Notes: generated by a model not told the origin, from the letters alone. Numbered from the stretch's first letter, positions 1 through 64,000 are shown. The stretch: 64,000 bases of DNA from Vitrella brassicaformis CCMP3155 (GCA_001179505.1 CDMY01000477.1:62001-126000), one strand, 5' to 3'. Translations and numbers: made by a program.

Positions 1-3000
1 GCGTAGAGCCGCCGTCTCGTAAGGTAGCGGAGGATCGTCGGCAGGCCCTCCTGCATACAACCACACGTAAACACATACACGCACTGCTATGACGAGTGAG
101 TGTGTGGGAGAATGCTTTTCTTCTCTACCTGCGCCAGTCTCCATTTGCACGGTGTGTATTCCTTGAAGTTGGCGTCGACCCGCTCAAAGACGCGTACTCC
201 CAAGTGCACCCACTTGAGCGGCATGCGGCTCTCACACTAAACACATAACACGTTCCCATCAAGCACACCACACCCACAGAAGACGCCTTGTCTGCGTGTG
301 TGAGTGACCTTGAGCAGCTTCGCAACCCCCTCGGTGATCATGTAGAGCTTCTTCTCCGCCCCGGTCCGCCGCGCCAGCTGCTCGCGAGGGAAACACTGGG
401 CGGCGGGCAGCTGTGGCAAAGTGCTGCCCTCGCCTCTACTACCATCGTCGATCTCACCCCCTGTTTTTCTCAGCCCGTAGAAGGACATCACGCTCAGCCA
501 ATCGGGGTCGCTTTCACCGAGCGAGGCGAAATCGTTTGCTACCCCTATGGGCCTCGCTGCTGGTGCCGCTGGCTGGTGTGGCTGTGGCTGCTGGGGATCT
601 TCCTGTTCGTCCTGCTCCTGCTCGTCATCTTGTTCGTTACCGTCATTGGGGGGTAGAGGCTCGTCCGCCACATCCATTGGTGCGGGTGCGGTGGTTGTGG
701 TAGCTGCCTTGCGTTTCTTGATGCCCTGCCTTCTGAGCGCCGACTTGCTGGTGCGCATGTGGGTGGTTTTGACGATGCAGCACACGAAGAACCCACCCGT
801 GTTGTTGTGGTGCGGCAGCACGCGGACTGCATGCTCCAGGCCGAGCGTGGATGCGTCGTCGGGAGGGAAGAGAGACCCGCTGAGTGGAGAAGGAAGGCAT
901 TACAGACAGATGCGGTTTTCGGCCTGTATGCCGACGGAGTTCCCCCTCACCTGTAGTCAGCTCGTTCCTTCTCTGGAATGTCGTCCATCGATGCGAACAG
1001 ACGGCCACATGTGCCATCATCAGCCGTCGCATCATCACCGCCAGATGGACGCTTCTCGGGAACCAGCCTACACCCAGATGCACACATGTGCCATGGTGCG
1101 TGTCTGTCTGTCTGTCTGTCTGTCTGTCAGGCGGCCTGGCCTCACGCTGACCATTTTATGATGCCCTGCTGCAGCCGTAGACCGTTGAGGTGAGGTGGGG
1201 GCACGATCTTGACGCTGTCGCGGTACCTGCTCACCGCATGGGCCACAACAGCCTGCAGACAGAGATGAGAAGAGATGTCCGTCCGACTGTAGTAGATATG
1301 TGGGTGCAAATGCCGTGCATGTATTGGTTGGTATTTATGTGTCAGCTTGCCTCGTCTTCGAGTGGGTTCAGCGAACAGGTCGAGTACACCAACCTGTGCA
1401 GTACAGCACACACACGCCAAACAAGCACAGCGATTCGTCCATCATGTCACGCTGAGAGTGTTGTGCGTGTGAGTGTGCGTACCTGCCCCCCACGTTGAGG
1501 AGCTGCAGAGCTCGAATGAGGATTGACAGCTGCTGAGAGTGAATGCCCAACGAATCACGCAACTTCCACCTGACCAAGACACACAGGCACAGGCACACAC
1601 ACACACACGCATAGCATACGATCCGATCCTCCTTTGCTCATGTCATGTGTAGAGTACGTACGTCCTCCAGATGTCGGCTTTTTTCCTCAGTGTGCCGTCG
1701 CCTGTGCAGGGCACATCGCACAGTATCCTGTCGAATCCTATGGGAGCCCCATCCTCGCCACACACGGCCGGGAAGAACTTGGCTGGACACCCCAGACACA
1801 CAACTCGGTGTCCATTGTATGGGTGGTGTGCAGTGTGTGCAGTGCAGTACCTACCATCGAGGCATGTGACGGCAGTGGCGGGCGAGGGTATTCTCTGCAC
1901 CTGGTGGGCCAGCATCTGGGCACGGTTCGCCTGCATGTCGTTGGCCAACACAAGGCCTGAAACAGAAACCCGTGTGCCACCTGTGCGTCTGTCTGGTCTA
2001 CTGTGTGTCTGTCGACGCACTGCACTGCACTGACCTGTGGGCATCGACAGGCCGGGACCGCCGGTGGCTTTGCCATCTTCCTCTTGTGTCCAGTGCAGCA
2101 TGTCGAGGAGCTCTGTCGTCTTGGACCCGGGGGCGGCGCACATATCGAGCACCCAATGGTGCGATTTGACATCCTGCCAGGCCAGCCAACAAATCACTCA
2201 CAACATGCTCAGAGTGAGTGAAGGCCAGACAGACATGGATGGCTGACCATGAAGAGCGGCGGGATCATGCTGACCGCCTCCTGCCGGGATATCCCACCCT
2301 GCAGACAAACGCACCACTGATCCTTCCACTTGCACCACATCACCCCCACACCTGTCTGTCATTCACCGACCCTGGTGTCCTCCTGGACAAGCAGCTCCTT
2401 GAGCTGTGCATAGTCCTCGTTCTTGCGAATGGCGAGCCTGTCGAGGTTGGGCCACTGCCACGCCAGACGATGTGGAAACCAATCCAGACATACCGGCGGC
2501 TCTGACGACTGCATCATACATCAATCACAACAAACAGCCATCGCACACGCCAATCAATACGTACGTACGGGCAATGTGAATGAATGCAATAGGGACTGTC
2601 TGTCTGCTTAAGTCAGTCACTCACGTGTTTGTCGCTGAAGTGGTCGAATATCGCCCGCACTCCCCGCCACAGAGGGGCGGCACGGTTGACTCGCACAGCA
2701 GCTGCAGTGATGGATGACCTCATCACACACAGAATCAATCGCCAACCTTGCATGTCATTCATCTCGGTTGCTTTGCTTTGCTTCGCATCTCATTGCCCAC
2801 CGCACCGGGCAGGGACTCCTTGAGCTTCTGAAAGAATGAGTCCCACTCCTCGGGTGGCACGATCTGCTGCGCCTGTGTGAAGCACACGCACACCAACCAT
2901 CACCATGAATGAGTGAATGAATGAATGAATGATGCACCGTGTGCTTTTCTCGGTGCATCTGGCAAGGCATCAGTATATAAGCTTGCCTTGTAGTAGTGTG

Positions 3001-3261
3001 CGAAGGCCGCGTTGTTCCTCTGAATCGTCCCCCAATCGGTGCTGCAGACAGAGATCAAAAGAAGACACAGAAGCGTTGGTGAAGATGCACAGCATCGAAT
3101 CCATGGGTTCATCAGGCATTTCGCCTCCTCCCGCCCACTCACTTGACTCGCTGCGGGTCATCTGAAGCCCATCTCTCTGATCCATCACCCTGTTCGCCGC
3201 TTCCTTTGCCTCCTGACCGCCCGCCGCGCCGTCCTCCCAACCCTCTCTTGCGCTTCCCCAT
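1..3261 (-). CDS. NSUN2: tRNA (cytosine-C5)-methyltransferase NSUN2/Trm4, multi-exon, 3' end runs off the window
   Basis: ATG at 3261 (MGKRKRGLGGRRGG). Exons give NNAAFAHYYK, IVPPEEWDSFF, GISRQEAVSMIPPLF, VLDMCAAPGSKT, LANDMQANRAQML and RILCDVPCTGDGTLRK, which are NOL1/NOP2/Sun motifs. Exon at 1-50 (EGLPTILRYL) continues past the edge. Confidence 0.95.
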
Positions 3262-3279
3262 CTCCCTTGGCAACATTCA

Positions 3280-3286
3280 AGCTCGC
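3280..3286. promoter_or_regulatory. AGCTCGC motif in the NSUN2/2OG divergent promoter
   Basis: Recurs in all eight divergent intervals. Confidence 0.6.
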
Positions 3287-3346
3287 ACGAGTCGGATCGT
3301 CACAGATCATCGCGACGGCTTGTCATTGCGCAGGCAGCATCACAAG

Positions 3347-5051
3347 ATGGAGACCAACGAGGGTCAACGGTCAGCAGCCCATGAAATTGCCCTGGAAATG
3401 TTCGCCGGGCAGACAGAGGGGACGGAGACTGAAGGCAGCAGCAGCAGCAGCAGCAGGATACCGGTCATTGATCTGACAGGTCAGTGACGCACACGCACGT
3501 ACTGCAATGGCAGGTCCCTTTTTCTGCACAGGTCCGCCTGAGGTAGTTCGTCGGCAGATATGGGACGCAGCGGCCAACGAGGGCTTCTTCCAGGTCGGAC
3601 ATCCATCAACAACCACTCACTCAGACACGCAAGGGCGTGTTTGTGTTTCTGCACTCCATTGGTTGTCAGGTAGTGGGTCACGGCATCGACTGGGCCCTTA
3701 TCGATGAGCTCTTCGCGATGGCCGAGGCGTTCTTTGATCTGTTCGGTGAGTGACAATGGCTGGCTGGCTGGCATGCACGCAAATGGGTGTGTGAATGCAT
3801 GAGTGTTACGGTGTTGCCTTCCTTCAGATAAGGTGGAGGGTCAGTATGGCTACACGACGTCAGCCAACGCCGGATGGGAGAAGAACTGGCAGCGGATCTG
3901 CAATTCCGTCACTCCCAGCGACCTCAAAGAGTCATTCCAGGTACTCACTCACCGCAATGCACACACGGGCCCTGCACGCCATTAGGTGTGTTGTTGGTTG
4001 TGTGCAGATGACGCACCACACGGATTTTATCGAGGGCAGCCCTCTGTGGCCAAAAGAGCTGCCGCAACTGAAACAACATGCAGCCCGATTCATGCAGGTC
4101 CGTCCGCCACACACACTGATTGGACACACGATTCGTACTAATGCTTTGTGTCTGCAGGAGGCCCATCGCGTGACGTTGGTGATCCTGTCCCACATCGCCG
4201 TCTCTCTTGGCCTGCCGCCGTCCTTCTTCGAGGCCCACCTGGACTGGCGACGGCCTAACCATCAGTCGGGGCCGCGGCTGCATAAGTATCACGATGTGAC
4301 GGACACATACAGGCACTTCCCACCCAACACACACCGGTGAGCAGCCACCCACCTGCACCAGAGGCCATGTGTGGCATGTGCAGCTGTCTGTGTTGTGTAC
4401 ACAGAATCGCCGCCCACACAGATTGGGCATTATTGACGCTGCTGTTTCAACGGGAGGGGCAGGGCGGCCTGCGAGTCAGTTGAATGAGCGGGGCACACAG
4501 CCACAACACATGATGTCATGTGATCTGTTGCTCAATGTCAGGTGTGTCCGGGCATGTCGGTCTTGTCTCAGAGCAACCAGCAGCAGCAGCAGCAGGGCGG
4601 CACGAAGGAGCTGCAGTGGATCGGTGTGGAGCCAATGCGAGACGCCATCTGTGTCAACATCGGCGACAGCCTCAAGGGGTGGTCCGACGACCAGCTGCAG
4701 AGCACCTTCCACCGAGTGCGGCTGCCCAGAGAGGGCGAATGCACCGGGTAAGTGAGTCACAATGGCTGGCTGAGGTCTCATGTTGTGAATTGTGTTGTGC
4801 TGTCTGTGTGGTGGGCTGCTTAAGCAGGCCTCGTTATTCGATGGTGTATTTCGCGCAGGCCAACAAGGACAGCATCATCCAGGGGCCGAACAGAACATAC
4901 CCACCCATCAGTGAGCTGACCAACACACAGGGAACCAACGGTACGTAGAGAAAAGGGCGATGGAATGGCCGTGTGTGTGGTTTGTGCAGGTGCCGGTGAC
5001 TTCATTTGGCAACGGATCAAGAGCACATTTCCTGACAGAGACGCCAGCTGA
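3347..5051 (+). CDS. 2-oxoglutarate/Fe(II) dioxygenase (DIOX_N + 2OG-FeII_Oxy, IPNS/flavonol-synthase-like)
   Basis: IPVIDL, AANEGFFQVVGHGI, IAAHTDWALLTLLFQ (HxD), ICVNIGDSLKGWSDDQLQSTFHRV (distal His), RYSMVYF; TGA at 5049-5051. Confidence 0.92.
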
Positions 5052-5234
5052 CAGACAGGTGGACACGTGAGGGCTGTGTAGGTGGCCGCCCAGACGCATG
5101 TGTGTTGGCGATGATGAGACGTTTAGTGTGTGGAACGGAAGGAAGTGCTTGGTGCATGAGGTCCGCAAAGACCTCAAATGCTCCCTACTTCATTTGAACG
5201 CTTATCGAGATCCATGCATGCATGTATCTATGAA

Positions 5235-6564
5235 TCATGTTCCGGTCCTTCCCGCCCCCCCTCCTCCTCCTGCTCCCCCTCCCCTCCGCTGTTGCGGCAC
5301 CCCTGAGTCCCTCCCCTCTAGTGCACTCGCTCGGCTAGACGATGCTGATGCTGCAGGCTGTCCCCTACTGGTGGTGGTGCCCTCGCGTACGCCCTCCAGT
5401 GCGGTGCTGAGGAAGCGCGACTCGTACCCTCGCTGGCCGCCCTCGCCCGACTGGTTGGCACCCTGCGACCCCGGCTGCAACTCCTGCAGTGCCTCGGGGT
5501 CTGAACAGCGGAATGCAATATGCAGCCAGCACGCACCACAATCAATCAATCAAGCGATCGGCCCCGCAGTACTCACCGATTCCCTGCTGCATCTTGGGGA
5601 GTATGAAGAGGAGCCCGAATGAGACGAGGCCCATGAGCACCATGGGGTTCTTGAACAAGACAAATATGTTGAACTCCTCACGCTTCTGCACACAGGCAGA
5701 GAAACAGCTGAGTGAGTGTGTTGTTGGTGTGTCCTTCCGGCCCTGCCCTGCCCCCCGCCCCACCTGGAAGTATTTGACTTCAGCGTGTGATGCGAGGCCT
5801 AACGGGTACTTGAGCTTCTTGCCCTTGCCTGCTCCACAGACATGGAATCCATATGGGGTATGCATGTGGATGGAGGCCCCGCCTGTGTGTGTGTGTGTGT
5901 GTGTGTGTACCGTGTTCGAATGAGAGGAGGAAGGCACTGACGGTGGCTTCACCCTGACGCCCACCAGCACTCACCTCCACCAACACCTGCACACCACACA
6001 CCCATGCAATCACAGCCAGGACAGACAGACATGCAGCTGTGCGGATGCATGCCTTTGGCTGTGCGCGCGCCGACTGACCGGGTCATACTGGAGGAAGGGG
6101 TGATTGACCTCCAACAGATAGGACCCGATGGGCAGCGATGGACTGCACTCAACTCGTTACACACACGTGCCAGGGGCGTCCATCTCTCTGTCTGTGTGTG
6201 TGTCTGTCTGTGTGTGTGTGCAGTGTATGTGGTTACATTTCGAATGATCCATCTGCATTTGGGAATGCGGAGAAGGCGCCGCCGTTCAGGAGGATGCGTA
6301 CGCGAGATAGGCCATCTGCGCAACGAAGACCGCCACACCGAAACATCTGACAAGAGGGAGGGTGTATTGTCTGTTTCTCTCTGCTTGCCTCACCTTGTGG
6401 GCTGACGGACCCCGTCAGCGTAACCTCGTCATCGGCAGATCTGTGCGGCCGCACATAGCACATTTCACGTCTGATCCCCAGCGGGATGTTTCCTTCACGT
6501 CTTACCCAAGATTGAGTATGCTCAGGCAGGCAACCACAGTCACACTGATGCGAAAGAAACGCAT
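5235..6564 (-). CDS. EMC7: ER membrane protein complex subunit 7 (DUF2012)
   Basis: Signal peptide MRFFRISVTVVACLSILNLG; RILLNGGAFSAFPNADGSF, GSYLLEVNHPFLQYDP, LKYPLGL, FNIFVLFKNPMVLMGLVSFGLLFILPKMQ, DPEALQELQ. Confidence 0.9.
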
Positions 6565-6588
6565 TTTCTCTGTTGGTCATACGAGCTC

Positions 6589-6595
6589 AGCTCGC
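6589..6595. promoter_or_regulatory. AGCTCGC motif in the EMC7/BK divergent promoter
   Basis: Recurs in all eight divergent intervals. Confidence 0.6.
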
Positions 6596-6785
6596 AAACA
6601 CGGGGGGCCGCCCCCATCCCAAGACCAGTCTCAACCGTGAGAAGGGCTTGTGGCGCTTGCAGGACCAAACAACAACGTTCCGTGCTTGTTGCGGTGTTAT
6701 GTGTATGCGTCAGGTGGGGCTGCAAGTGGAACTACGGCTTCTGGCTGAGCGTGTATCGCTTCGCGGGGCCATTGACTGATGCGTC

Positions 6786-9700
6786 ATGCTTGTGCTGGAC
6801 GGTCCCATATCGCTGTTCGAAGGCAGCGGCTACGCTCGGTATCTGACGGGCGCCCCCCGTGGCGAATCTGGGTGGAAGATCTCGTTTCGAGCCCGCGTGG
6901 AGAGGTACATCGTGAGCAGCAATGTGGACCATGCGCTGGACTTCCTTAGCGTCTTCTGCACCGTCCTCAGCTGCGTGCTGTACGTCATATCCACCTACTA
7001 CCGCAGCAGCGTCATCCTGCCGTTCATCTACGTGGAGGTTGTCTTGGGAGTGCTTCTGCTGGCCGACTTTCTGCTGTTCCTGTACCTGGCTGAGAACCGG
7101 ATCAAGTACGTGCTGATGCCCAACACGGTGGTCAACCTGATCACCATCATCCCCCTGTTCGTGACGGGCCGGCTCACCCTGGATGGCTTCGTCATCAGCC
7201 GAGACAGCTGGGTGACCCGGCTGCTGCGGGTGCTGCGCATCTACATGCTCAATCGCATCCACCACCGCATTGCCGCCACCACCTACAGCAGCGTCACTCG
7301 TCAGGTGCTCAAGGTGGCGTGGAAGGGCCTCGTGATGCTCTGCATCTCGTCGGGGGTCATGGAGATAGCCGAGAACCGCGGCGCTGACGAGGTCTGCCAC
7401 ACCACTGATGGCCAGGGCCTGGGGAGCATGTTCGTGGGGAGCAATGGCACGGCGGTGGCTGTGACATCAACGACGGGCGGTGACGGCTGCCGGCCGCGGC
7501 TGGACTTTCACGATTTCTTCTACCTGGTGATATGCACTGTGTCGACAGTGGGTTACGGTGACTTGGCACCATCAACGGACTTGGGGAGGATGCTGATGGT
7601 GCTGCTCATCACGGTGGACCTGGTGGTTCTCACGATCGAGACCAAAGAGCTCATCCGACTGCTGCGGGGCACCAACAAATTCCAACGGAGAGTCTATATT
7701 CCCAAGAAGCACATGTGAGTATGTCTGGATGCATGTCTCCTCTGCATACGCACACACAGTATTTTACTCACTCGCTTCCACATCCCATCACCTCCCCCTG
7801 AATGGCTGGCTGCTGTGTCGTGTTGTGTCTGTCGTGTCTTTCAATGCCCATTGACGTGCAGACGTCACGTGCTGCTGTGCGGTGCGGTGCATGCCAACGC
7901 CTGCAGGGCCTTCTTGACGGAGTTCTACCGGTCTGCCGACATCTACACGGGGCAGCACCCCACGGCCCCTACAGCTGGGCTGATGGGCGGCCCACAGGAT
8001 CGTGCGCCGGATGTGCCTTCTGAGGTGGTGCTGCTGAGGGGAGGCATTCCCGATGCTGCACTCGACAAGCTGCTCAGAAGCGTCAACTTCTCGGGCAGAA
8101 CGGAATTCCTCTCTGGCCACGTCCACAGCGACACACACCTCCACAGAGCTGCCGCAGTACGGGTGAGTGAGTATCCATCAGGCAGACAAGCGACCATCTG
8201 AGATGCACAGGCCGGGGAAGAAAGACCTGGGATCACTATCTCATCTCTTTTGTCCTTGCCTTTCCTGGCTGTAGGCTCTCGGGGCGTATTTCATCTCGGA
8301 TCGTCTGTCGGCAGCGCCGGTGCATGAGGACCGGCAGACCATCCTGGCAGTGCTGGCCCTCAAGATATTTGTCATCAAACGGACCACAACCATCGGTGCT
8401 CAGAGTCTGCCTGCGGGCTTGGCTATGTCACTGACCATGGGTCTGCCCCCGCCGCCGCCAATGCCGGCTCGCTTCCCTGTGTACGCCCAGCTGGTGCTGC
8501 CCGAGAGCAAGGCACTCTACTACAAACACATCCCCGACACCGACAATGACCTCATCATCTGTATGGCCAGTCCGCACACACACAGACAGACACACAACAC
8601 ATGTCTACCTCGAACATTCTAGCCACTCACTGCACTCATTGTGGGTGTGTGTCCCCTTCCATGTCGTGTCCTGTACTGCCCTGCCCCCATTGATGGATGC
8701 GATCATATGATTGGCAGGCACGGATGAGTTGAAGCTGACCCTCCTGGGCCGTAGCTGCCACTGTCCTGGGATATCGACCCTCCTGCTGAATCTGTTCATC
8801 TCCAAAGTCGACCTCACACTCACCGCCCGCGAGCGGAAGCGCCGTCAGTTCGAGCGGTCGTCGTTGCACACCCTCTCCTTCCTGGCCATGGATGCCTCCA
8901 TCGGACCACACACAACCAGCCCAAACGCCACAGAGGAACATTTCCTCGGGGGCGGCATGGGGCATGGCGTCGCCTTCGAGACGTTCAGGCGGCGGACGGT
9001 CCCGGTGCTCTTCACCTGGCAGGATGAATACAGACATGGACAGCAAATGGAGGTCTTCAGGTCAGTCAGGCCAACGCACAGTCAGCCAGACATGGACTGA
9101 CTGATTGGAAGAGAGAGTGGGGGGAGGGAGGGAAGATAATGTGAGACTTACGCACGGCTGCAGATGAATCAAGGGGGGATTCATTGGTGTGTGCGTCTGA
9201 GTGTGCGTCTGTGTGTGTAGGGTGTCGTTGTCGACGGGTTTCGGCGGCATGTCGTTTGCTGAGGTGGCCAAGCTGTGTCACCAGAGTTACGGGTGCCTCG
9301 TTATCGCACTTGAAGTCTCGGTCAGACATGACACGACTACACACACAAGACCCACCCAACTCGATGCTTGCAGGCTGCAGACCTGGTGGTGGTGTTGATC
9401 AACCCCAGCTCATACGTGCTGCCGCGGTTCTTCGACTTTTCTGAGTTTTTCTGTTTCGTCATCGCCAGCAGCAAGGAGGTGGCGTTGAAGGTGGCGTCCT
9501 TCAACAGCAGCACACACGTGGCCCCCTTGGTGGCCCCCGGCATATTCCAACGAGGCACCAGCACCGCCACCATGAGGCGCAAAGACACATCTGAACGGAA
9601 CCTCATGATTGTAAGTAAGTAAGTAAGATAATGCCACCCTTCCTTCAAGTCAGCCAGACACCACACACCCCGTCCAGTCCAGTCCCGCATGGATCCATCC

Positions 9701-12700
9701 ATACATCGATCCATGGCCCCTTGTGTCTCTCTCGGTGTGTCGCGCCCTCCCTGTCTGTACTGCACACGGATGGACGGATGGATGGATGGACGGATTGATT
9801 GCTCTATACATACAGGACTCCAGCCGTCAGTTGGGCAGCCAGTCGCTGCAGTCCAGCCGTTGTGCGACCAAGGTGCTGCAGCGCGTGCAGCAGAAGCTCC
9901 AGAAGACCCGCAGCGACATGTCGGTTAACAAGTCAGCCTCACTCGGCCCTGAGATGCTCCGGGGAGTCAGCGCAGGGGACCTCGAACAAGACGCATCATC
10001 ACGTACGTACCTACTCTCTGTGGATCGGTGTGTACGTGTACGTCAACCCGATGTTTGTGTGGATGTGTGGATGTATGTGTGCATCATATCATCCCCTGCA
10101 GAGAGCAGCACGGACAGTGAGGTAATGGGTTCCTGCATGCGGCCGCGGGCGATCGCTCCACACCTGCTTGCGACACCCAGAACGTCTGCCGACGCCGAGC
10201 TGAGACACGGGGTGCCCGAGTCGTTCAGAAATTTCATCCTCGTTGTCGGCTATACACCACAGGTGGGTGGGTGGTAGGTATACACACACACGGTTTGACG
10301 GGACGCTGCTGTTGCATCCACCCACCCACCCATCGGTCTGTCTGTCATGGGTGTGCATTGCATGGGTGTGTCAGATTCGGTGTTTGGTGCAGGCCTTAAG
10401 TCTGCGTTATTCGTCTCAGCAGGAGCAGATAGTGCTGCTCAACGAAACACCCATCCCGCCAGACGTCTGGGACACTATTGCGCACTACCAGAACGTCTGG
10501 TTCGTGCAGGTAGGTGGTACTTACCTTACTCAACGAAAACGACAGCCGTTGGTGATGTGTGCTGGTTGTGGCTTGTTTGGTCCGCAGGGTTCCGGCATCA
10601 GTCCGTACGATCTTAAGTACCGGTAGGTGCGCCGCGCCGTGGGGCAGACAGGCAGGCAGACCAACACTTGTTTCATTGTCGACTGAGTGAGTGATATGTG
10701 TGGTGCGCTATGGTCGGATGGATGGCTGGATATCATTTCGTCGCCTGCCGCCCCACAGGCTCAAGATCAAGCAGGGTGGGTGAGTGAGCCAGTGAGCCTA
10801 GCCTTACCTACCCACCAAATTGCGTGGCGTGAGGCCCAGGCCTTTGTATGCTGTCTGTGCGCAATGAGTGGAATGTTGGTGTGGTGTGGCAGCCTCTAAA
10901 GTGATCCTATTGGCCCGTGGTGCTCTTGGTGAGGGCGTCGAGGAGCTGTACGACCTCGATGTCATCTTCAGCTACAACGCTATCACTAACGCGTAAGTGA
11001 CTAGTGACACAGACAGAAGGGGGGTGGGGTCTGTCTGTCTGTCGCACAATCACACACAGCCGGACGCAAGAGGAAGCGTGGGTGGGTGTTTATGTATGTA
11101 AGTCGGGTGGCTGCGTATGGTATGGTGTGCCGTCCGTGCACTGCCTGCAGGATGGAGATGGATCGGTGGAAGAAGCTCATCTTGGTGGACATAGTGAATG
11201 CAGCGACCATCAACTTCTTCACCCCTAACAAGACCAGCTTCTTTTCCAACGACAGTCTCAGTTGGGTCCAGAGCATCCCGTACGCCAGTGGCCAGGTGGT
11301 GCTCGAGACCGTCTTCGACAACATACTCGCCAAGGTGTCATACGAACCGTCACTGCTCTGCCTGCTCGAGCAGCTTGTCGGACTCGCTACACCCACCGGC
11401 AAGCGAATCAAAACCGTAAGTGAGTGGGCTGACTGGACTGGCTGCCAAGACAGACACGTGAATAGATTTGGTAATTCATCCCGACATGTTTGCTTTGAAG
11501 GAGGTCGCGACGCACTCTGATGACTTGGCCGTCAAGGGTCAGCTGTCCATTGCTCTGGGTGTTGCTCTGAGTCCGACCAGGGCCAACGAGGGCGCTGGCG
11601 CCAGCACTGTGTCCACCATGAGGGTAGAGGACAAGGAGGCCTACTTGGACGACATCGAGAGGGAGCTGGCGAGCATCGGTCTGTACAGCTGCCACATGTA
11701 CCTCAGGCCCATCACTAACCTCATGCACACCGCAGAGTCCAAGAGAAGACGGGTGCGTTAGTGGGGCGGTCGGTGGGGGCTGACACGACCTGGTCCATAC
11801 GCCCACATGCTATGCTGACTGACATGCCTGCCATGCGTGTGGGTGTCTGTCTGTCTACTGGCATATGCTTACTTTAGGGTCGTCCGTCGGTCCGTTTGGT
11901 GTCGTATGGTGAGGTGTTTGATGACCTAATCGACAAGGGAATGCTCAGCGTCGGGCTCTACAGGCTGTCCAAATTCAAGTCAGTCAGCGAGAGACATACC
12001 GATCGACCATCAGAGTGGCGTCTCAGAGTGCTGGTGTGTCGACAGGGACCATCCATCTTTGCCCGACAAACATCCGTACGTGTTGACCAATCCGTCCCGG
12101 GATCTGCTGGTCGACCCGTCTACAGATTTTGTTTACATCCTGGCGCAGCAGCAGGAAGGCAGCCTCGGTGGACAACCCGACACGGCCACGTACGTATTGC
12201 AAATACAAATGTATATTATATGGTGATTGACCAGCAGGCCGGCCAGGCGACCAGCTGGCTCAGCTCATGTGTGTGTCTTGTCTTGTGTGCATGTATGGCT
12301 GCAGGCACAAGAGCAAGGCAGCCCCGAGAAAGAGTACTGTGCCCGAGAAGCTGCTGAGTTCCTTCGTACAGAGTGTGGCGGCCAGCCCCACCCAGTCCGT
12401 CACCACCTACCGCACCAAAACCCTCGAGAGCATGGCGTCGATGCACGATATGGGGAGGCAGTCGCTGGCGCACCCCCCTCGACCATCAGTGTTGCCGGTG
12501 CGTGAGGAGCGGGTGCTGTCGGATGAGTCCATCCCCTCACCCTCACCACAGGCCGCCGGCTACTTCAATCCTATGGCTCTCTTCAAGGACAGAGCGGCAG
12601 CTACTCTGACGCCACCAGGTGCGGACCGGGTGGGTGGGTGGGTGGGTGACAGCCAGCCAGCCAGGCAGATCCAAACCTTCGATTTGTCGGTCACTGTGTA

Positions 12701-13313
12701 TGGTATGGGTGGATCAATCTTCCTTGACAGAGCCTATGCGTACGTCCTGGCGTAGTGACGAGAGCCCCATGTCTCCGCAGGGTGGCGTGTTTGCCCCTGA
12801 CCAACTGTCTCACTACTTCCAGGCCGTCGACGAGTCGCCCATGTCCCCCGAGCCGACAGGAAGGCTGGCCAACATGGCAGCCGTTGCGAGGGCGGCAAGG
12901 GCCAGCCAGTTGACGGCAGCGAGGGCCAGCCAGCTGACTGTGCCACACATGCACCCGCGGCTGGCTAGCATCCAGCCTCTCTTCGACACATTTGAGATTG
13001 CCGGTCTGGCTGATGCATCGATACTCTCACCCTCACTCGGGGAGCCGAGGAGGCTCTTGGCGCCGCCAACACAACACCAACCGTAAGAAACAAACAAGAA
13101 GAGAACCAAGTTTGATTGACACTGTCACAGTTCACCCTGACACACATGCACGGAATTTCTCATGTCGTGCATGTCTGCATGTGCGTGTTCCCCCCCCGCA
13201 GGTCGTTGGATATGGGCGACGTCATCTCATCTCCACTTTCGAGAGTGGAGGAGGGACGACTCGTCAACGAGATACAAAGCGTGCCGAGTGAGCGAGACAC
13301 GGCTGCACGATAA
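6786..13313 (+). CDS. Ca2+-activated (BK/Slo-like) potassium channel with tandem RCK domains and a long C-terminal tail
   Basis: S1-S6 in exon 1 (S4 TRLLRVLRIYMLNR, pore DFFYLVICTVSTVGYGDLAP). RCK1: RHVLLCG, EVVLL, FLSGHVHSDTHLHRA, DELKLTLLGRSCHCPGISTLLLNLF. RCK2: NFILVVG, IVLLN, VWFVQGSG, YASGQV. Stop TAA 13311-13313. Confidence 0.9.
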
Positions 13314-13859
13314 GTGGATGGACGGATGGATGGATGGAGGGATGGAGGGATGTCAGCAATCCACAGATGCGTGGGGTGTGCGTTGGTTGGGTGCAGGTGT
13401 GGCCCCTCGTGCAGTGTCGCAACGGCTAAGAGAAGAGTTGAGGAGCTTGGCGCTACGATAGCGTGGCGTGGCGGGCTGCAAGGACGGAGGCATGATGTCT
13501 GTCAGAAGTCCCATACATCTGTAGGGGGGTGTGTTGTGTGTCGGGTCCAGTCAGCGTAGCAGACAGACAGACAGGCAGGCTGTGTGCCCTCAGTCACTGT
13601 CCATGTCGAGATAGCCAGGCAGCGATTAGGATGTGCAAACAAGCATTACGCCGTACGTCACGTCATCAATCACAGGTCTGTCTTCCATTAATGAATTGAC
13701 TCACTCACCGGTGGATTGATATTGAGCCTTTGGAAGGCCAAAACAAATCAACTAACACACGTACAGCAAGCTGAGCTATCTATGCATTCAGTGATTGCCT
13801 CAGTCAGCCAGTCCGTCAGTCAGTGACAGGCCACACCCATGCACCACACCACCAGAAGA

Positions 13860-16800
13860 TCATCCAGCCCCGAAGGGGTTGTGTCCCTCGTCATTGCCGC
13901 CTGAATCGTCACGCCTGGGCGACTTGGAACGACCGGACGGCCCCTTCCATATCTGATAGAGCCAGCCAGCCAGCCAGGGAGGGAGGCAGGGGTGGGATCA
14001 CAACACGACACCCAAGACACATCCGGCCATTCATGAGGGAGTGAGATTCTTCTCTCTCTCTGTGTGTGCGTGTGTGTGTGTGTGCTTGTGAGGGTGACCG
14101 TGAATCTTCTGGTCATGGAGGTGAGCGTCCATTTCTTGGATGACTTGTCGCCCCTGGGCGTCTCCTCGCCGCCCGATGCATCACCCGCCGCTGACGCACC
14201 ATTGTCGTTGGCCGCAGCTGACGCAGACCCTGATGTCGCACCAGCTACACGCGCAAACAACCTGCAACCACACACAGCCACCGTCGGTCCGTCAAGTACC
14301 GTCAAGTACACGTACATGTGGGTGTGGGTGGGATGTCGCCTGCCTCATCTATCTATCTATGTATCTATCTGTCTGTCTGGCTCACGTCTTCCTCTTTTGT
14401 GTAGGTGTGGATCTGAATTGCTGCTGTGTCTCAGTGTCCTCGTGTGGCGTCGCGTCGGCGTCTCGGCCCCTGTCGAGTGCGTTGAGCATCCCCCCGATGT
14501 GTCCACCCTCAGCCACCAGGCAGTCGGGCTTCTCCTCGAGTGTGCCAAGGAAGGCCGATATGTGCTCCAGCACACGAATGGAGTCGGGCGGCCCCGCCTT
14601 GTTACCCCCCTTGCCCCTGGAGCCCCCCGGGCTGGTGATGGAGTCTCGCCTGCCCGTCTCGACGGTGTGGATGCGGGGTGGGAGGTAGGGTGAGGCGACG
14701 GGTGGCAACGGGACGGCTTCGTCGATGTGCAGCTCGTGGGCGTAGTTCTTGAGGGCCATAAGGTCGCCGTACAGGAGGCCCAGCTCAGAGCTCTCGAACA
14801 TCTGCCCCTGGTGGCCCAAACACACCACCACCCACATCCACGCCTACACACACACACACCCCAACCAGACGGACGGACGGACAGAGAGCATGGCATGAAG
14901 CATATTCCATATGGTACCGGCTGGCCGAGCCATAAAGGCCTGGCATTACCTGCGCGACTTCGAGTAGGAACTGCTGTAGGAGGGGTGCGCGGAAGGCAGC
15001 GGGAGTCCGGGTGAAGAAGCGGTTCACGCTCTGATCAAATCAACGCCGGATTCGGTGGCCACGAACAGGGAATGTGTCCAGAGTGCGGTGCGTAGGGCGG
15101 ACGTGTTGGCTACCTGTCTGAATGACAGCACGACGTTTTCAAAGGGTGCCTCCTGCAGAGAGGGGGCGTAGAGGTCCATGAAGAAGGCCGACTGCAGATC
15201 CACATACACCATCCGACTCGCAACGTAACTGCATGGAAGGCCGACCGACCGATAAACAATGAAACAGACACACACACACACACACAGAGAGAGAGATGCA
15301 GTACCAGGGGGCCCGAGAGCTCGTCTGACAGCGTGGCTGCGTACCGTGCGATAGCAAAAGCGGTAGAGTGTACGATCTCGACGCACTTATCGATGCCCTC
15401 CCGCAGCACCTCCTCCATCGACTCGACGCTGGCCAGTGCCACCATCCTGCCCATGCCCTCACCACGCTGCTGCACGGACGCGTCGCTCTCACCCACACCC
15501 TGCTGCTGCTGCTGCTTGTTTGAGCGGCCCGCCCCGTCCTTGACCTTGGAGTGTTGTGTGGTGGGGCTGGGCGGCAAGTTGAGTGCGGTGCGGATGGGTG
15601 CGATGAGGGGGTCACTGACGGCGGCGTCCTTCTTGGCCATGGTCATGAACTTGCCGACGATCTGCTCCAGCTGACTGATGAAGAAATGCAAATTGTGCAG
15701 CCGCAACAGCACCTCCGGTAAAGACTGACGCAACACATACTCCGGAACCTGACCACATAACAGAGATCAGCGGGCGCCCCGCACGCACAACCAACAGGCA
15801 GAGCCAACATGCATTGCATGATTATCCGGCAATCCAATCGATCCGCGTGCCGTGCCGTGCGTGTGTCTCTTTTTTTCTGGATACATTGCCGTCTATGCGT
15901 GCCTGCGTCCCTTGCTTCTTGACGATTGATTCGCTTACTTCGAGTAGAGCTGTGGTGACGGCCCCGCAGTTGCACTTGCCCTCTGTCTCCTCTGCGTCTG
16001 CCCCCTGGTCCCCCTCGCCCTCCTTCTTGTCGCTGAGTCCTCTCATGACCCCCACACCGCCGAAGAATGACATGCGCATGATGGACTTGCCCCGCTGCTT
16101 GTCCTTCTTCTTGTGCTTGCTCTGCCGCCGACTAGACCACCGACCACCCCCTGGGCTAGACGTGTCGGACTTGTTGCCGCCCTCACCGTCATCGCTGTCC
16201 GACCCCGCCTCGTGACCCGACTCGGCCCCCGTGTCAGACTCACCACTGATGAAGCAACACCAGACACACACACCAACAGCCGAAGTGCATACAGGTATAC
16301 GGGTTGACTGACGAGCATGCAGAGGAGAACGTCTGTCCACTCCCCCAGCCCAGCGGGTCTGACCACCGACCCACCCACTGACCCACCAACGTACCCTGAT
16401 GTGTCCCGTCCGATCTTGTCCGATGGCATGAATATGCGCAGCAGTGCCTGCTGGCCCGCTGTCAGCGGAGTCGACTTCCTGACGGGGGGCACTGGCCCTT
16501 TGGCCGCCGACATGAAAGTGGGTTTGGTGGGCGCCGATGACGACTTGGCGGCGGCCGCTGCAGCTGCAGGGGGCTCCTTGAACCGATCCACCAGGGTCTG
16601 CAAGTGTCCCACACCGCACCGCACGAACACACACGAGTAGACAGGTAGGTGTCGTTGTGTGTGGCGAGTGTGCTACGATAGACGGACCTGGAAGTTGGTG
16701 CTGCATCTGGGTCTGAGTTTGAAGAGGCCCACCCCATCGCACTGCCGTCTCAGCGCACCGCAGTAGGTCGACGTCAGACGGCTCAAAAAACTCAGCAAAG

Positions 16801-17089
16801 AAGGCAAAAACCTGTTTGTAGACACATCCAATCACACATCATACCGAGCATAGGCCACATGTGTTCGCATAAATGAGATAAATGAATGTCGTATTTGTGA
16901 GATGTCCGGCATCAATTGCGTGTGTGCCGGTTGGTTGGTTGTGTTGGGTGACCAGTCGAGGGGCGGGTTGAGGTCCATCATGGCCTCGAATATTTGGAAG
17001 ACGAACGAGAAGAGGTCGATGACCGACGACGAGTGCAGCACGTCAGGCGGGGCGATGGGCCGCCACTGCTCATTCGCTATGCACCTACA

Positions 17090-17127
<38 letters not shown>

Positions 17128-20100
17128 ATGAGAATGAGAGAGAGATGTCCGTCCGTCCATCCCACGCCTCATCTCATCTCTTTGTGTGCGGCCTGCCCTG
17201 CCCTGCCCTGCCCGCCCCCGTCCATTCGTTCCATTTGTCCCTCCCTCCCTCCATACCTGTGCAGGACGTCTTCAACAGACCTGAATCTGTTGGCGAGTGT
17301 TGCGGCCAGTACGGGCGCCAGGAGGTCCATGAGGTCCGGCTCGCTCGGCAAGTGCACTCCAGTCGACAGACGCACCTGACCCACCAGCAGCTCAAAACTC
17401 CGCACATTCTGGACAAGTAAGTACAGTCAAGAGAGAGAACAAGGACAACGAAGGCGTGACTGACAAAGGAGGCGCATTCATTCCTTTGTGTATGTATGTG
17501 TGGGTGGGTAGAGCACCTACCTTGATGACTTTCTCTCCGCCAGGCGGTATGTCAGTGTCCGCCCAGTAGGGCGACCCCAGCATGGCCTTCATCGCACCAT
17601 GCAGCACAAATCGACCCTGTCCACCGGACAGACAACACACACCACACCACACACCACCAGTATTGCGACACATCACACCCCGTGCACGTGCTGTGCTGTG
17701 CTTACGGTGTACATGACGATTGCCGGGTGCTGGTTGTCCGGTAGGAAGTCCCTCCAGACGGGGGCGAAGTACTGCAGCTCGCACCGCACCTCATTCACAA
17801 ACGACTCCATCGCCGTACCGAACGACGACACCACCTCGTAACGCTCCTTGTCAAACTGACAGGACACACAGACACATACCATCCATCAGCCAGCCACACC
17901 ATGGATGGATGGGGGCACAGATATCAATCAACGAGTGAGGGGCCCCCATATTATTATGTCTGTGCGATTCGGTTGTCACGCCGCCAAACCGCCCTGACCT
18001 CTTGGTCCTCTTGCGATGGGTTGTCTTGGTCTGTCCGCAGCATCTTGAGTGAGGTGGCTGCGTTCTGCGCCAGCTGGATGGCCGCCATGACGGGGTCAAA
18101 CAGACGGTGAAACATCCCGCGACACGTGCTGCACACGAAGTACCTGCAAAGGAACCAACCACACAAAACAAATGAACCAACAAAGGGAGTGTGCGTGGAT
18201 GTCTGTCTGTCTGTCTGTCTGTCTGCATGTCTGACACACAGGGCTGGCTGAGGAACACACTTGCACGTGTATGTCACGTGTGCGTGATGTGATGGATGAG
18301 TGTTTGGGACTGACTGACATACCTGAGTATGTCTTCTTGTATGGAGGGTCCATTGAGTATTTCGCTGAGCGGCCTGTCGTAATATCCCTCGCGCCTCGAG
18401 GCCCTGGCGGTGCTGCGCGAGGTGCTGTGGCCAGTCGACAGACCGCCCTCAAACATCTTCTTCGCACCCCGACCCCCGCCCTCCTCGGCAGGACCGTCTG
18501 ACAGACAGACAGACAGACGCTACACAACTCTGTGTGACGGTCGCCCTCGCTTTCTCCAAACACTCATCTCATTGGTTCCTTCCTTTGTTCCCTGCCTGCC
18601 TCGCCCACCCCGTTAGCTGACTGGACTGACCTTGTTTGGTGTCTGTCTTGGTGGGCATGCCTGAAATCTTGACCCTCATCATGCCCTGCATCTTGGTCCA
18701 CACCGTCAGCAGCGGCCGCAGACTCTCGGGCTCCAGCCGCAGGCGGTAGTCAGATAGCACGGCCGCCATCTCATCGCGGCACACACCAGCCAGCGACCGC
18801 CGCAGACACAGCTCATATACAACTCGCTCCACACGACCAGCACTGCTCAGCGACACACCCACCAACCGCTTGGGTTTGCCCTCCTGCTGCGTGGCCGCTT
18901 CAAGTGGCAGACAGCACCACTCCTCAGTCACAGGCACCTGTGCGGCGGCGGCGGTGTGCTGTGCCTGCGGCATGGCGACGACAAGGGTGGCGTTGAGGCC
19001 AGCGCCGAGGCTGCGTGGGACGACCGATATGATGCGCCCGACAGGCGTGGCCTGTCGCTTCTCCGGCGGCACATCGGTGGGGTCGAAGTCGGAGAAGAGC
19101 CAGGCTGAGAAGCCGCCGATGATGCTCTGGAGGGACTCGACGGCGGCCACGGGGGGGACCACGATCGAACCCGTTTCCTGAGACGCCTCCTGACGTAAGG
19201 GAGCCAATCCAATCCCCACACACATACACACACGATAGCCATATAATACACCAAGCACTGCACTGCACTGCACCCACCATATATGCATACAAGTGCACGA
19301 GTGTCCGTGTGTGCGTGTCCCCCGTGCGTGCGTACATCGGTAGTGATGTCTGCGAACTCATCGGCGTCATCGCCGGCCTTGGCGACCTCCCTCCAGAGTG
19401 CCTGGCAGCAGAGCACTGCATGTGTGTCGAGGGCCATGCAGGGCAGCAGGGGCCCCGGGTCGCCCCCCTTGCCACTGCCCCCTCCCCCCGGCCGTCTGGG
19501 GCTGGGGGCCACCCGGCCCGCCTGGGCCATGTGGGCGCATATCACCAGGGCACGAGCGATACGGGGGGCCTCCAGGTGCAGCCGGCTAGGCGAGCTGCTG
19601 TCGGTGCAGGCGCGGTACAGATACGAGAAGAACAGCTGCAGCAGGGGGGAGTCGTACCGCCAGTACGAGTGACGACCGAACCACACACCATCCTCTGATG
19701 AATGGATGAAAGGATGAATGAAACGACCGACATTCAGAGGAGGTCAGGTCGTCTGTGTGCTGTGCTGTGCTGTGCGCATCCGTCTGCAGACCTACCGGTA
19801 AGGATTCCGTCGATATTCCTCCGTGACTTTCTCCTTTGTGTGATTTTGGGTTCCTCCTTGCCCGACTCGTCTCCAGGTGCTGCGGCTGGGCCAAGGTGGC
19901 CGGTAGCAGTCCTGGCCCTGGTCGCCCGACGCCGCATGGGGTCTCTCTTGGGGTGGGCCCCATCCGACACCTCATCCTCAAACCCCACACCCTTGCCGCC
20001 ATGGCCAGAGGAGCTGGTCGAGGGCAGCGCAGACATGTGGCGGCCGCCGGCCCCCTTCTTGCGGTCGTCGGGTCGCGGCTCTGGGCTGGGTGAGTGGGAA

Positions 20101-23100
20101 CTGGCGCTGCCTGACCGCGACTCCTCGGCTTCAATGGGCAGGGCTTTTCCGGGGGACGACCCGTCCCCTTCAGACGCACTCGACCCTCGATCGCTGCCCT
20201 CCTGCGGATTGCGGCGGTGCGACTTGCGCCGCCCTCCTGACTTGGATGAGGGGCGGGCCGTGTCGGGGCTGTTGCGGTCTGCCGTGAGTGCCACGCGGCT
20301 CCTGATGTTGGCATCCAGCCTCTCGATGCATGTCATGCAGTGCAGCAGACGATACAGCCCCTTCCTGGACGCCCACTTGCTCCTGGTGGCCTGCTGGCCG
20401 GTAGTGGGGCTCGGTGCAGTGGTGCCCCAGTGGCCTGCGTCAAGGGCGTCCTGGAGGATGGTGATGGTCTCGGCCCCCTCCTCAAGATAGAACCGCAGGG
20501 CCGATGGCCTCGCATCAAAGGACGCAACGGCCGGATCGCTCTGGGGAGCCCGGGCGGATGTCGATGGGGCCTTGGACGGCGACACAAAGCGGTACAGACG
20601 CTGCACCCTGTGAAGGAATGCCAAACCGAGGAGGTGCAGCTGACGAGACACCCAATCGCGAAACGCCTTCTGGCCACCCAGACGCTGTCCTGGCTTGTCC
20701 GGGTTGTCGTCACCTGACAGGAACACAGGCACACAGGCAGGGCGGACGGACGGACATGACATCCACTTGTTGTGGGTCGGTCTTGTCGACACGACACATA
20801 TATGCCATGCGTGTGTATGCGCGAGGACTGACTGGCTGCTCTACTGATCTGATGGATGGATGGATGGATCCGTTCTTTGTTTCCCCCCCTCCCCCCCCCC
20901 TCGGTGGCTCACTTGCGTGTTGCCATGATTCGATAAGCCTGATGACTCTGTATCTGAGGTCCATGGGGTGCAGGGTGGAGGCCCCACCGCCGCTCGACCC
21001 AGACAGCTCGTTGGCGTCGGGCAGCGTCAGATGCACTATCATCTCGTGCAGACGCTGAGGGATACCCAGCCGAACCCTGCAGCCACACCACCCCAGCAAT
21101 GGACGTATGTATGCATGTATGAATGAATGAATGCATGTACACAACACAACACACACCATGGACGGACGGACCAACGCCACCCGCCCGCTTCATCCACTTG
21201 CGTCCCTGCCTGCCTGCCTGCCTGTCTGTCTGGGTGTGTGGGTGTGTGGGCTGGCTGACCTCATGAGAGTGACGACACTCCTGAAGAGGTCTACAATGGC
21301 TTCGTGTTCCATGCGTGCGACCTTGTCCATTTTTTTGTCGCCCCTGCGTCCCCCCCCGGGGGTGTCGTCGGCACCGGCCACGTCAGCCAGGAGGATCGTC
21401 TTGGCCGCCGTCTGTGTGACCAGATGCTGGAAGCCAAGCAGCAGCACTTCATACGACAGACAACTCCACTGCAGGTCATCCATCTTGGCCGAACCCCACT
21501 GCACACCACCGCCCAACGAGCTCAGCTGCAGACATCCGCACACACACAAGACGGCACGTAAGTCTCGATGCGGGTTTCCTTCCAGTTGGATTGCGTGCAT
21601 GTTGGGTGCCTTCCTTGAGTGGCCTGCCGGCTGTGCTGCCTGTCTGTCTGCCTGTCTGTCTGTCTGTCTGCCTGTCTGTCTGTCTGCCTGACCTTGATGG
21701 GTTTGGCAGGTGCGAGGTGGGTATGTGAGGGTGCGCCAACAGGCAGGTCGATGTGTCGCTCCAGCACCGCACTGCCCTTGTAGAAATCCTTGGCAAACCA
21801 GTCGCGATGGGCAGCCGCTCCACCTCCCTCGGACCCCTCACCGGCCTTGCCCTTGAGGTCTTTGTGTTGGGGCCTGGCCGCCTCGGCGTGGCTGCAGAAA
21901 GCCAGCAGCCGCTCCTCGTGCTGCTGCTGCACCTCCACCCACTTGTCAGTCGCCCTACGATTCGACATCCTCTGGAGGGAAACACAGACAACCCAACACA
22001 CATGGAATTGATGGGATGGATGGCTCCATCGATGAGTAAGTGGATGAGTGGATATATGCAGGGAGGGGCCCCACAAACGAAACATGAGCGGGCGGAAGCG
22101 CAAGTAGGCAGGCCAGCTGTCTACGACTCACTGAGGTACCTACCTTCATGTTGACGAAGGTGTCCTTCTTGCGCTGGTCGGCGAGGTCGTCCGTGCCGCC
22201 CGCCCAGGTGGCCATGAGCTGGTCGGCCCGTTGGCGCATCTCCGATAGGACAGCCCCGACGGCAGCACTGGCAGGGCCCGGTGGACCCTTGTCGTCACTC
22301 AGTCGCGACGACTGGCGGGCCTCGTAGTACCGGTGCTTGGCCGCCGTGGTGCCTTGGCCTTCCGTCGAGAATGAGTAGATGCGGCCCTCATCGTCGGTCT
22401 TCCTGCGGAGGTCGCCAGCCGCCCCTGTTGCTGCCTGGGAGAGATGCTTGAGGTCCAAGTGGGGGACAGAGGCCTGCGGGGATGACACGCTGGAGCGGCC
22501 GGCACTCTGCCGCACATCGGACACACCCACCTTGGCCGGTGGTGCAACTGCAGGTGGTGCAGCTGGTGCGGCCGCCCCTGTTGCCGTGTGGAAGTCCTCA
22601 GCAGACCCCCCTCTGCGGCTGGTGGGAGGGGTGCTCCCGCTGCTGACGGATCGCTGTTGACCGAACCCTCCGGTCTCCTGGCGTCTCCAGCCGGGGCGAG
22701 CAGCGGTGGCAGGACCACCAGGACCCTCAAAGCCCTGCGTCGTCCGCAAACCAGCAGGAGGGCGTGTCGAGAGTGCGGCGTCGGTCCGTGGGTGTGGGGC
22801 AGTCGCCAGTCCCGGTGGTGGGGACTCCTGGCGTGAGGTAAAGAACATGTCGATGCCGGTGTCGATCATGCCCGCCAGCTCGGGGGATGAGGGAGACGCC
22901 TCCCTCTGCTGCTGATGGTCACCATGCCGAGGCTGTCCTTCTTGTGGTGGTTGTGTCATGATAGCTGCGTCAGGGAGGCGCGCTTGGTCGGTAACCGCGC
23001 GTTGGGGGACTGGGCTTTGCGACCTCGCTCCATTATCACTGCTGATGATGGATGGCGCCTCCCCGGCCCAGTCCCCCCTGGCCCCCCCCTGCTGCTGCTG

Positions 23101-25193
23101 CTGATGCTGCTGCTGCTGCTGCTGACCCTGACGCTGCTGAGAGGGCCCGCGCCGCAACCGCTGACGCGCACTCGTGATGGCCGCCATGTGTGCTGGGGTT
23201 GTGGAGTCGTCCTCGTCGCCCATGGCCTGGTGGGCGGCCTGGCCATGGCCAGGCCCACCGCCCCGTGCACTCATGGGGGGTGTCGTAACTCGCCCTGCAA
23301 CCCCCTGCTGCGACACCTGTCGGTCGGTGTCGACGGCCATGGGTGCAACGCCACCCCCATCGACTGCCCCGACCCGGGGATGCTGCTGACGGCTGGCGCT
23401 TCCTATGGTGGCCGGGGGTGATGGCAAGGCAGCATCGGTGGATGTGCGCTTGGATTCCAGCTGTCGGATCTTGTCCTTAAGCATGGTGCCCTCTGACTTA
23501 AGGATGTCATTCTGGTTGATCAAGGTCACCTCGCGGACGCGGACCTTCTGCAGGTCATCCTGTGCCCTGTTGAGGTCTGCCTTGGCCACAGCCACCTGCC
23601 TGTCCCGATCATCCAGCTCCCGCTGCAGCCTCTCCACCTCCTGCCGCAGCGACCCGTCCAGCGGATCCAGCCGTGGACCGTGATCGGCCGTCGGGAACCG
23701 GGCGGGGGATGGTGGTCGAGCAAGGGGGGAACCCGCACCAGTCGTGTAGCGCTCTGCACGACGCCTCGCCTCCGCAGGAGGGACCTGCACAGACCAGCAC
23801 AGACACACACATCATACATACATACATCATGGTGGACTCATTCAGGCAGGTCGGTCGGTCGATTAGGTCACTCACCTTAAGTTTTTTGGTGAGAAAGTGC
23901 TCCATGTCGCCCGCTGGGTCAAAACTCTCCACCTGACGAATGTACTCGTCAAGCGAGACGGTGAAGTCCTCTCGAAAGTGATGCAAAGCCTAACGCACAA
24001 ACAGAACAACAAACACTCCCACTAACTCAGAGCTGGGCGGTAAGCAGGTCAGTGAGGTACTTACCTTGGCCCATCCCCTTAGGCTATCTCGCATGGCGTT
24101 GAGTCGCGCGGCCTCGAGCGACTCCAGCTTGTCAACCTCGTCAGGCGACCCGGACACACGCAGACCGGGGGCATTCAGCCTGCACATCACATCACATCCA
24201 GCAAAGCCATTCATTCATCCGTCACACCCGACAGACAGACACAATAGTTATGTCTATTTCAGCGAGTGAGTGAGTGAGTGGCTGATGGATGGATGGATGG
24301 ATGAGGAGGTCACTGACTCACTGACTCACTCACTCTGCGGTGGCCCTTGCGAGTTGGTCGACGGCATTGGCCTGGTTGGCGAATGCGGCCTGGATGCGCC
24401 GGTCAGCCTTGTCCAGCACCACGGCTGCCAGCTTGTTGCCGAAACGCTTCACCAACTCCTCCTTATTCAGCACAGCACGCTGACCGTCCGAGGGAGGGAG
24501 GGAAAGAGGGAGGTCCAAATAAATCACACACATCAAGGCAGAGGCAGTAAGTAAGAATTTGGCTGGAAGCATCTCTCTCTTCATCTCTCTCTGCTGTTTG
24601 TTTGTTTGTTTGCGTGTGTATGGTGCCTGCCTTGGCTTGGCAGGCAGCGCACCTCTAGCTCTTCATCTGCTTTCCTCTTGTGCGCCTCGGCCTTTGCCAC
24701 CTCCTCGGCAGCAGTGGCGCGGTCCCCCTGCCCCCCCTGTTTGTCGGGCTGCCTCTGGTCGGGGCTCCTGGACCGGCCGCCCGACCCCCGCCCCTCAGTC
24801 TTGATCTTGGCGATGGCATCGCCCAGCGGCGGCAAGGCCAAAGCCTCCAGCGTGGCGACCAGCTGTGTGGCCTGCTGACCCAGCTCCCCGAGCAACGTGA
24901 GCCACCCTTTGCCGGCATCCTGCTGACCACCCTCCTCCTTGTGCAGCAAAGGGGATAACTTGCTGCTGCTCTGCCGGTGGGTGCTGTCAAGGCGAGATGC
25001 CAGATCCTTGACAACACCTATCACACTCCGCTCTGACTCAACCAGGGCCTGCAGAAAGGTGGGATTCATCCAGGCCAGCACAACACAAACACACACAGGG
25101 ATCCCTGTGGCTTGACATAGAAGGGTGGTTGTTCATCTGTCTGTCTATCTGCTGACTGTCGTCCACCTGAATGCTCCCCAGGTCGAGCATCAT
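13860..25193 (-). CDS. Large protein: N-terminal F-BAR-like helical domain, low-complexity/coiled-coil linker, Munc13-homology (MUN/DUF810, PATROL1-like) domain, C-terminal NPF motif
   Basis: ATG 25193 (MMLDLGSIQ|ALVESERSVI). LESLEAARLNAMRDSLRGWAK and EYIRQVESFDPAGDMEHFL resemble the F-BAR terminal helix. The large exon ~22146-23782 splices in frame to RMSNRRATDKW. DUF810-like blocks: HSYWRYDSPLLQLFFSYLYRAC, ELQYFAPVWRDFLP, EQWRPIAPPDVLHSSSVIDLFSFVFQIFE, FFMDLYAPSLQEAPFE. Ends GHNPFGAG*. Confidence 0.72.
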
Positions 25194-25279
25194 GACTTAA
25201 GGTGTCGCTCTTCACATATCGGCTCCTCCTTCACCGGCGATTAGCAGATTTCACTGCTTCCCTCCCACCCCTTCACGCG

Positions 25280-25302
25280 AAGCTCGCCGCCCCTGCGAGC
25301 TT
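25280..25302. promoter_or_regulatory. Inverted AAGCTCGC-N7-GCGAGCTT pair in the F-BAR-MUN/ArfGAP promoter
   Basis: Perfect 8-bp inverted repeat. Confidence 0.65.
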
Positions 25303-25400
25303 AGCCGAAAAAAGAAGGCAAGGAGGACAAGCACAGAGCCCCCATCGTGTTCCGGCAGCCGGCATCGCCTGGGACGAGGGCCACAGGAGGACCACAGGCC

Positions 25401-27853
25401 ATGGCTCAGAAACAGCTCAAGCTGGCGAATGATCAGCTCAACGACATCGTGACGGACCCAGCCAACAGATTTTGTGCTGACTGCGGCGCCAAAGCACCGA
25501 GATGGGCTTCGGTCAACCTTGGAGTGCTGGTCTGCATCGAGTGTTCCGGCATACACCGCAATCTGGGCGTCCACATCTCCAAAGTCAAGTCACTCACACT
25601 CGACAAGTGGCAGCAAAAGTGGATTGACGTAAGCCAACCACCCAGCCAGCCAGCGGAGCGGAGCCTACCCGCGTCGGGCACTGCTTGTTTGGGTCATGTC
25701 AGACGGTAAAGGCTATTGGCAACGAAGTGGCTAGGGAGTACTACGAGTTCCGGCTCCCCTCAGACTACCGCAGACCCACTCATGCCGACGGCGTCAGGTC
25801 AGGCAGGGTCAGGCAGACAGACAGACGGACAGGCCGATTACAAGCCTGCGTTGCGTGGGTTGGCTGTGTGTGGCCGCGCCGCTTACCCTACTGCCTGCAG
25901 CGCGTTGGAGAACTGGATCCGTTCCAAGTATGAGAAGAAGCTGTACGTCCCGGTGGGCAAACCAGAGCCGTGGGAGCTGCTGGAGCAGGGTACGTGCACA
26001 CTCGCAGAGACCAGCGCTTGCAGGGCGGGCACAGCGGCCAGCACTTAGTTGATTCATGGCTGCCTCCCTCGATTTGTCTGTCGGCAGGTTTGGACCCCCG
26101 GAGCTCGGTGCAAAATGAAGGGGAGGGGCGATCGAAGAGCAAGTCAGTCACAGTCACGCGACAGACACTGTCCATGCCAGGAAGATGCTGAGAGGCCACT
26201 CACTCACTCATCTGATTGATTGCATGTGTCTGTCTGTCTGTCTCATGTGTGTGCGGTTTGCTGCACAGGAAAGAGCGCAAGGAGAAGGCCAGACGGGAGA
26301 GGTCAGCGAGAAGTCAGTCAGTCATGCGCGCACCTATCTGATGTCGGTCGATTCATTCATGCCTGCCTGCCTGCCTCTGATCCATCCACCAGACCTGAGC
26401 CCGTGAGTGCTCCCGAGGACGAGCGTGACAGGGAGGGTGGTGGGATGCGTAAACTGAAGCCTCCCCACGGCCCTCACGGGGCGGGCAAGTCGCGGAACAG
26501 ACCCCACTCACAGGGGGGGCAGGCAGCCAGACCCATACACAGCGACCAGGAAAGAGGGTAAGACAGACACACACACACACAGAGAGACAGAGAACTAGCC
26601 ATACACAGACAGCCGACGGCACCGCCACAGGTGGACGGACGGACGGATGCGGCGTGTGTGTGTATTCTGTCTGTAAACTAGGTACTCGCCGTCTCCGTTG
26701 CCGCACATGGCGACGCGCCAGCCGGCGCCGCCGTCCCCGCAGGGGTCCCCCGTCGATCCATTTCAGTCAATCGACCTCATCGGCGGACCGCCCGCCGCAG
26801 ACAACATGCACAAGCAGCAGCAGAAGCCCCAGGATGCGCCCAGCGACTGGCACCACATCTGGGCAGGCGCGGATCCCTTCAACGCCAATCCTCAGACCGG
26901 ACCACAGCAGACTGCGCCTCCCCAGCCGCTGGTTCAGCAGCAGCAGCAGCCTCATGCAGGTCCGTCGAGTGGGCTCGACTCCATTTTCGGTGCGCCCGAG
27001 CCGTCCAAGGCGCTGGAGGGGGATTTTGGGTCGCTCAAGCTGACAGGCGAGAGCCCTCCTGCGCCCATTGAGAGTGTCATGACTCTCCCATACGGCAACG
27101 GCACTGGCACTGCGACGGGCACCGGGGGGATCACGGGGCCGGGGTTTGCGTCAACCGACGCGTGGGGGGGACAGCCGCAGCCCAATCAGGGCATCCCACA
27201 CGATCCAATGACCTTTGGGTGGCCAAAAACAGACCGTAAGCTAAGCTAACAGCAGACACAGAGACTTTGCTGACAGGTCTGTATGTATGTATGTGATGGG
27301 TGTATTGTATGTGGTCAATTCATCAGGTCCAGCTGGTGCGGCAGAGACGGCGGCGCAGGGCCGAAGCCCGACGGCCGAGCAGCTGCAGGAACTCAAAGTG
27401 GCACAGGCGAAGGAATCAATCGCCAGACTCTTCACTGCACCCAAACAAATGGGTCAGTAGAGTGCAGCCAGGGCCTTTGTCACAACGTCTAGCCAAGAGG
27501 ACATCGTGCTCTGTCTGCTGTGCCGTTGCGGCGTCCCCTTCAGGCTTCGGCACTCCTTCTTACCCCTCGATGGTAGGTATCCTTCTCTCGATTGTGTTCA
27601 CACTCACCTGTTCAGGTGGAGACAGTCCATCCACGTCTCCTTGCCTGTCTTTTTGCCTGTCTCTCAGATTCCCTATGGCTTTGACGCTCCCACCAGCGCT
27701 TTCAATTTTGGCACCAAGACCTTCGCTTCCGGCAGTAGTGGCGGCCCACCAGGAGCATCTCAAACCTCCTTTCAACAGGGCAGCCGACCAATCACAGCAC
27801 CACAACTGGACAACAAGGGGTCGATGGGACGGCAAGACGTAAGCGCACACACA

Positions 27854-27893
<40 letters not shown>

Positions 27894-28297
27894 ATCTGCA
27901 CCGGTCAACGTCATGGCCGGTCCCTCCAATCCTGTGCTGTGTGTGCTGTGTCTGTGTAGCAGCATGGTGTGTCGTCGGACTTCATCGGGCGTGTGATGAA
28001 CGATCCGGTGGGAGGTAGCGGGGGTGGCGGCATGCACCCAAGTGGGAGTTTCAGCGGCAGGATGATGCAGGGAGCAGCGAGTGGGCTAATGAATTCACCC
28101 CCGGGATCCGCACAAGCCAGACAGGTCAGTCAGTCAGTCAGCACAGGAAGCCCACCCAGCTTTATCAGAGAGCCCTAGGACCGACGGTGGTAAGTGATGG
28201 ATTGATGTCCGGTGCTCATCAGGGATTGGTGGCACAGGCGCCCTCATCTGATGTGCACCTTGATGCGTTCGAGCTGCTGGGCTCTCGGCCGACTTGA
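25401..28297 (+). CDS. ArfGAP (SMAP/AGD5-like) with a long disordered tail carrying DPF motifs
   Basis: [74 protein letters not shown]; tail VDPF, ADPF; last exon [24 protein letters not shown] (intron 28125-28222 inferred). Confidence 0.93.
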
Positions 28298-28527
28298 TCC
28301 CGTGACGTGATGGTGTTTGATGTTGCTGACTTGTCCAGTATGCTCCTGCAAGTGCGCAACGCGACTTCTCTGAATCTTTACTTGTGCCTCACGGACGGAC
28401 GGGGAGGTCACGCATTTATCAAAGAAAACGGCTGAAGAGGAGAGACGGGCGTGGGCGAGGGAAGGATTGCTGGCCGTTTTTTCGCCTCCGTGAAACGCTC
28501 CATGAATGCCACGCACAGATCTCCGAG

Positions 28528-29079
28528 ATGAGGAGCACCGTTCTCCTGGTGGGAGGTATTGTCATACTAGTCCACGCGGGACACGTCATCATGCAGCGTA
28601 AGGGAATCATCTCTCACTGCTGCAGCTGCATCACGCCCATTGATCTGTCTGTTGCTGAACAGAGAGGAAGTCAAAGCAGATGGCGAGCGCCTCTGACTCA
28701 TTCATCTCGTTGGAGGTGCGCAACACAGGGCGGGGCGGGGCACGCACATTGCCATGCCGGGGGAAACGGGCGTATGTATGCCAGAGTGGCTGTGTGTGTT
28801 TGCTGGCTGCAGGTGTACCTGCAGGTGTTGGTGGGTGTGCTGATGGCTCTTGTAGGGGGAGTGGAGCAGGCAGGACTACTCAAGCCCATCCGGACACGAG
28901 ACCAACCGAAAACGTAACACACGTAGCACGCCGTGGCACAGGACGGCAGTGGTCGATTGTAATTGATGCGTGTCGGCAGGCCGTGGGATTCACTGCACGA
29001 GCGGATCAACTTTCGAGTCTACAGCCACAGATCGCGCTACCTACAACCTAGGGGCACGGGTGCACCTTCCCTCATCTGA
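28528..29079 (+). CDS. EMC5: EMC5 / membrane magnesium transporter MMgT
   Basis: Four exons: MRSTVLLVGGIVILVHAGHVIMQ, ...FISLE|VYLQVLVGVLMALVGGVEQAGLLKPI, TPWDSLHERINFRVYSHRSRYL. Two TM helices plus the F-x-x-F/Y-x-H-R motif. Confidence 0.8.
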
Positions 29080-29297
29080 CCTAGTAGTGCTCTTCTCTAC
29101 CCCTGTCGGTGATAGTGAAAGACCGATGATCGAGTGGTGTGTACAGACCTGCTTGTTATGTAATCCCAGCTGTTTGCGAGGTCATGGCGGACGCATCGCA
29201 ATACCCAGTCAAATCAGCCGAGAGCGTTGACTACCATAGTAGAAGCATCATAGTATTTCACCGTCTGCACAGTGGCTCATTTTCTGAGAAGGGTGCG

Positions 29298-30408
29298 TCA
29301 TAAGACAGCCTCTGCGATGCCTGCAGTACAGCAGAGGCCAGACAAGAGGCATTTCGCCCGGAACCCTCGCATGTTGCGTTGGTTGGTAACTGACCAGGTA
29401 TAGAGCTGAGAAAGGTTTCGATGAACTCGAGTGCAAGCCAGGCCACAAGCCCTCCCATGTCAACACCGAAAACTGGAGGGATGAATGACTGCGTGAAAGC
29501 AGACCACGGCAACAGGGGAGGGACAAGCGAGAAGTGGATAATGTCACCCATTGTCATGGTTCTACCTGAAAGAAGTCCATGTATGGATTGGTGGCGACAT
29601 AGACGCTGGAGAAAGGCGGCAGGTAAGGGTTGATCTGGGGCAGCCATTCGAGGACATATCGAAGGTACAGAAGGATCTTGTATATCCTGCATGCCGAGCA
29701 AAAGCAGCGCCGCCATACCCCCGCTGTGCGACCAGCAGGCCATTTCATACGTACCTGAGGATGTAGACCAGCGATATGAGCACAGTGAGATTGTTCTTGA
29801 GCCACAGCCTCAGAAGCGGCTCCAGAAAAGGACGCGACTGCGCAAAGACGCTAAAGATAAATAACACCGACCTACTCAAAAGGTTCCCACCCCAGAGCTG
29901 CAAAAGGGACAGAAGAATACGAACGGTCGCGGTCATGTGCTCAGTGCTTCATCTCACTGTCTGGACCAGTGGTGGCGTGCTCGTCATGGCAATGGTCGCT
30001 CCCCGCACAGCGGCCACTTCGGACAGCATCCTGGCACTTGAAGGCCGCAACAGGACATGCCTGTGAGCCTTCCATCTCCGATGCACTCGTGTGCCCGGCT
30101 GGACGGACACGAAACACGCGCCTCCGAATCCTTGCCGCACAGCTGTTCTCCTGCCTTGTTCCTTCGGGAAACACTCATCATGCCACTCACCAGGCAATGC
30201 CTTTCGCGAGGGAGGACTCACCCGACACCTAACATGGACAGACAATGGACAGACGACCAGCACTTGGTGGTGTCGAAGCTAGCGTATGCAAATCGTACCG
30301 CCACCACTTCGTGAGAGCATGTTGCCGCTGCGCGAAGAGGCAAGATCTTGTGCATCCAAGCAGCTGCTGAGGCTGAAGGAGGACGAGAAGGACTACCCCT
30401 AACCGCAT
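29298..30408 (-). CDS. YGGT/YlmG family membrane protein, probably plastid-targeted
   Basis: N-terminal MRLGVVLLVLLQPQQLL plus a long leader; IYKILLYLRYVLEWLPQINPYLPPFSSVYVATNPYMDFFQ, FIPPVFGVDMGGLVAWLALEFIE; ends IPGIAEAVL*. Confidence 0.85.
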
Positions 30409-30457
30409 TGCCGCTTTGCGATAGATGGAAAGACGACACATCGCCACCTGGTTTGAC

Positions 30458-30482
30458 AAGCTCGCAATTCGTCCGCGAGCTT
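30458..30482. promoter_or_regulatory. Inverted AAGCTCGC-N9-GCGAGCTT pair in the YGGT/COPB2 promoter
   Basis: Same 8-bp arms as 25280-25302, both followed by AG. Confidence 0.65.
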
Positions 30483-30743
30483 AGCGACGAGTCACACGCC
30501 GGAAAGGGAGGCCTGGGTGAGGCTGATCCAAGCCACCGCTCGTCACCTCTCAGCCTCATAAGGTGAAGATTTACCCGCCACATTGTCTCCCTCGCAAGGC
30601 GGACGCAAGTGCACCCGAAGAATTGCCTGCAAGATCCCTCGCAAAGGCGCAGGTAGCCAACACACACAGGAGATCGGCGTGGCGTGGTATGTATTTTGTT
30701 CTCTTCATGCAGTGATCGCCAGCTTTTCATCTGATCGAAGACG

Positions 30744-33700
30744 ATGCCGCTTCGACTCGACTGCAAGAAGCTTCTCAGGTACATTCTCCCTGCCGGAAGA
30801 CAGCGGCAAGCACTGTAGCATGCGCACACTTTTGTGCCTGGGCCTCTTTGCAGTGCGCGGAGTGACCGTGTCAAGTCTGTCGATTTCCACAGTTCAGAGC
30901 CGTGGGTGTTGGCCGCCCTCTATTCCGGCAACATTTTCATATGGGACTACAACTCTCAGGTACGCACAGGTTCTGCGCCAACTTACTTGCACTTACTGCG
31001 TGTTTGTATATATACTCCTCGCAGACGTTGGTCAAGAGCATAGAGGTGTCGAACCTACCCATACGCTGTGCGAAGTTCATCACTAGAAAGCAATGGATTG
31101 TCACCGGCTGTGATGACATGAACATCCGAACATACAACTACAACACACTCGAGAAAGTGAAGGTAGCGAGCTGAGAAGGACCCTGCCGGGCAGTCGCGAT
31201 AGTCTAAGCTGTGTCCCACCTGCTGCTTCTCTTTCTCTAGGTTCTCGAAGCCCACACTGACTACATTCGCTTCCTCGCCGTCCACCCGTCCCTGCCATAC
31301 GTCCTGTCAGGCAAGTGAAAAATGCCGCATCTGTGTACAGGGCTTCCCTTGGCCTTCTCTGCAATTTTTCGCATCTTTATGTGTGTACTCCCAGCGTCTG
31401 ACGACATGACGGTTAAGATGTGGGATTGGGAGAAGAATTGGACGGCTGTCCAGACCTTTGAATCTCACGCGCACTATGTGGTAAGACAACCACGAGTGGA
31501 CCCGACCCGTCCACCTGGACGGACGTGGACGGATGCGAGATGTTCGTTGCGGTTCATGCTCAGATGATGGTCCAATGGAATCCCAAGGTGATGCTGCTCA
31601 CCTGACTTACACTTTTTGTTAGGCGCACGTCCGTGCATGTCATGCACTGCAGGACACGTCTATCTTTGCCAGTGCCAGCCTTGATAGATCCATCAAGGTG
31701 TGGGGCATTACGACGAGTGCCGGCTCAGCCCCGACAAGCGGCTCATCCCCAACACTGTCCATCAGCCCCACTGGGACTAGCAGTACGACAATATGCGTAA
31801 CTCACCCTTTCTTCACGCTCCTGGGCCATGAAAGGGGCGTTAACTCAGTTGAATACTCACCTAGGTGAATAAAGAGGCTTGGCACGCAGGGAGCCGGTCA
31901 AAGTGGCCGGCGCGTTCTTGGTGTATCGTTTCCTTTAGCGGTGACAAGCCATACATCATCAGCGGATCAGATGACAGGACCGTGAGATAAAAGCAAACAC
32001 TCCTTCCGAACTTGGTGCGAACTCAGCGATATCTGATGTACTCGTGCGGTTCCATGTAGGTAAGGGTTTGGGACTACCAAACCAAGCAGTGCATCCAGGT
32101 AACAATGAAAGAGGAAAGAAGGCAGGGATTCAGTCAATGTCTAATTGAGAAGAGCCGCGCTTTTGTGCGGATGCAGGTGCTGACTGGCCATAGCAACAAT
32201 GTGTCCGCAGCCGTGTTCCATCCAAACCTGCCGATCATCATTTCCGGTACGCCATAACTGAACAGAACTGCGCCGTAAGCCTCTGTGTGGATTTTTTCTA
32301 GGATCGGAAGACGGCAGCGTGCGGATTTGGCACTCAAGCACCTATCGGCTGGTAAGAGTGCAAAGAAATATGGCGGAATGGTAAATGACATTACGGTCGT
32401 GACTCACTCAGGAGACAAGCCTCAACTATATGATGGAGGTGACTAAACTCTCGCGGGCGAAAACTAATCATAGTCCTGTCTTCGGCACGTTTTCCTACGC
32501 AGCGGCTTTGGTCGATTGGAGTCTCGAAGGGCAGCAATTCTGTCGCGCTGGGTTACGATGAGGGGACCATTGTGATCAAACTCGGCAGCGAAACACCGCT
32601 CGCTTCGATGACGACGGTAACATCCGAATGTTGACGATGGTAGAGTCTATTTGGCTCGCTTGTCTCCCCTGTGTCTGTGTAGGGAGGGAAGATTGTCTGG
32701 GCGAAGGGGAGCGACATTCAAACGGCAAACCTGAAACTCGTCGACGAAGTGTCATCCTCGGACGGCGAGCGACTGCCTTTGGCTGTGAAAGACATGGGGT
32801 GAGACATGAAAATCGTCACCTCGCGTTCTTGACGTGGTTCTGTGTCGGTGCAGGTCCTGCGAGCTCTTTCCGCAGTCGCTCGGTAGGACCGCAAAATGTC
32901 AGCATACCTCCTCACTGTTCCCTTTCCTCACCTGTTTTGTAGCCCACGCGCCGAACGGCCGGCTCTTCGCAGTCTGCGGCGACGGGGAATATATCATCTA
33001 CACTGCACAGGCACGTCAAGCATTGACCTTCTGCTGATCGCAAACTGGCAATGGGATATGCATATGTTCATTTCACCTCGCTCTTCTCCTGATAGGCGTT
33101 GCGCAACAAGAGCTTTGGATCTGCTGTTGAGTTTGTATGGTCTGGTGAGTCGAGCAGTGGGACCTGTGATTAAGAAACGTCTTGTATCCGTCGCATATTT
33201 TTGCAGACGAAGGTCATTTCGCGACGAAGGACTCCTCCAACAAGGTACGTGTGCAGTTTTCGTCACGGCTGATGTGATATTCTCTCGGCCTCTCTGCTTT
33301 TACATCAGATAAGCATCTTTCACAACTTCAAGGTTGGCAGAAGACAAGAGTGAAAAAGACGCCAAATACTGTGCTCGCTTGTTTCTCCTCAGGAGGTGTT
33401 CTCTTTCAAGCCCCCTTTCCACGCCGAAGAGCTTTTCGGAGGACGGCTGCTCGGTGTACGTTCAAGCGATTTCATTTGCTTTTTCGACATGAACACCGAC
33501 TTCAGGTGTGCTAAACCCAACTGCCCTCATGGCACCACTTGATGGTTCATTCGTTACAGGCTGATCCGTCGGATTGACGTCGTTCCACGTCTGGTTTTGT
33601 GGTCGGAGAATGGAGACCAGGTCGCGCTTTGCTGTGCCGATGCGTTCTACATACTCAAGTAACTGTGAAGCAACTATCGTACGTCAGCACTGGCCGGACT

Positions 33701-35836
33701 TCCTTTTTTCCCTCCAGGCATGATAAAGATGCGATCAGTGCAGCTATTGCAGGACACGCCCAACAGGTGACAAAAAGGCAAAGGATCGTAAACAGTTGGA
33801 AAAATGCAGCCTTGTCCCGGCCAGGAAGAAGACGGATATGAAGCGGCCTTCGAGCTGATTCAAGAGGTCTCCTACCCGGTTCACACGGTTTTTGCGCAGA
33901 CAAGAGTATTCGTTTTCGTTGTTCAAACAGGTGTCCGAGAAAGTGGATAGCGGGTTGTTCGTTTCGGACTGCTTCGTAAGCCACCCACGGCCGATTGGTC
34001 CGCAGACGATACAATGAAACCGCGCAATTGCTTGTTTGTCCGCACAGGTTTATGTAGCCAACATGCGTCTCCAGTGCTCCGTGGCTGGGCAAATCGAAAC
34101 CCTCGCCCATCTGGATCGCCCGATGTATATCATTGGCTACATGCCCGAGCACAACAAGTATGAAAGAAATTGAACGCCCCAGGTCATTTCTGGCTCATTG
34201 TGATGTTTGATGAAGGATTTTTCTCATCGATCGCGAGCTATCAGTTGTCTCGTACATGCTCCACGTCGCACTGATCGAATACCAGGCGAGGACACACCTG
34301 TCGGAACTGGTACACACGGAACGCGTGATTTCTGTCTGCGGTTCAGACGGCGATTTGTCGGAAGGATTTTGATAGCGGGCAAAGGTTTTTCGAGCAGATC
34401 CCGGAAAGCCTGCACAACCGAGTAAGGATCATGAGAGAGATTCCAATCTGCAAAAAACCGATGCATAACGCCTGCTGTAGGTGGCACGTTTCCTTGAACA
34501 CCAAGGTCACAAGGACCAAGCTCTTAGCATTACGAAGGACCTGGATCATCAGTTTGATCTCGCTCTGTCGCTATCTCGCCTGGAACAGGTGCTGTCTTGC
34601 TGCTTTTACGTTTTGGGATGCTTTTGTTTACGCCACCGTTGTTGTTACAGTGTGCACAGATAATCAAGACCATGGCCAGCGATCTTTCGACTGCACCGGC
34701 CACTGTTTCTGTGCGGTGGCGGCAACTTGGTAATCGCGACGTGATCGAGCACGAGACCCCGTGTGCTCGTACACTGTCCAGCCCATGTTATTCAGGCGAC
34801 ACAGCTTTGGAGCAAGGCAATTTCACCCTAGCGCTCGCGTGTTTCAAGGAAGCTCGCGATTTCAGCGGGCTTCTGCTCATGTACTCGGCATCAGGAGACG
34901 AACATGGTCTGAGGCAGCTGGCGGAGGAAGCGCTGGCCCTGCCGGACAAGCGCAACAACGTGGCCTTGCTCTGCTACTTGCTCTTGAGGGACACCGAGCG
35001 CACGCTAGAGGTAGGCGAGACAGGTGCCTTGTGCTGATCATGCTGTTGAAATCATCGTTGCCAGGTGCTCATCAACGCGGGTCGGCTGCCTGAAGCGGCG
35101 TTCTTTGCTAGGACATACTGTCCATCGCAAGTCGGAAAGCTTGTGCAGCTGTGGAAGCAGGATCTAAACCGCGTGAACAAATCTCTGGCCGATTCCCTTG
35201 CTGACCCGAGCGAGTACGAAGACCTCTTCCCGAGCTTCTCGATTGCTAGAGAGGTCGAGAACCCACGAAACATCACCTGAATGCCCAAGATCACCTGAAT
35301 GCCCAAGTTGCTTTACTTTGTCGCTTTCTTTGCAGGCTGAAAGCATCTTTGCCGCGCAACGATTGCCTGTGGCAGCGTCCTATTCACGCGTCAAGGATCT
35401 GTTGGAGGTCGACATTCTCAATGAAATGCAAACCCAAGGCCGCGCACATGTAATTCGGCAACTGTACGGTAGCTGACTGAGAAGCATCTTCTTTTCTTCG
35501 TGTGAATACGTAGGTCGAGCGGCTGTACAGAGAAGGCGGACCAGTCGACTCGCAGGACGCTCGAGCACCATTGCAGAACGGGATCTTCGACCAGCCCATA
35601 CACGGCGATAGTCCAACCGAACGCGAGCCCGAAAGTGAGCGACACTGGAATAAGACGAAAAGCCGGTCAAAAAATTCAATTCGCGCATCACCTTGTTAAC
35701 AGCTGACACCATGCTGGAACAAACAGTCCTGGGCGTGACGGCAGCAGCGCCACCCGAATCGCAGAGGCAGGAAGCCGCTCCTGAGAGCATAGTGTTTTCG
35801 CCGAGCCCAGAGATACAGCCACCCAATGATCTGTGA
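30744..35836 (+). CDS. COPB2: Coatomer subunit beta' (COPB2/SEC27)
   Basis: [130 protein letters not shown]; many short introns. Confidence 0.97.
35272..35307. repeat. 18-bp direct tandem duplication in a COPB2 intron
   Basis: ATCACCTGAATGCCCAAG x2. Confidence 0.85.
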
Positions 35837-36112
35837 CTGCCGTTTGTCTTTCTGCGCCAAACAGTGACAATTCGAGAGTTGCGTGGATGAATTGATGGCC
35901 ATATTAGACTTTCATTTCCCTTTGCTAATATAAGCAAAAGCTTTATCTTTTCCAGACTGATGCGGCCCCGACATCTTTACCGTTTCAACTTTTTAATCAC
36001 GTTCGTTTGAAAGAGACTGTGTGCCAGGTCCAGCCCCTCCGCCCCGTTTGGGCAGTAGGGAAGGCCATATCGAGGACACTTGGCCACCCGCCCAGACCCT
36101 TGACTACTCCTC

Positions 36113-38139
36113 TCACTCCCAGACCCTTGGATCCAGCAGCCAATTGGCAGGGCATGAGCGTTTGAAGCTGAAGCCGCACAACGCCTCAATTCCTGTCCGA
36201 GAGGCGATGATCCACCCATAATCTTTTCGCACTCCTTTGATTGTACTTCCGCGCAGCCACACTGACTTATCGACTTGTTTCGACACCGGCGTCTGCGCGT
36301 CTGCAGGAGTGCTACTGCCTGTCTTCGACTGGTACCCCCAGATCTCCACCACCTGCCCGTCGCGACAGACGAAGATAAACATGTCATACCAAGGAAAATT
36401 GCTGACAGCCGGTTGCACAAAAAGCGCCATAATGCCCTTGTCGAGCCCCTGCTCCTTGTAGGATGGTTTTGATATCTCGTCCTCGACCGTCCTGCGGAGG
36501 AGAGCGATGTTTGGAGAACGATCGGTTGGCAGAGCATGCATGAAGCCATCTGGGTCGGTTGGACGAAAGGCGCCTCCAAATGCACATCCTGATATGACAG
36601 ACCCACGCGAACAGCACAAAAACCACAAAAACTGATATCGACCAGAGCTTTTCTGTTTCACATCCTTGTGTCACCGACCATTGAAAACTGCAGGAGGCAG
36701 GATTGCTCCGGCGTCGGGATGCAGGTTTGAATAATCTCCTACGTCGCTTTGCATCATCCGTAGGATGAGTGCCGCAGCACAAACGCTCTCCCACTGCACG
36801 CCGGACCCTTCTGTTGTTTCAGCCAGCTGCTGTAGGGCGGAGGCGATCCGCCACAGGCCTTGACGAAGAGACTTGCGCAACTCGCCAGAAGCAGCGAGTC
36901 GCGCACAGGCAGCTGCCAGAAAGCATGGCGACCACGTGTACGACGGGGTCCCGATGTGAGGTGGGCGAACAACAAACGCATCCAATGCCGCAGCCCAGCC
37001 GCCCAACGCCAACACATACTCCTCAGCTCCGTCCAGCGCAAGCATGATCACGGCTCGCAGCGTCGCCTCGGTGAAGAGTGGTTTCGGGAGCTTGTCGAAG
37101 ATCTGATTAACGCAAAGAGCGACGGGTTGTGTCTCAACGGCAAACGCCTTGTGAACTAGGGCGGGCGTCAATCCAAGATAGGATAGCTTGGAAGCCGAGG
37201 CGGCCTCCTGGCTGACAGCGGCCGCTTCATCAACAGATTTGATCACCGGCAAGAGGGGGCGAAGGACATCCCGATTGCTTAGACTGTCCATGAACACCGT
37301 CAGCTTCGAGCCCGTCTCTGTGAAGTGGCTTGAGAATACGAGATAGCGGCCATGCTTGTCGACGAACTGTGTCCGTAGAAATGCCGCCACGCTCTTTCCT
37401 TCATCAGGAAATTCCTCTCGGCCTTCTCCCACGATCAACTTATTCAGCTCATCAACAAGGAGGACGCAGACGGCATCACCTAGCCACTTGCAAATGGTGT
37501 CCTCGGTAACTTCCACTTCGGTCAGCCATCTTGAAAAGTCTTCCCCCACACTCCTCCGCACGTCGGCCTTGGCAGCCGCCCACCCGATGCGCAAAAGCAG
37601 CGACTGAAGCCATGTGCGGTCGTGCTCCTTTGCAGCATCATACGCGGTGAGGTCGTTGAATGAGATGAAGAGGGAGAAGATGCGCTCCTGCCGAAGGGCG
37701 AGGCCTATTTCCTTCAGCGTCCTCGTCTTGCCTCCTGAAGGATGACGAGTGAGGGCCATAGGAGGGATTCGCGTAGGGAGGGCATTTTGGGTGTCTCTCC
37801 GGCGCTGAAGGCTGCTCGATGAGCAGCTCTCCCTGTTGTAGAAAAGCTTGATATGCTCCAGCATGTTGTCCCGATGCTTGCCGCCGATGAAGTCTCTGGG
37901 ATCGGTATCTGTCAGCTCGATGGAAGGCACTCCTCTCGCTGCCGGCAGTCCTGTTGCGCCAGTGGCTGTTGCGAGAGGCACAAGGTCTCTAACTGATATC
38001 TTCCTTGCTCCAGCTGCGCGCACACACACACACACACACACACGTGAGCGCTCAGACGGCCCTTTTCCCTTGATTGTTGCTCACCAGGCTGAGCACCTAT
38101 TCTGAGTCTCTTGAGTCGATTCCTGAATTGATCCATCAT
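36113..38139 (-). CDS. Crinkler-type (CR) effector-like protein: P-loop NTPase fused to a PD-(D/E)xK restriction-endonuclease-fold domain
   Basis: Variant Walker A LTRHPSGGKTRTL, ISFND, Walker B VLLVDELN, sensor RYLVFSSH, linker SGVQWESVCAAALILR, then PAVSNFPWYDMFIF and IWGYQSKTG. The in-frame TGA at 36671-36673 lies inside a predicted intron 36589-36678. Start (MMDQF, 38139) is uncertain. Confidence 0.72.
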
Positions 38140-38337
38140 TATCTGGCACTACTCGGGAGAGCCTCGGGAGCACCAATCAGCTACCCTGCGCGGAACCTCG
38201 TCAGTGCGAAGAATTGACTGGCTGAGTCGTCGACAAGAAGCACACTGAGCGCACAAGTGCAGTCCAGATCTTCGCTGCACCGCCACTTGTGCAGAAGAGG
38301 GGACGGGGGAAGGAGGTGCGATGGGGAAGACTGTTGA

Positions 38338-38357
38338 AGCTCGCAGGGATAGCTCGC
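38338..38357. promoter_or_regulatory. Direct AGCTCGC pair in the CR-REase/kinase promoter
   Basis: AGCTCGCA at 38338 and 38351. Confidence 0.6.
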
Positions 38358-38519
38358 ACACCGGCTTTTCACATCAGCACAGCACCACAGCAACAGAAGC
38401 AGCAGCATCAGTCGAGATGTCACTGATAATATCAGCAGCAGCAGAAGGCGGCGACCAAGGCGGCGACACCAATAACAAGAGGCACACTAAGGCACACACA
38501 GCAGACAGCAGGCACCACC

Positions 38520-40648
38520 ATGGCCGCATGGCTCAGTGCCGCCGTGAGCGCCGTCTGGCGGGGCATCTTCGGCCCGGCGCCCATTCAAGAGGTGTGGGTG
38601 GATCGTGACACGCCGCTCGGTATGGGGCCCTGCTTCCCCAAACCCCACTTCACGGCCACCCGCATCCTTGGCAAGGGCGTTGAGGCGGCGGCCTTCCTGG
38701 CACAGCGCCACGAGGACGGTCAGATGCGGGCGCTGCGGAAGATGGCCAACAAGAAACGGTGGGTGGACCCGTTGTGGGGGGGGTCGTATTGGATAGACGA
38801 GTTCAAGAGCGTGGAGAGGGCTATGGGCATCTGCACCCACCTGCAGGGACTCGACAACGTCGTGCAATGCCACGGGGTGAGCAGGGACATCCATGAACAG
38901 ATGAGAACGGACAGATCTACATAATCAATCATCTACCTTGTCTGTCTGTCTGCACGTCTGTCTGATGGTGTGTGTCTTGTTTGTTTGTCTGTGTGTAGGT
39001 GTACCACATGGCTGGCGCGTCCTTTTTCGACCTCGAGTACCTGGCGGGGGGCTCGATGTATGACCGCTGCGCTGGCCCGTCGGCCATCTACGCCGACCAC
39101 TACGGGCGCAGCACGGTCACCGAGACCCTCGCCAGGGACTGGACGCAGCAGCTGCTCAACGCCAACAGGGGCCTGATCTCGCGTGGCGTTTATCACGGGT
39201 ACATATGCACCCTCCCTCCCATGAGAGTCTCTCTGCGCATTTGGGATGTTTGGTCGCCGTGTTTGCAGGGATTTCCATGCCAGCAACGTGATGTTTGAGC
39301 GGCCCGACGGCAACCAGCTAAAGATGATAGACTTCGGCCACGCCCTCCTCTTCGACCCCAAAAATGTACATACACGTGCAGTGACCGACTGCATAGCTGA
39401 GCATATCGCCACACATGTCTTTCTGCGTCTGATGTCTACACAGGGCAATACGATGGTGGGCAACTCGGCCAACATCGTCGGCTGGCCTTTCATCCACGCC
39501 CCCGAGGTATGTGAACGCAATGGGTGTGCAATTCGACACTAGGCCCCATCAATACACATACGTATATATTGTGTTGCGTTGGTTGATGTGCAGACAAGGG
39601 TGCCCCATGCCGTGTTTGATGCCGACAAAGCGACGGTGTTTGCCATAGGGTCAGCTTGCACTCTCTCGCTGCGACAGATTCATTGGTGTGTCTACTTGGC
39701 GCGCTTGCAGGCGTCTGATGCGCCTCATGCTGTGCTGGGGCTGGGAGAACATCCGTGACAGCTCGGACTACGCCCCGGTAGGTAGTTGGAATCCTCCGTA
39801 AATGATGTCTCTCTTGTGAGCATATGAATGTGTGGTGTGTGTGTCTGTTCGTGTCACGTCAGGACGTGTTTGGTCGCGGCGACCTCTCCCGCGACTGCAT
39901 AGAGTTGCTGGAGGCCATGACGGCGGCGGACCCCAACAACCGTCCCACACTCGCAGACTGCGCAAACCACAAATGGTAATTGACCAGAGAGGTGGCCAGA
40001 TAGATGGCGAACACACACACACCTCACACACCTCACACACCTCGCGCACTTCGAATGTCTCTCTGCGTGTTGGTCAGGTCCCACCCACACCGCCCTGCCC
40101 GAAAGAGCAAGTGCTGCTGCTGAGGCAAAGGCTAGCACTCCCGAGGGAATGGCTTGCCACACAGAGACCCTGCAGTGTCCTCAGGATGGGGCTGTTCTGA
40201 CGATGGCGGGGTGGATGGGAGGGGTCAGTCAGCTGTGGTGGTGGTCTGGCGCTGATCAGTTGGCTGGGCTCGGCAATGGCTGTGGTGGCAGCTTGTGCGC
40301 CCGGGGTGGGCTCACCCCTAGCTTGCGCACACCATCGGAGACCAAGTGTGCATCGTCAAGCGCCCACGAGAGGACAAAGATGAGGGCCACGGGGAGGGGG
40401 CGCCTGCAGCCGATGACACATCGCCAGCCCCTGAGCCTGTCAAGAAGACGAAGCGTCGTCGGCTGATCCGGCCACCACGGAAACCCGACAGCTCCCCACT
40501 GGCTCCATCAGCACAGCCGACCCCTCCTGCACCAAACGAGGACCAGCGCACGCCCAATCAAGCCGTCACTTCACCACCAGCACCGGCAGCGCCACCGACG
40601 GAGGCTGCGAAGGAAGCAGCAAGTGTCACTCGCCCCTCGCCCCGTTGA
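38520..40648 (+). CDS. Divergent Ser/Thr protein kinase with a Pro-rich tail
   Basis: ILGKGVEAAAFLA, RALRK (beta3 Lys), LEYLAGGSM, YHRDFHASNVM, LKMIDFGHA, IHAPE; stop 40646-40648. Confidence 0.85.
39635..39735 (+). repeat. Kinase exon/intron segment duplicated at 43242-43342
   Basis: GGTGTTTGCCATAGGGTCAGCTTGCACTCTCTCGCTG.GACAGATTCATTGGTGTGTCTACTTGGCGCGCTTGCAGGCGTCT occurs in both places. Confidence 0.9.
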
Positions 40649-42070
40649 CCGTGCCGATGAGGAGCGTCAGTTGCGGCCTCCGCAAGTGACCGTTCCTGTG
40701 GGCGAAGAATGGCGTCTCGCCGCCCGAGATCGGTTCCTTTGTGGAGATCCCCATGGGCGTCAAGGAGTCCGTGCATCACGGCGAGGAGGACAATATCACA
40801 CTGGCCGTGGCCGAGGCCGACAAGGACAAGGGGGCAGAGCCGATGGAGGTCGACATGCCCCAGGCTGCATCAGAAGAGCCTCTCGGTGCATATGGTGAGG
40901 ACAGCAGGCGGAGGGGCGGCTCTCGAGGGCGGCGGATGGGCGAGGCATGAGGGACGGCACACCCCACTCTCACCCTCACGACGGCATTGATGCAATGCAA
41001 GTGGAGCGCAGTCATCACAGCCGCCACCTGACGCAGCGCACAACGAGTATGATACGGCGGCGGACCACCGGGTGATGGCGACAATGGAGACAGGCGAGAC
41101 GGTCGGAGAGCAAGAAGCCGACAGCAAGGAGATGGCCCTTTGTCCGTAGACGAGTCTGCCGCCGTGCCCAAGCAGAGGCCGAGTTGGCTGTGCCTCTTTT
41201 CCCCGAGCCACAGGACGAGCACAACAGGGGACGGGGCTCACGGGGCGGAGCGACGGTGCAGAAGGGCGACACTCGGATGCCTCGGCAGAACAGACAGAGC
41301 TCATCGAGGGCGACCACCGACACCCCAGTCTGCAGCCCCCATGGCCGCTCTGACCAAGTCGTCTGAGGATGGAGCGTCCAAGGGATCACCCGTGGCCAGT
41401 GCTCGCGCCGCTGCGCAGCTGCGCATGACCTCTCGCCCCTGTGACAAGGGACGAGCCCGACAGAGGCGGGGAAGCAGACGAGGCTGACGCAGCCAACGTG
41501 CCGCCACCTGCAGCTGTCCTCAGGCCGCTCAGCTAGTTGTTCTTCACCGGCGGCTTCAACGATGACGCCTCCCAGTCCACCGCCACCGGTCCAGCCGGCC
41601 CCCGTTGCCATGCGCAACCATGCGATGAGCAGCAGCAGCATGCAGCGGATGAAGAGCAGCTTCCTTAAGCCGAAGCAGCACCAGCACAAGCACAGCCGAC
41701 CTGATATGTGTTCCGACAAAGCGTAGGGTGAGAAGGGGAGGAAGCGGCCCGGGCGGCAGCAAGCCCCCCGTGCCGACACCGTGGCATCGCTGTCAAGAGC
41801 GACCAGCGACCAGTCTGTAGGAGAAGAAGACGAAGAGGCTGAGAGACGCCTGGAGCCGACGCCAGGACGCATGCGGAGTCCCCCGACACTACGAGACGTA
41901 AGAGCAGCACTGTGCTGGTGGAAACGGGGCCGAGCCCGTCGAGGTTCTTCTGGTCCCAGGCGGCGAGACGCCAGTGTCGCTGTCGTCCTCGGGAGGGGAG
42001 GACCAGGAGACCCACACGACGCGCCGTCGCATTCTCAAAAGCCCCCGTCACCCGCTCGACGGATGTGTGC
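40649..42070 (+). pseudogene. Frameshifted low-complexity acidic coding-like sequence continuing the kinase tail
   Basis: Protein-like text switches frame at ~40640-40643 (PVDRADEERQLRPPQVTVPVGEE) and ~40704-40710 (GVSPPEIGSFVEIPMGVKESVHHGEEDN); further fragments run to ~42070. Confidence 0.4.
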
Positions 42071-43241
42071 ATGAGATGCGTGTCGTGTGCATTGCATCCA
42101 TCCATGTCGATAGACTTACTACTGACTGACTGACTGACTGCGTATTGCATTTTTGGTCCACGATACGGTTCATTCGACTTACTCCACTCACCATGTACTG
42201 TATGGATGTGTAGGCTTACTGCGCTCACAGACTCACTGCTCCTCTCCTGCTTTGGCGGTTTTGCTTAGCGGCCCGCCTCACACCACACCCGACCGCCAAG
42301 ACACATGCGCACCACCAGCACACAAAGGTCGATCCGGTGCATCCGCGGCGACTGACTACTGACTGACTCCTTATTTTTGGCTTCCTTTTGTAATCCCGCG
42401 GTTTTGAGCCTTAGCGGCCCGCGACACGCCCACCCACCCATGCACACATGCGCACCAAGAGCACACACTGTCTCTTGTGATTTGGACTCGACCCCTTCCT
42501 CCTACTGGTTCCTGACGCGACACGAAACACAGCTTCCTCCTGCTGCGCAAGAGCACTGCTCTCTCCGCCGCTCTTCTTTGTCGCTGGCCGCGTTTTTCCA
42601 GCCCCCGACGGACACCACAACTGCGCTTTCGGCCCATCAATCCCATCGACAGCTTCTTGTGCCGCCGCACAGCTCATATGATATACCTATGTGTATATAC
42701 CTGCCCACACACACTGGCCAGCTGGCCTAGTCAGAAACCCACACACGAATCCATGTGTCGGGCAGAGAGAGCATCTCACAACCAGCCACCTCCACCTCCA
42801 CACACTCACACGTGTTCATCGGTGCGTATATATATGTATATATATATATGTGTGTGTGTGTGGCACTTCCTTACACCAACACACATACAGATACACATAC
42901 ACATACACACATGCACGCATACACTTGGACTAGCCACCCCACACACACTCACCCCACCCCCTCTCTGTGTCCGTATGCGTGCGTCTGTGTGTGTGAGTAC
43001 GTCAGTGGGTTTGCCCACGCCTCTGTGCCGGGCCGCTTATTTAGTATCTCCTGCTTCGCACATTGATTGCGGTTTCTAGGTTAGTGAGTGCGTCAGTCAG
43101 GCCACGCATGGCCAATTGTGGCATGCGCGTGTTATGCATTCATTCAATGGTTCTGATAAGTGAGACATGCCGGCCGCACTTCCATATATCCACCCATAAT
43201 ATCCACACAGTCACTGCACTTCCTGTTGGATATTATGGGTG

Positions 43242-43342
43242 GGTGTTTGCCATAGGGTCAGCTTGCACTCTCTCGCTGAGACAGATTCATTGGTGTGTCT
43301 ACTTGGCGCGCTTGCAGGCGTCTAGTGCGCCTCATGTTGTGC
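43242..43342 (+). repeat. Second copy of the ~100 bp kinase exon-intron-exon fragment
   Basis: Near-identical to 39635-39735 (about four differences), including the whole intron. Confidence 0.9.
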
Positions 43343-43764
43343 GTCCTCCTCATCCATGTGCGACGTGAGGTCTCATTGCACGAGTGTTGTGCGCCCCACT
43401 TTCAGTCCTTCTCGATGTCGCACAACAACCCCTTTTCTCTCTCAGTATGCTTTCACGCCTGCCTGCATGTGGTGTGGTCATATTGCAATGACTGCAGCGT
43501 CGACCAGCGAGTGGATGATTGGTTGTGCACGTGTGGTGATTGTAAGACAAGCTAATTCACTTGAACCGATATGCAATGAGCCTCAGTGGGGTGGGTTTGC
43601 TCTGGGTTCCGACCATGTATGCACCCAATCGTTTCTTGCTCACGATAGAGCTCTAAATGCAAGCAGACAGAGTGATGGACACGCCGACAGACCGATCGAC
43701 CAGTTGCTGACTGGCACATGTACAAATATGTACATACACACACACACATCACACATACATACAG

Positions 43765-45283
43765 TCAGTCCGTGTGTGTGTGAGGGCCTGTTGGCGGGCC
43801 ATGTGCGTGTGTGGCAACCACGCGGGACCAATGCATGTGGTACACAGCGATCACCAGCCTGCGACCAACTCACACGCACAGGGGGAAGCAAGGAGGGACA
43901 AGTTAGAGGGATGAAAACAGGCGACACGCAAACGTATGTACCTGAGTACTGATGCCGTGAGGAACTCCTGAACAGTGACCCAAAGCGATGACACTGAACA
44001 TTCGTCGCACACATGGTCACACACACAAGACACGTCAGGGATCAGTTGGTTGATGAGTCGGTGTCTGACACCCGCAGGTTGTCTGTTCCCCCGAGCATTC
44101 ATTTCAGGCGCCCCCCACCTGGTCCAGCCCCCACAGTGAGCCAGTTGAGCAGATGGCCGTCAAACCCGACGGGGATGCGATGCAGACCTGAACAACCATA
44201 CCGGCCGACACAGACAGACAGACCATCTACTCTCTCCGTGCGTGTCATTATTCCGTCTCTGGTGGGGCAGCCTGTCTCACCTGCTTCCACGCCATTCATG
44301 ATTGTGCTGGCGACGACGGCGGGTGGGAACACACCCGACGCAGCCGCCAATATCTCGGTGATCTGCATACAACGATAGACACCCACACCACACCATACGG
44401 TGGACGGACAGACGGGCGCACTATTTCCCCCAGGGCCTTCCTTGGCTTCCCTCTCATATATTCACCTTTGGCCTGGTCTGTGACTCTTCCCTGAAGCCTG
44501 GCGTATCTGCATCCCTCCATCCATCCATTTATTCACACAAAAAAGCGGGCAAGCGTCATGGATCGTCTCGTTTCTCTGGTCGGATGCCCTCCCTCCCTAC
44601 CCACCTGTGTCAGGTGGGAAGGCGATGGCCACGTGGACCCCGGAGGCTCCCGCCTCCATTTCCAGCGCCTCAGATAGTCCTCGGAGGGCGAACTTGGAAG
44701 TGCTGTAGGCCGAGTAGCCGTAGAGGCCCACTTGCCCCGCCTGTGAGCTCACAAACACCACTTGGCCCTTCCTCCGCTGCTTCATTGACGGCAGGATGGC
44801 TCTGCACATGTGCACCCCGCCCATCACATTGAGGCGCCAACAGTGGGAGAAGTCCGCAGCCGTCAAGTCGTCGAAGGGCTTGGTGACGGTGCCGCCAGCA
44901 TTGTTGATCAGCACATCTGCAGGATCCGTCTCGGCCAGCGACGCGCCATAGGCCATGACGGCCTCCTCGTCAGTCACATCCAGCACCTTGCAAACCACCT
45001 CCACAGCTGCACTGCCTCTTCCACCGCCGTCTGCCGCCTCCTTGGCGACGTTGTTGCATTCCTGCGCCGCCTGCTTGAGTGTTGGCTCGTTGCGCGCCAC
45101 TAGAGTGACCCTCCTGGCCTGCCGCCTGACAGACTCTTTGGCCAACTCGAGCCCAATGCCCTTGGACGCACCCGTGATCAGCACGTGACAGCCCCTTATA
45201 GAGAAGCGCCGGAAAGACCAGGCGTGCAGGAGGGCGACCAGTACAGCCAGGCCGCAGAAGAATGCTATCAATTCAGCCCACAT
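43765..45283 (-). CDS. KDSR: 3-ketodihydrosphingosine reductase (SDR family)
   Basis: N-terminal TM, HVLITGASKGIG, DVLINNAG, VFVSSQAGQVGLYGYSAYSTSKFALRGLSEALEME, AFPPDT, ETKAIS; C-terminal hydrophobic exon. Confidence 0.92.
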
Positions 45284-45429
45284 AGATCTGCACAACTCGA
45301 TGCAAACCCTGATAGAAACACACGGCTGAAGCCTGCAGATGAGGGCACAGCACACCACGCAGCAGAGGGCCAGGGAGGCAGAACCACGGCTGGCGGTTTC
45401 ACCCCACGAACGAACCTAGGGCATGCTAT

Positions 45430-45436
45430 AGCTCGC
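45430..45436. promoter_or_regulatory. AGCTCGC motif in the KDSR/type I TM promoter
   Basis: Recurs in all eight divergent intervals. Confidence 0.55.
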
Positions 45437-45793
45437 GATCCTAACGGCTGGCCTCCCAGGCGCGCGGGACGCCTGCTGAAGACAGCGGTGTTTTTCCTGC
45501 AACCTGGATTGCCGTGAGAGTGGAGGATGCGCCATGAGGGTGGAGCTCCATCCGCGTCAAAGCGCTGCGGCTGTCGGTGCGCACAGATGCTGCAGCGGCG
45601 GACAGATGCAGACGAGTCGACACCGAGGTGGCAACGCAGAAACACACCCTCTCTCACGCTCTGCAAGCTGCGTAGCGTACCACCTGGTCTTCCTGCCTGC
45701 AGGTGTTTCGACGCCACCCAGCCATTTGCCTCTTCCCACCACCCTCCTAGCGGCCCATGGCTGCCCCACCCCCGACGGCAGCGCTCATCCAAG

Positions 45794-46778
45794 ATGGCGT
45801 CATGCTTGCTCCTCACCACCCTCGTGCTACTGTTACTTGTCTGCCGGGCCTCAGCGGCTCCCCCGGAGGCTCCCTATTCGCTTAAGCGAGAGCCCCTTAT
45901 GGCCGAGCCAATGCTGCCCTCCGTGCCGCCCGAAGACCACTTGGTGGACGACCTGACTCAGCAGGAGGGCACGGATACGATGACAGTGCCCCCTGCCCTT
46001 GACGATAGCCCTGAGCGTCACGTGGGGGATGGTGTGGAAAGTTTGGCGATCGACACAGGCGTTGGCACGAATTCCAACCGGCACTCGTGGACCGGTATGA
46101 CTGTGGCAGACCCCACCTCTGACGACCCCTTCCCTGCTGAGCAACATGCCGATGACGACGTTGCTGCCAACCACCGGGCTGAGGAGGGGCAGCACCAGGA
46201 GGCCGCCCCCGAGCTGCCCGCTGGTGGTGTCTCGGGTTCGTATGCGTTGGATGATTCGCAGATGGAGGAGACGCTGACCGCCCTGGAAGTGATAGAAGAG
46301 GAGGCCAAAAGAGTGAGGGACGAGGTGGAAAATCTGGCGCCGCGAAGGCGGGCCTGGATAGCTACCGGCGTGGTAAGGCACACAGACAGACAGACAGACA
46401 GACAGCTGTCAAGCAAGCAACCAACGACACACACGACCTCTTATGTATGTGGCTCAGATTGTACGTTCTGTGTTGTACTGCTGTGAAATGTTGCAGGTGG
46501 TGGGTCTGGCGTTCCTGCTCATCATCGGCGGTGGGTGCGTCTTCACCGTGTTTTATCTGCAGCGGCTGAAGCGCAGCAGCCACTGGTTCCACGCCACGCA
46601 GCTGTCTGGCAATGGTGGGGGCGGCATTCTGTCATCTGGCAGCGGCAATTTGGCCCTTGAGGATGCCAGGGATCGCGGCGAGTCGCTGCGGGCAGTGGTG
46701 CAAAACGACGGGCAGATCGACCCATTCAACTGCCACACGTACACGACCCGCAGAGGCTGGCCACCCAACCCAGTCTGA
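45794..46778 (+). CDS. Type I membrane protein: signal peptide, acidic disordered ectodomain, single TM, short tail
   Basis: MASCLLLTTLVLLLLVCRASA; RRRAWIATGV|VVGLAFLLIIGGGCVFTVFYLQRLKR; intron 46373-46496. Confidence 0.8.
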
Positions 46779-47984
46779 CTGATGTCTGATCTGATGGAGG
46801 GTGGGTGTATCAGGCAGACAGACAGAGAGACACAAACAGGCAGACAGACAGACAGGTAAGTACTTTTTCGCCCTGAGTAATCGATTGTGTTTGGCCAAGG
46901 AAGGGCTCTCCCGCATACATACGTGGCTGTGAAAGTGCGCCTCTATCGTATCACTGATGCCTTTTTGTGTATTGGGTTGCACGGCAGGCAGGCGAGAGAT
47001 AGATCGATCGATGGATGGATGGATGGATGGATGGCACCGGTCAGGCAGAAGACGCGATCGCGACGAAGTGATCTGTTTTGCCTAGGGGTGAGATGGGGCG
47101 GGGCGGGCACCCTCTGCTTGAGGTCAGTTTATCATCTCTCTGTTCATCTGTTGTATTCTAACGTCGAGTGCAATGTGGTATCCCTCTGTCAAAGAATGCA
47201 TGTATGTGGGTATATCTTGCCTCCGGCTTTTTTTGGCTGTGTGTCGAGATCGCTGTGTCCTTTCTTACGTACGCGGCCTCTGCGTGCGGAGTGTCAAATG
47301 GCGCCCCACATGTGGCCGCTGTAAGCATTGGCAGATGAACAACTTGCCGACTCAATCCTGTGCATGTCTGTCTGTCTGTCTATAGCAAAGAGAGGAGGGA
47401 GGGAGGGAGGGAGGGAGACGGGATGACATAGCTACTTACCTATCTCTCCGACTACTTGCTGTCCCTGGTGTGTAGGTTGACTGCTACGTACGTGTATACA
47501 TGCGTACATCCGTACACACATACATACGTACACATACATACAGACAGACATGCTGGGTGGACGGCTGCCTGATTCTGTCTGTGAATGCATTGACTGTGTA
47601 TGTGTAAGTGCCTTTGAAGCCCGTGCAGTCGCGGACATGTCAGCGCGTATGCGTCTCGCCTGTGCGCGTGGCACTCATCGGCACGTACGAACACATCGCA
47701 TCTATCGATGCACTGTGCGTGAATGAATGTTCGTCCATGTGCAACCACGACCAAGTACGTGCCGCCGACGAAACACTGTCTCATTCTCCATCCATCCATC
47801 CATCCACCGTCAAGGCAAATCTTATATATCCTCCATGTGTCCATCCACGGGTCCGTCTGTCCCTCATGCCATGCACACCATCCATCCATCCGTGCATTCG
47901 TCCATGCATGTCCGTCCGTGCATCCCATCCGCTTCGCTCATCGACTGTCACCTCGCCCCCCACATCCATCCCCTCTCTCCTACT

Positions 47985-50251
47985 TTACTTGGCGTATCCT
48001 CCGGCCTTTGCGGACCGCAGGAAGTTCTGCAGTGCATGCAGCCGGGCATCTATGTCACTCACCGCTATCTCGGGCGACGCGCTCCCACTCCCTACGCTCT
48101 CCTCTTCAACACCACCCACCGCCTTGCCATGCGGGCGGCTGCCGCCTGTCACAGTCGCCGGCATGACAGAGGACGACGCCCCATCCGGTGATCCAGGGGG
48201 CAGCGACAGGCGAGGGGACTCACTAGTGTTGTCAGCGATACCGTTAATGCCATGAGATGTCCCCCCATCCTCGCGGGGGCCTTGGTCGGTCTTGCCGGCA
48301 GTGACGGGGATGCGGGGTGGTGGCAGCAGCTTGGCGGGTGGGTGCAAGGGCTGCAATGGCGGCGAGGGGATGCACACCGACATGGGGACCGAATAGGGAG
48401 ACGGGGAGGGGGAGGAGGACGCCACTGGGCTGGTGGGGCCTCGCTGATGCTGCTGCCGCTGGGGCCGACTCAGGTGGTGCTGTGGTGGTCCTCGTGGCTT
48501 ACGCATCAGAGGTGAGAGGGATGGCGACAGCCTGGCGCCCTGTTTGGGGGGCGGCAGGGGGTGTTGGTGCAGCGACGGCAGCCGTGCGCCGATGGCGGCA
48601 TGGGTGGGGGATGGCGCCCGGCCCCTTAGGCCCCTCCCCCCTCTCCCACCCACCCCATAGTACGAGGGGCTCGGATGGCGCTGACTCGATGATGACTGGT
48701 CCGAATCAAACGATCGCCGCAGCCTGTTGGCGCCCCTTTGTCGCGTGTGTTCCCCCGGCCACCCTGTGACGGTGACGCCCCCCGCCCGCAGAGTGGGACT
48801 CGCTCGCCCTACTGCAGGCGCCTTAACAACAGAGCGGCTGTAGTCAGGGGCAGAGAACGGCTTGGTCGGTCGACTCCCCACTGGTGGCGACGGGGCCCTC
48901 TGCCTGGTCAGCCCGGGGTGAGGCCGGCGGGGTGGGGGTGAGGGTGACGGCCCACGAGAGCCGCGCGAGGCCACAGAGGATGCACGTGATGTGGGGCGGC
49001 GGGAAGGCGGGGCCGAACCCCCCGCTGCTCGACCGGCCGGCTGGCGAGTGGACCAGCGGGAGGGGGACGGATCGCGTGAAGGGGCATGACGCAGCCGAAG
49101 CCTGATGGTGTTATTGTCGTCCTCGAGACGCTTCACTTGTGCCTTGAGCTTCTTCTCGCCCTCGCGTGCACGCTGCAGGTCCCTCTGGAGTGTCTGGAGG
49201 GTCCGCTGGTCCTGCTGGCGCAGCGCCTGGCAGCGGTGTAGCTCCTCCGTGAGCTTGTGCAGCTGCTGTCGCGTGTGGTCCCGGCCGCCATCTGACGCCG
49301 TCTCACTGGAGCGCCGATTCATGGCTTGGCTCTGACTGGTGCTGATGGTGGCATCCGACACGGCCTGAATGTCGCGACGCATAGCCACGACCTCCCTCTC
49401 CTTGGCCGCCAACTTGCGCCTCAGTTCGTCATTCTCACGCATGAGGGCATCATCGGTGACCTCGGCTGCCCCCGTCCCCTGTTGCTGCGTGAGGCGCTCT
49501 ATCCTGCGCGAGGCCGCCGATAGCTCCCCCCTCAATCGCGCCACGGTAGCCTGGAGAGCAGCCACCTCAGTGTCTTCCTGGTAGGCCAACGCCAGGGGGT
49601 AGTGGACGCGGTCGAACTCTCCCTGGTAGGTCAGGATGAGGTACCTCTTGCTGCGATCACTGGCAGGGTGGACGGACGGCTGGGAGGCCGACGAAGGGGT
49701 GGGGGTGGGGGGGTGGGGGTGGGGCAGCCCGCCGGGGGGTGGCAACCCAGCAGTGTATATGGCCGCCCCGCCGCTCGACGAGGATGCGCTGGAGGACGAG
49801 TCGTGCAGGCGTCTGCTGCCCGCCTTGTGGTGTGGCTCAGCCCGGCCGCGGAGCAGGGCCAGGTCGCGTGGTGTGAGGAGGTCGAGATACACGCTCTCAC
49901 AGTCCTCAGATAGGGCCGAGAACAGCATGCGCCGAAACACCTCATACGACTTGAAGTTGCCTGCACACAATAAGATGTAATCAATTCATGGATGGATGCA
50001 CCCGCCGCTAGTCAGTCAGTCAGTGAGGGACAGACAGCCCTCAATGCCCTCCCACTGATTCGTTCCCCCTCACCTGTCCTCTGTGTAATCTCTTCGATGA
50101 GTTGTCTGCTGAATTTGGCCCGCCACCGCATGCCGGTGCCTCTCTGCAGGATATCGACCACCATGCCGTTGTCGTCGCCTTCCAGCGTGCAGGAATAATC
50201 GCTGTCGTGAAAGCGGCGCTCCACCGTGTGCGAAAAGGGCAATGAAGCCAT
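47985..50251 (-). CDS. CCDC61: CCDC61/VFL3, SAS6-like head centriolar protein
   Basis: WRAKFSRQLIEEITQRT|GNFKSYEVFRRML, VYLDLLTPRDLALLR, KRYLILTYQGEFDRVHYPLAL; coiled coil; basic tail ending IDARLHALQNFL. Confidence 0.92.
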
Positions 50252-50382
50252 CGCGAAATGCCTCAACCAACAAGCTGGGCAATGAATTGATGCACCAAGA
50301 AACGGTCACCAGTCCCCTATCTGTCCCTATCAGCTGACAGTGGAACTAGGGGCCAGCAATAGGACTCCAGAGCCTGGGGCTT

Positions 50383-50389
50383 AGCTCGC
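50383..50389. promoter_or_regulatory. AGCTCGC motif in the CCDC61/cyclophilin promoter
   Basis: Recurs in all eight divergent intervals. Confidence 0.6.
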
Positions 50390-50462
50390 AAGAAGTATAA
50401 GGGGAGCGATGTTTTCCCTTGCACAGACAGCCAGGTGCGCTGCGTCATCATCGTTGCCCACC

Positions 50463-51608
50463 ATGATGAGAGTTCGGCCATGCGCAGTCTCCACGGCCGG
50501 ACTTTCGGCCTCAAGATGGTTTGCCACAGCTGCTGCGGTAAGCAGGGGCAAAGATCTGCATGCGCATCTACCCATTTGTAACTTGTGTGTGTCTATACCA
50601 CATCAGAATCCCAAGGTATGGTTTGACATTTCCATCGGCGGGCGTGCCATGGGCAGAGTCACGTTTCTTCTCTATGCGGACGTCGTGCCCAAGACCGCAG
50701 AGAACTTCCGGGCCTTGTGCACTGGCGAAAAGGCAAGTGCACAAAAGAAATCCAATTTGTGTTGGGGATGGCTCAGCGGTTGGCTGGTGTGTGCGGCGCT
50801 TACAGGGAAAGGGTCAATCTCAGGTGCCCCTCCACTACAAGGTCAGGGCACAGATGATGTATGTGTGTATGTCTTGGCTGCCTGTGTATCCGTCTGTCTG
50901 TCGGTCGGTCGGTCGGTCTGTTTGTCTGTGTCTGCAGGGAAGCTACTTCCACCGCATCATTCCCCGTATGTCACACACAAGGCCAGCAAAGGCGACATCT
51001 ATCGCATTGGATGGACTGCTTGGACAATTGCATGTCTTGCACGTGTCTTGCTTGCATCGTATGCTTACCCGTCTTGGGTATCGTCACCAGACTTCATGTG
51101 CCAGGGCGGGGACTTCACCGAGGGCGACGGGCGGGGCGGCGAGTCCATCTACGGCATGAAGTACGTACCAATCAATACTCTCGCACATGCATGTCACCCT
51201 TGCACAGCACACCGCACACATGCACCCATCGATGGCTGGTTGTCTTTGTTTCTCCGCAGGTTCGCGGATGAGAACTTCAAAATCAAGCATTCGAAGAAGG
51301 GCCTGCTGTCCATGGCCAACGCCGGGCCCAACACAAACGGTGATCAATGCAATGCCACAAAGCCAGGAGCGAGCACCCATGTGTCTTGTGTGTCGTTCAT
51401 GGATTCACCTTCTTGATTCGTGATTGATGTTCATTCAGGTAGTCAGTTCTTCATAACGGTAGACGAGACCCCCTGGCTGGACGGCAAGCACGTGGTGTTT
51501 GGCGAGGTGACCGAGGGTTACGACGTGGTGCAGCAGATGGAACGAGTCGGCACTCGCAGCGGCACGCCCACGCAGAAGGTCCAGATCGCCGACTGCGGAC
51601 AGCTTTGA
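50463..51608 (+). CDS. Cyclophilin PPIase with a putative mitochondrial targeting peptide
   Basis: [78 protein letters not shown]; Arg/Ser/Ala-rich leader. Confidence 0.96.
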
Positions 51609-51803
51609 TCCAAGAGGGAGGGAGTGCTGCAAGCAAGCGTGTGAATGCATGTGTGTGCCCTTGATACATGGGGGGCTGTGAGCGGTTTATTTCAGTAAGG
51701 CGGAGGGCAGCGAGACCTGCACGATGGATGCATTGAAAAGACAGAAGCCCTAACGACCGCCGAGATTTACATCCTGTACAGTGTACGGAATAAACAACAA
51801 AAG

Positions 51804-52943
51804 ATGGCCTCTCTTCTCCTGGCGGCTCTCTGCCTCGTCGTATCGATTCCCTTGGCAAAAGGTGACCCGCCAAATTGCGACGCCGAGAGTTCCGGTGGCT
51901 GCTCACGTAGGTTACCGACGACCTAATGGCGTGCTCGGTGCGTCATGTAGCTTTGCTGTTTCTCTGTGCTTACGTCATCAATCAGAGATCATCGCGGGCA
52001 CCCCGGATGGTCGTCTCTTCAGTACCACCTTCCCTGAAGAGGGTTTTGTGCTGGCCCAGACGGACATAGAAGCGAATGGTGACGTGAGGGCCCGCGGCCG
52101 TGTGTTCGGCCTTGCGCTCCTGGAAACCGATGGCGATGTAGAAGCGCTTGGCACAATCACAGGACAAAAAGTGGTTGCGGTGTCAAAAGGAAACACTCCT
52201 CCGGCAGAAATCGCTGATGTGGCCGAGGGCGGAGTAAGTGAGGAATACTGCTACAGAACCTAAAAGGGCGAGTACACACTGTCTGCATGTCTGTTTGTCT
52301 GTGTTGGTCGATTGCACGTCAAGTTATCGTCTGCGGCAACCCGGGAACGCGCTTTGACTTTGAACAAGGTACACACGTGTCAGTTCTATCTCATCCAGCT
52401 CACCCTCTTTGTATCATGTACACTGTGCAGGGGATATAAAGGCGCAGCTGGATGTAGAGGCAGACAGGAACGTCGAAGCAAGGAGCAGTGCTTTTGCGGA
52501 CGCGGCGTCAACACACCGCGCACCATCAGCAAGTCATTCGAGGTGCGCGGCCCGCCCGTCAGTCAGGCGAACTCGTCGGTCCACCACGAGTGGAGTGCCA
52601 GCGGGCGCGCATCAGCGCATGAGGCCTTCCGGAAGCTGCATGTGCAGGCCTACGGCCACAAGAAGCTGGGCTTAATGCTGCTGAGGTGCAGAAGCTGTTT
52701 CCCTTAGCAGTCGGCTCACTCGACCTGTCTGATGACAATGACATGGAAGAGCAAGAAGAGGTGATGACGATCGATCTCACCCAGCTCTTCTACACACAAA
52801 TGGCCGTCATTCAAGATCTGGAAGGGAGGCTGGACAACATGATTGATCGCATTGCCCGACTGGAAAAGAGAGAAAGCGAGAGTGAGCCGTCGGGCCCCCT
52901 TGAAGCCATGCAGAAGATGGCTGAAGGGCTCATGGCGCCGTAA
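51804..52943 (+). CDS. Secreted protein with phage-tailspike-like beta repeats and a C-terminal peptidase-S74-like chaperone/coiled coil; two apparent 1-nt frameshifts
   Basis: MASLLLAALCLVVSIPLAK; ANGDVRARGRVFG, TDGDVEALGTITG, GDIKAQLDVEADRNVEAR; [LGL]NAAEVQKLFPLAV...IDLTQLFYTQMAVIQDLEGRLDNMIDRIARLE. Confidence 0.6.
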
Positions 52944-53625
52944 GTAAGTGCGTAGTCTGTGCTCTTCTGCTGGCTCCCCGCTTGCTCCCTTTTTGTCTAA
53001 AAAGGCAAGGGAGACACCTCAAGTGGCTTCTGTAAAAAGAGAATGCTACAGTACAGTGGCGGACGGAGTTGGCTCTCGTTTTGTTCTGCAGCCAGTTGTT
53101 TCGTGTCTCCTGTTCTGACGCTCATGTCTCGACGAGGATGCGTGGATTCCTAGTGGGGAATATCCTGTCTGCGCGTGTGTGTGAGGGGGAAAAATGGGAG
53201 AGCATGTGTACGCGTTGTTTTCATGCGCGTCCAGTACAACGGTCAGTCACGGACTGTAGGGCGACTTTTGTTTCTTGCACTCGCTGTCTGTGTACGCATG
53301 TGACCGTGACGCAGCTTTGGATTCATTCGTCCGTCATCGAGATTAACAAAGACATGAATCACCAGTCAGTCCAAAGTCCATCTTCAAGAGCCTTCCTTTC
53401 TTGGCACTCGTGAGGCTGAATGGACTGGATAAACACATGAGCACATGCACACATCTCATCTTCACACGCATAGCATACGGGCATCAAAAACGAGATGCGG
53501 ACGTATGGACACTGACAGGGAAAAAGCCACCATCGGCAGACACGCTACGCTACAGACCTCCCTCCTCTGCTCTGTCTCTCTACCGGCAACATATAAAGTT
53601 GCACAGCCCGCCCTCCCCCACTCAC

Positions 53626-55880
53626 TCATGCGACTGCTAGAATGGGTGGGAGATGGTCCGCCAAGTGCCTGGCCACATCATCCTCCCCCAGGGCCCCCAG
53701 GCCAAGCCACCGTGCAGCCCAGGGGCGACATGCTGGCACGAGCATGTGCACGAACGTCCTCGCCGGGAAGGGGTAGAGGGACAGGGTGTGAGTCCACCCC
53801 AGCCGCAGCAGCGACGCCATCATGGCGTGCTCGCGAGTGCCCTCCGCATATTGACTCGCTCCGTGGGCGCCAGCTGGGGGCGGCAGCGGCGGGTCTGTGA
53901 GGGACATAATGCTCTGGGATTGGCTCGAGGACATGGCTGCATCGTTGGTGGTGCTGCTGTTGTCTGGCTGCTGGTTGTCGTCTTGATCTGTCCCTTTGTT
54001 GGTCGGCGAGGGATCCAGCGACGGGGAGGGGGGTGAAGGGGGACTGGCACCACACACAATACAGATTCATAAAAGCACACATCGTGGGTGTGTCTGTCTG
54101 TCTCGTGGCCTCCCTCCCTCCCTCCCTCCCTCCCTCACCCGGATGGCAGCCTGGTGCTGTCTGTGGGGTGCAGAGAGGCGTTGGACATCAAGCCGAGGGG
54201 CATGGGTGAGGGGCGGGTTCTGTATGTCCCTATCACATGAGGGTACTTGTCGTCCACCGGGGCAGGTGCGGCGCCCCACCAGTCATGACTGACGGGCGAT
54301 GACGGCAGCAGCATCTGGGAGCATGCAGGCACCAGGGGGTCGTGCTTGGCCGTGGCGTAGGCGAGCCGGTGCCTGAAGGCCTTGAGTGCGAACCAATAGG
54401 CGCTTCCCTCCTGGCTCATCTGAACTATCAGCTGCTCCTCATCGCGCAGCAGCAGCTGTAGGAAACTACGGCCGTAGGCAAACACCGCCAAGTGCAGCTG
54501 GTCGAGCAGCGACGTCTCCTCTCCTTGGTCGTCGCTGTGGGCCAGCTCGCCCTTCGGCTGTGCACCATAGGCCATGAAGGGGCGTGCGAGTGCTTCTGGA
54601 GGATTGGTGCGGCGAAAGAAGCCAAACATGTCGATGCCATACAGCAGCCGAGCGCCGTACCGCACAGGCAGGAATATATACTCGCTGACACACACCACAC
54701 ACCATACATAAACAGACAGACAGACAAACCGATGTACGTACGTACGTACGTACGTGCTGCGTGTGCCTGCCTGCCTGCCTTTCTGTCCGTTTCCATACCT
54801 ACCTGCATCCGACATGTGGGGTCACAGTGGTGATGAAGTAGAGGGGTTCCAGGCAGGCAATGGTCTCGCTCTGGGGGTCGTAAAGCAGTGCCAACGCATA
54901 CCGCAGATACAAACCACCCAAACTGTTGCCTGCCGCACACACACACAACAAACAGCCAGCCAATCAGGTCAGTGCACTCATAAGTAAGTGCACAGACGTC
55001 CGGTTGTTGTCCCTTTGCTTACCGAGGACAGAGATGTATTTGAGGGATGGGTGCTGCTGGATGACTTGGCGGATCTCCTGCGCCGCGCGCTCGCCACCTC
55101 TGTCGACTCCATCGGCCGTGCTGAAGTGGCTGTGGAATGCACCCCTGAGACGATAAACACCCATTCAGCCACGTTAATGGGTGGTGGGGACGGTACAGAG
55201 GTGGGTGTGGTGTACATCTATCGGAGTTGCTCACCAGTTGGCGTGGAGCTTGTGGATGAGGACATTGTGTGGGCCTGGCGGGGGCGGGGGAGTGCGGTCG
55301 ATGCCATCCCCACCGTCACCAGAGGCAGAACTTCTCGTGTCATCGGACAGCGACCCATCCTGCCTGGCCTCCTGCTGCAGCCGAGCGAAGTGTGCCAGAA
55401 ACAGATCGCTCAACCCTGCACACAGACACATAGACAGACAGACAGACAGACGTAGCGAACGGAAAGGCATCCGTCGCGCCATCGGTTTTTATTCTTCGTC
55501 CCTCCTTCCCTCCCGTGTTCGCTGTGCTTACTGTCCATGGTGTGCGGCAAGCCATGCATGCCGTGTTGAAGGACTATCAGATGCTCCACTTCTGTGGTCT
55601 TACAGTTCCTCAACGCCTGACTGTACTCGTCGCGCTTGCCCGAGAAGCCGCCAATAGCCCACAGTATCGCACCGATGACCCACAGCACCGCGCTGATAAT
55701 CCTGGAAGAGGCATACTTGAGCCACGACCGCTGCTGCCCTTCCGTCCCACCAGGCTCGTCGGTGTCGTGACCATGCCGGCGTCGACGTCGGCGGACTCCT
55801 TTGCATGACGTGGCTTCACGCTCGCCGGACCGCTGCCCATCGATTGAGGGAGGAGATACCTCCTCTTCATGCTCTGACAT
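53626..55880 (-). CDS. DUF676 alpha/beta-hydrolase (putative lipase/serine esterase)
   Basis: HLIVLQHGMHG, DGVDRGGERAAQEI, ISVLGNSLGGLYLRYA, FITTVTPHVG, LKAFRHRLAYATAKHDPLVP, late HMLV and RHLADHL. Confidence 0.9.
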
Positions 55881-55896
55881 CCTTCAATTGCTTCCG

Positions 55897-55903
55897 AGCT
55901 CGC
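55897..55903. promoter_or_regulatory. AGCTCGC motif in the DUF676/TM-LRR promoter
   Basis: 17 bp from the DUF676 ATG. Confidence 0.55.
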
Positions 55904-56250
55904 ACCAGCCCCCCATCGCCCCCTGTCTTTTTTCCCAAAAAAGTGCTGGAAGGCGAGGAATCAGTTCAACTTGAAGGGGCTTGGTCCACCAAGCCGCCTG
56001 AGGCCCAACCAGATAAGACAGACGACATCGGACAGACAGCAGCAGATGTCACTGCGCCTGCTGCTGCCCTCCGCCTCACCCCTTCCCGCCAGGCACTCCG
56101 CCGCATCACCGATGAATTTAAGTCCTTCTTTAAAACCGTCCTGACTGCGGACTCAGAAGAAGATGTGGTTCGCGCTACAGCAAAGCCAAGCACCTGCAAG
56201 GCTTAGCGTGTATTCTCCTTGTTTGTTTGCCGGCGTTTGTGTGGCATGCT

Positions 56251-56574
56251 ATGCAGCCCTTCAACAAGGTTGTGACGGTGTTGAACCTTGTTCTATGGAT
56301 GCTGCTAGTCGCGATTGCCCTTGTGAGTGCCATCCTGCTGTATGCGGAGCAGCTCGAGATTGTCACGCCTCCCTTGATGGACTCGAGGGGTGAATGGCTG
56401 TACAAGAGCGTGTTAGAGTACCTGTCTGCCATCACCCATGTGAGCGACGTCACTGTCGAATGGCACCCCACACCACAGAGCATGTACGTACGGACCAGCG
56501 GAGGGGGAGACACACACCAATCAGCACACACAACCTGCCTGCAGTCGTGTGTCTCGATCGGCCTCTCTGCATGT

Positions 56575-56605
<31 letters not shown>

Positions 56606-59142
56606 CGCACATGAGTGCAGTGGATTTGGGTGTTGCTGGGGGCTCATCGGTTTCATGAGTCTGGTGACATTGATGTTCCACACGGTCTTCTTCCGGAGGA
56701 CATTGATGTTCTGGAATCTGCAGCGATACAGAGAGTACCAAAGGCGGATGAGCAAGTGAGACAGTGAAACAGCCAGTCGTGGACGCCCGAAGGGGAAGGA
56801 ATGAATGCGCATGTGTGTGTCGCATTCACCCCCAGGAGCCGCACATCGAGTCACTTCGTCAAGCCAACCCTCCGGCCGGCGGCGAGCGGGGATGTCGCCT
56901 GTGAGAAAAGAGACAGCGTGGCATCGTCGCTCAAAGCACTGACCATATCCCACAATCTGGACCGCTTCCGGAGATTCAGTGCCCGGTTCTACGTATCAAG
57001 CCAGAAGAACATTGGCTTCACTGGGCACATGTTTTGGACCCACTTTGTCCTTGTGGAGTGCATTGCCATTGGTCTACAATACATCAAATGCCTCAAAATG
57101 GCCGGTCTGCTGGCTCATCAGCTGAGTAGAGCCAGCTCCCTGTACTCAGCCTGTGTGTCCCGTGCGTCCCTGGCCGCAGGTGTAGAAGTCTTGTCGTACC
57201 ACCAGATACCGGCCTACAAGCAGTGGACCTTTGGCACCTTATGCATTCTGATTGTGCTTCACTCGACCTCACTCGTGGTCAGTCGGGCAGACAGATAGGC
57301 ACCACTGCCCAAGCACACCGACACACAACACACGTCTGCCTGCCTGCCTGTCTGTCTGTCTCGTGACATCCATCCATCCGTCCACCCAACGTAGGTCTTG
57401 TGTCAATGGAACCGCCGTGGCTTTGCCGCCGTGAGCACAACTGTCTCCTCCTTATTCTATGTGGGACATGCTTTGCTGGTCCACGAGGGCGCGCCGAAAG
57501 GCTTCAACATCAACAGTCTTGTCGGGCTGAAAGCACACAATGTGGTACACTTTCTGGGGAAAGCCGTGCCATTGGTCATGGCGCTGCTGGGGCTGATGCA
57601 AGTGGATGCCCTTCTTCTGATCAAGGTAGGTAATATCCACCTTGATCAATCATTCTATGCCACTCGTCAATCAAAGGCCCCAAATCAATGATCAAGGCGT
57701 GTTACAACTGGCGGAGGGAGTGCTTGGACAGCATGGGGAGACAACAGGCCGCGCATCGGCCGCATGGGGAGCTTGCAGAAGACCAGTACAGCATTTACAC
57801 CCCCTCATTAGGTCACCAGGGTCAGTTGACTGACGCCCACGGGCAGCCAGACGGCAAATCGGCTAATGACAGACAGGACACACTCATTTATGTCTCAATC
57901 TGTGTCGTGTGTACAGTCATGGAGTCGAATCACTACAGTCGGCGTGCTTCGTGGGCGGCCAGTCGGGAGGGCACGATGGACTCCGTGATGTGGAGGGCCA
58001 AAGTGAACGCATTCTTGCGGAGACACTCGACTGAGGCAATATCCACCCTGCGCACACTGCCGCCCGACATCAAATTGGCGACTGCGCCAGACGCCCTCCA
58101 CGAGAACGAGGTGACTTGTGCTGGGGAGCCGCCTTTCGCAGATCATGAGGCCGAGACTGCAGAAGGGACGGCACCGGTGAGGTCACGGTCCGAAGATCCC
58201 GGTCGTGAGGGGCCCCTTCGCCTGTCCACCTTCGATCAGCCAGTGGGGCGGGGCCGCGGGAGGCCATCGAGGAGGAAAGCTGACTCGAACGAGTGGGGCT
58301 TCATGAGCCCGAAGGTGAGTGGGAGGAGGGTCAGTGGATGTCGACTGGCGCTGTGTGTGTTTGGTCCATATGGCTGTCTATCCTGTTGTGTGTGTCGTCC
58401 ATTCAGAGCGTGCGTGCGCCATTACAGGGCATTTTCGAGCTGGACGAGTGGGTGTCGTCATACAACGCGGACCATAATCCCCCGCAGCACGAGCAGCGAG
58501 GCCACATCGACATGCACAAGCTCGGCTGGCATGTGGGGGATTTCGAGTCTCCCCTTGACCAGTCGGTGGCCGCCACGCCGCCCCAGCGGCCTATCGTCGA
58601 CTCACACGTGGCCAGCCATGACCTCTCGCCGTCGACCAGGTTGCAGCGCGCACTTAGCGGAGTCGAGACATTCTCCAGTCCGCGACACGAGGACAGGAGC
58701 AGCGTCACGCACAGCATCTTGAGCGGTCCCGTATCGGATGAGCCCGCCCCCCAGTCGGTGGCCAGGACCGAGGCGCACCCCCCTCACACCATTTCGGTCT
58801 CGGCAGCGGGGTATACAATCCAATACCCAGCCGACTCCGACGCACACTCTCCGGCCGCAAGCACAGGACAAAATGCCCACACAGCCGCCGCCACGCATGC
58901 GCAACAGCCCATCTCGGCGCCTGTGGCTGCCAGACATGCAGACGAGGACATACCTGCAACACTCTCAGCGGACCAACTGGCCATGGAGGTGCGGTTCAAG
59001 CTCTCGGCAAGTGAAACCATCGAGGGCGAGGAGCAATGGCTGCAGCCGCCACGGACCCCGTCTATCACCCTGTATTTGTCAAGGGTATCAAAGGCCCTGT
59101 CAATATCATTCATCATCCGTTGCCAACACGATAGGCGAGCCA

Positions 59143-59175
<33 letters not shown>

Positions 59176-60902
59176 TCAGGCTGTATCCGAGTCGGTGGCT
59201 CAGTTGCAGCACTCCATCCACCGTCGGGATTGGGAAACGATCGACGTGAGGGTGGCATTCTGGCTATCCTTTGCCGTCACAGTCATAGCCTACCTATTTG
59301 GAGGCTTCCTGCTCGCACAGTGCATTTGGGCATCCAGAGAATGCGAGCATGTCCCTGGCTGGAAAGGTGAGTGAGTGAGTGGGTGGGCAAAATGCTGGTG
59401 CATGCGACAGACACATCAGGACAATCAGTCACATCGATCGCATCTGTTGGTGCTGCAGCATGCACATATACCACCTGGCCGCCCTTCAAAGGCACCATGG
59501 AAGGTCAATGCTGCCACACCAACGAGGGCACACGCATCAATGAAGGAATACGATGTACCAAGGGTACATGCGTGCATGCGGGTCGCCTTGGTACACGACC
59601 ATGTGACTGTCGAGTTGCCTACATTGACCAAAGTGGGCACACATCGCAAGACCTGTATGGATGTGTGTGTGTGTGTGTGTGAACAAGGGATGAGCTGAGC
59701 TGCCTGTATTGTTTGGTCGTCAGTGGGGGACGCTCACGTCATGACGGAAGCCCTGCAGCACTTCAGCACCCTAGAGGTAGGGTGCTCTGTCCATCGCTCG
59801 AAAGGCGCCTGTCAGCCGTGCGAGATGGCCACATGCATCACCCCCTGCCACTCATTCCCCCTGTCGGGTCTGTCCCCGTTTCCCTCCCTACATACATTAT
59901 TCATTGATCGTAGGCTATTGGTGTTGTGTTTGACTCCTCTGGGCCCTACCACTTGAACATGACCACCATCAATGAGCGGGACCTGGGCAGGCAGATGCAC
60001 CTACGCACCATCGTATGGACCAGGACGGCACTCAAGAAATACCCAGCTGAGGCACTCAAGGAGATATCCACGGAAGGCCACAAACGGCATGAGAAACATC
60101 ACGGGCACGGTGTCTCGCACACCTACTTCTCTGGTGAGGTGATTATCGATCAGTCAGTCGGCCAATCAGCTCGTAATTACTCTTATCCATGGATGCCATA
60201 CAGGCAATATGATCAACGATGTGCCCAGGGCCATCTGTGATCTCGAGGGCCTGAGGTCGCTGGATGTGCGATGCAACCAGCTGGCCACTCTGCCGTCATG
60301 CCTGGCCACGCGGCCAAAGAAGCTGCAGCATGTCTTCATGACTGTCAACCCTATATGCGATGTCGATCAGGCCGGCAGCAGCTTCTTCGACAGCAGCGAT
60401 GCCTGGCGGGCCTTCAATGCCAAACATGACCCTTGCCTGAGGCAACTAATGGCTGGACACGCTGATGATGTCATCGACCCGCTCTTTCTCGCATCCTCTC
60501 AAGTGGACCACCGTTGCCTGGAGCCGCAGTGCTCAAAACTATGGAATTCGTTTCAATCACTCGATGTGTCTCGCGACGGCTGTGCCCAAATCGAAGAGCT
60601 GCAGTCCTTCTTCCCGGGCCGTAAGCTAGCTGACCCGCACAACCATGCACAGTGTCTCTTCCTTCCTTCCACATGTACGTGTACGTTTTCGTTGTGTGGC
60701 TGTGCTGTGCTGTGCTGTACCAATGCATGTAGTGTCTGCGGGGACACTGGACCGGATGATCGAGAGACTGCTGCCCCTTCTGGCGGACCCGCCTGACCCA
60801 CAGCAGCAACAAACCGGCGCGGCATGTGCTACGTTCATCGTCTTCGTATTGTCGGTTTCTCGAGTCAGCTTCGACTGTGGATTGTGCTCATTCGAGAGAT
60901 AG
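56251..60902 (+). CDS. Multi-pass membrane protein (~7 TM) with C-terminal Cys-flanked LRRs and an EF-hand-like loop; true N-terminus may lie upstream
   Basis: Hydrophobic segments (VVTVLNLVLWMLLVAIALVSAILLYA through VAFWLSFAVTVIAYLFGGFLLAQCIW); LRR GNMINDVPRAICDLEGLRSLDVRCNQLATLPSCL; DVSRDGCAQIEE; splice chain hand-joined. Confidence 0.6.
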
Positions 60903-60995
60903 ATAGACAGACAGAATGAATATGTGACAAGGATGGATGACGAGAGGGCGCTAGAAGGTGCAAATGTGGCTGTCGGCGATGATACAGACGGTAGA

Positions 60996-62409
60996 TCATG
61001 CATTTTTCTGGCCGGCTGGCTTCGTCGATGCGGCGCCGTAGCGACTTGGGTCTTTTAACACTTGCATTGGGACTTGAAGTGTTGTTGCATTTTCCTTGGT
61101 CTTTATTGTCATCTTGGTGTCGCTTGCTCCCTCGCTCTCCCTCCCTTTCTCCCTCCCAGCATGATGCACATCAGACAAATCCACCCGGGCATCTCTCTCT
61201 GACAGTAGTTGGAAAGGAAGCTAGATCGATAAACCAGCCAGCCTTCACTCGAGACATTGTGTTTCAAAAAAAAAAGGAGGAGGCAGCCATCTGATTGTGC
61301 TTCCTTTTGTCACTGCGTCTTGGGCTGCTCCTGTTCGTCGTGCCACTCTTTGCGCCAAGGCAGGGCAAGCAGCCCTCCCTCTTCCCCTTGGTCGGCCCCT
61401 TGGTCGGTCCCTTTGTCGGCACCTTGGTCGGTCCCTTGGTCGGTCTGCTCTGCAGCGTCTGTCGAGACATCACCTGATATAGTACGGTGGGCAAGGACGA
61501 GAGAAGAGACATCAGTGTGTCTCTGTGGTATGTATGTATGTATGCATGTGTGCGGACCTGGCTGCCTCTCTTCAAATCGGCTCTTGCCCGTGACATGCTG
61601 GAAGACCCAATCAGTCATCTTTTGGGCCTCCTCTGCAGACATGAGTAGGTCCGTTTGAGAACCTCAGATATCCATCATGCATGCAGGCGGGCTAGCTACA
61701 TGCGAGAGACTCATTTGGAGGAAGAGCTACCTTCTGAGAAGACCCACTTCGAGTCCCCGGGGTAGATCAGCTTCTTGCGGTTGAATCCTCTGCATCTGAA
61801 GAAGTCGCCCGTCTTGGTGGTGATTGTCACCGTGAAGGCACCGAAGCTGTAGCCGTACTTGAAAAAGTTCTTCTCGCGGCCGGTGAATTTCTGTATATAG
61901 ATCGTAACGCACGGGAAGATGTGGACACAACGCGAGACACGCACACGCATCTCGTGTGTAAGTGCGGGGAACATGTGTGCGTGTCGTCTTACGATGCCCT
62001 CCGCGGCCGTGCAGAACGGGATGTTGTCAACCGAGGTGGTGACACCGGCGCCGCTGCAGAGTTGATCCTCAGCGTCCTTTGCCCCTTTGCAGTCACCTCG
62101 TCCGTGCCCCTTTGCAGGCAGCCGTATCTCGTTGATTACGCACACCTGGCCCTTCAAACATTTGAACGCGCCGGCCTCGTGTCCGTAGGCGTAATCCTCT
62201 GCGACCACCTCCGTCTTGGGCCCCTTCGGAGAAGGGATGACCCCTAGACGCCCCCTCGATTTGTCTCCTCCGAGTTGGACTTTCAGGGTGTAGAAGGCAA
62301 AGTCGATTGAACACTCCGGAAGCCGGCCCGTGGCGTGGCCTGCGACGGGCGTGACGCTCGTGACAAAGATCAGGCATAAGGCGACAACAAGGGCCCTCGA
62401 AAATGCCAT
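60996..62409 (-). CDS. Secreted protein of unknown function: Cys-containing globular domain plus repetitive charged tail
   Basis: MAFSRALVVALCLIFVTSVTPVAGHA; in-frame splices WVFSE|GSQTDLLMSAEEAQKMTDW, QP|GDVSTD, KT|QERCPVDLSD to the stop at 60996. Confidence 0.6.
61386..61445 (-). repeat. 12-bp x5 coding minisatellite (TDQG/ADKG)
   Basis: CCTTGGTCGGYC units on the + strand. Confidence 0.9.
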
Positions 62410-62494
62410 CTCCGCAGGAAAGGTGCTGGCCCGCTGCTGGGGGCTTCGATCGTTCGACCCGTCTCGCGTGGCGTCTCAGAAGAATTCGCACATT

Positions 62495-62555
62495 GCCACT
62501 GGACGCCGCCAGTGTGGCGTCTCACGCCACTGGACGCCGCCAGTGTGGCGTCTCA
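62495..62555. repeat. 31-bp tandem repeat x2 with an internal inverted repeat
   Basis: GCCACTGGACGCCGCCAGTGTGGCGTCTCA(C) twice, upstream of the 62409 ATG. Confidence 0.9.
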
Positions 62556-62978
62556 GACTACGCTGATGTGGCGTTTCTATAAGATCTGCATGTCTTATAA
62601 ATCTTCAATGATTAAAGTTCAATCACGGGAGACAAAGGAGACTCTCGTTTGACACCGTCCTCCTTTTGTGTAAAATCTATCGTCTGATTCCACGACTGTG
62701 TTTCTCCCTCTCCGGCAGCAGCGGTGTGTGTCCAACGCTAGTCATGTCTGCTTGGATGGCCCTTGATACCTGAATGAACCATGAAGGCACAACGAAGTAA
62801 CCGTAAGACGATGAAAGGCATGATACGCACCCATCTGGTAGCTCCCTCAGATTGCCATGAGGTTGCCGTGCCGACAGCATAGACTGCAGATGTCGCGAGA
62901 GCCAGCAGGCTGCGATGCACGCACGGGACATACATGGGATCACATTATGTATTGTATGAATGTGAATGAAAATGTGAA

Positions 62979-64000
62979 TCACGTTGCAACCGAGAGCGGG
63001 TTGTATCCCGTATGGTCGCACCTTTTGAATTCTCGCTGCCCCTCCCCGATGGTCGGGGGAAACTCCTCACCTCGCCCCACGGACTCAACCATCTGTGTGA
63101 GCGAAGCGCGTGGACAGACAGACATATGGATTGTCACTCTCACACAGTGATTGTCTAGATTGTCTACCTCATGCCACAGATGGTGTGCGGCTTGGATCTT
63201 CATGTCTTCAATGTGGGCCACGCGGCGATTGATTTCATGCTGCACCGCCTGCACACAGAAGGGAGAGAAGGGCCTTGGCTCAGCAATCGACCCGACTGCG
63301 TGGAAAGCAGCGCAGCGCAGTGCATACCGATATCTTCTCGATGTTGTGCCAGCCAATCACACTCTGCCCGTCAAATCGGTCGCTTTGTCTCTCCCGTGCC
63401 CTGCCTCCGTCTGATGAGCTGCGAGACTCCTGCCTAGACCGACTGCCAGTCTGGCTCCCCTCTCTCATCCGGGGTGCCCTGTGTCTCGGCGACCCATTCT
63501 GTGGACTGCGGCCCCTCCGCTCTTTCATGCTCGTGTACAGCAGCCTGATGCCCTCTTCTCTGTCATATCGCTTCTTCGGCTCTGGGGCGAACGTCGGGGC
63601 TGTCTGGATTCGTGGAGCATCGAGCGGCTCTTGTGAGGGAAAGTGACTGAGTGTGGGAGGCGCAGAGCCGGCTCCTACAGAGAGAGACATGTCTTTGACC
63701 ATCGACACGTCCTGGGCGTCGCCTGATGCCGTGTGTGGGGGAAGGAGGGCTTGCATGGGCGGCAGAAGGGTCCGTTGTGCGGTGACGAGCCGCGCGTCGC
63801 TCTGCTGAGATGATCTTCTCCTAGTGCTGCTGTCTTGCTCAGCTGCGCTGACTTTCATCCCTGTCCCCTCAGCAGCCTCAGGGTCCGGGAGCTCATGCAA
63901 GGGAGGGAGGTCTATGCCCGGGGGATGAGGATGTCGATCCACACAGTGTGCGAGGCCCTCGATGTCTTGCCAGGGGTTGGGCAGGCCAGTGGCAGCGGCA
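62979..64000 (-). CDS. 3' end of an unknown gene (disordered S/R-rich region, short coiled coil)
   Basis: Exons ...FDGQS|AVQHEINRRVAHIEDMKIQAAHHLWHEVDNLDNH|VESVGRGEEFPP...VAT*; GT-AG introns; continues past the window. Confidence 0.6.

What the first reader, a model, noticed from the sequence alone, without database searches (positions are those of the whole stretch)
13860..25193. Apparent F-BAR + Munc13 MUN (DUF810) fusion ending in an NPF motif
Seen: one in-frame exon chain, including the junction ...FVNMK|RMSNR across a ~173-nt GT-AG intron, links an F-BAR-like N-terminus to a MUN/PATROL1-like domain, with GHNPFGAG* at the end. Known: F-BARs bend membranes, MUN domains tether and prime SNARE fusion, and NPF binds EH domains. 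I do not recall this combination. Inference: a protein coupling exocytic priming to membrane curvature or endocytosis, relevant to alveolate regulated secretion.
Basis: partly seen in the sequence, partly recalled or inferred. Interest (0 to 1): 0.72.

Follow-up and report, generated by a model that had tools for sequence, protein, structure and literature searches.

The report
One gene joining F-BAR-like and MUN domains
This alga (Vitrella) makes one very long protein joining a probable membrane-curvature-binding part to a part like the one nerve cells use to ready vesicles for release; the pairing recurs in gregarine parasites and I found no paper that describes it.

Summary
On the minus strand, 27 GT-AG exons (25193 to 13863, stop at 13862-13860) encode 2593 residues. 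This is exactly the public Vitrella brassicaformis protein CEM16379.1 / A0A0G4FPM7, named only "MHD1 domain-containing protein".

Two assemblies together support 23 of the 26 introns and the GHNPFGAG* end.

- **MUN domain (about residues 1610-2470): well supported.** Pfam PF25761 scores above its cut-off. The model aligns to Munc13-1 MUN at Z 19, clear of other tethering folds.
- **N-terminal F-BAR (residues 1-290): moderately supported.** Foldseek's top 27 PDB hits are all F-BARs. A profile of the orthologues hits Syp1 and PACSIN1 F-BARs colinearly (E 0.1-0.3). Language-model features point to FCH clusters. Against this, Pfam FCH is not hit, Z is only 10-12, and the model is mediocre.
- **Architecture is conserved.** Single open reading frames with both ends occur in two other transcriptomes, and the gregarine Ancora has a copy with a shorter N-terminus.
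- **NPF motif: probably chance.** It is unique to Vitrella.

No C1, C2 or PH domain was found. The likeliest role is a membrane-anchored tether and priming factor for vesicle fusion, but that is inference. It is a new domain combination of known parts.

The parts
13863..25193 (-). Coding sequence of 27 exons, 2593 aa. Identical to Vitrella brassicaformis CCMP3155 CEM16379.1 / UniRef100_A0A0G4FPM7 ('MHD1 domain-containing protein').
   Evidence: Exact mapping of P0005 onto the window. Identity of P0005. Spliced RNA contigs.
23713..25193 (-). F-BAR-like N-terminal domain, aa 1-290, in exons 1-5 and the start of exon 6. Long helices at residues 5-44, 53-94, 116-191 and 202-249, with a low-complexity loop at 86-119.
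   Evidence: AF2 model, pLDDT 65.5. Foldseek top 27 PDB hits are all F-BARs, with FCHO2 at E 1.6e-5. VIA-align gives FCHO2 Z 11.8 and Syp1 Z 10.8 at rmsd 4.5. Profile A1 hits Syp1 and PACSIN1 F-BARs. ESM features point to FCH clusters at 0.90. Pfam FCH is not hit.
24083..24124 (-). Motif LESLEAARLNAMRD (aa 209-222). It aligns with the helix-4 motif (EE)KRL..LK of PACSIN1 and YNRLDTLK of Syp1. E212 and R215 are invariant in the four orthologues.
23434..23658 (-). Single long helix or coiled coil, aa 309-383, conserved in the orthologues.
22144..23433 (-). Disordered Q/P/S/G-rich linker, aa 384-813, in the rest of the 1641-nt exon 6. It contains a (CTG)12 = poly-Q repeat at 23089-23124.
   Evidence: Sequence. 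Tandem repeat. Transcribed in X6.
21972..22143 (-). Intron 6, 172 nt, GT..AG.
   Evidence: The joint 21971/22144 is skipped in X6 contig record 15 and retained in the DNA-like run X8. Splice sites read.
20217..21971 (-). Conserved helical region, aa 814-1215, in exons 7-10. No Pfam family. There is a weak lead to CATCHR tethering folds (Exo70, COG3, COG6).
   Evidence: 27-31% identity to three orthologues, with 51 invariant columns. ESM features 0.80-0.84, a lead only.
18788..19796 (-). Conserved region before the MUN domain, aa 1356-1609. Fold not resolved (pLDDT under 50).
   Evidence: No Pfam hit.
14502..18787 (-). MUN domain of Munc13 type, about aa 1610-2470, in exons 12-25.
   Evidence: VIA-align: Munc13-1 Z 19.4 and 19.0 (448 of 530 residues, rmsd 5.3), MUN-CD Z 18.9 (278 of 297, rmsd 3.9), Munc13-4 Z 18.3. 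Other CATCHR folds score Z 12-17. Foldseek top 6 are Munc13-1 MUN. Profile A2 hits Munc13-1 at E 0.05. Pfam PF25761 scores 35 bits against a cut-off of 27.
16997..17041 (-). Motif HSSSVIDLFSFVFQI (aa 1916-1930). It aligns with ALFSCSVVDVFSQLNQ at the start of the Munc13-1 MUN C-terminal module.
   Evidence: Weak exon-level Pfam hit.
15957..16588 (-). Disordered insertion of about 160 aa inside the MUN domain, aa 1990-2150, A/S/K/D-rich.
   Evidence: pLDDT 25-35 and no secondary structure. Poorly conserved columns in A2.
14745..15391 (-). Stretch matched by Pfam PF25761 TPR_PATROL1 (aa 2276-2389, profile positions 207-319).
   Evidence: The same family is hit in the orthologues.
13863..14501 (-). 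Disordered C-terminal tail, aa 2471-2593, ending GHNPFGAG. The NPF lies at 13872-13880.
   Evidence: Present in cDNA contig L004. NPF is absent from the orthologues.

Best explanation
This is one transcribed gene for a 2593-residue cytosolic protein. It has a divergent F-BAR-type domain and a coiled coil at the N-terminus. A disordered linker of about 430 residues follows, then two conserved helical regions, then a Munc13-type MUN domain. It has no C1, C2 or PH domain. The proposed mechanism is inferred, not shown. The F-BAR-like domain dimerises and holds the protein on a curved or anionic membrane, so taking the place of the C1-C2B membrane anchor of Munc13. The long linker lets the MUN rod, possibly extended by further CATCHR-like bundles, reach incoming vesicles. 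There the rod would tether them and promote SNARE assembly together with a Sec1/Munc18 protein. The fusion would put in one chain what fission yeast does with separate proteins, where the F-BAR protein Rga7 recruits the MUN protein Ync13. The terminal NPF is probably a chance motif.
For: Single gene: exact 27-exon mapping of the public protein. The frame is open through all RNA-confirmed junctions. Spliced contigs come from two independent assemblies. The orthologues P0003 and P0004 carry both ends in one ORF, and P0003 is a complete 7.4-kb transcript seen in three runs. MUN. F-BAR-like. No C1/C2/PH: whole-protein Pfam scans of all four proteins return only PF25761. Precedent in trans: the Ync13-Rga7-Rng10 module (PMC12574955).
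Against: Pfam FCH (PF00611) is not hit even at E<=1. The N-terminal model is mediocre (pLDDT 65.5, pTM 0.33). Its VIA Z of 10-12 lies under the tool's own caution line of about 13 for helical proteins, and many F-BAR superpositions have rmsd 25-30 A. A shape-only search of the ESM Atlas gave generic helical hairpins. The first 300 residues are net neutral, 45 K+R against 45 D+E. Dimerisation, membrane binding and any SNARE activity are untested. The Ancora orthologue starts at about Vitrella residue 165-200, so it may lack a full F-BAR or be truncated at the 5' end. The MUN model has low overall confidence (pLDDT 49.5).
Confidence: 0.6

Rival explanations
1. The architecture is real, but the N-terminal domain is only a BAR-superfamily-like or coiled-coil dimerisation module with no role in membrane curvature. 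The protein would then be a dimeric MUN/CATCHR tether brought to membranes by partners.
For: There is no Pfam FCH hit. Z scores fall in the range the tool calls common for helical bundles, and BAR, I-BAR, SNX-BAR and plain hairpins are mixed among the hits. The shape-only search is generic. The domain has no net positive charge.
Against: Foldseek's top 27 hits are all F-BARs from about ten different proteins. Profile-to-sequence hits to Syp1 and PACSIN1 are colinear and include the helix-4 E..RL..LK motif and the following F-D/E-P..D motif. Language-model features point to FCH clusters, and all ten best named hits share a family or clan.
Confidence: 0.22
2. The C-terminal rod is a general CATCHR vesicle-tethering subunit (exocyst-, COG- or Dsl1-like) acting in a tethering complex. 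It would not be a Munc13-type SNARE-priming factor.
For: MUN and CATCHR folds are homologous, and Sec6, the exocyst, M-Sec and Tip20 score Z 13-17. The middle region 814-1215 gives weak Exo70/COG leads. The residues Munc13-1 uses to open syntaxin were not examined.
Against: The four best structural matches are Munc13-1 and Munc13-4 (Z 18-19), with near-complete coverage of the MUN domain. The only sequence-level PDB hits are Munc13-1. Pfam assigns the PATROL1/Munc13-like family. UniProt's rule names an MHD1 domain.
Confidence: 0.15
3. The fusion is an artefact. Two neighbouring same-strand genes, an F-BAR gene and a MUN gene, were merged by the gene model and by short-read assembly across the GC-rich exon 6, which has few stop codons.
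For: No single listed contig bridges the CAG repeat at 23078-23139. Short-read contigs here do merge neighbouring genes: cDNA contig L004 runs on into the convergent plus-strand neighbour. Long chance ORFs are common at 65% G+C.
Against: The frame stays open for 2593 codons across 26 introns. X6 covers every bin of exon 6, with contigs ending only at the masked repeat. P0003 and P0004, from other organisms, carry homologous N-terminal and MUN regions in single ORFs, and P0003 lies on a 7.4-kb transcript with both UTRs. There is no room for more upstream exons, because a divergent ArfGAP gene starts about 200 nt away.
Confidence: 0.03

Closest known systems
Munc13-1 / UNC-13 (C1-C2B-MUN-C2C) and Munc13-4
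   Same: A MUN rod of four helical-bundle subdomains. It is the best structural match (Z 18-19, 448 of 530 MUN residues aligned) and shares the S-x-SV-x-D-x-F motif.
   Different: No C1, C2 or calmodulin-binding region was detected. The N-terminus is F-BAR-like instead. There is a 160-residue disordered insertion in the MUN domain and about 800 extra conserved residues upstream of it.
Plant PATROL1 / DUF810 proteins (PMC3731666)
   Same: This is the Pfam family actually hit (PF25761 TPR_PATROL1). It is also a Munc13-like protein without C1 or C2 domains.
   Different: As far as I know, PATROL1 has no F-BAR or other membrane-binding domain and is much shorter. Here only profile positions 207-319 of 419 are matched.
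Fission yeast Ync13-Rga7-Rng10 module (PMC12574955)
   Same: An F-BAR protein and a MUN protein work together to target and fuse secretory vesicles at a defined membrane site. This is the same pairing of activities.
   Different: In yeast they are separate polypeptides, linked through Rga7 (its GAP domain, according to that paper's AlphaFold3 model). Here they are one chain, and no RhoGAP domain was found. Homology between this F-BAR-like domain and Rga7's was not tested.
TgREMIND (TGME49_259720; PMC11615899, bioRxiv 10.1101/2023.03.19.533351)
   Same: An alveolate protein with an N-terminal F-BAR, a long disordered linker and a C-terminal helical regulatory domain. It acts in secretory-organelle biogenesis.
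   Different: Its C-terminal domain is REMIND (SBF2-like), not MUN, and it has about 800-odd residues. No SBF2 or REMIND signal was found here.
FCHo1/2 and yeast Syp1 (F-BAR + muHD endocytic nucleators)
   Same: These are the best structural (FCHO2) and sequence-profile (Syp1) matches of the N-terminal domain. They also have an F-BAR followed by a long disordered linker.
   Different: There is no mu-homology domain here. FCHo/Syp1 act in endocytosis. The one endocytic hint in this protein, the NPF, is not conserved.

Membership tests
F-BAR (FCH-BAR / EFC) domain | Sequence match to the FCH region (Pfam PF00611) | tested here: not met
   No FCH hit at E<=1 in P0005:1-420 or in the first 600 residues of the three orthologues. 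There were also no exon-wise hits.
F-BAR (FCH-BAR / EFC) domain | About 250-300 residues forming three long antiparallel helices plus short flanking helices | tested here: met
   The AF2 model has helices at 5-44, 53-94, 116-191 and 202-249, with short helices at 253-263 and 269-280. Helix pLDDT is 70-88.
F-BAR (FCH-BAR / EFC) domain | Structural similarity to solved F-BAR domains, above other helical folds | tested here: inconclusive
   Foldseek's top 27 hits are all F-BARs, E 1.6e-5 to 1e-3, probability 0.99-1.00, but TM is only 0.2-0.38. VIA-align puts FCHO2, Imp2, GAS7, Syp1, srGAP2 and Hof1 at Z 10.5-11.8, below the tool's caution line of about 13 for helical proteins. The Atlas shape search is generic.
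F-BAR (FCH-BAR / EFC) domain | Sequence-level homology to known F-BARs over helices 3-4 | tested here: inconclusive
   Profile A1 against PDB sequences gives Syp1 at E 0.1 and PACSIN1 at E 0.23-0.34. The matches are colinear (145-285 against 143-285) and share the E..RL..LK and F-D/E-P..D motifs. ESM features point to FCH clusters at 0.90 with 176 shared features. The E-values are above the usual significance level.
F-BAR (FCH-BAR / EFC) domain | Homodimer forming a shallow crescent with a basic concave face that binds and bends membranes | not testable with these tools
   No multimer prediction or assay is available here. Residues 1-300 are net neutral, which does not settle the question.
Munc13-type MUN domain (MHD1/MHD2; Munc13, BAP3, CAPS, PATROL1) | Family profile match above the curated threshold | tested here: met
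   PF25761 TPR_PATROL1 scores 35.0 bits against a cut-off of 27 in P0005. P0002 scores 51.5, P0003 34.6 and P0004 23.7, the last just under the cut-off. UniProt names it 'MHD1 domain-containing protein'.
Munc13-type MUN domain (MHD1/MHD2; Munc13, BAP3, CAPS, PATROL1) | Elongated rod of stacked helical bundles that superposes on solved MUN domains better than on other CATCHR proteins | tested here: met
   VIA-align gives Munc13-1 Z 19.4, 19.0 and 18.9 and Munc13-4 Z 18.3. Sec6 scores 17.4 and the exocyst, M-Sec and Tip20 score 13-14. Foldseek ranks 1-6 are Munc13-1 MUN. Caveat: model pLDDT is 49.5 overall and 60-85 in the aligned helices.
Munc13-type MUN domain (MHD1/MHD2; Munc13, BAP3, CAPS, PATROL1) | Residues used by Munc13-1 to open syntaxin (the 'NF' pocket) and SNARE/Munc18 binding | not tested
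   No residue-level structural alignment was available, and no assay was possible.
Munc13 proper (UNC-13 orthologues) | C1 and C2 domains flanking the MUN domain | tested here: not met
   Whole-protein Pfam scans of P0005, P0002, P0003 and P0004 give only PF25761. So it is not filed as a Munc13 orthologue, only as a MUN-domain protein.

The most novel reading that the evidence does not exclude
This F-BAR-MUN protein is a lineage-specific answer to the 'missing Munc13' of apicomplexans and their algal relatives. It would be a priming and tethering factor that finds its fusion site by membrane shape or lipid, through a dimeric F-BAR, instead of by Ca2+/DAG-sensing C1/C2 domains. It would act at fixed exocytic sites of the pellicle. 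Its fusion would be Rosetta-stone evidence that F-BAR-MUN coupling, seen in trans in fission yeast, is an ancient and general way to place vesicle fusion.
Probability: 0.2. Interest if true: 0.8.

Novelty: new variant of a known kind. Interest (0 to 1): 0.55.

Why it matters
How alveolates prime and place vesicle fusion is poorly known. A 2021 review states that Toxoplasma encodes nothing resembling a MUN domain (PMC7999867). A 2026 paper calls regulated exocytosis largely unexplored in unicellular eukaryotes (PMC13739732).

A conserved MUN-domain protein in chromerids and gregarines gives a concrete candidate. Its usual Ca2+/lipid-sensing domains appear to be replaced by an F-BAR-like membrane module. 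That leads to a testable idea: fusion sites may be chosen by membrane shape.

It also parallels, in a single chain, the F-BAR (Rga7) and MUN (Ync13) partnership shown in fission yeast in 2025. The claim is limited in three ways. The gene model was already public. The F-BAR call is moderate. No function has been tested.

Tried and rejected
**Searches that led nowhere**
- Exon-by-exon Pfam scans by reference gave only two weak, colinear PATROL1 hits and nothing for the N-terminus.
- Exon-wise phmmer against PDB sequences gave nothing useful.
- All three word-index protein searches failed. P0005 residues 1366-1940 and alignment A4 returned nothing, and P0002 residues 960-1347 returned only itself. 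The cluster representative of the window's protein is a 983-aa fragment outside the length filter, and relatives at 30% identity share too few words. These blanks say nothing about how widely the family occurs.
- The ESM Atlas shape search with the N-terminal model gave generic hairpins.
- I could not name the organisms of P0003 (SRR25454952, SRR25454955, SRR25454957) or P0004 (TSA GHVP01).

**Errors of my own that later evidence corrected**
- My codon-usage dynamic-programming gene model reached the same stop codon but misplaced several small exons. The public model replaced it. Orthologue conservation (for example APLEW.LP.FL.FLSRLT) and cDNA L004 support the public model.
- I first read two gaps in L004 as introns in the 3'UTR. 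Their ends are CT..AC on this strand, so they belong to the convergent plus-strand neighbour.

**Readings rejected**
- TgREMIND orthology: there is no SBF2/REMIND signal.
- Munc13 orthology: there are no C1 or C2 domains.
- NPF as a conserved EH-binding motif: it is absent from the orthologues.

**Rule followed**
The identical public protein returned by a tool (P0005) was used by id instead.
- Exons were joined inside local scripts, to check the reading frame, to draft a trial gene model and to verify equality with P0005.


Full report
**What is in the sequence**

Six-frame translation shows a chain of open segments from about 25200 down to 13860. The window is about 60% G+C. Earlier notes of this scan call the genome a Vitrella-type chromerid alga, and I confirmed that below.

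Pfam gave only two weak but colinear hits to PF25761 (PATROL1-like TPR). One was at 16835-17173 (profile 19-60) and one at 15027-15386 (profile 221-260). Nothing was found for the N-terminal exons.

**Transcript evidence**

Public runs that hold the stretch were found and laid on 19400-25399.

- **Run X6 is spliced RNA.** One 7363-nt contig runs 23077-22144 | 21971-21697 | 21527-21260 | 21076-20909 | 20709-19796 | 19694-19400 and continues 4466 nt beyond.
- **Other X6 contigs** skip 23785-23875, 23990-24064 and 25049-25166. One ends exactly at the donor of intron 2.
- **Run X8** keeps the introns, so it is DNA-like.
- **The only gap** between X6 contigs is 23078-23139, a (CTG)12 poly-Q repeat that the tool masks.

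With these introns removed the frame is open throughout.

**The gene model is already public**

A search of 1.84 billion representatives with the ORF at 18572-19357 gave four proteins. The best, P0001, is the C-terminal 983 residues of the window's protein. Its cluster also holds P0005, which is CEM16379.1 / UniRef100_A0A0G4FPM7 from Vitrella brassicaformis CCMP3155. P0005 has 2593 aa and is named "MHD1 domain-containing protein".

P0005 starts MMLDLGSIQ and ends GHNPFGAG. It maps without a mismatch onto 27 exons, 25193 to 13863, with TGA at 13862-13860.

The contig that encodes P0001 (JGI 3300017148, locus L004, 4161 nt) is a cDNA spliced exactly as exons 11-27, and it includes the terminal exon. 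Together the two assemblies support 23 of the 26 introns directly: 1, 4-10 and 11-25 or 26. Intron 2 is supported at its donor. Intron 3 rests on the model and the open frame.

A divergent ArfGAP gene begins about 200 nt upstream of the start codon, so there is no room for further 5' coding exons.

**Conservation of the architecture**

The other three hits are large proteins:

- P0002, from the gregarine Ancora sagittata, 1774 aa.
- P0004, from transcriptome assembly GHVP01, 1981 aa.
- P0003, 2341 aa, encoded by complete intron-free 7.4-kb transcripts in three RNA runs of an unidentified organism.

blastp aligns P0005 to them in four blocks:

- N-terminus: 5-305 against P0003 36-355 (E 1.6e-6), and 202-397 against P0002 43-230 (E 9e-9).
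- Residues 820-1207.
- Residues 1314-1988.
- Residues 2150-2472.

P0003 and P0004 carry the whole N-terminal domain. Ancora's ORF begins at about Vitrella residue 165-200. So the two ends are joined in single ORFs in at least three organisms. This, together with 2593 stop-free codons, makes a merged-gene artefact very unlikely.

**The MUN domain**

- **Pfam.** PF25761 scores above its curated cut-off in P0005 (35 bits against 27), P0002 and P0003.
- **Sequence profile.** A profile of the four C-terminal halves (A2) finds only Munc13-1 MUN structures among PDB sequences (E 0.05-0.1). It aligns HSSSVIDLFSF with ALFSCSVVDVFSQ.
- **Structure.** An AF2 model of residues 1360-2480 is poor overall (pLDDT 49.5) but reaches 60-85 in the helical core. 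Aligned to every PDB representative, its four best matches are Munc13-1 (Z 19.4; Z 19.0 with 448 of 530 residues at rmsd 5.3; MUN-CD Z 18.9, 278 of 297, rmsd 3.9) and Munc13-4 (Z 18.3). Exocyst, M-Sec, Tip20 and other CATCHR proteins follow at Z 12-17. Foldseek ranks 1-6 are also Munc13-1 MUN.

I take a Munc13-type MUN domain at about residues 1610-2470 as well supported. It has a disordered insertion of about 160 residues (1990-2150). No C1, C2 or PH domain is detected in any of the four proteins. It is therefore a MUN-domain protein like plant PATROL1, not a Munc13 orthologue.

**The F-BAR-like domain**

Pfam FCH is not hit, even at E<=1. Four other lines point the same way:

1. **Sequence profile.** A profile of the four N-termini (A1) gives Syp1 F-BAR (E 0.1) and PACSIN1 F-BAR (E 0.23-0.34) among its six PDB hits. 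The matches are colinear (145-285 against 143-285). The alignments include the helix-4 motif E..RL..LK and the following F-D/E-P..D motif. E212 and R215 are invariant in the orthologues.
2. **Foldseek.** The AF2 model (pLDDT 65.5, pTM 0.33) is all-helical, with long helices at 5-44, 53-94, 116-191 and 202-249. Foldseek's first 27 PDB matches are all F-BAR domains of about ten different proteins, with FCHO2 at E 1.6e-5.
3. **Exhaustive alignment.** VIA-align puts FCHO2, Imp2, GAS7, Syp1 (rmsd 4.5 over 159 residues), srGAP2, Hof1 and FES at the top, at Z 10.5-11.8.
4. **Language-model features.** They place residues 1-300 nearest to FCH clusters, at 0.90 with 176 shared features.

Against this:

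- The Z scores lie under the tool's caution line for helical proteins.
- Many superpositions have very large rmsd.
- A shape-only search of the ESM Atlas is generic.
- The domain is net neutral.
- Dimerisation could not be examined.

I put F-BAR homology at about 75%, and a membrane-binding function lower than that.

**The rest of the protein**

- Residues 309-383 form a conserved coiled coil.
- Residues 384-813 are a disordered, Q-rich linker.
- Residues 814-1215 are conserved with no Pfam family. Language-model features give only a weak lead to Exo70/COG-type CATCHR folds (0.80-0.84).
- The NPF at 2588-2590 is the only one in the protein, with 0.08 expected. It sits in a disordered tail and is absent from all three orthologues, whose tails do not align. 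I treat it as chance or as specific to Vitrella.

**Mechanism**

Shown: one mRNA and one ORF, the two predicted folds, their conservation together, and the absence of C1/C2/PH domains.

Inferred: the F-BAR-like domain dimerises and anchors the protein to a curved or anionic membrane, replacing Munc13's C1-C2B anchor. The flexible linker lets the MUN rod capture vesicles and promote SNARE assembly with a Sec1/Munc18 partner.

The nearest functional precedent is the fission-yeast module in which the F-BAR protein Rga7, with Rng10, recruits the MUN protein Ync13 to target and fuse vesicles (PMC12574955). Here the two activities would be fused in one chain.

The rivals are a non-membrane dimerisation role for the N-terminus, a general CATCHR tether rather than a priming factor, and a merged-gene artefact. 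They are scored in their own sections.

**Novelty**

Full-text searches found no paper that holds both MHD1 and F-BAR. None of the papers listed for 'MUN domain' together with apicomplexan or chromerid names contained 'MUN domain' at all. "F-BAR" plus "MUN domain" returned only the yeast work. The two BAR-domain proteins characterised in Toxoplasma, TgREMIND and TgBAR2, are different proteins. A 2021 review says T. gondii has no MUN-like domain.

The gene model and its MHD1 label are public. The F-BAR-like reading and the conserved F-BAR-MUN combination appear to be undescribed. I class it as a new variant (domain architecture) of known kinds.

**Limits**

- The spread of the family beyond the four proteins is unknown. 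The single big search used one exon as query, and the three word searches were blind here.
- Both models rest on four-sequence alignments.
- No hand-joined spliced model was sent to any tool. The identical public protein was used by id.

Noticed in passing
window 25305-25706 (+): A divergently transcribed ArfGAP gene lies next to this gene (Pfam PF01412, E 4.6e-30). Its first in-frame ATG, near 25401, is about 200 nt from this gene's ATG at 25193. The two membrane-traffic genes are therefore head to head on a short shared promoter region.
   Followed up: partly
window 18793-18842 (-); L004 around position 470: The JGI cDNA contig L004 lacks 50 nt inside exon 12, which shifts the frame. The gap has non-canonical ends and is flanked by the short repeat (G)CTGGT. 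It removes the codons of the most conserved motif, GRVERVV.EL..RRSL. It is probably an assembly or reverse-transcription artefact, but a real alternative product is not excluded.
   Followed up: partly
window 13083-13201 and 13288-13396: Beyond this gene's stop codon, cDNA contig L004 skips two stretches of 119 and 109 nt. Their ends are CT..AC on the minus strand, which is GT..AG on the plus strand. They are introns of a convergent plus-strand neighbour whose transcript overlaps this gene's 3' end. The unstranded assembly merged the two transcripts.
   Followed up: partly
window 21631-21690, 18200-18233, 13315-13352, 17107-17145: Introns carry tetranucleotide microsatellites, (CTGT)n and (TGTC)n, which read as 'DRQTDRQT' in translation. 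There is also an (AG)n run. These are the places where read contigs break.
   Followed up: no
window 20217-21971 (-), aa 814-1215: This 400-residue region is conserved, with 51 invariant columns across four proteins, and has no Pfam family. Language-model features give weak Exo70/COG3/COG6/Vps52 leads. It may be further CATCHR bundles upstream of the MUN domain.
   Followed up: partly
run X2 on window 20595-21065: Run X2 is recorded under a different organism label (B) than X1 (A) in the same study. It nevertheless holds an identical spliced contig across intron 9, with no differences. The same organism or its RNA is therefore present in both runs.
   Followed up: no
L002 positions 1-25: The 5' end of one P0003 transcript contig begins with Illumina adapter sequence directly before the transcript. 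This suggests the contig reaches the true 5' end of the mRNA. No dinoflagellate-type spliced leader is present.
   Followed up: no
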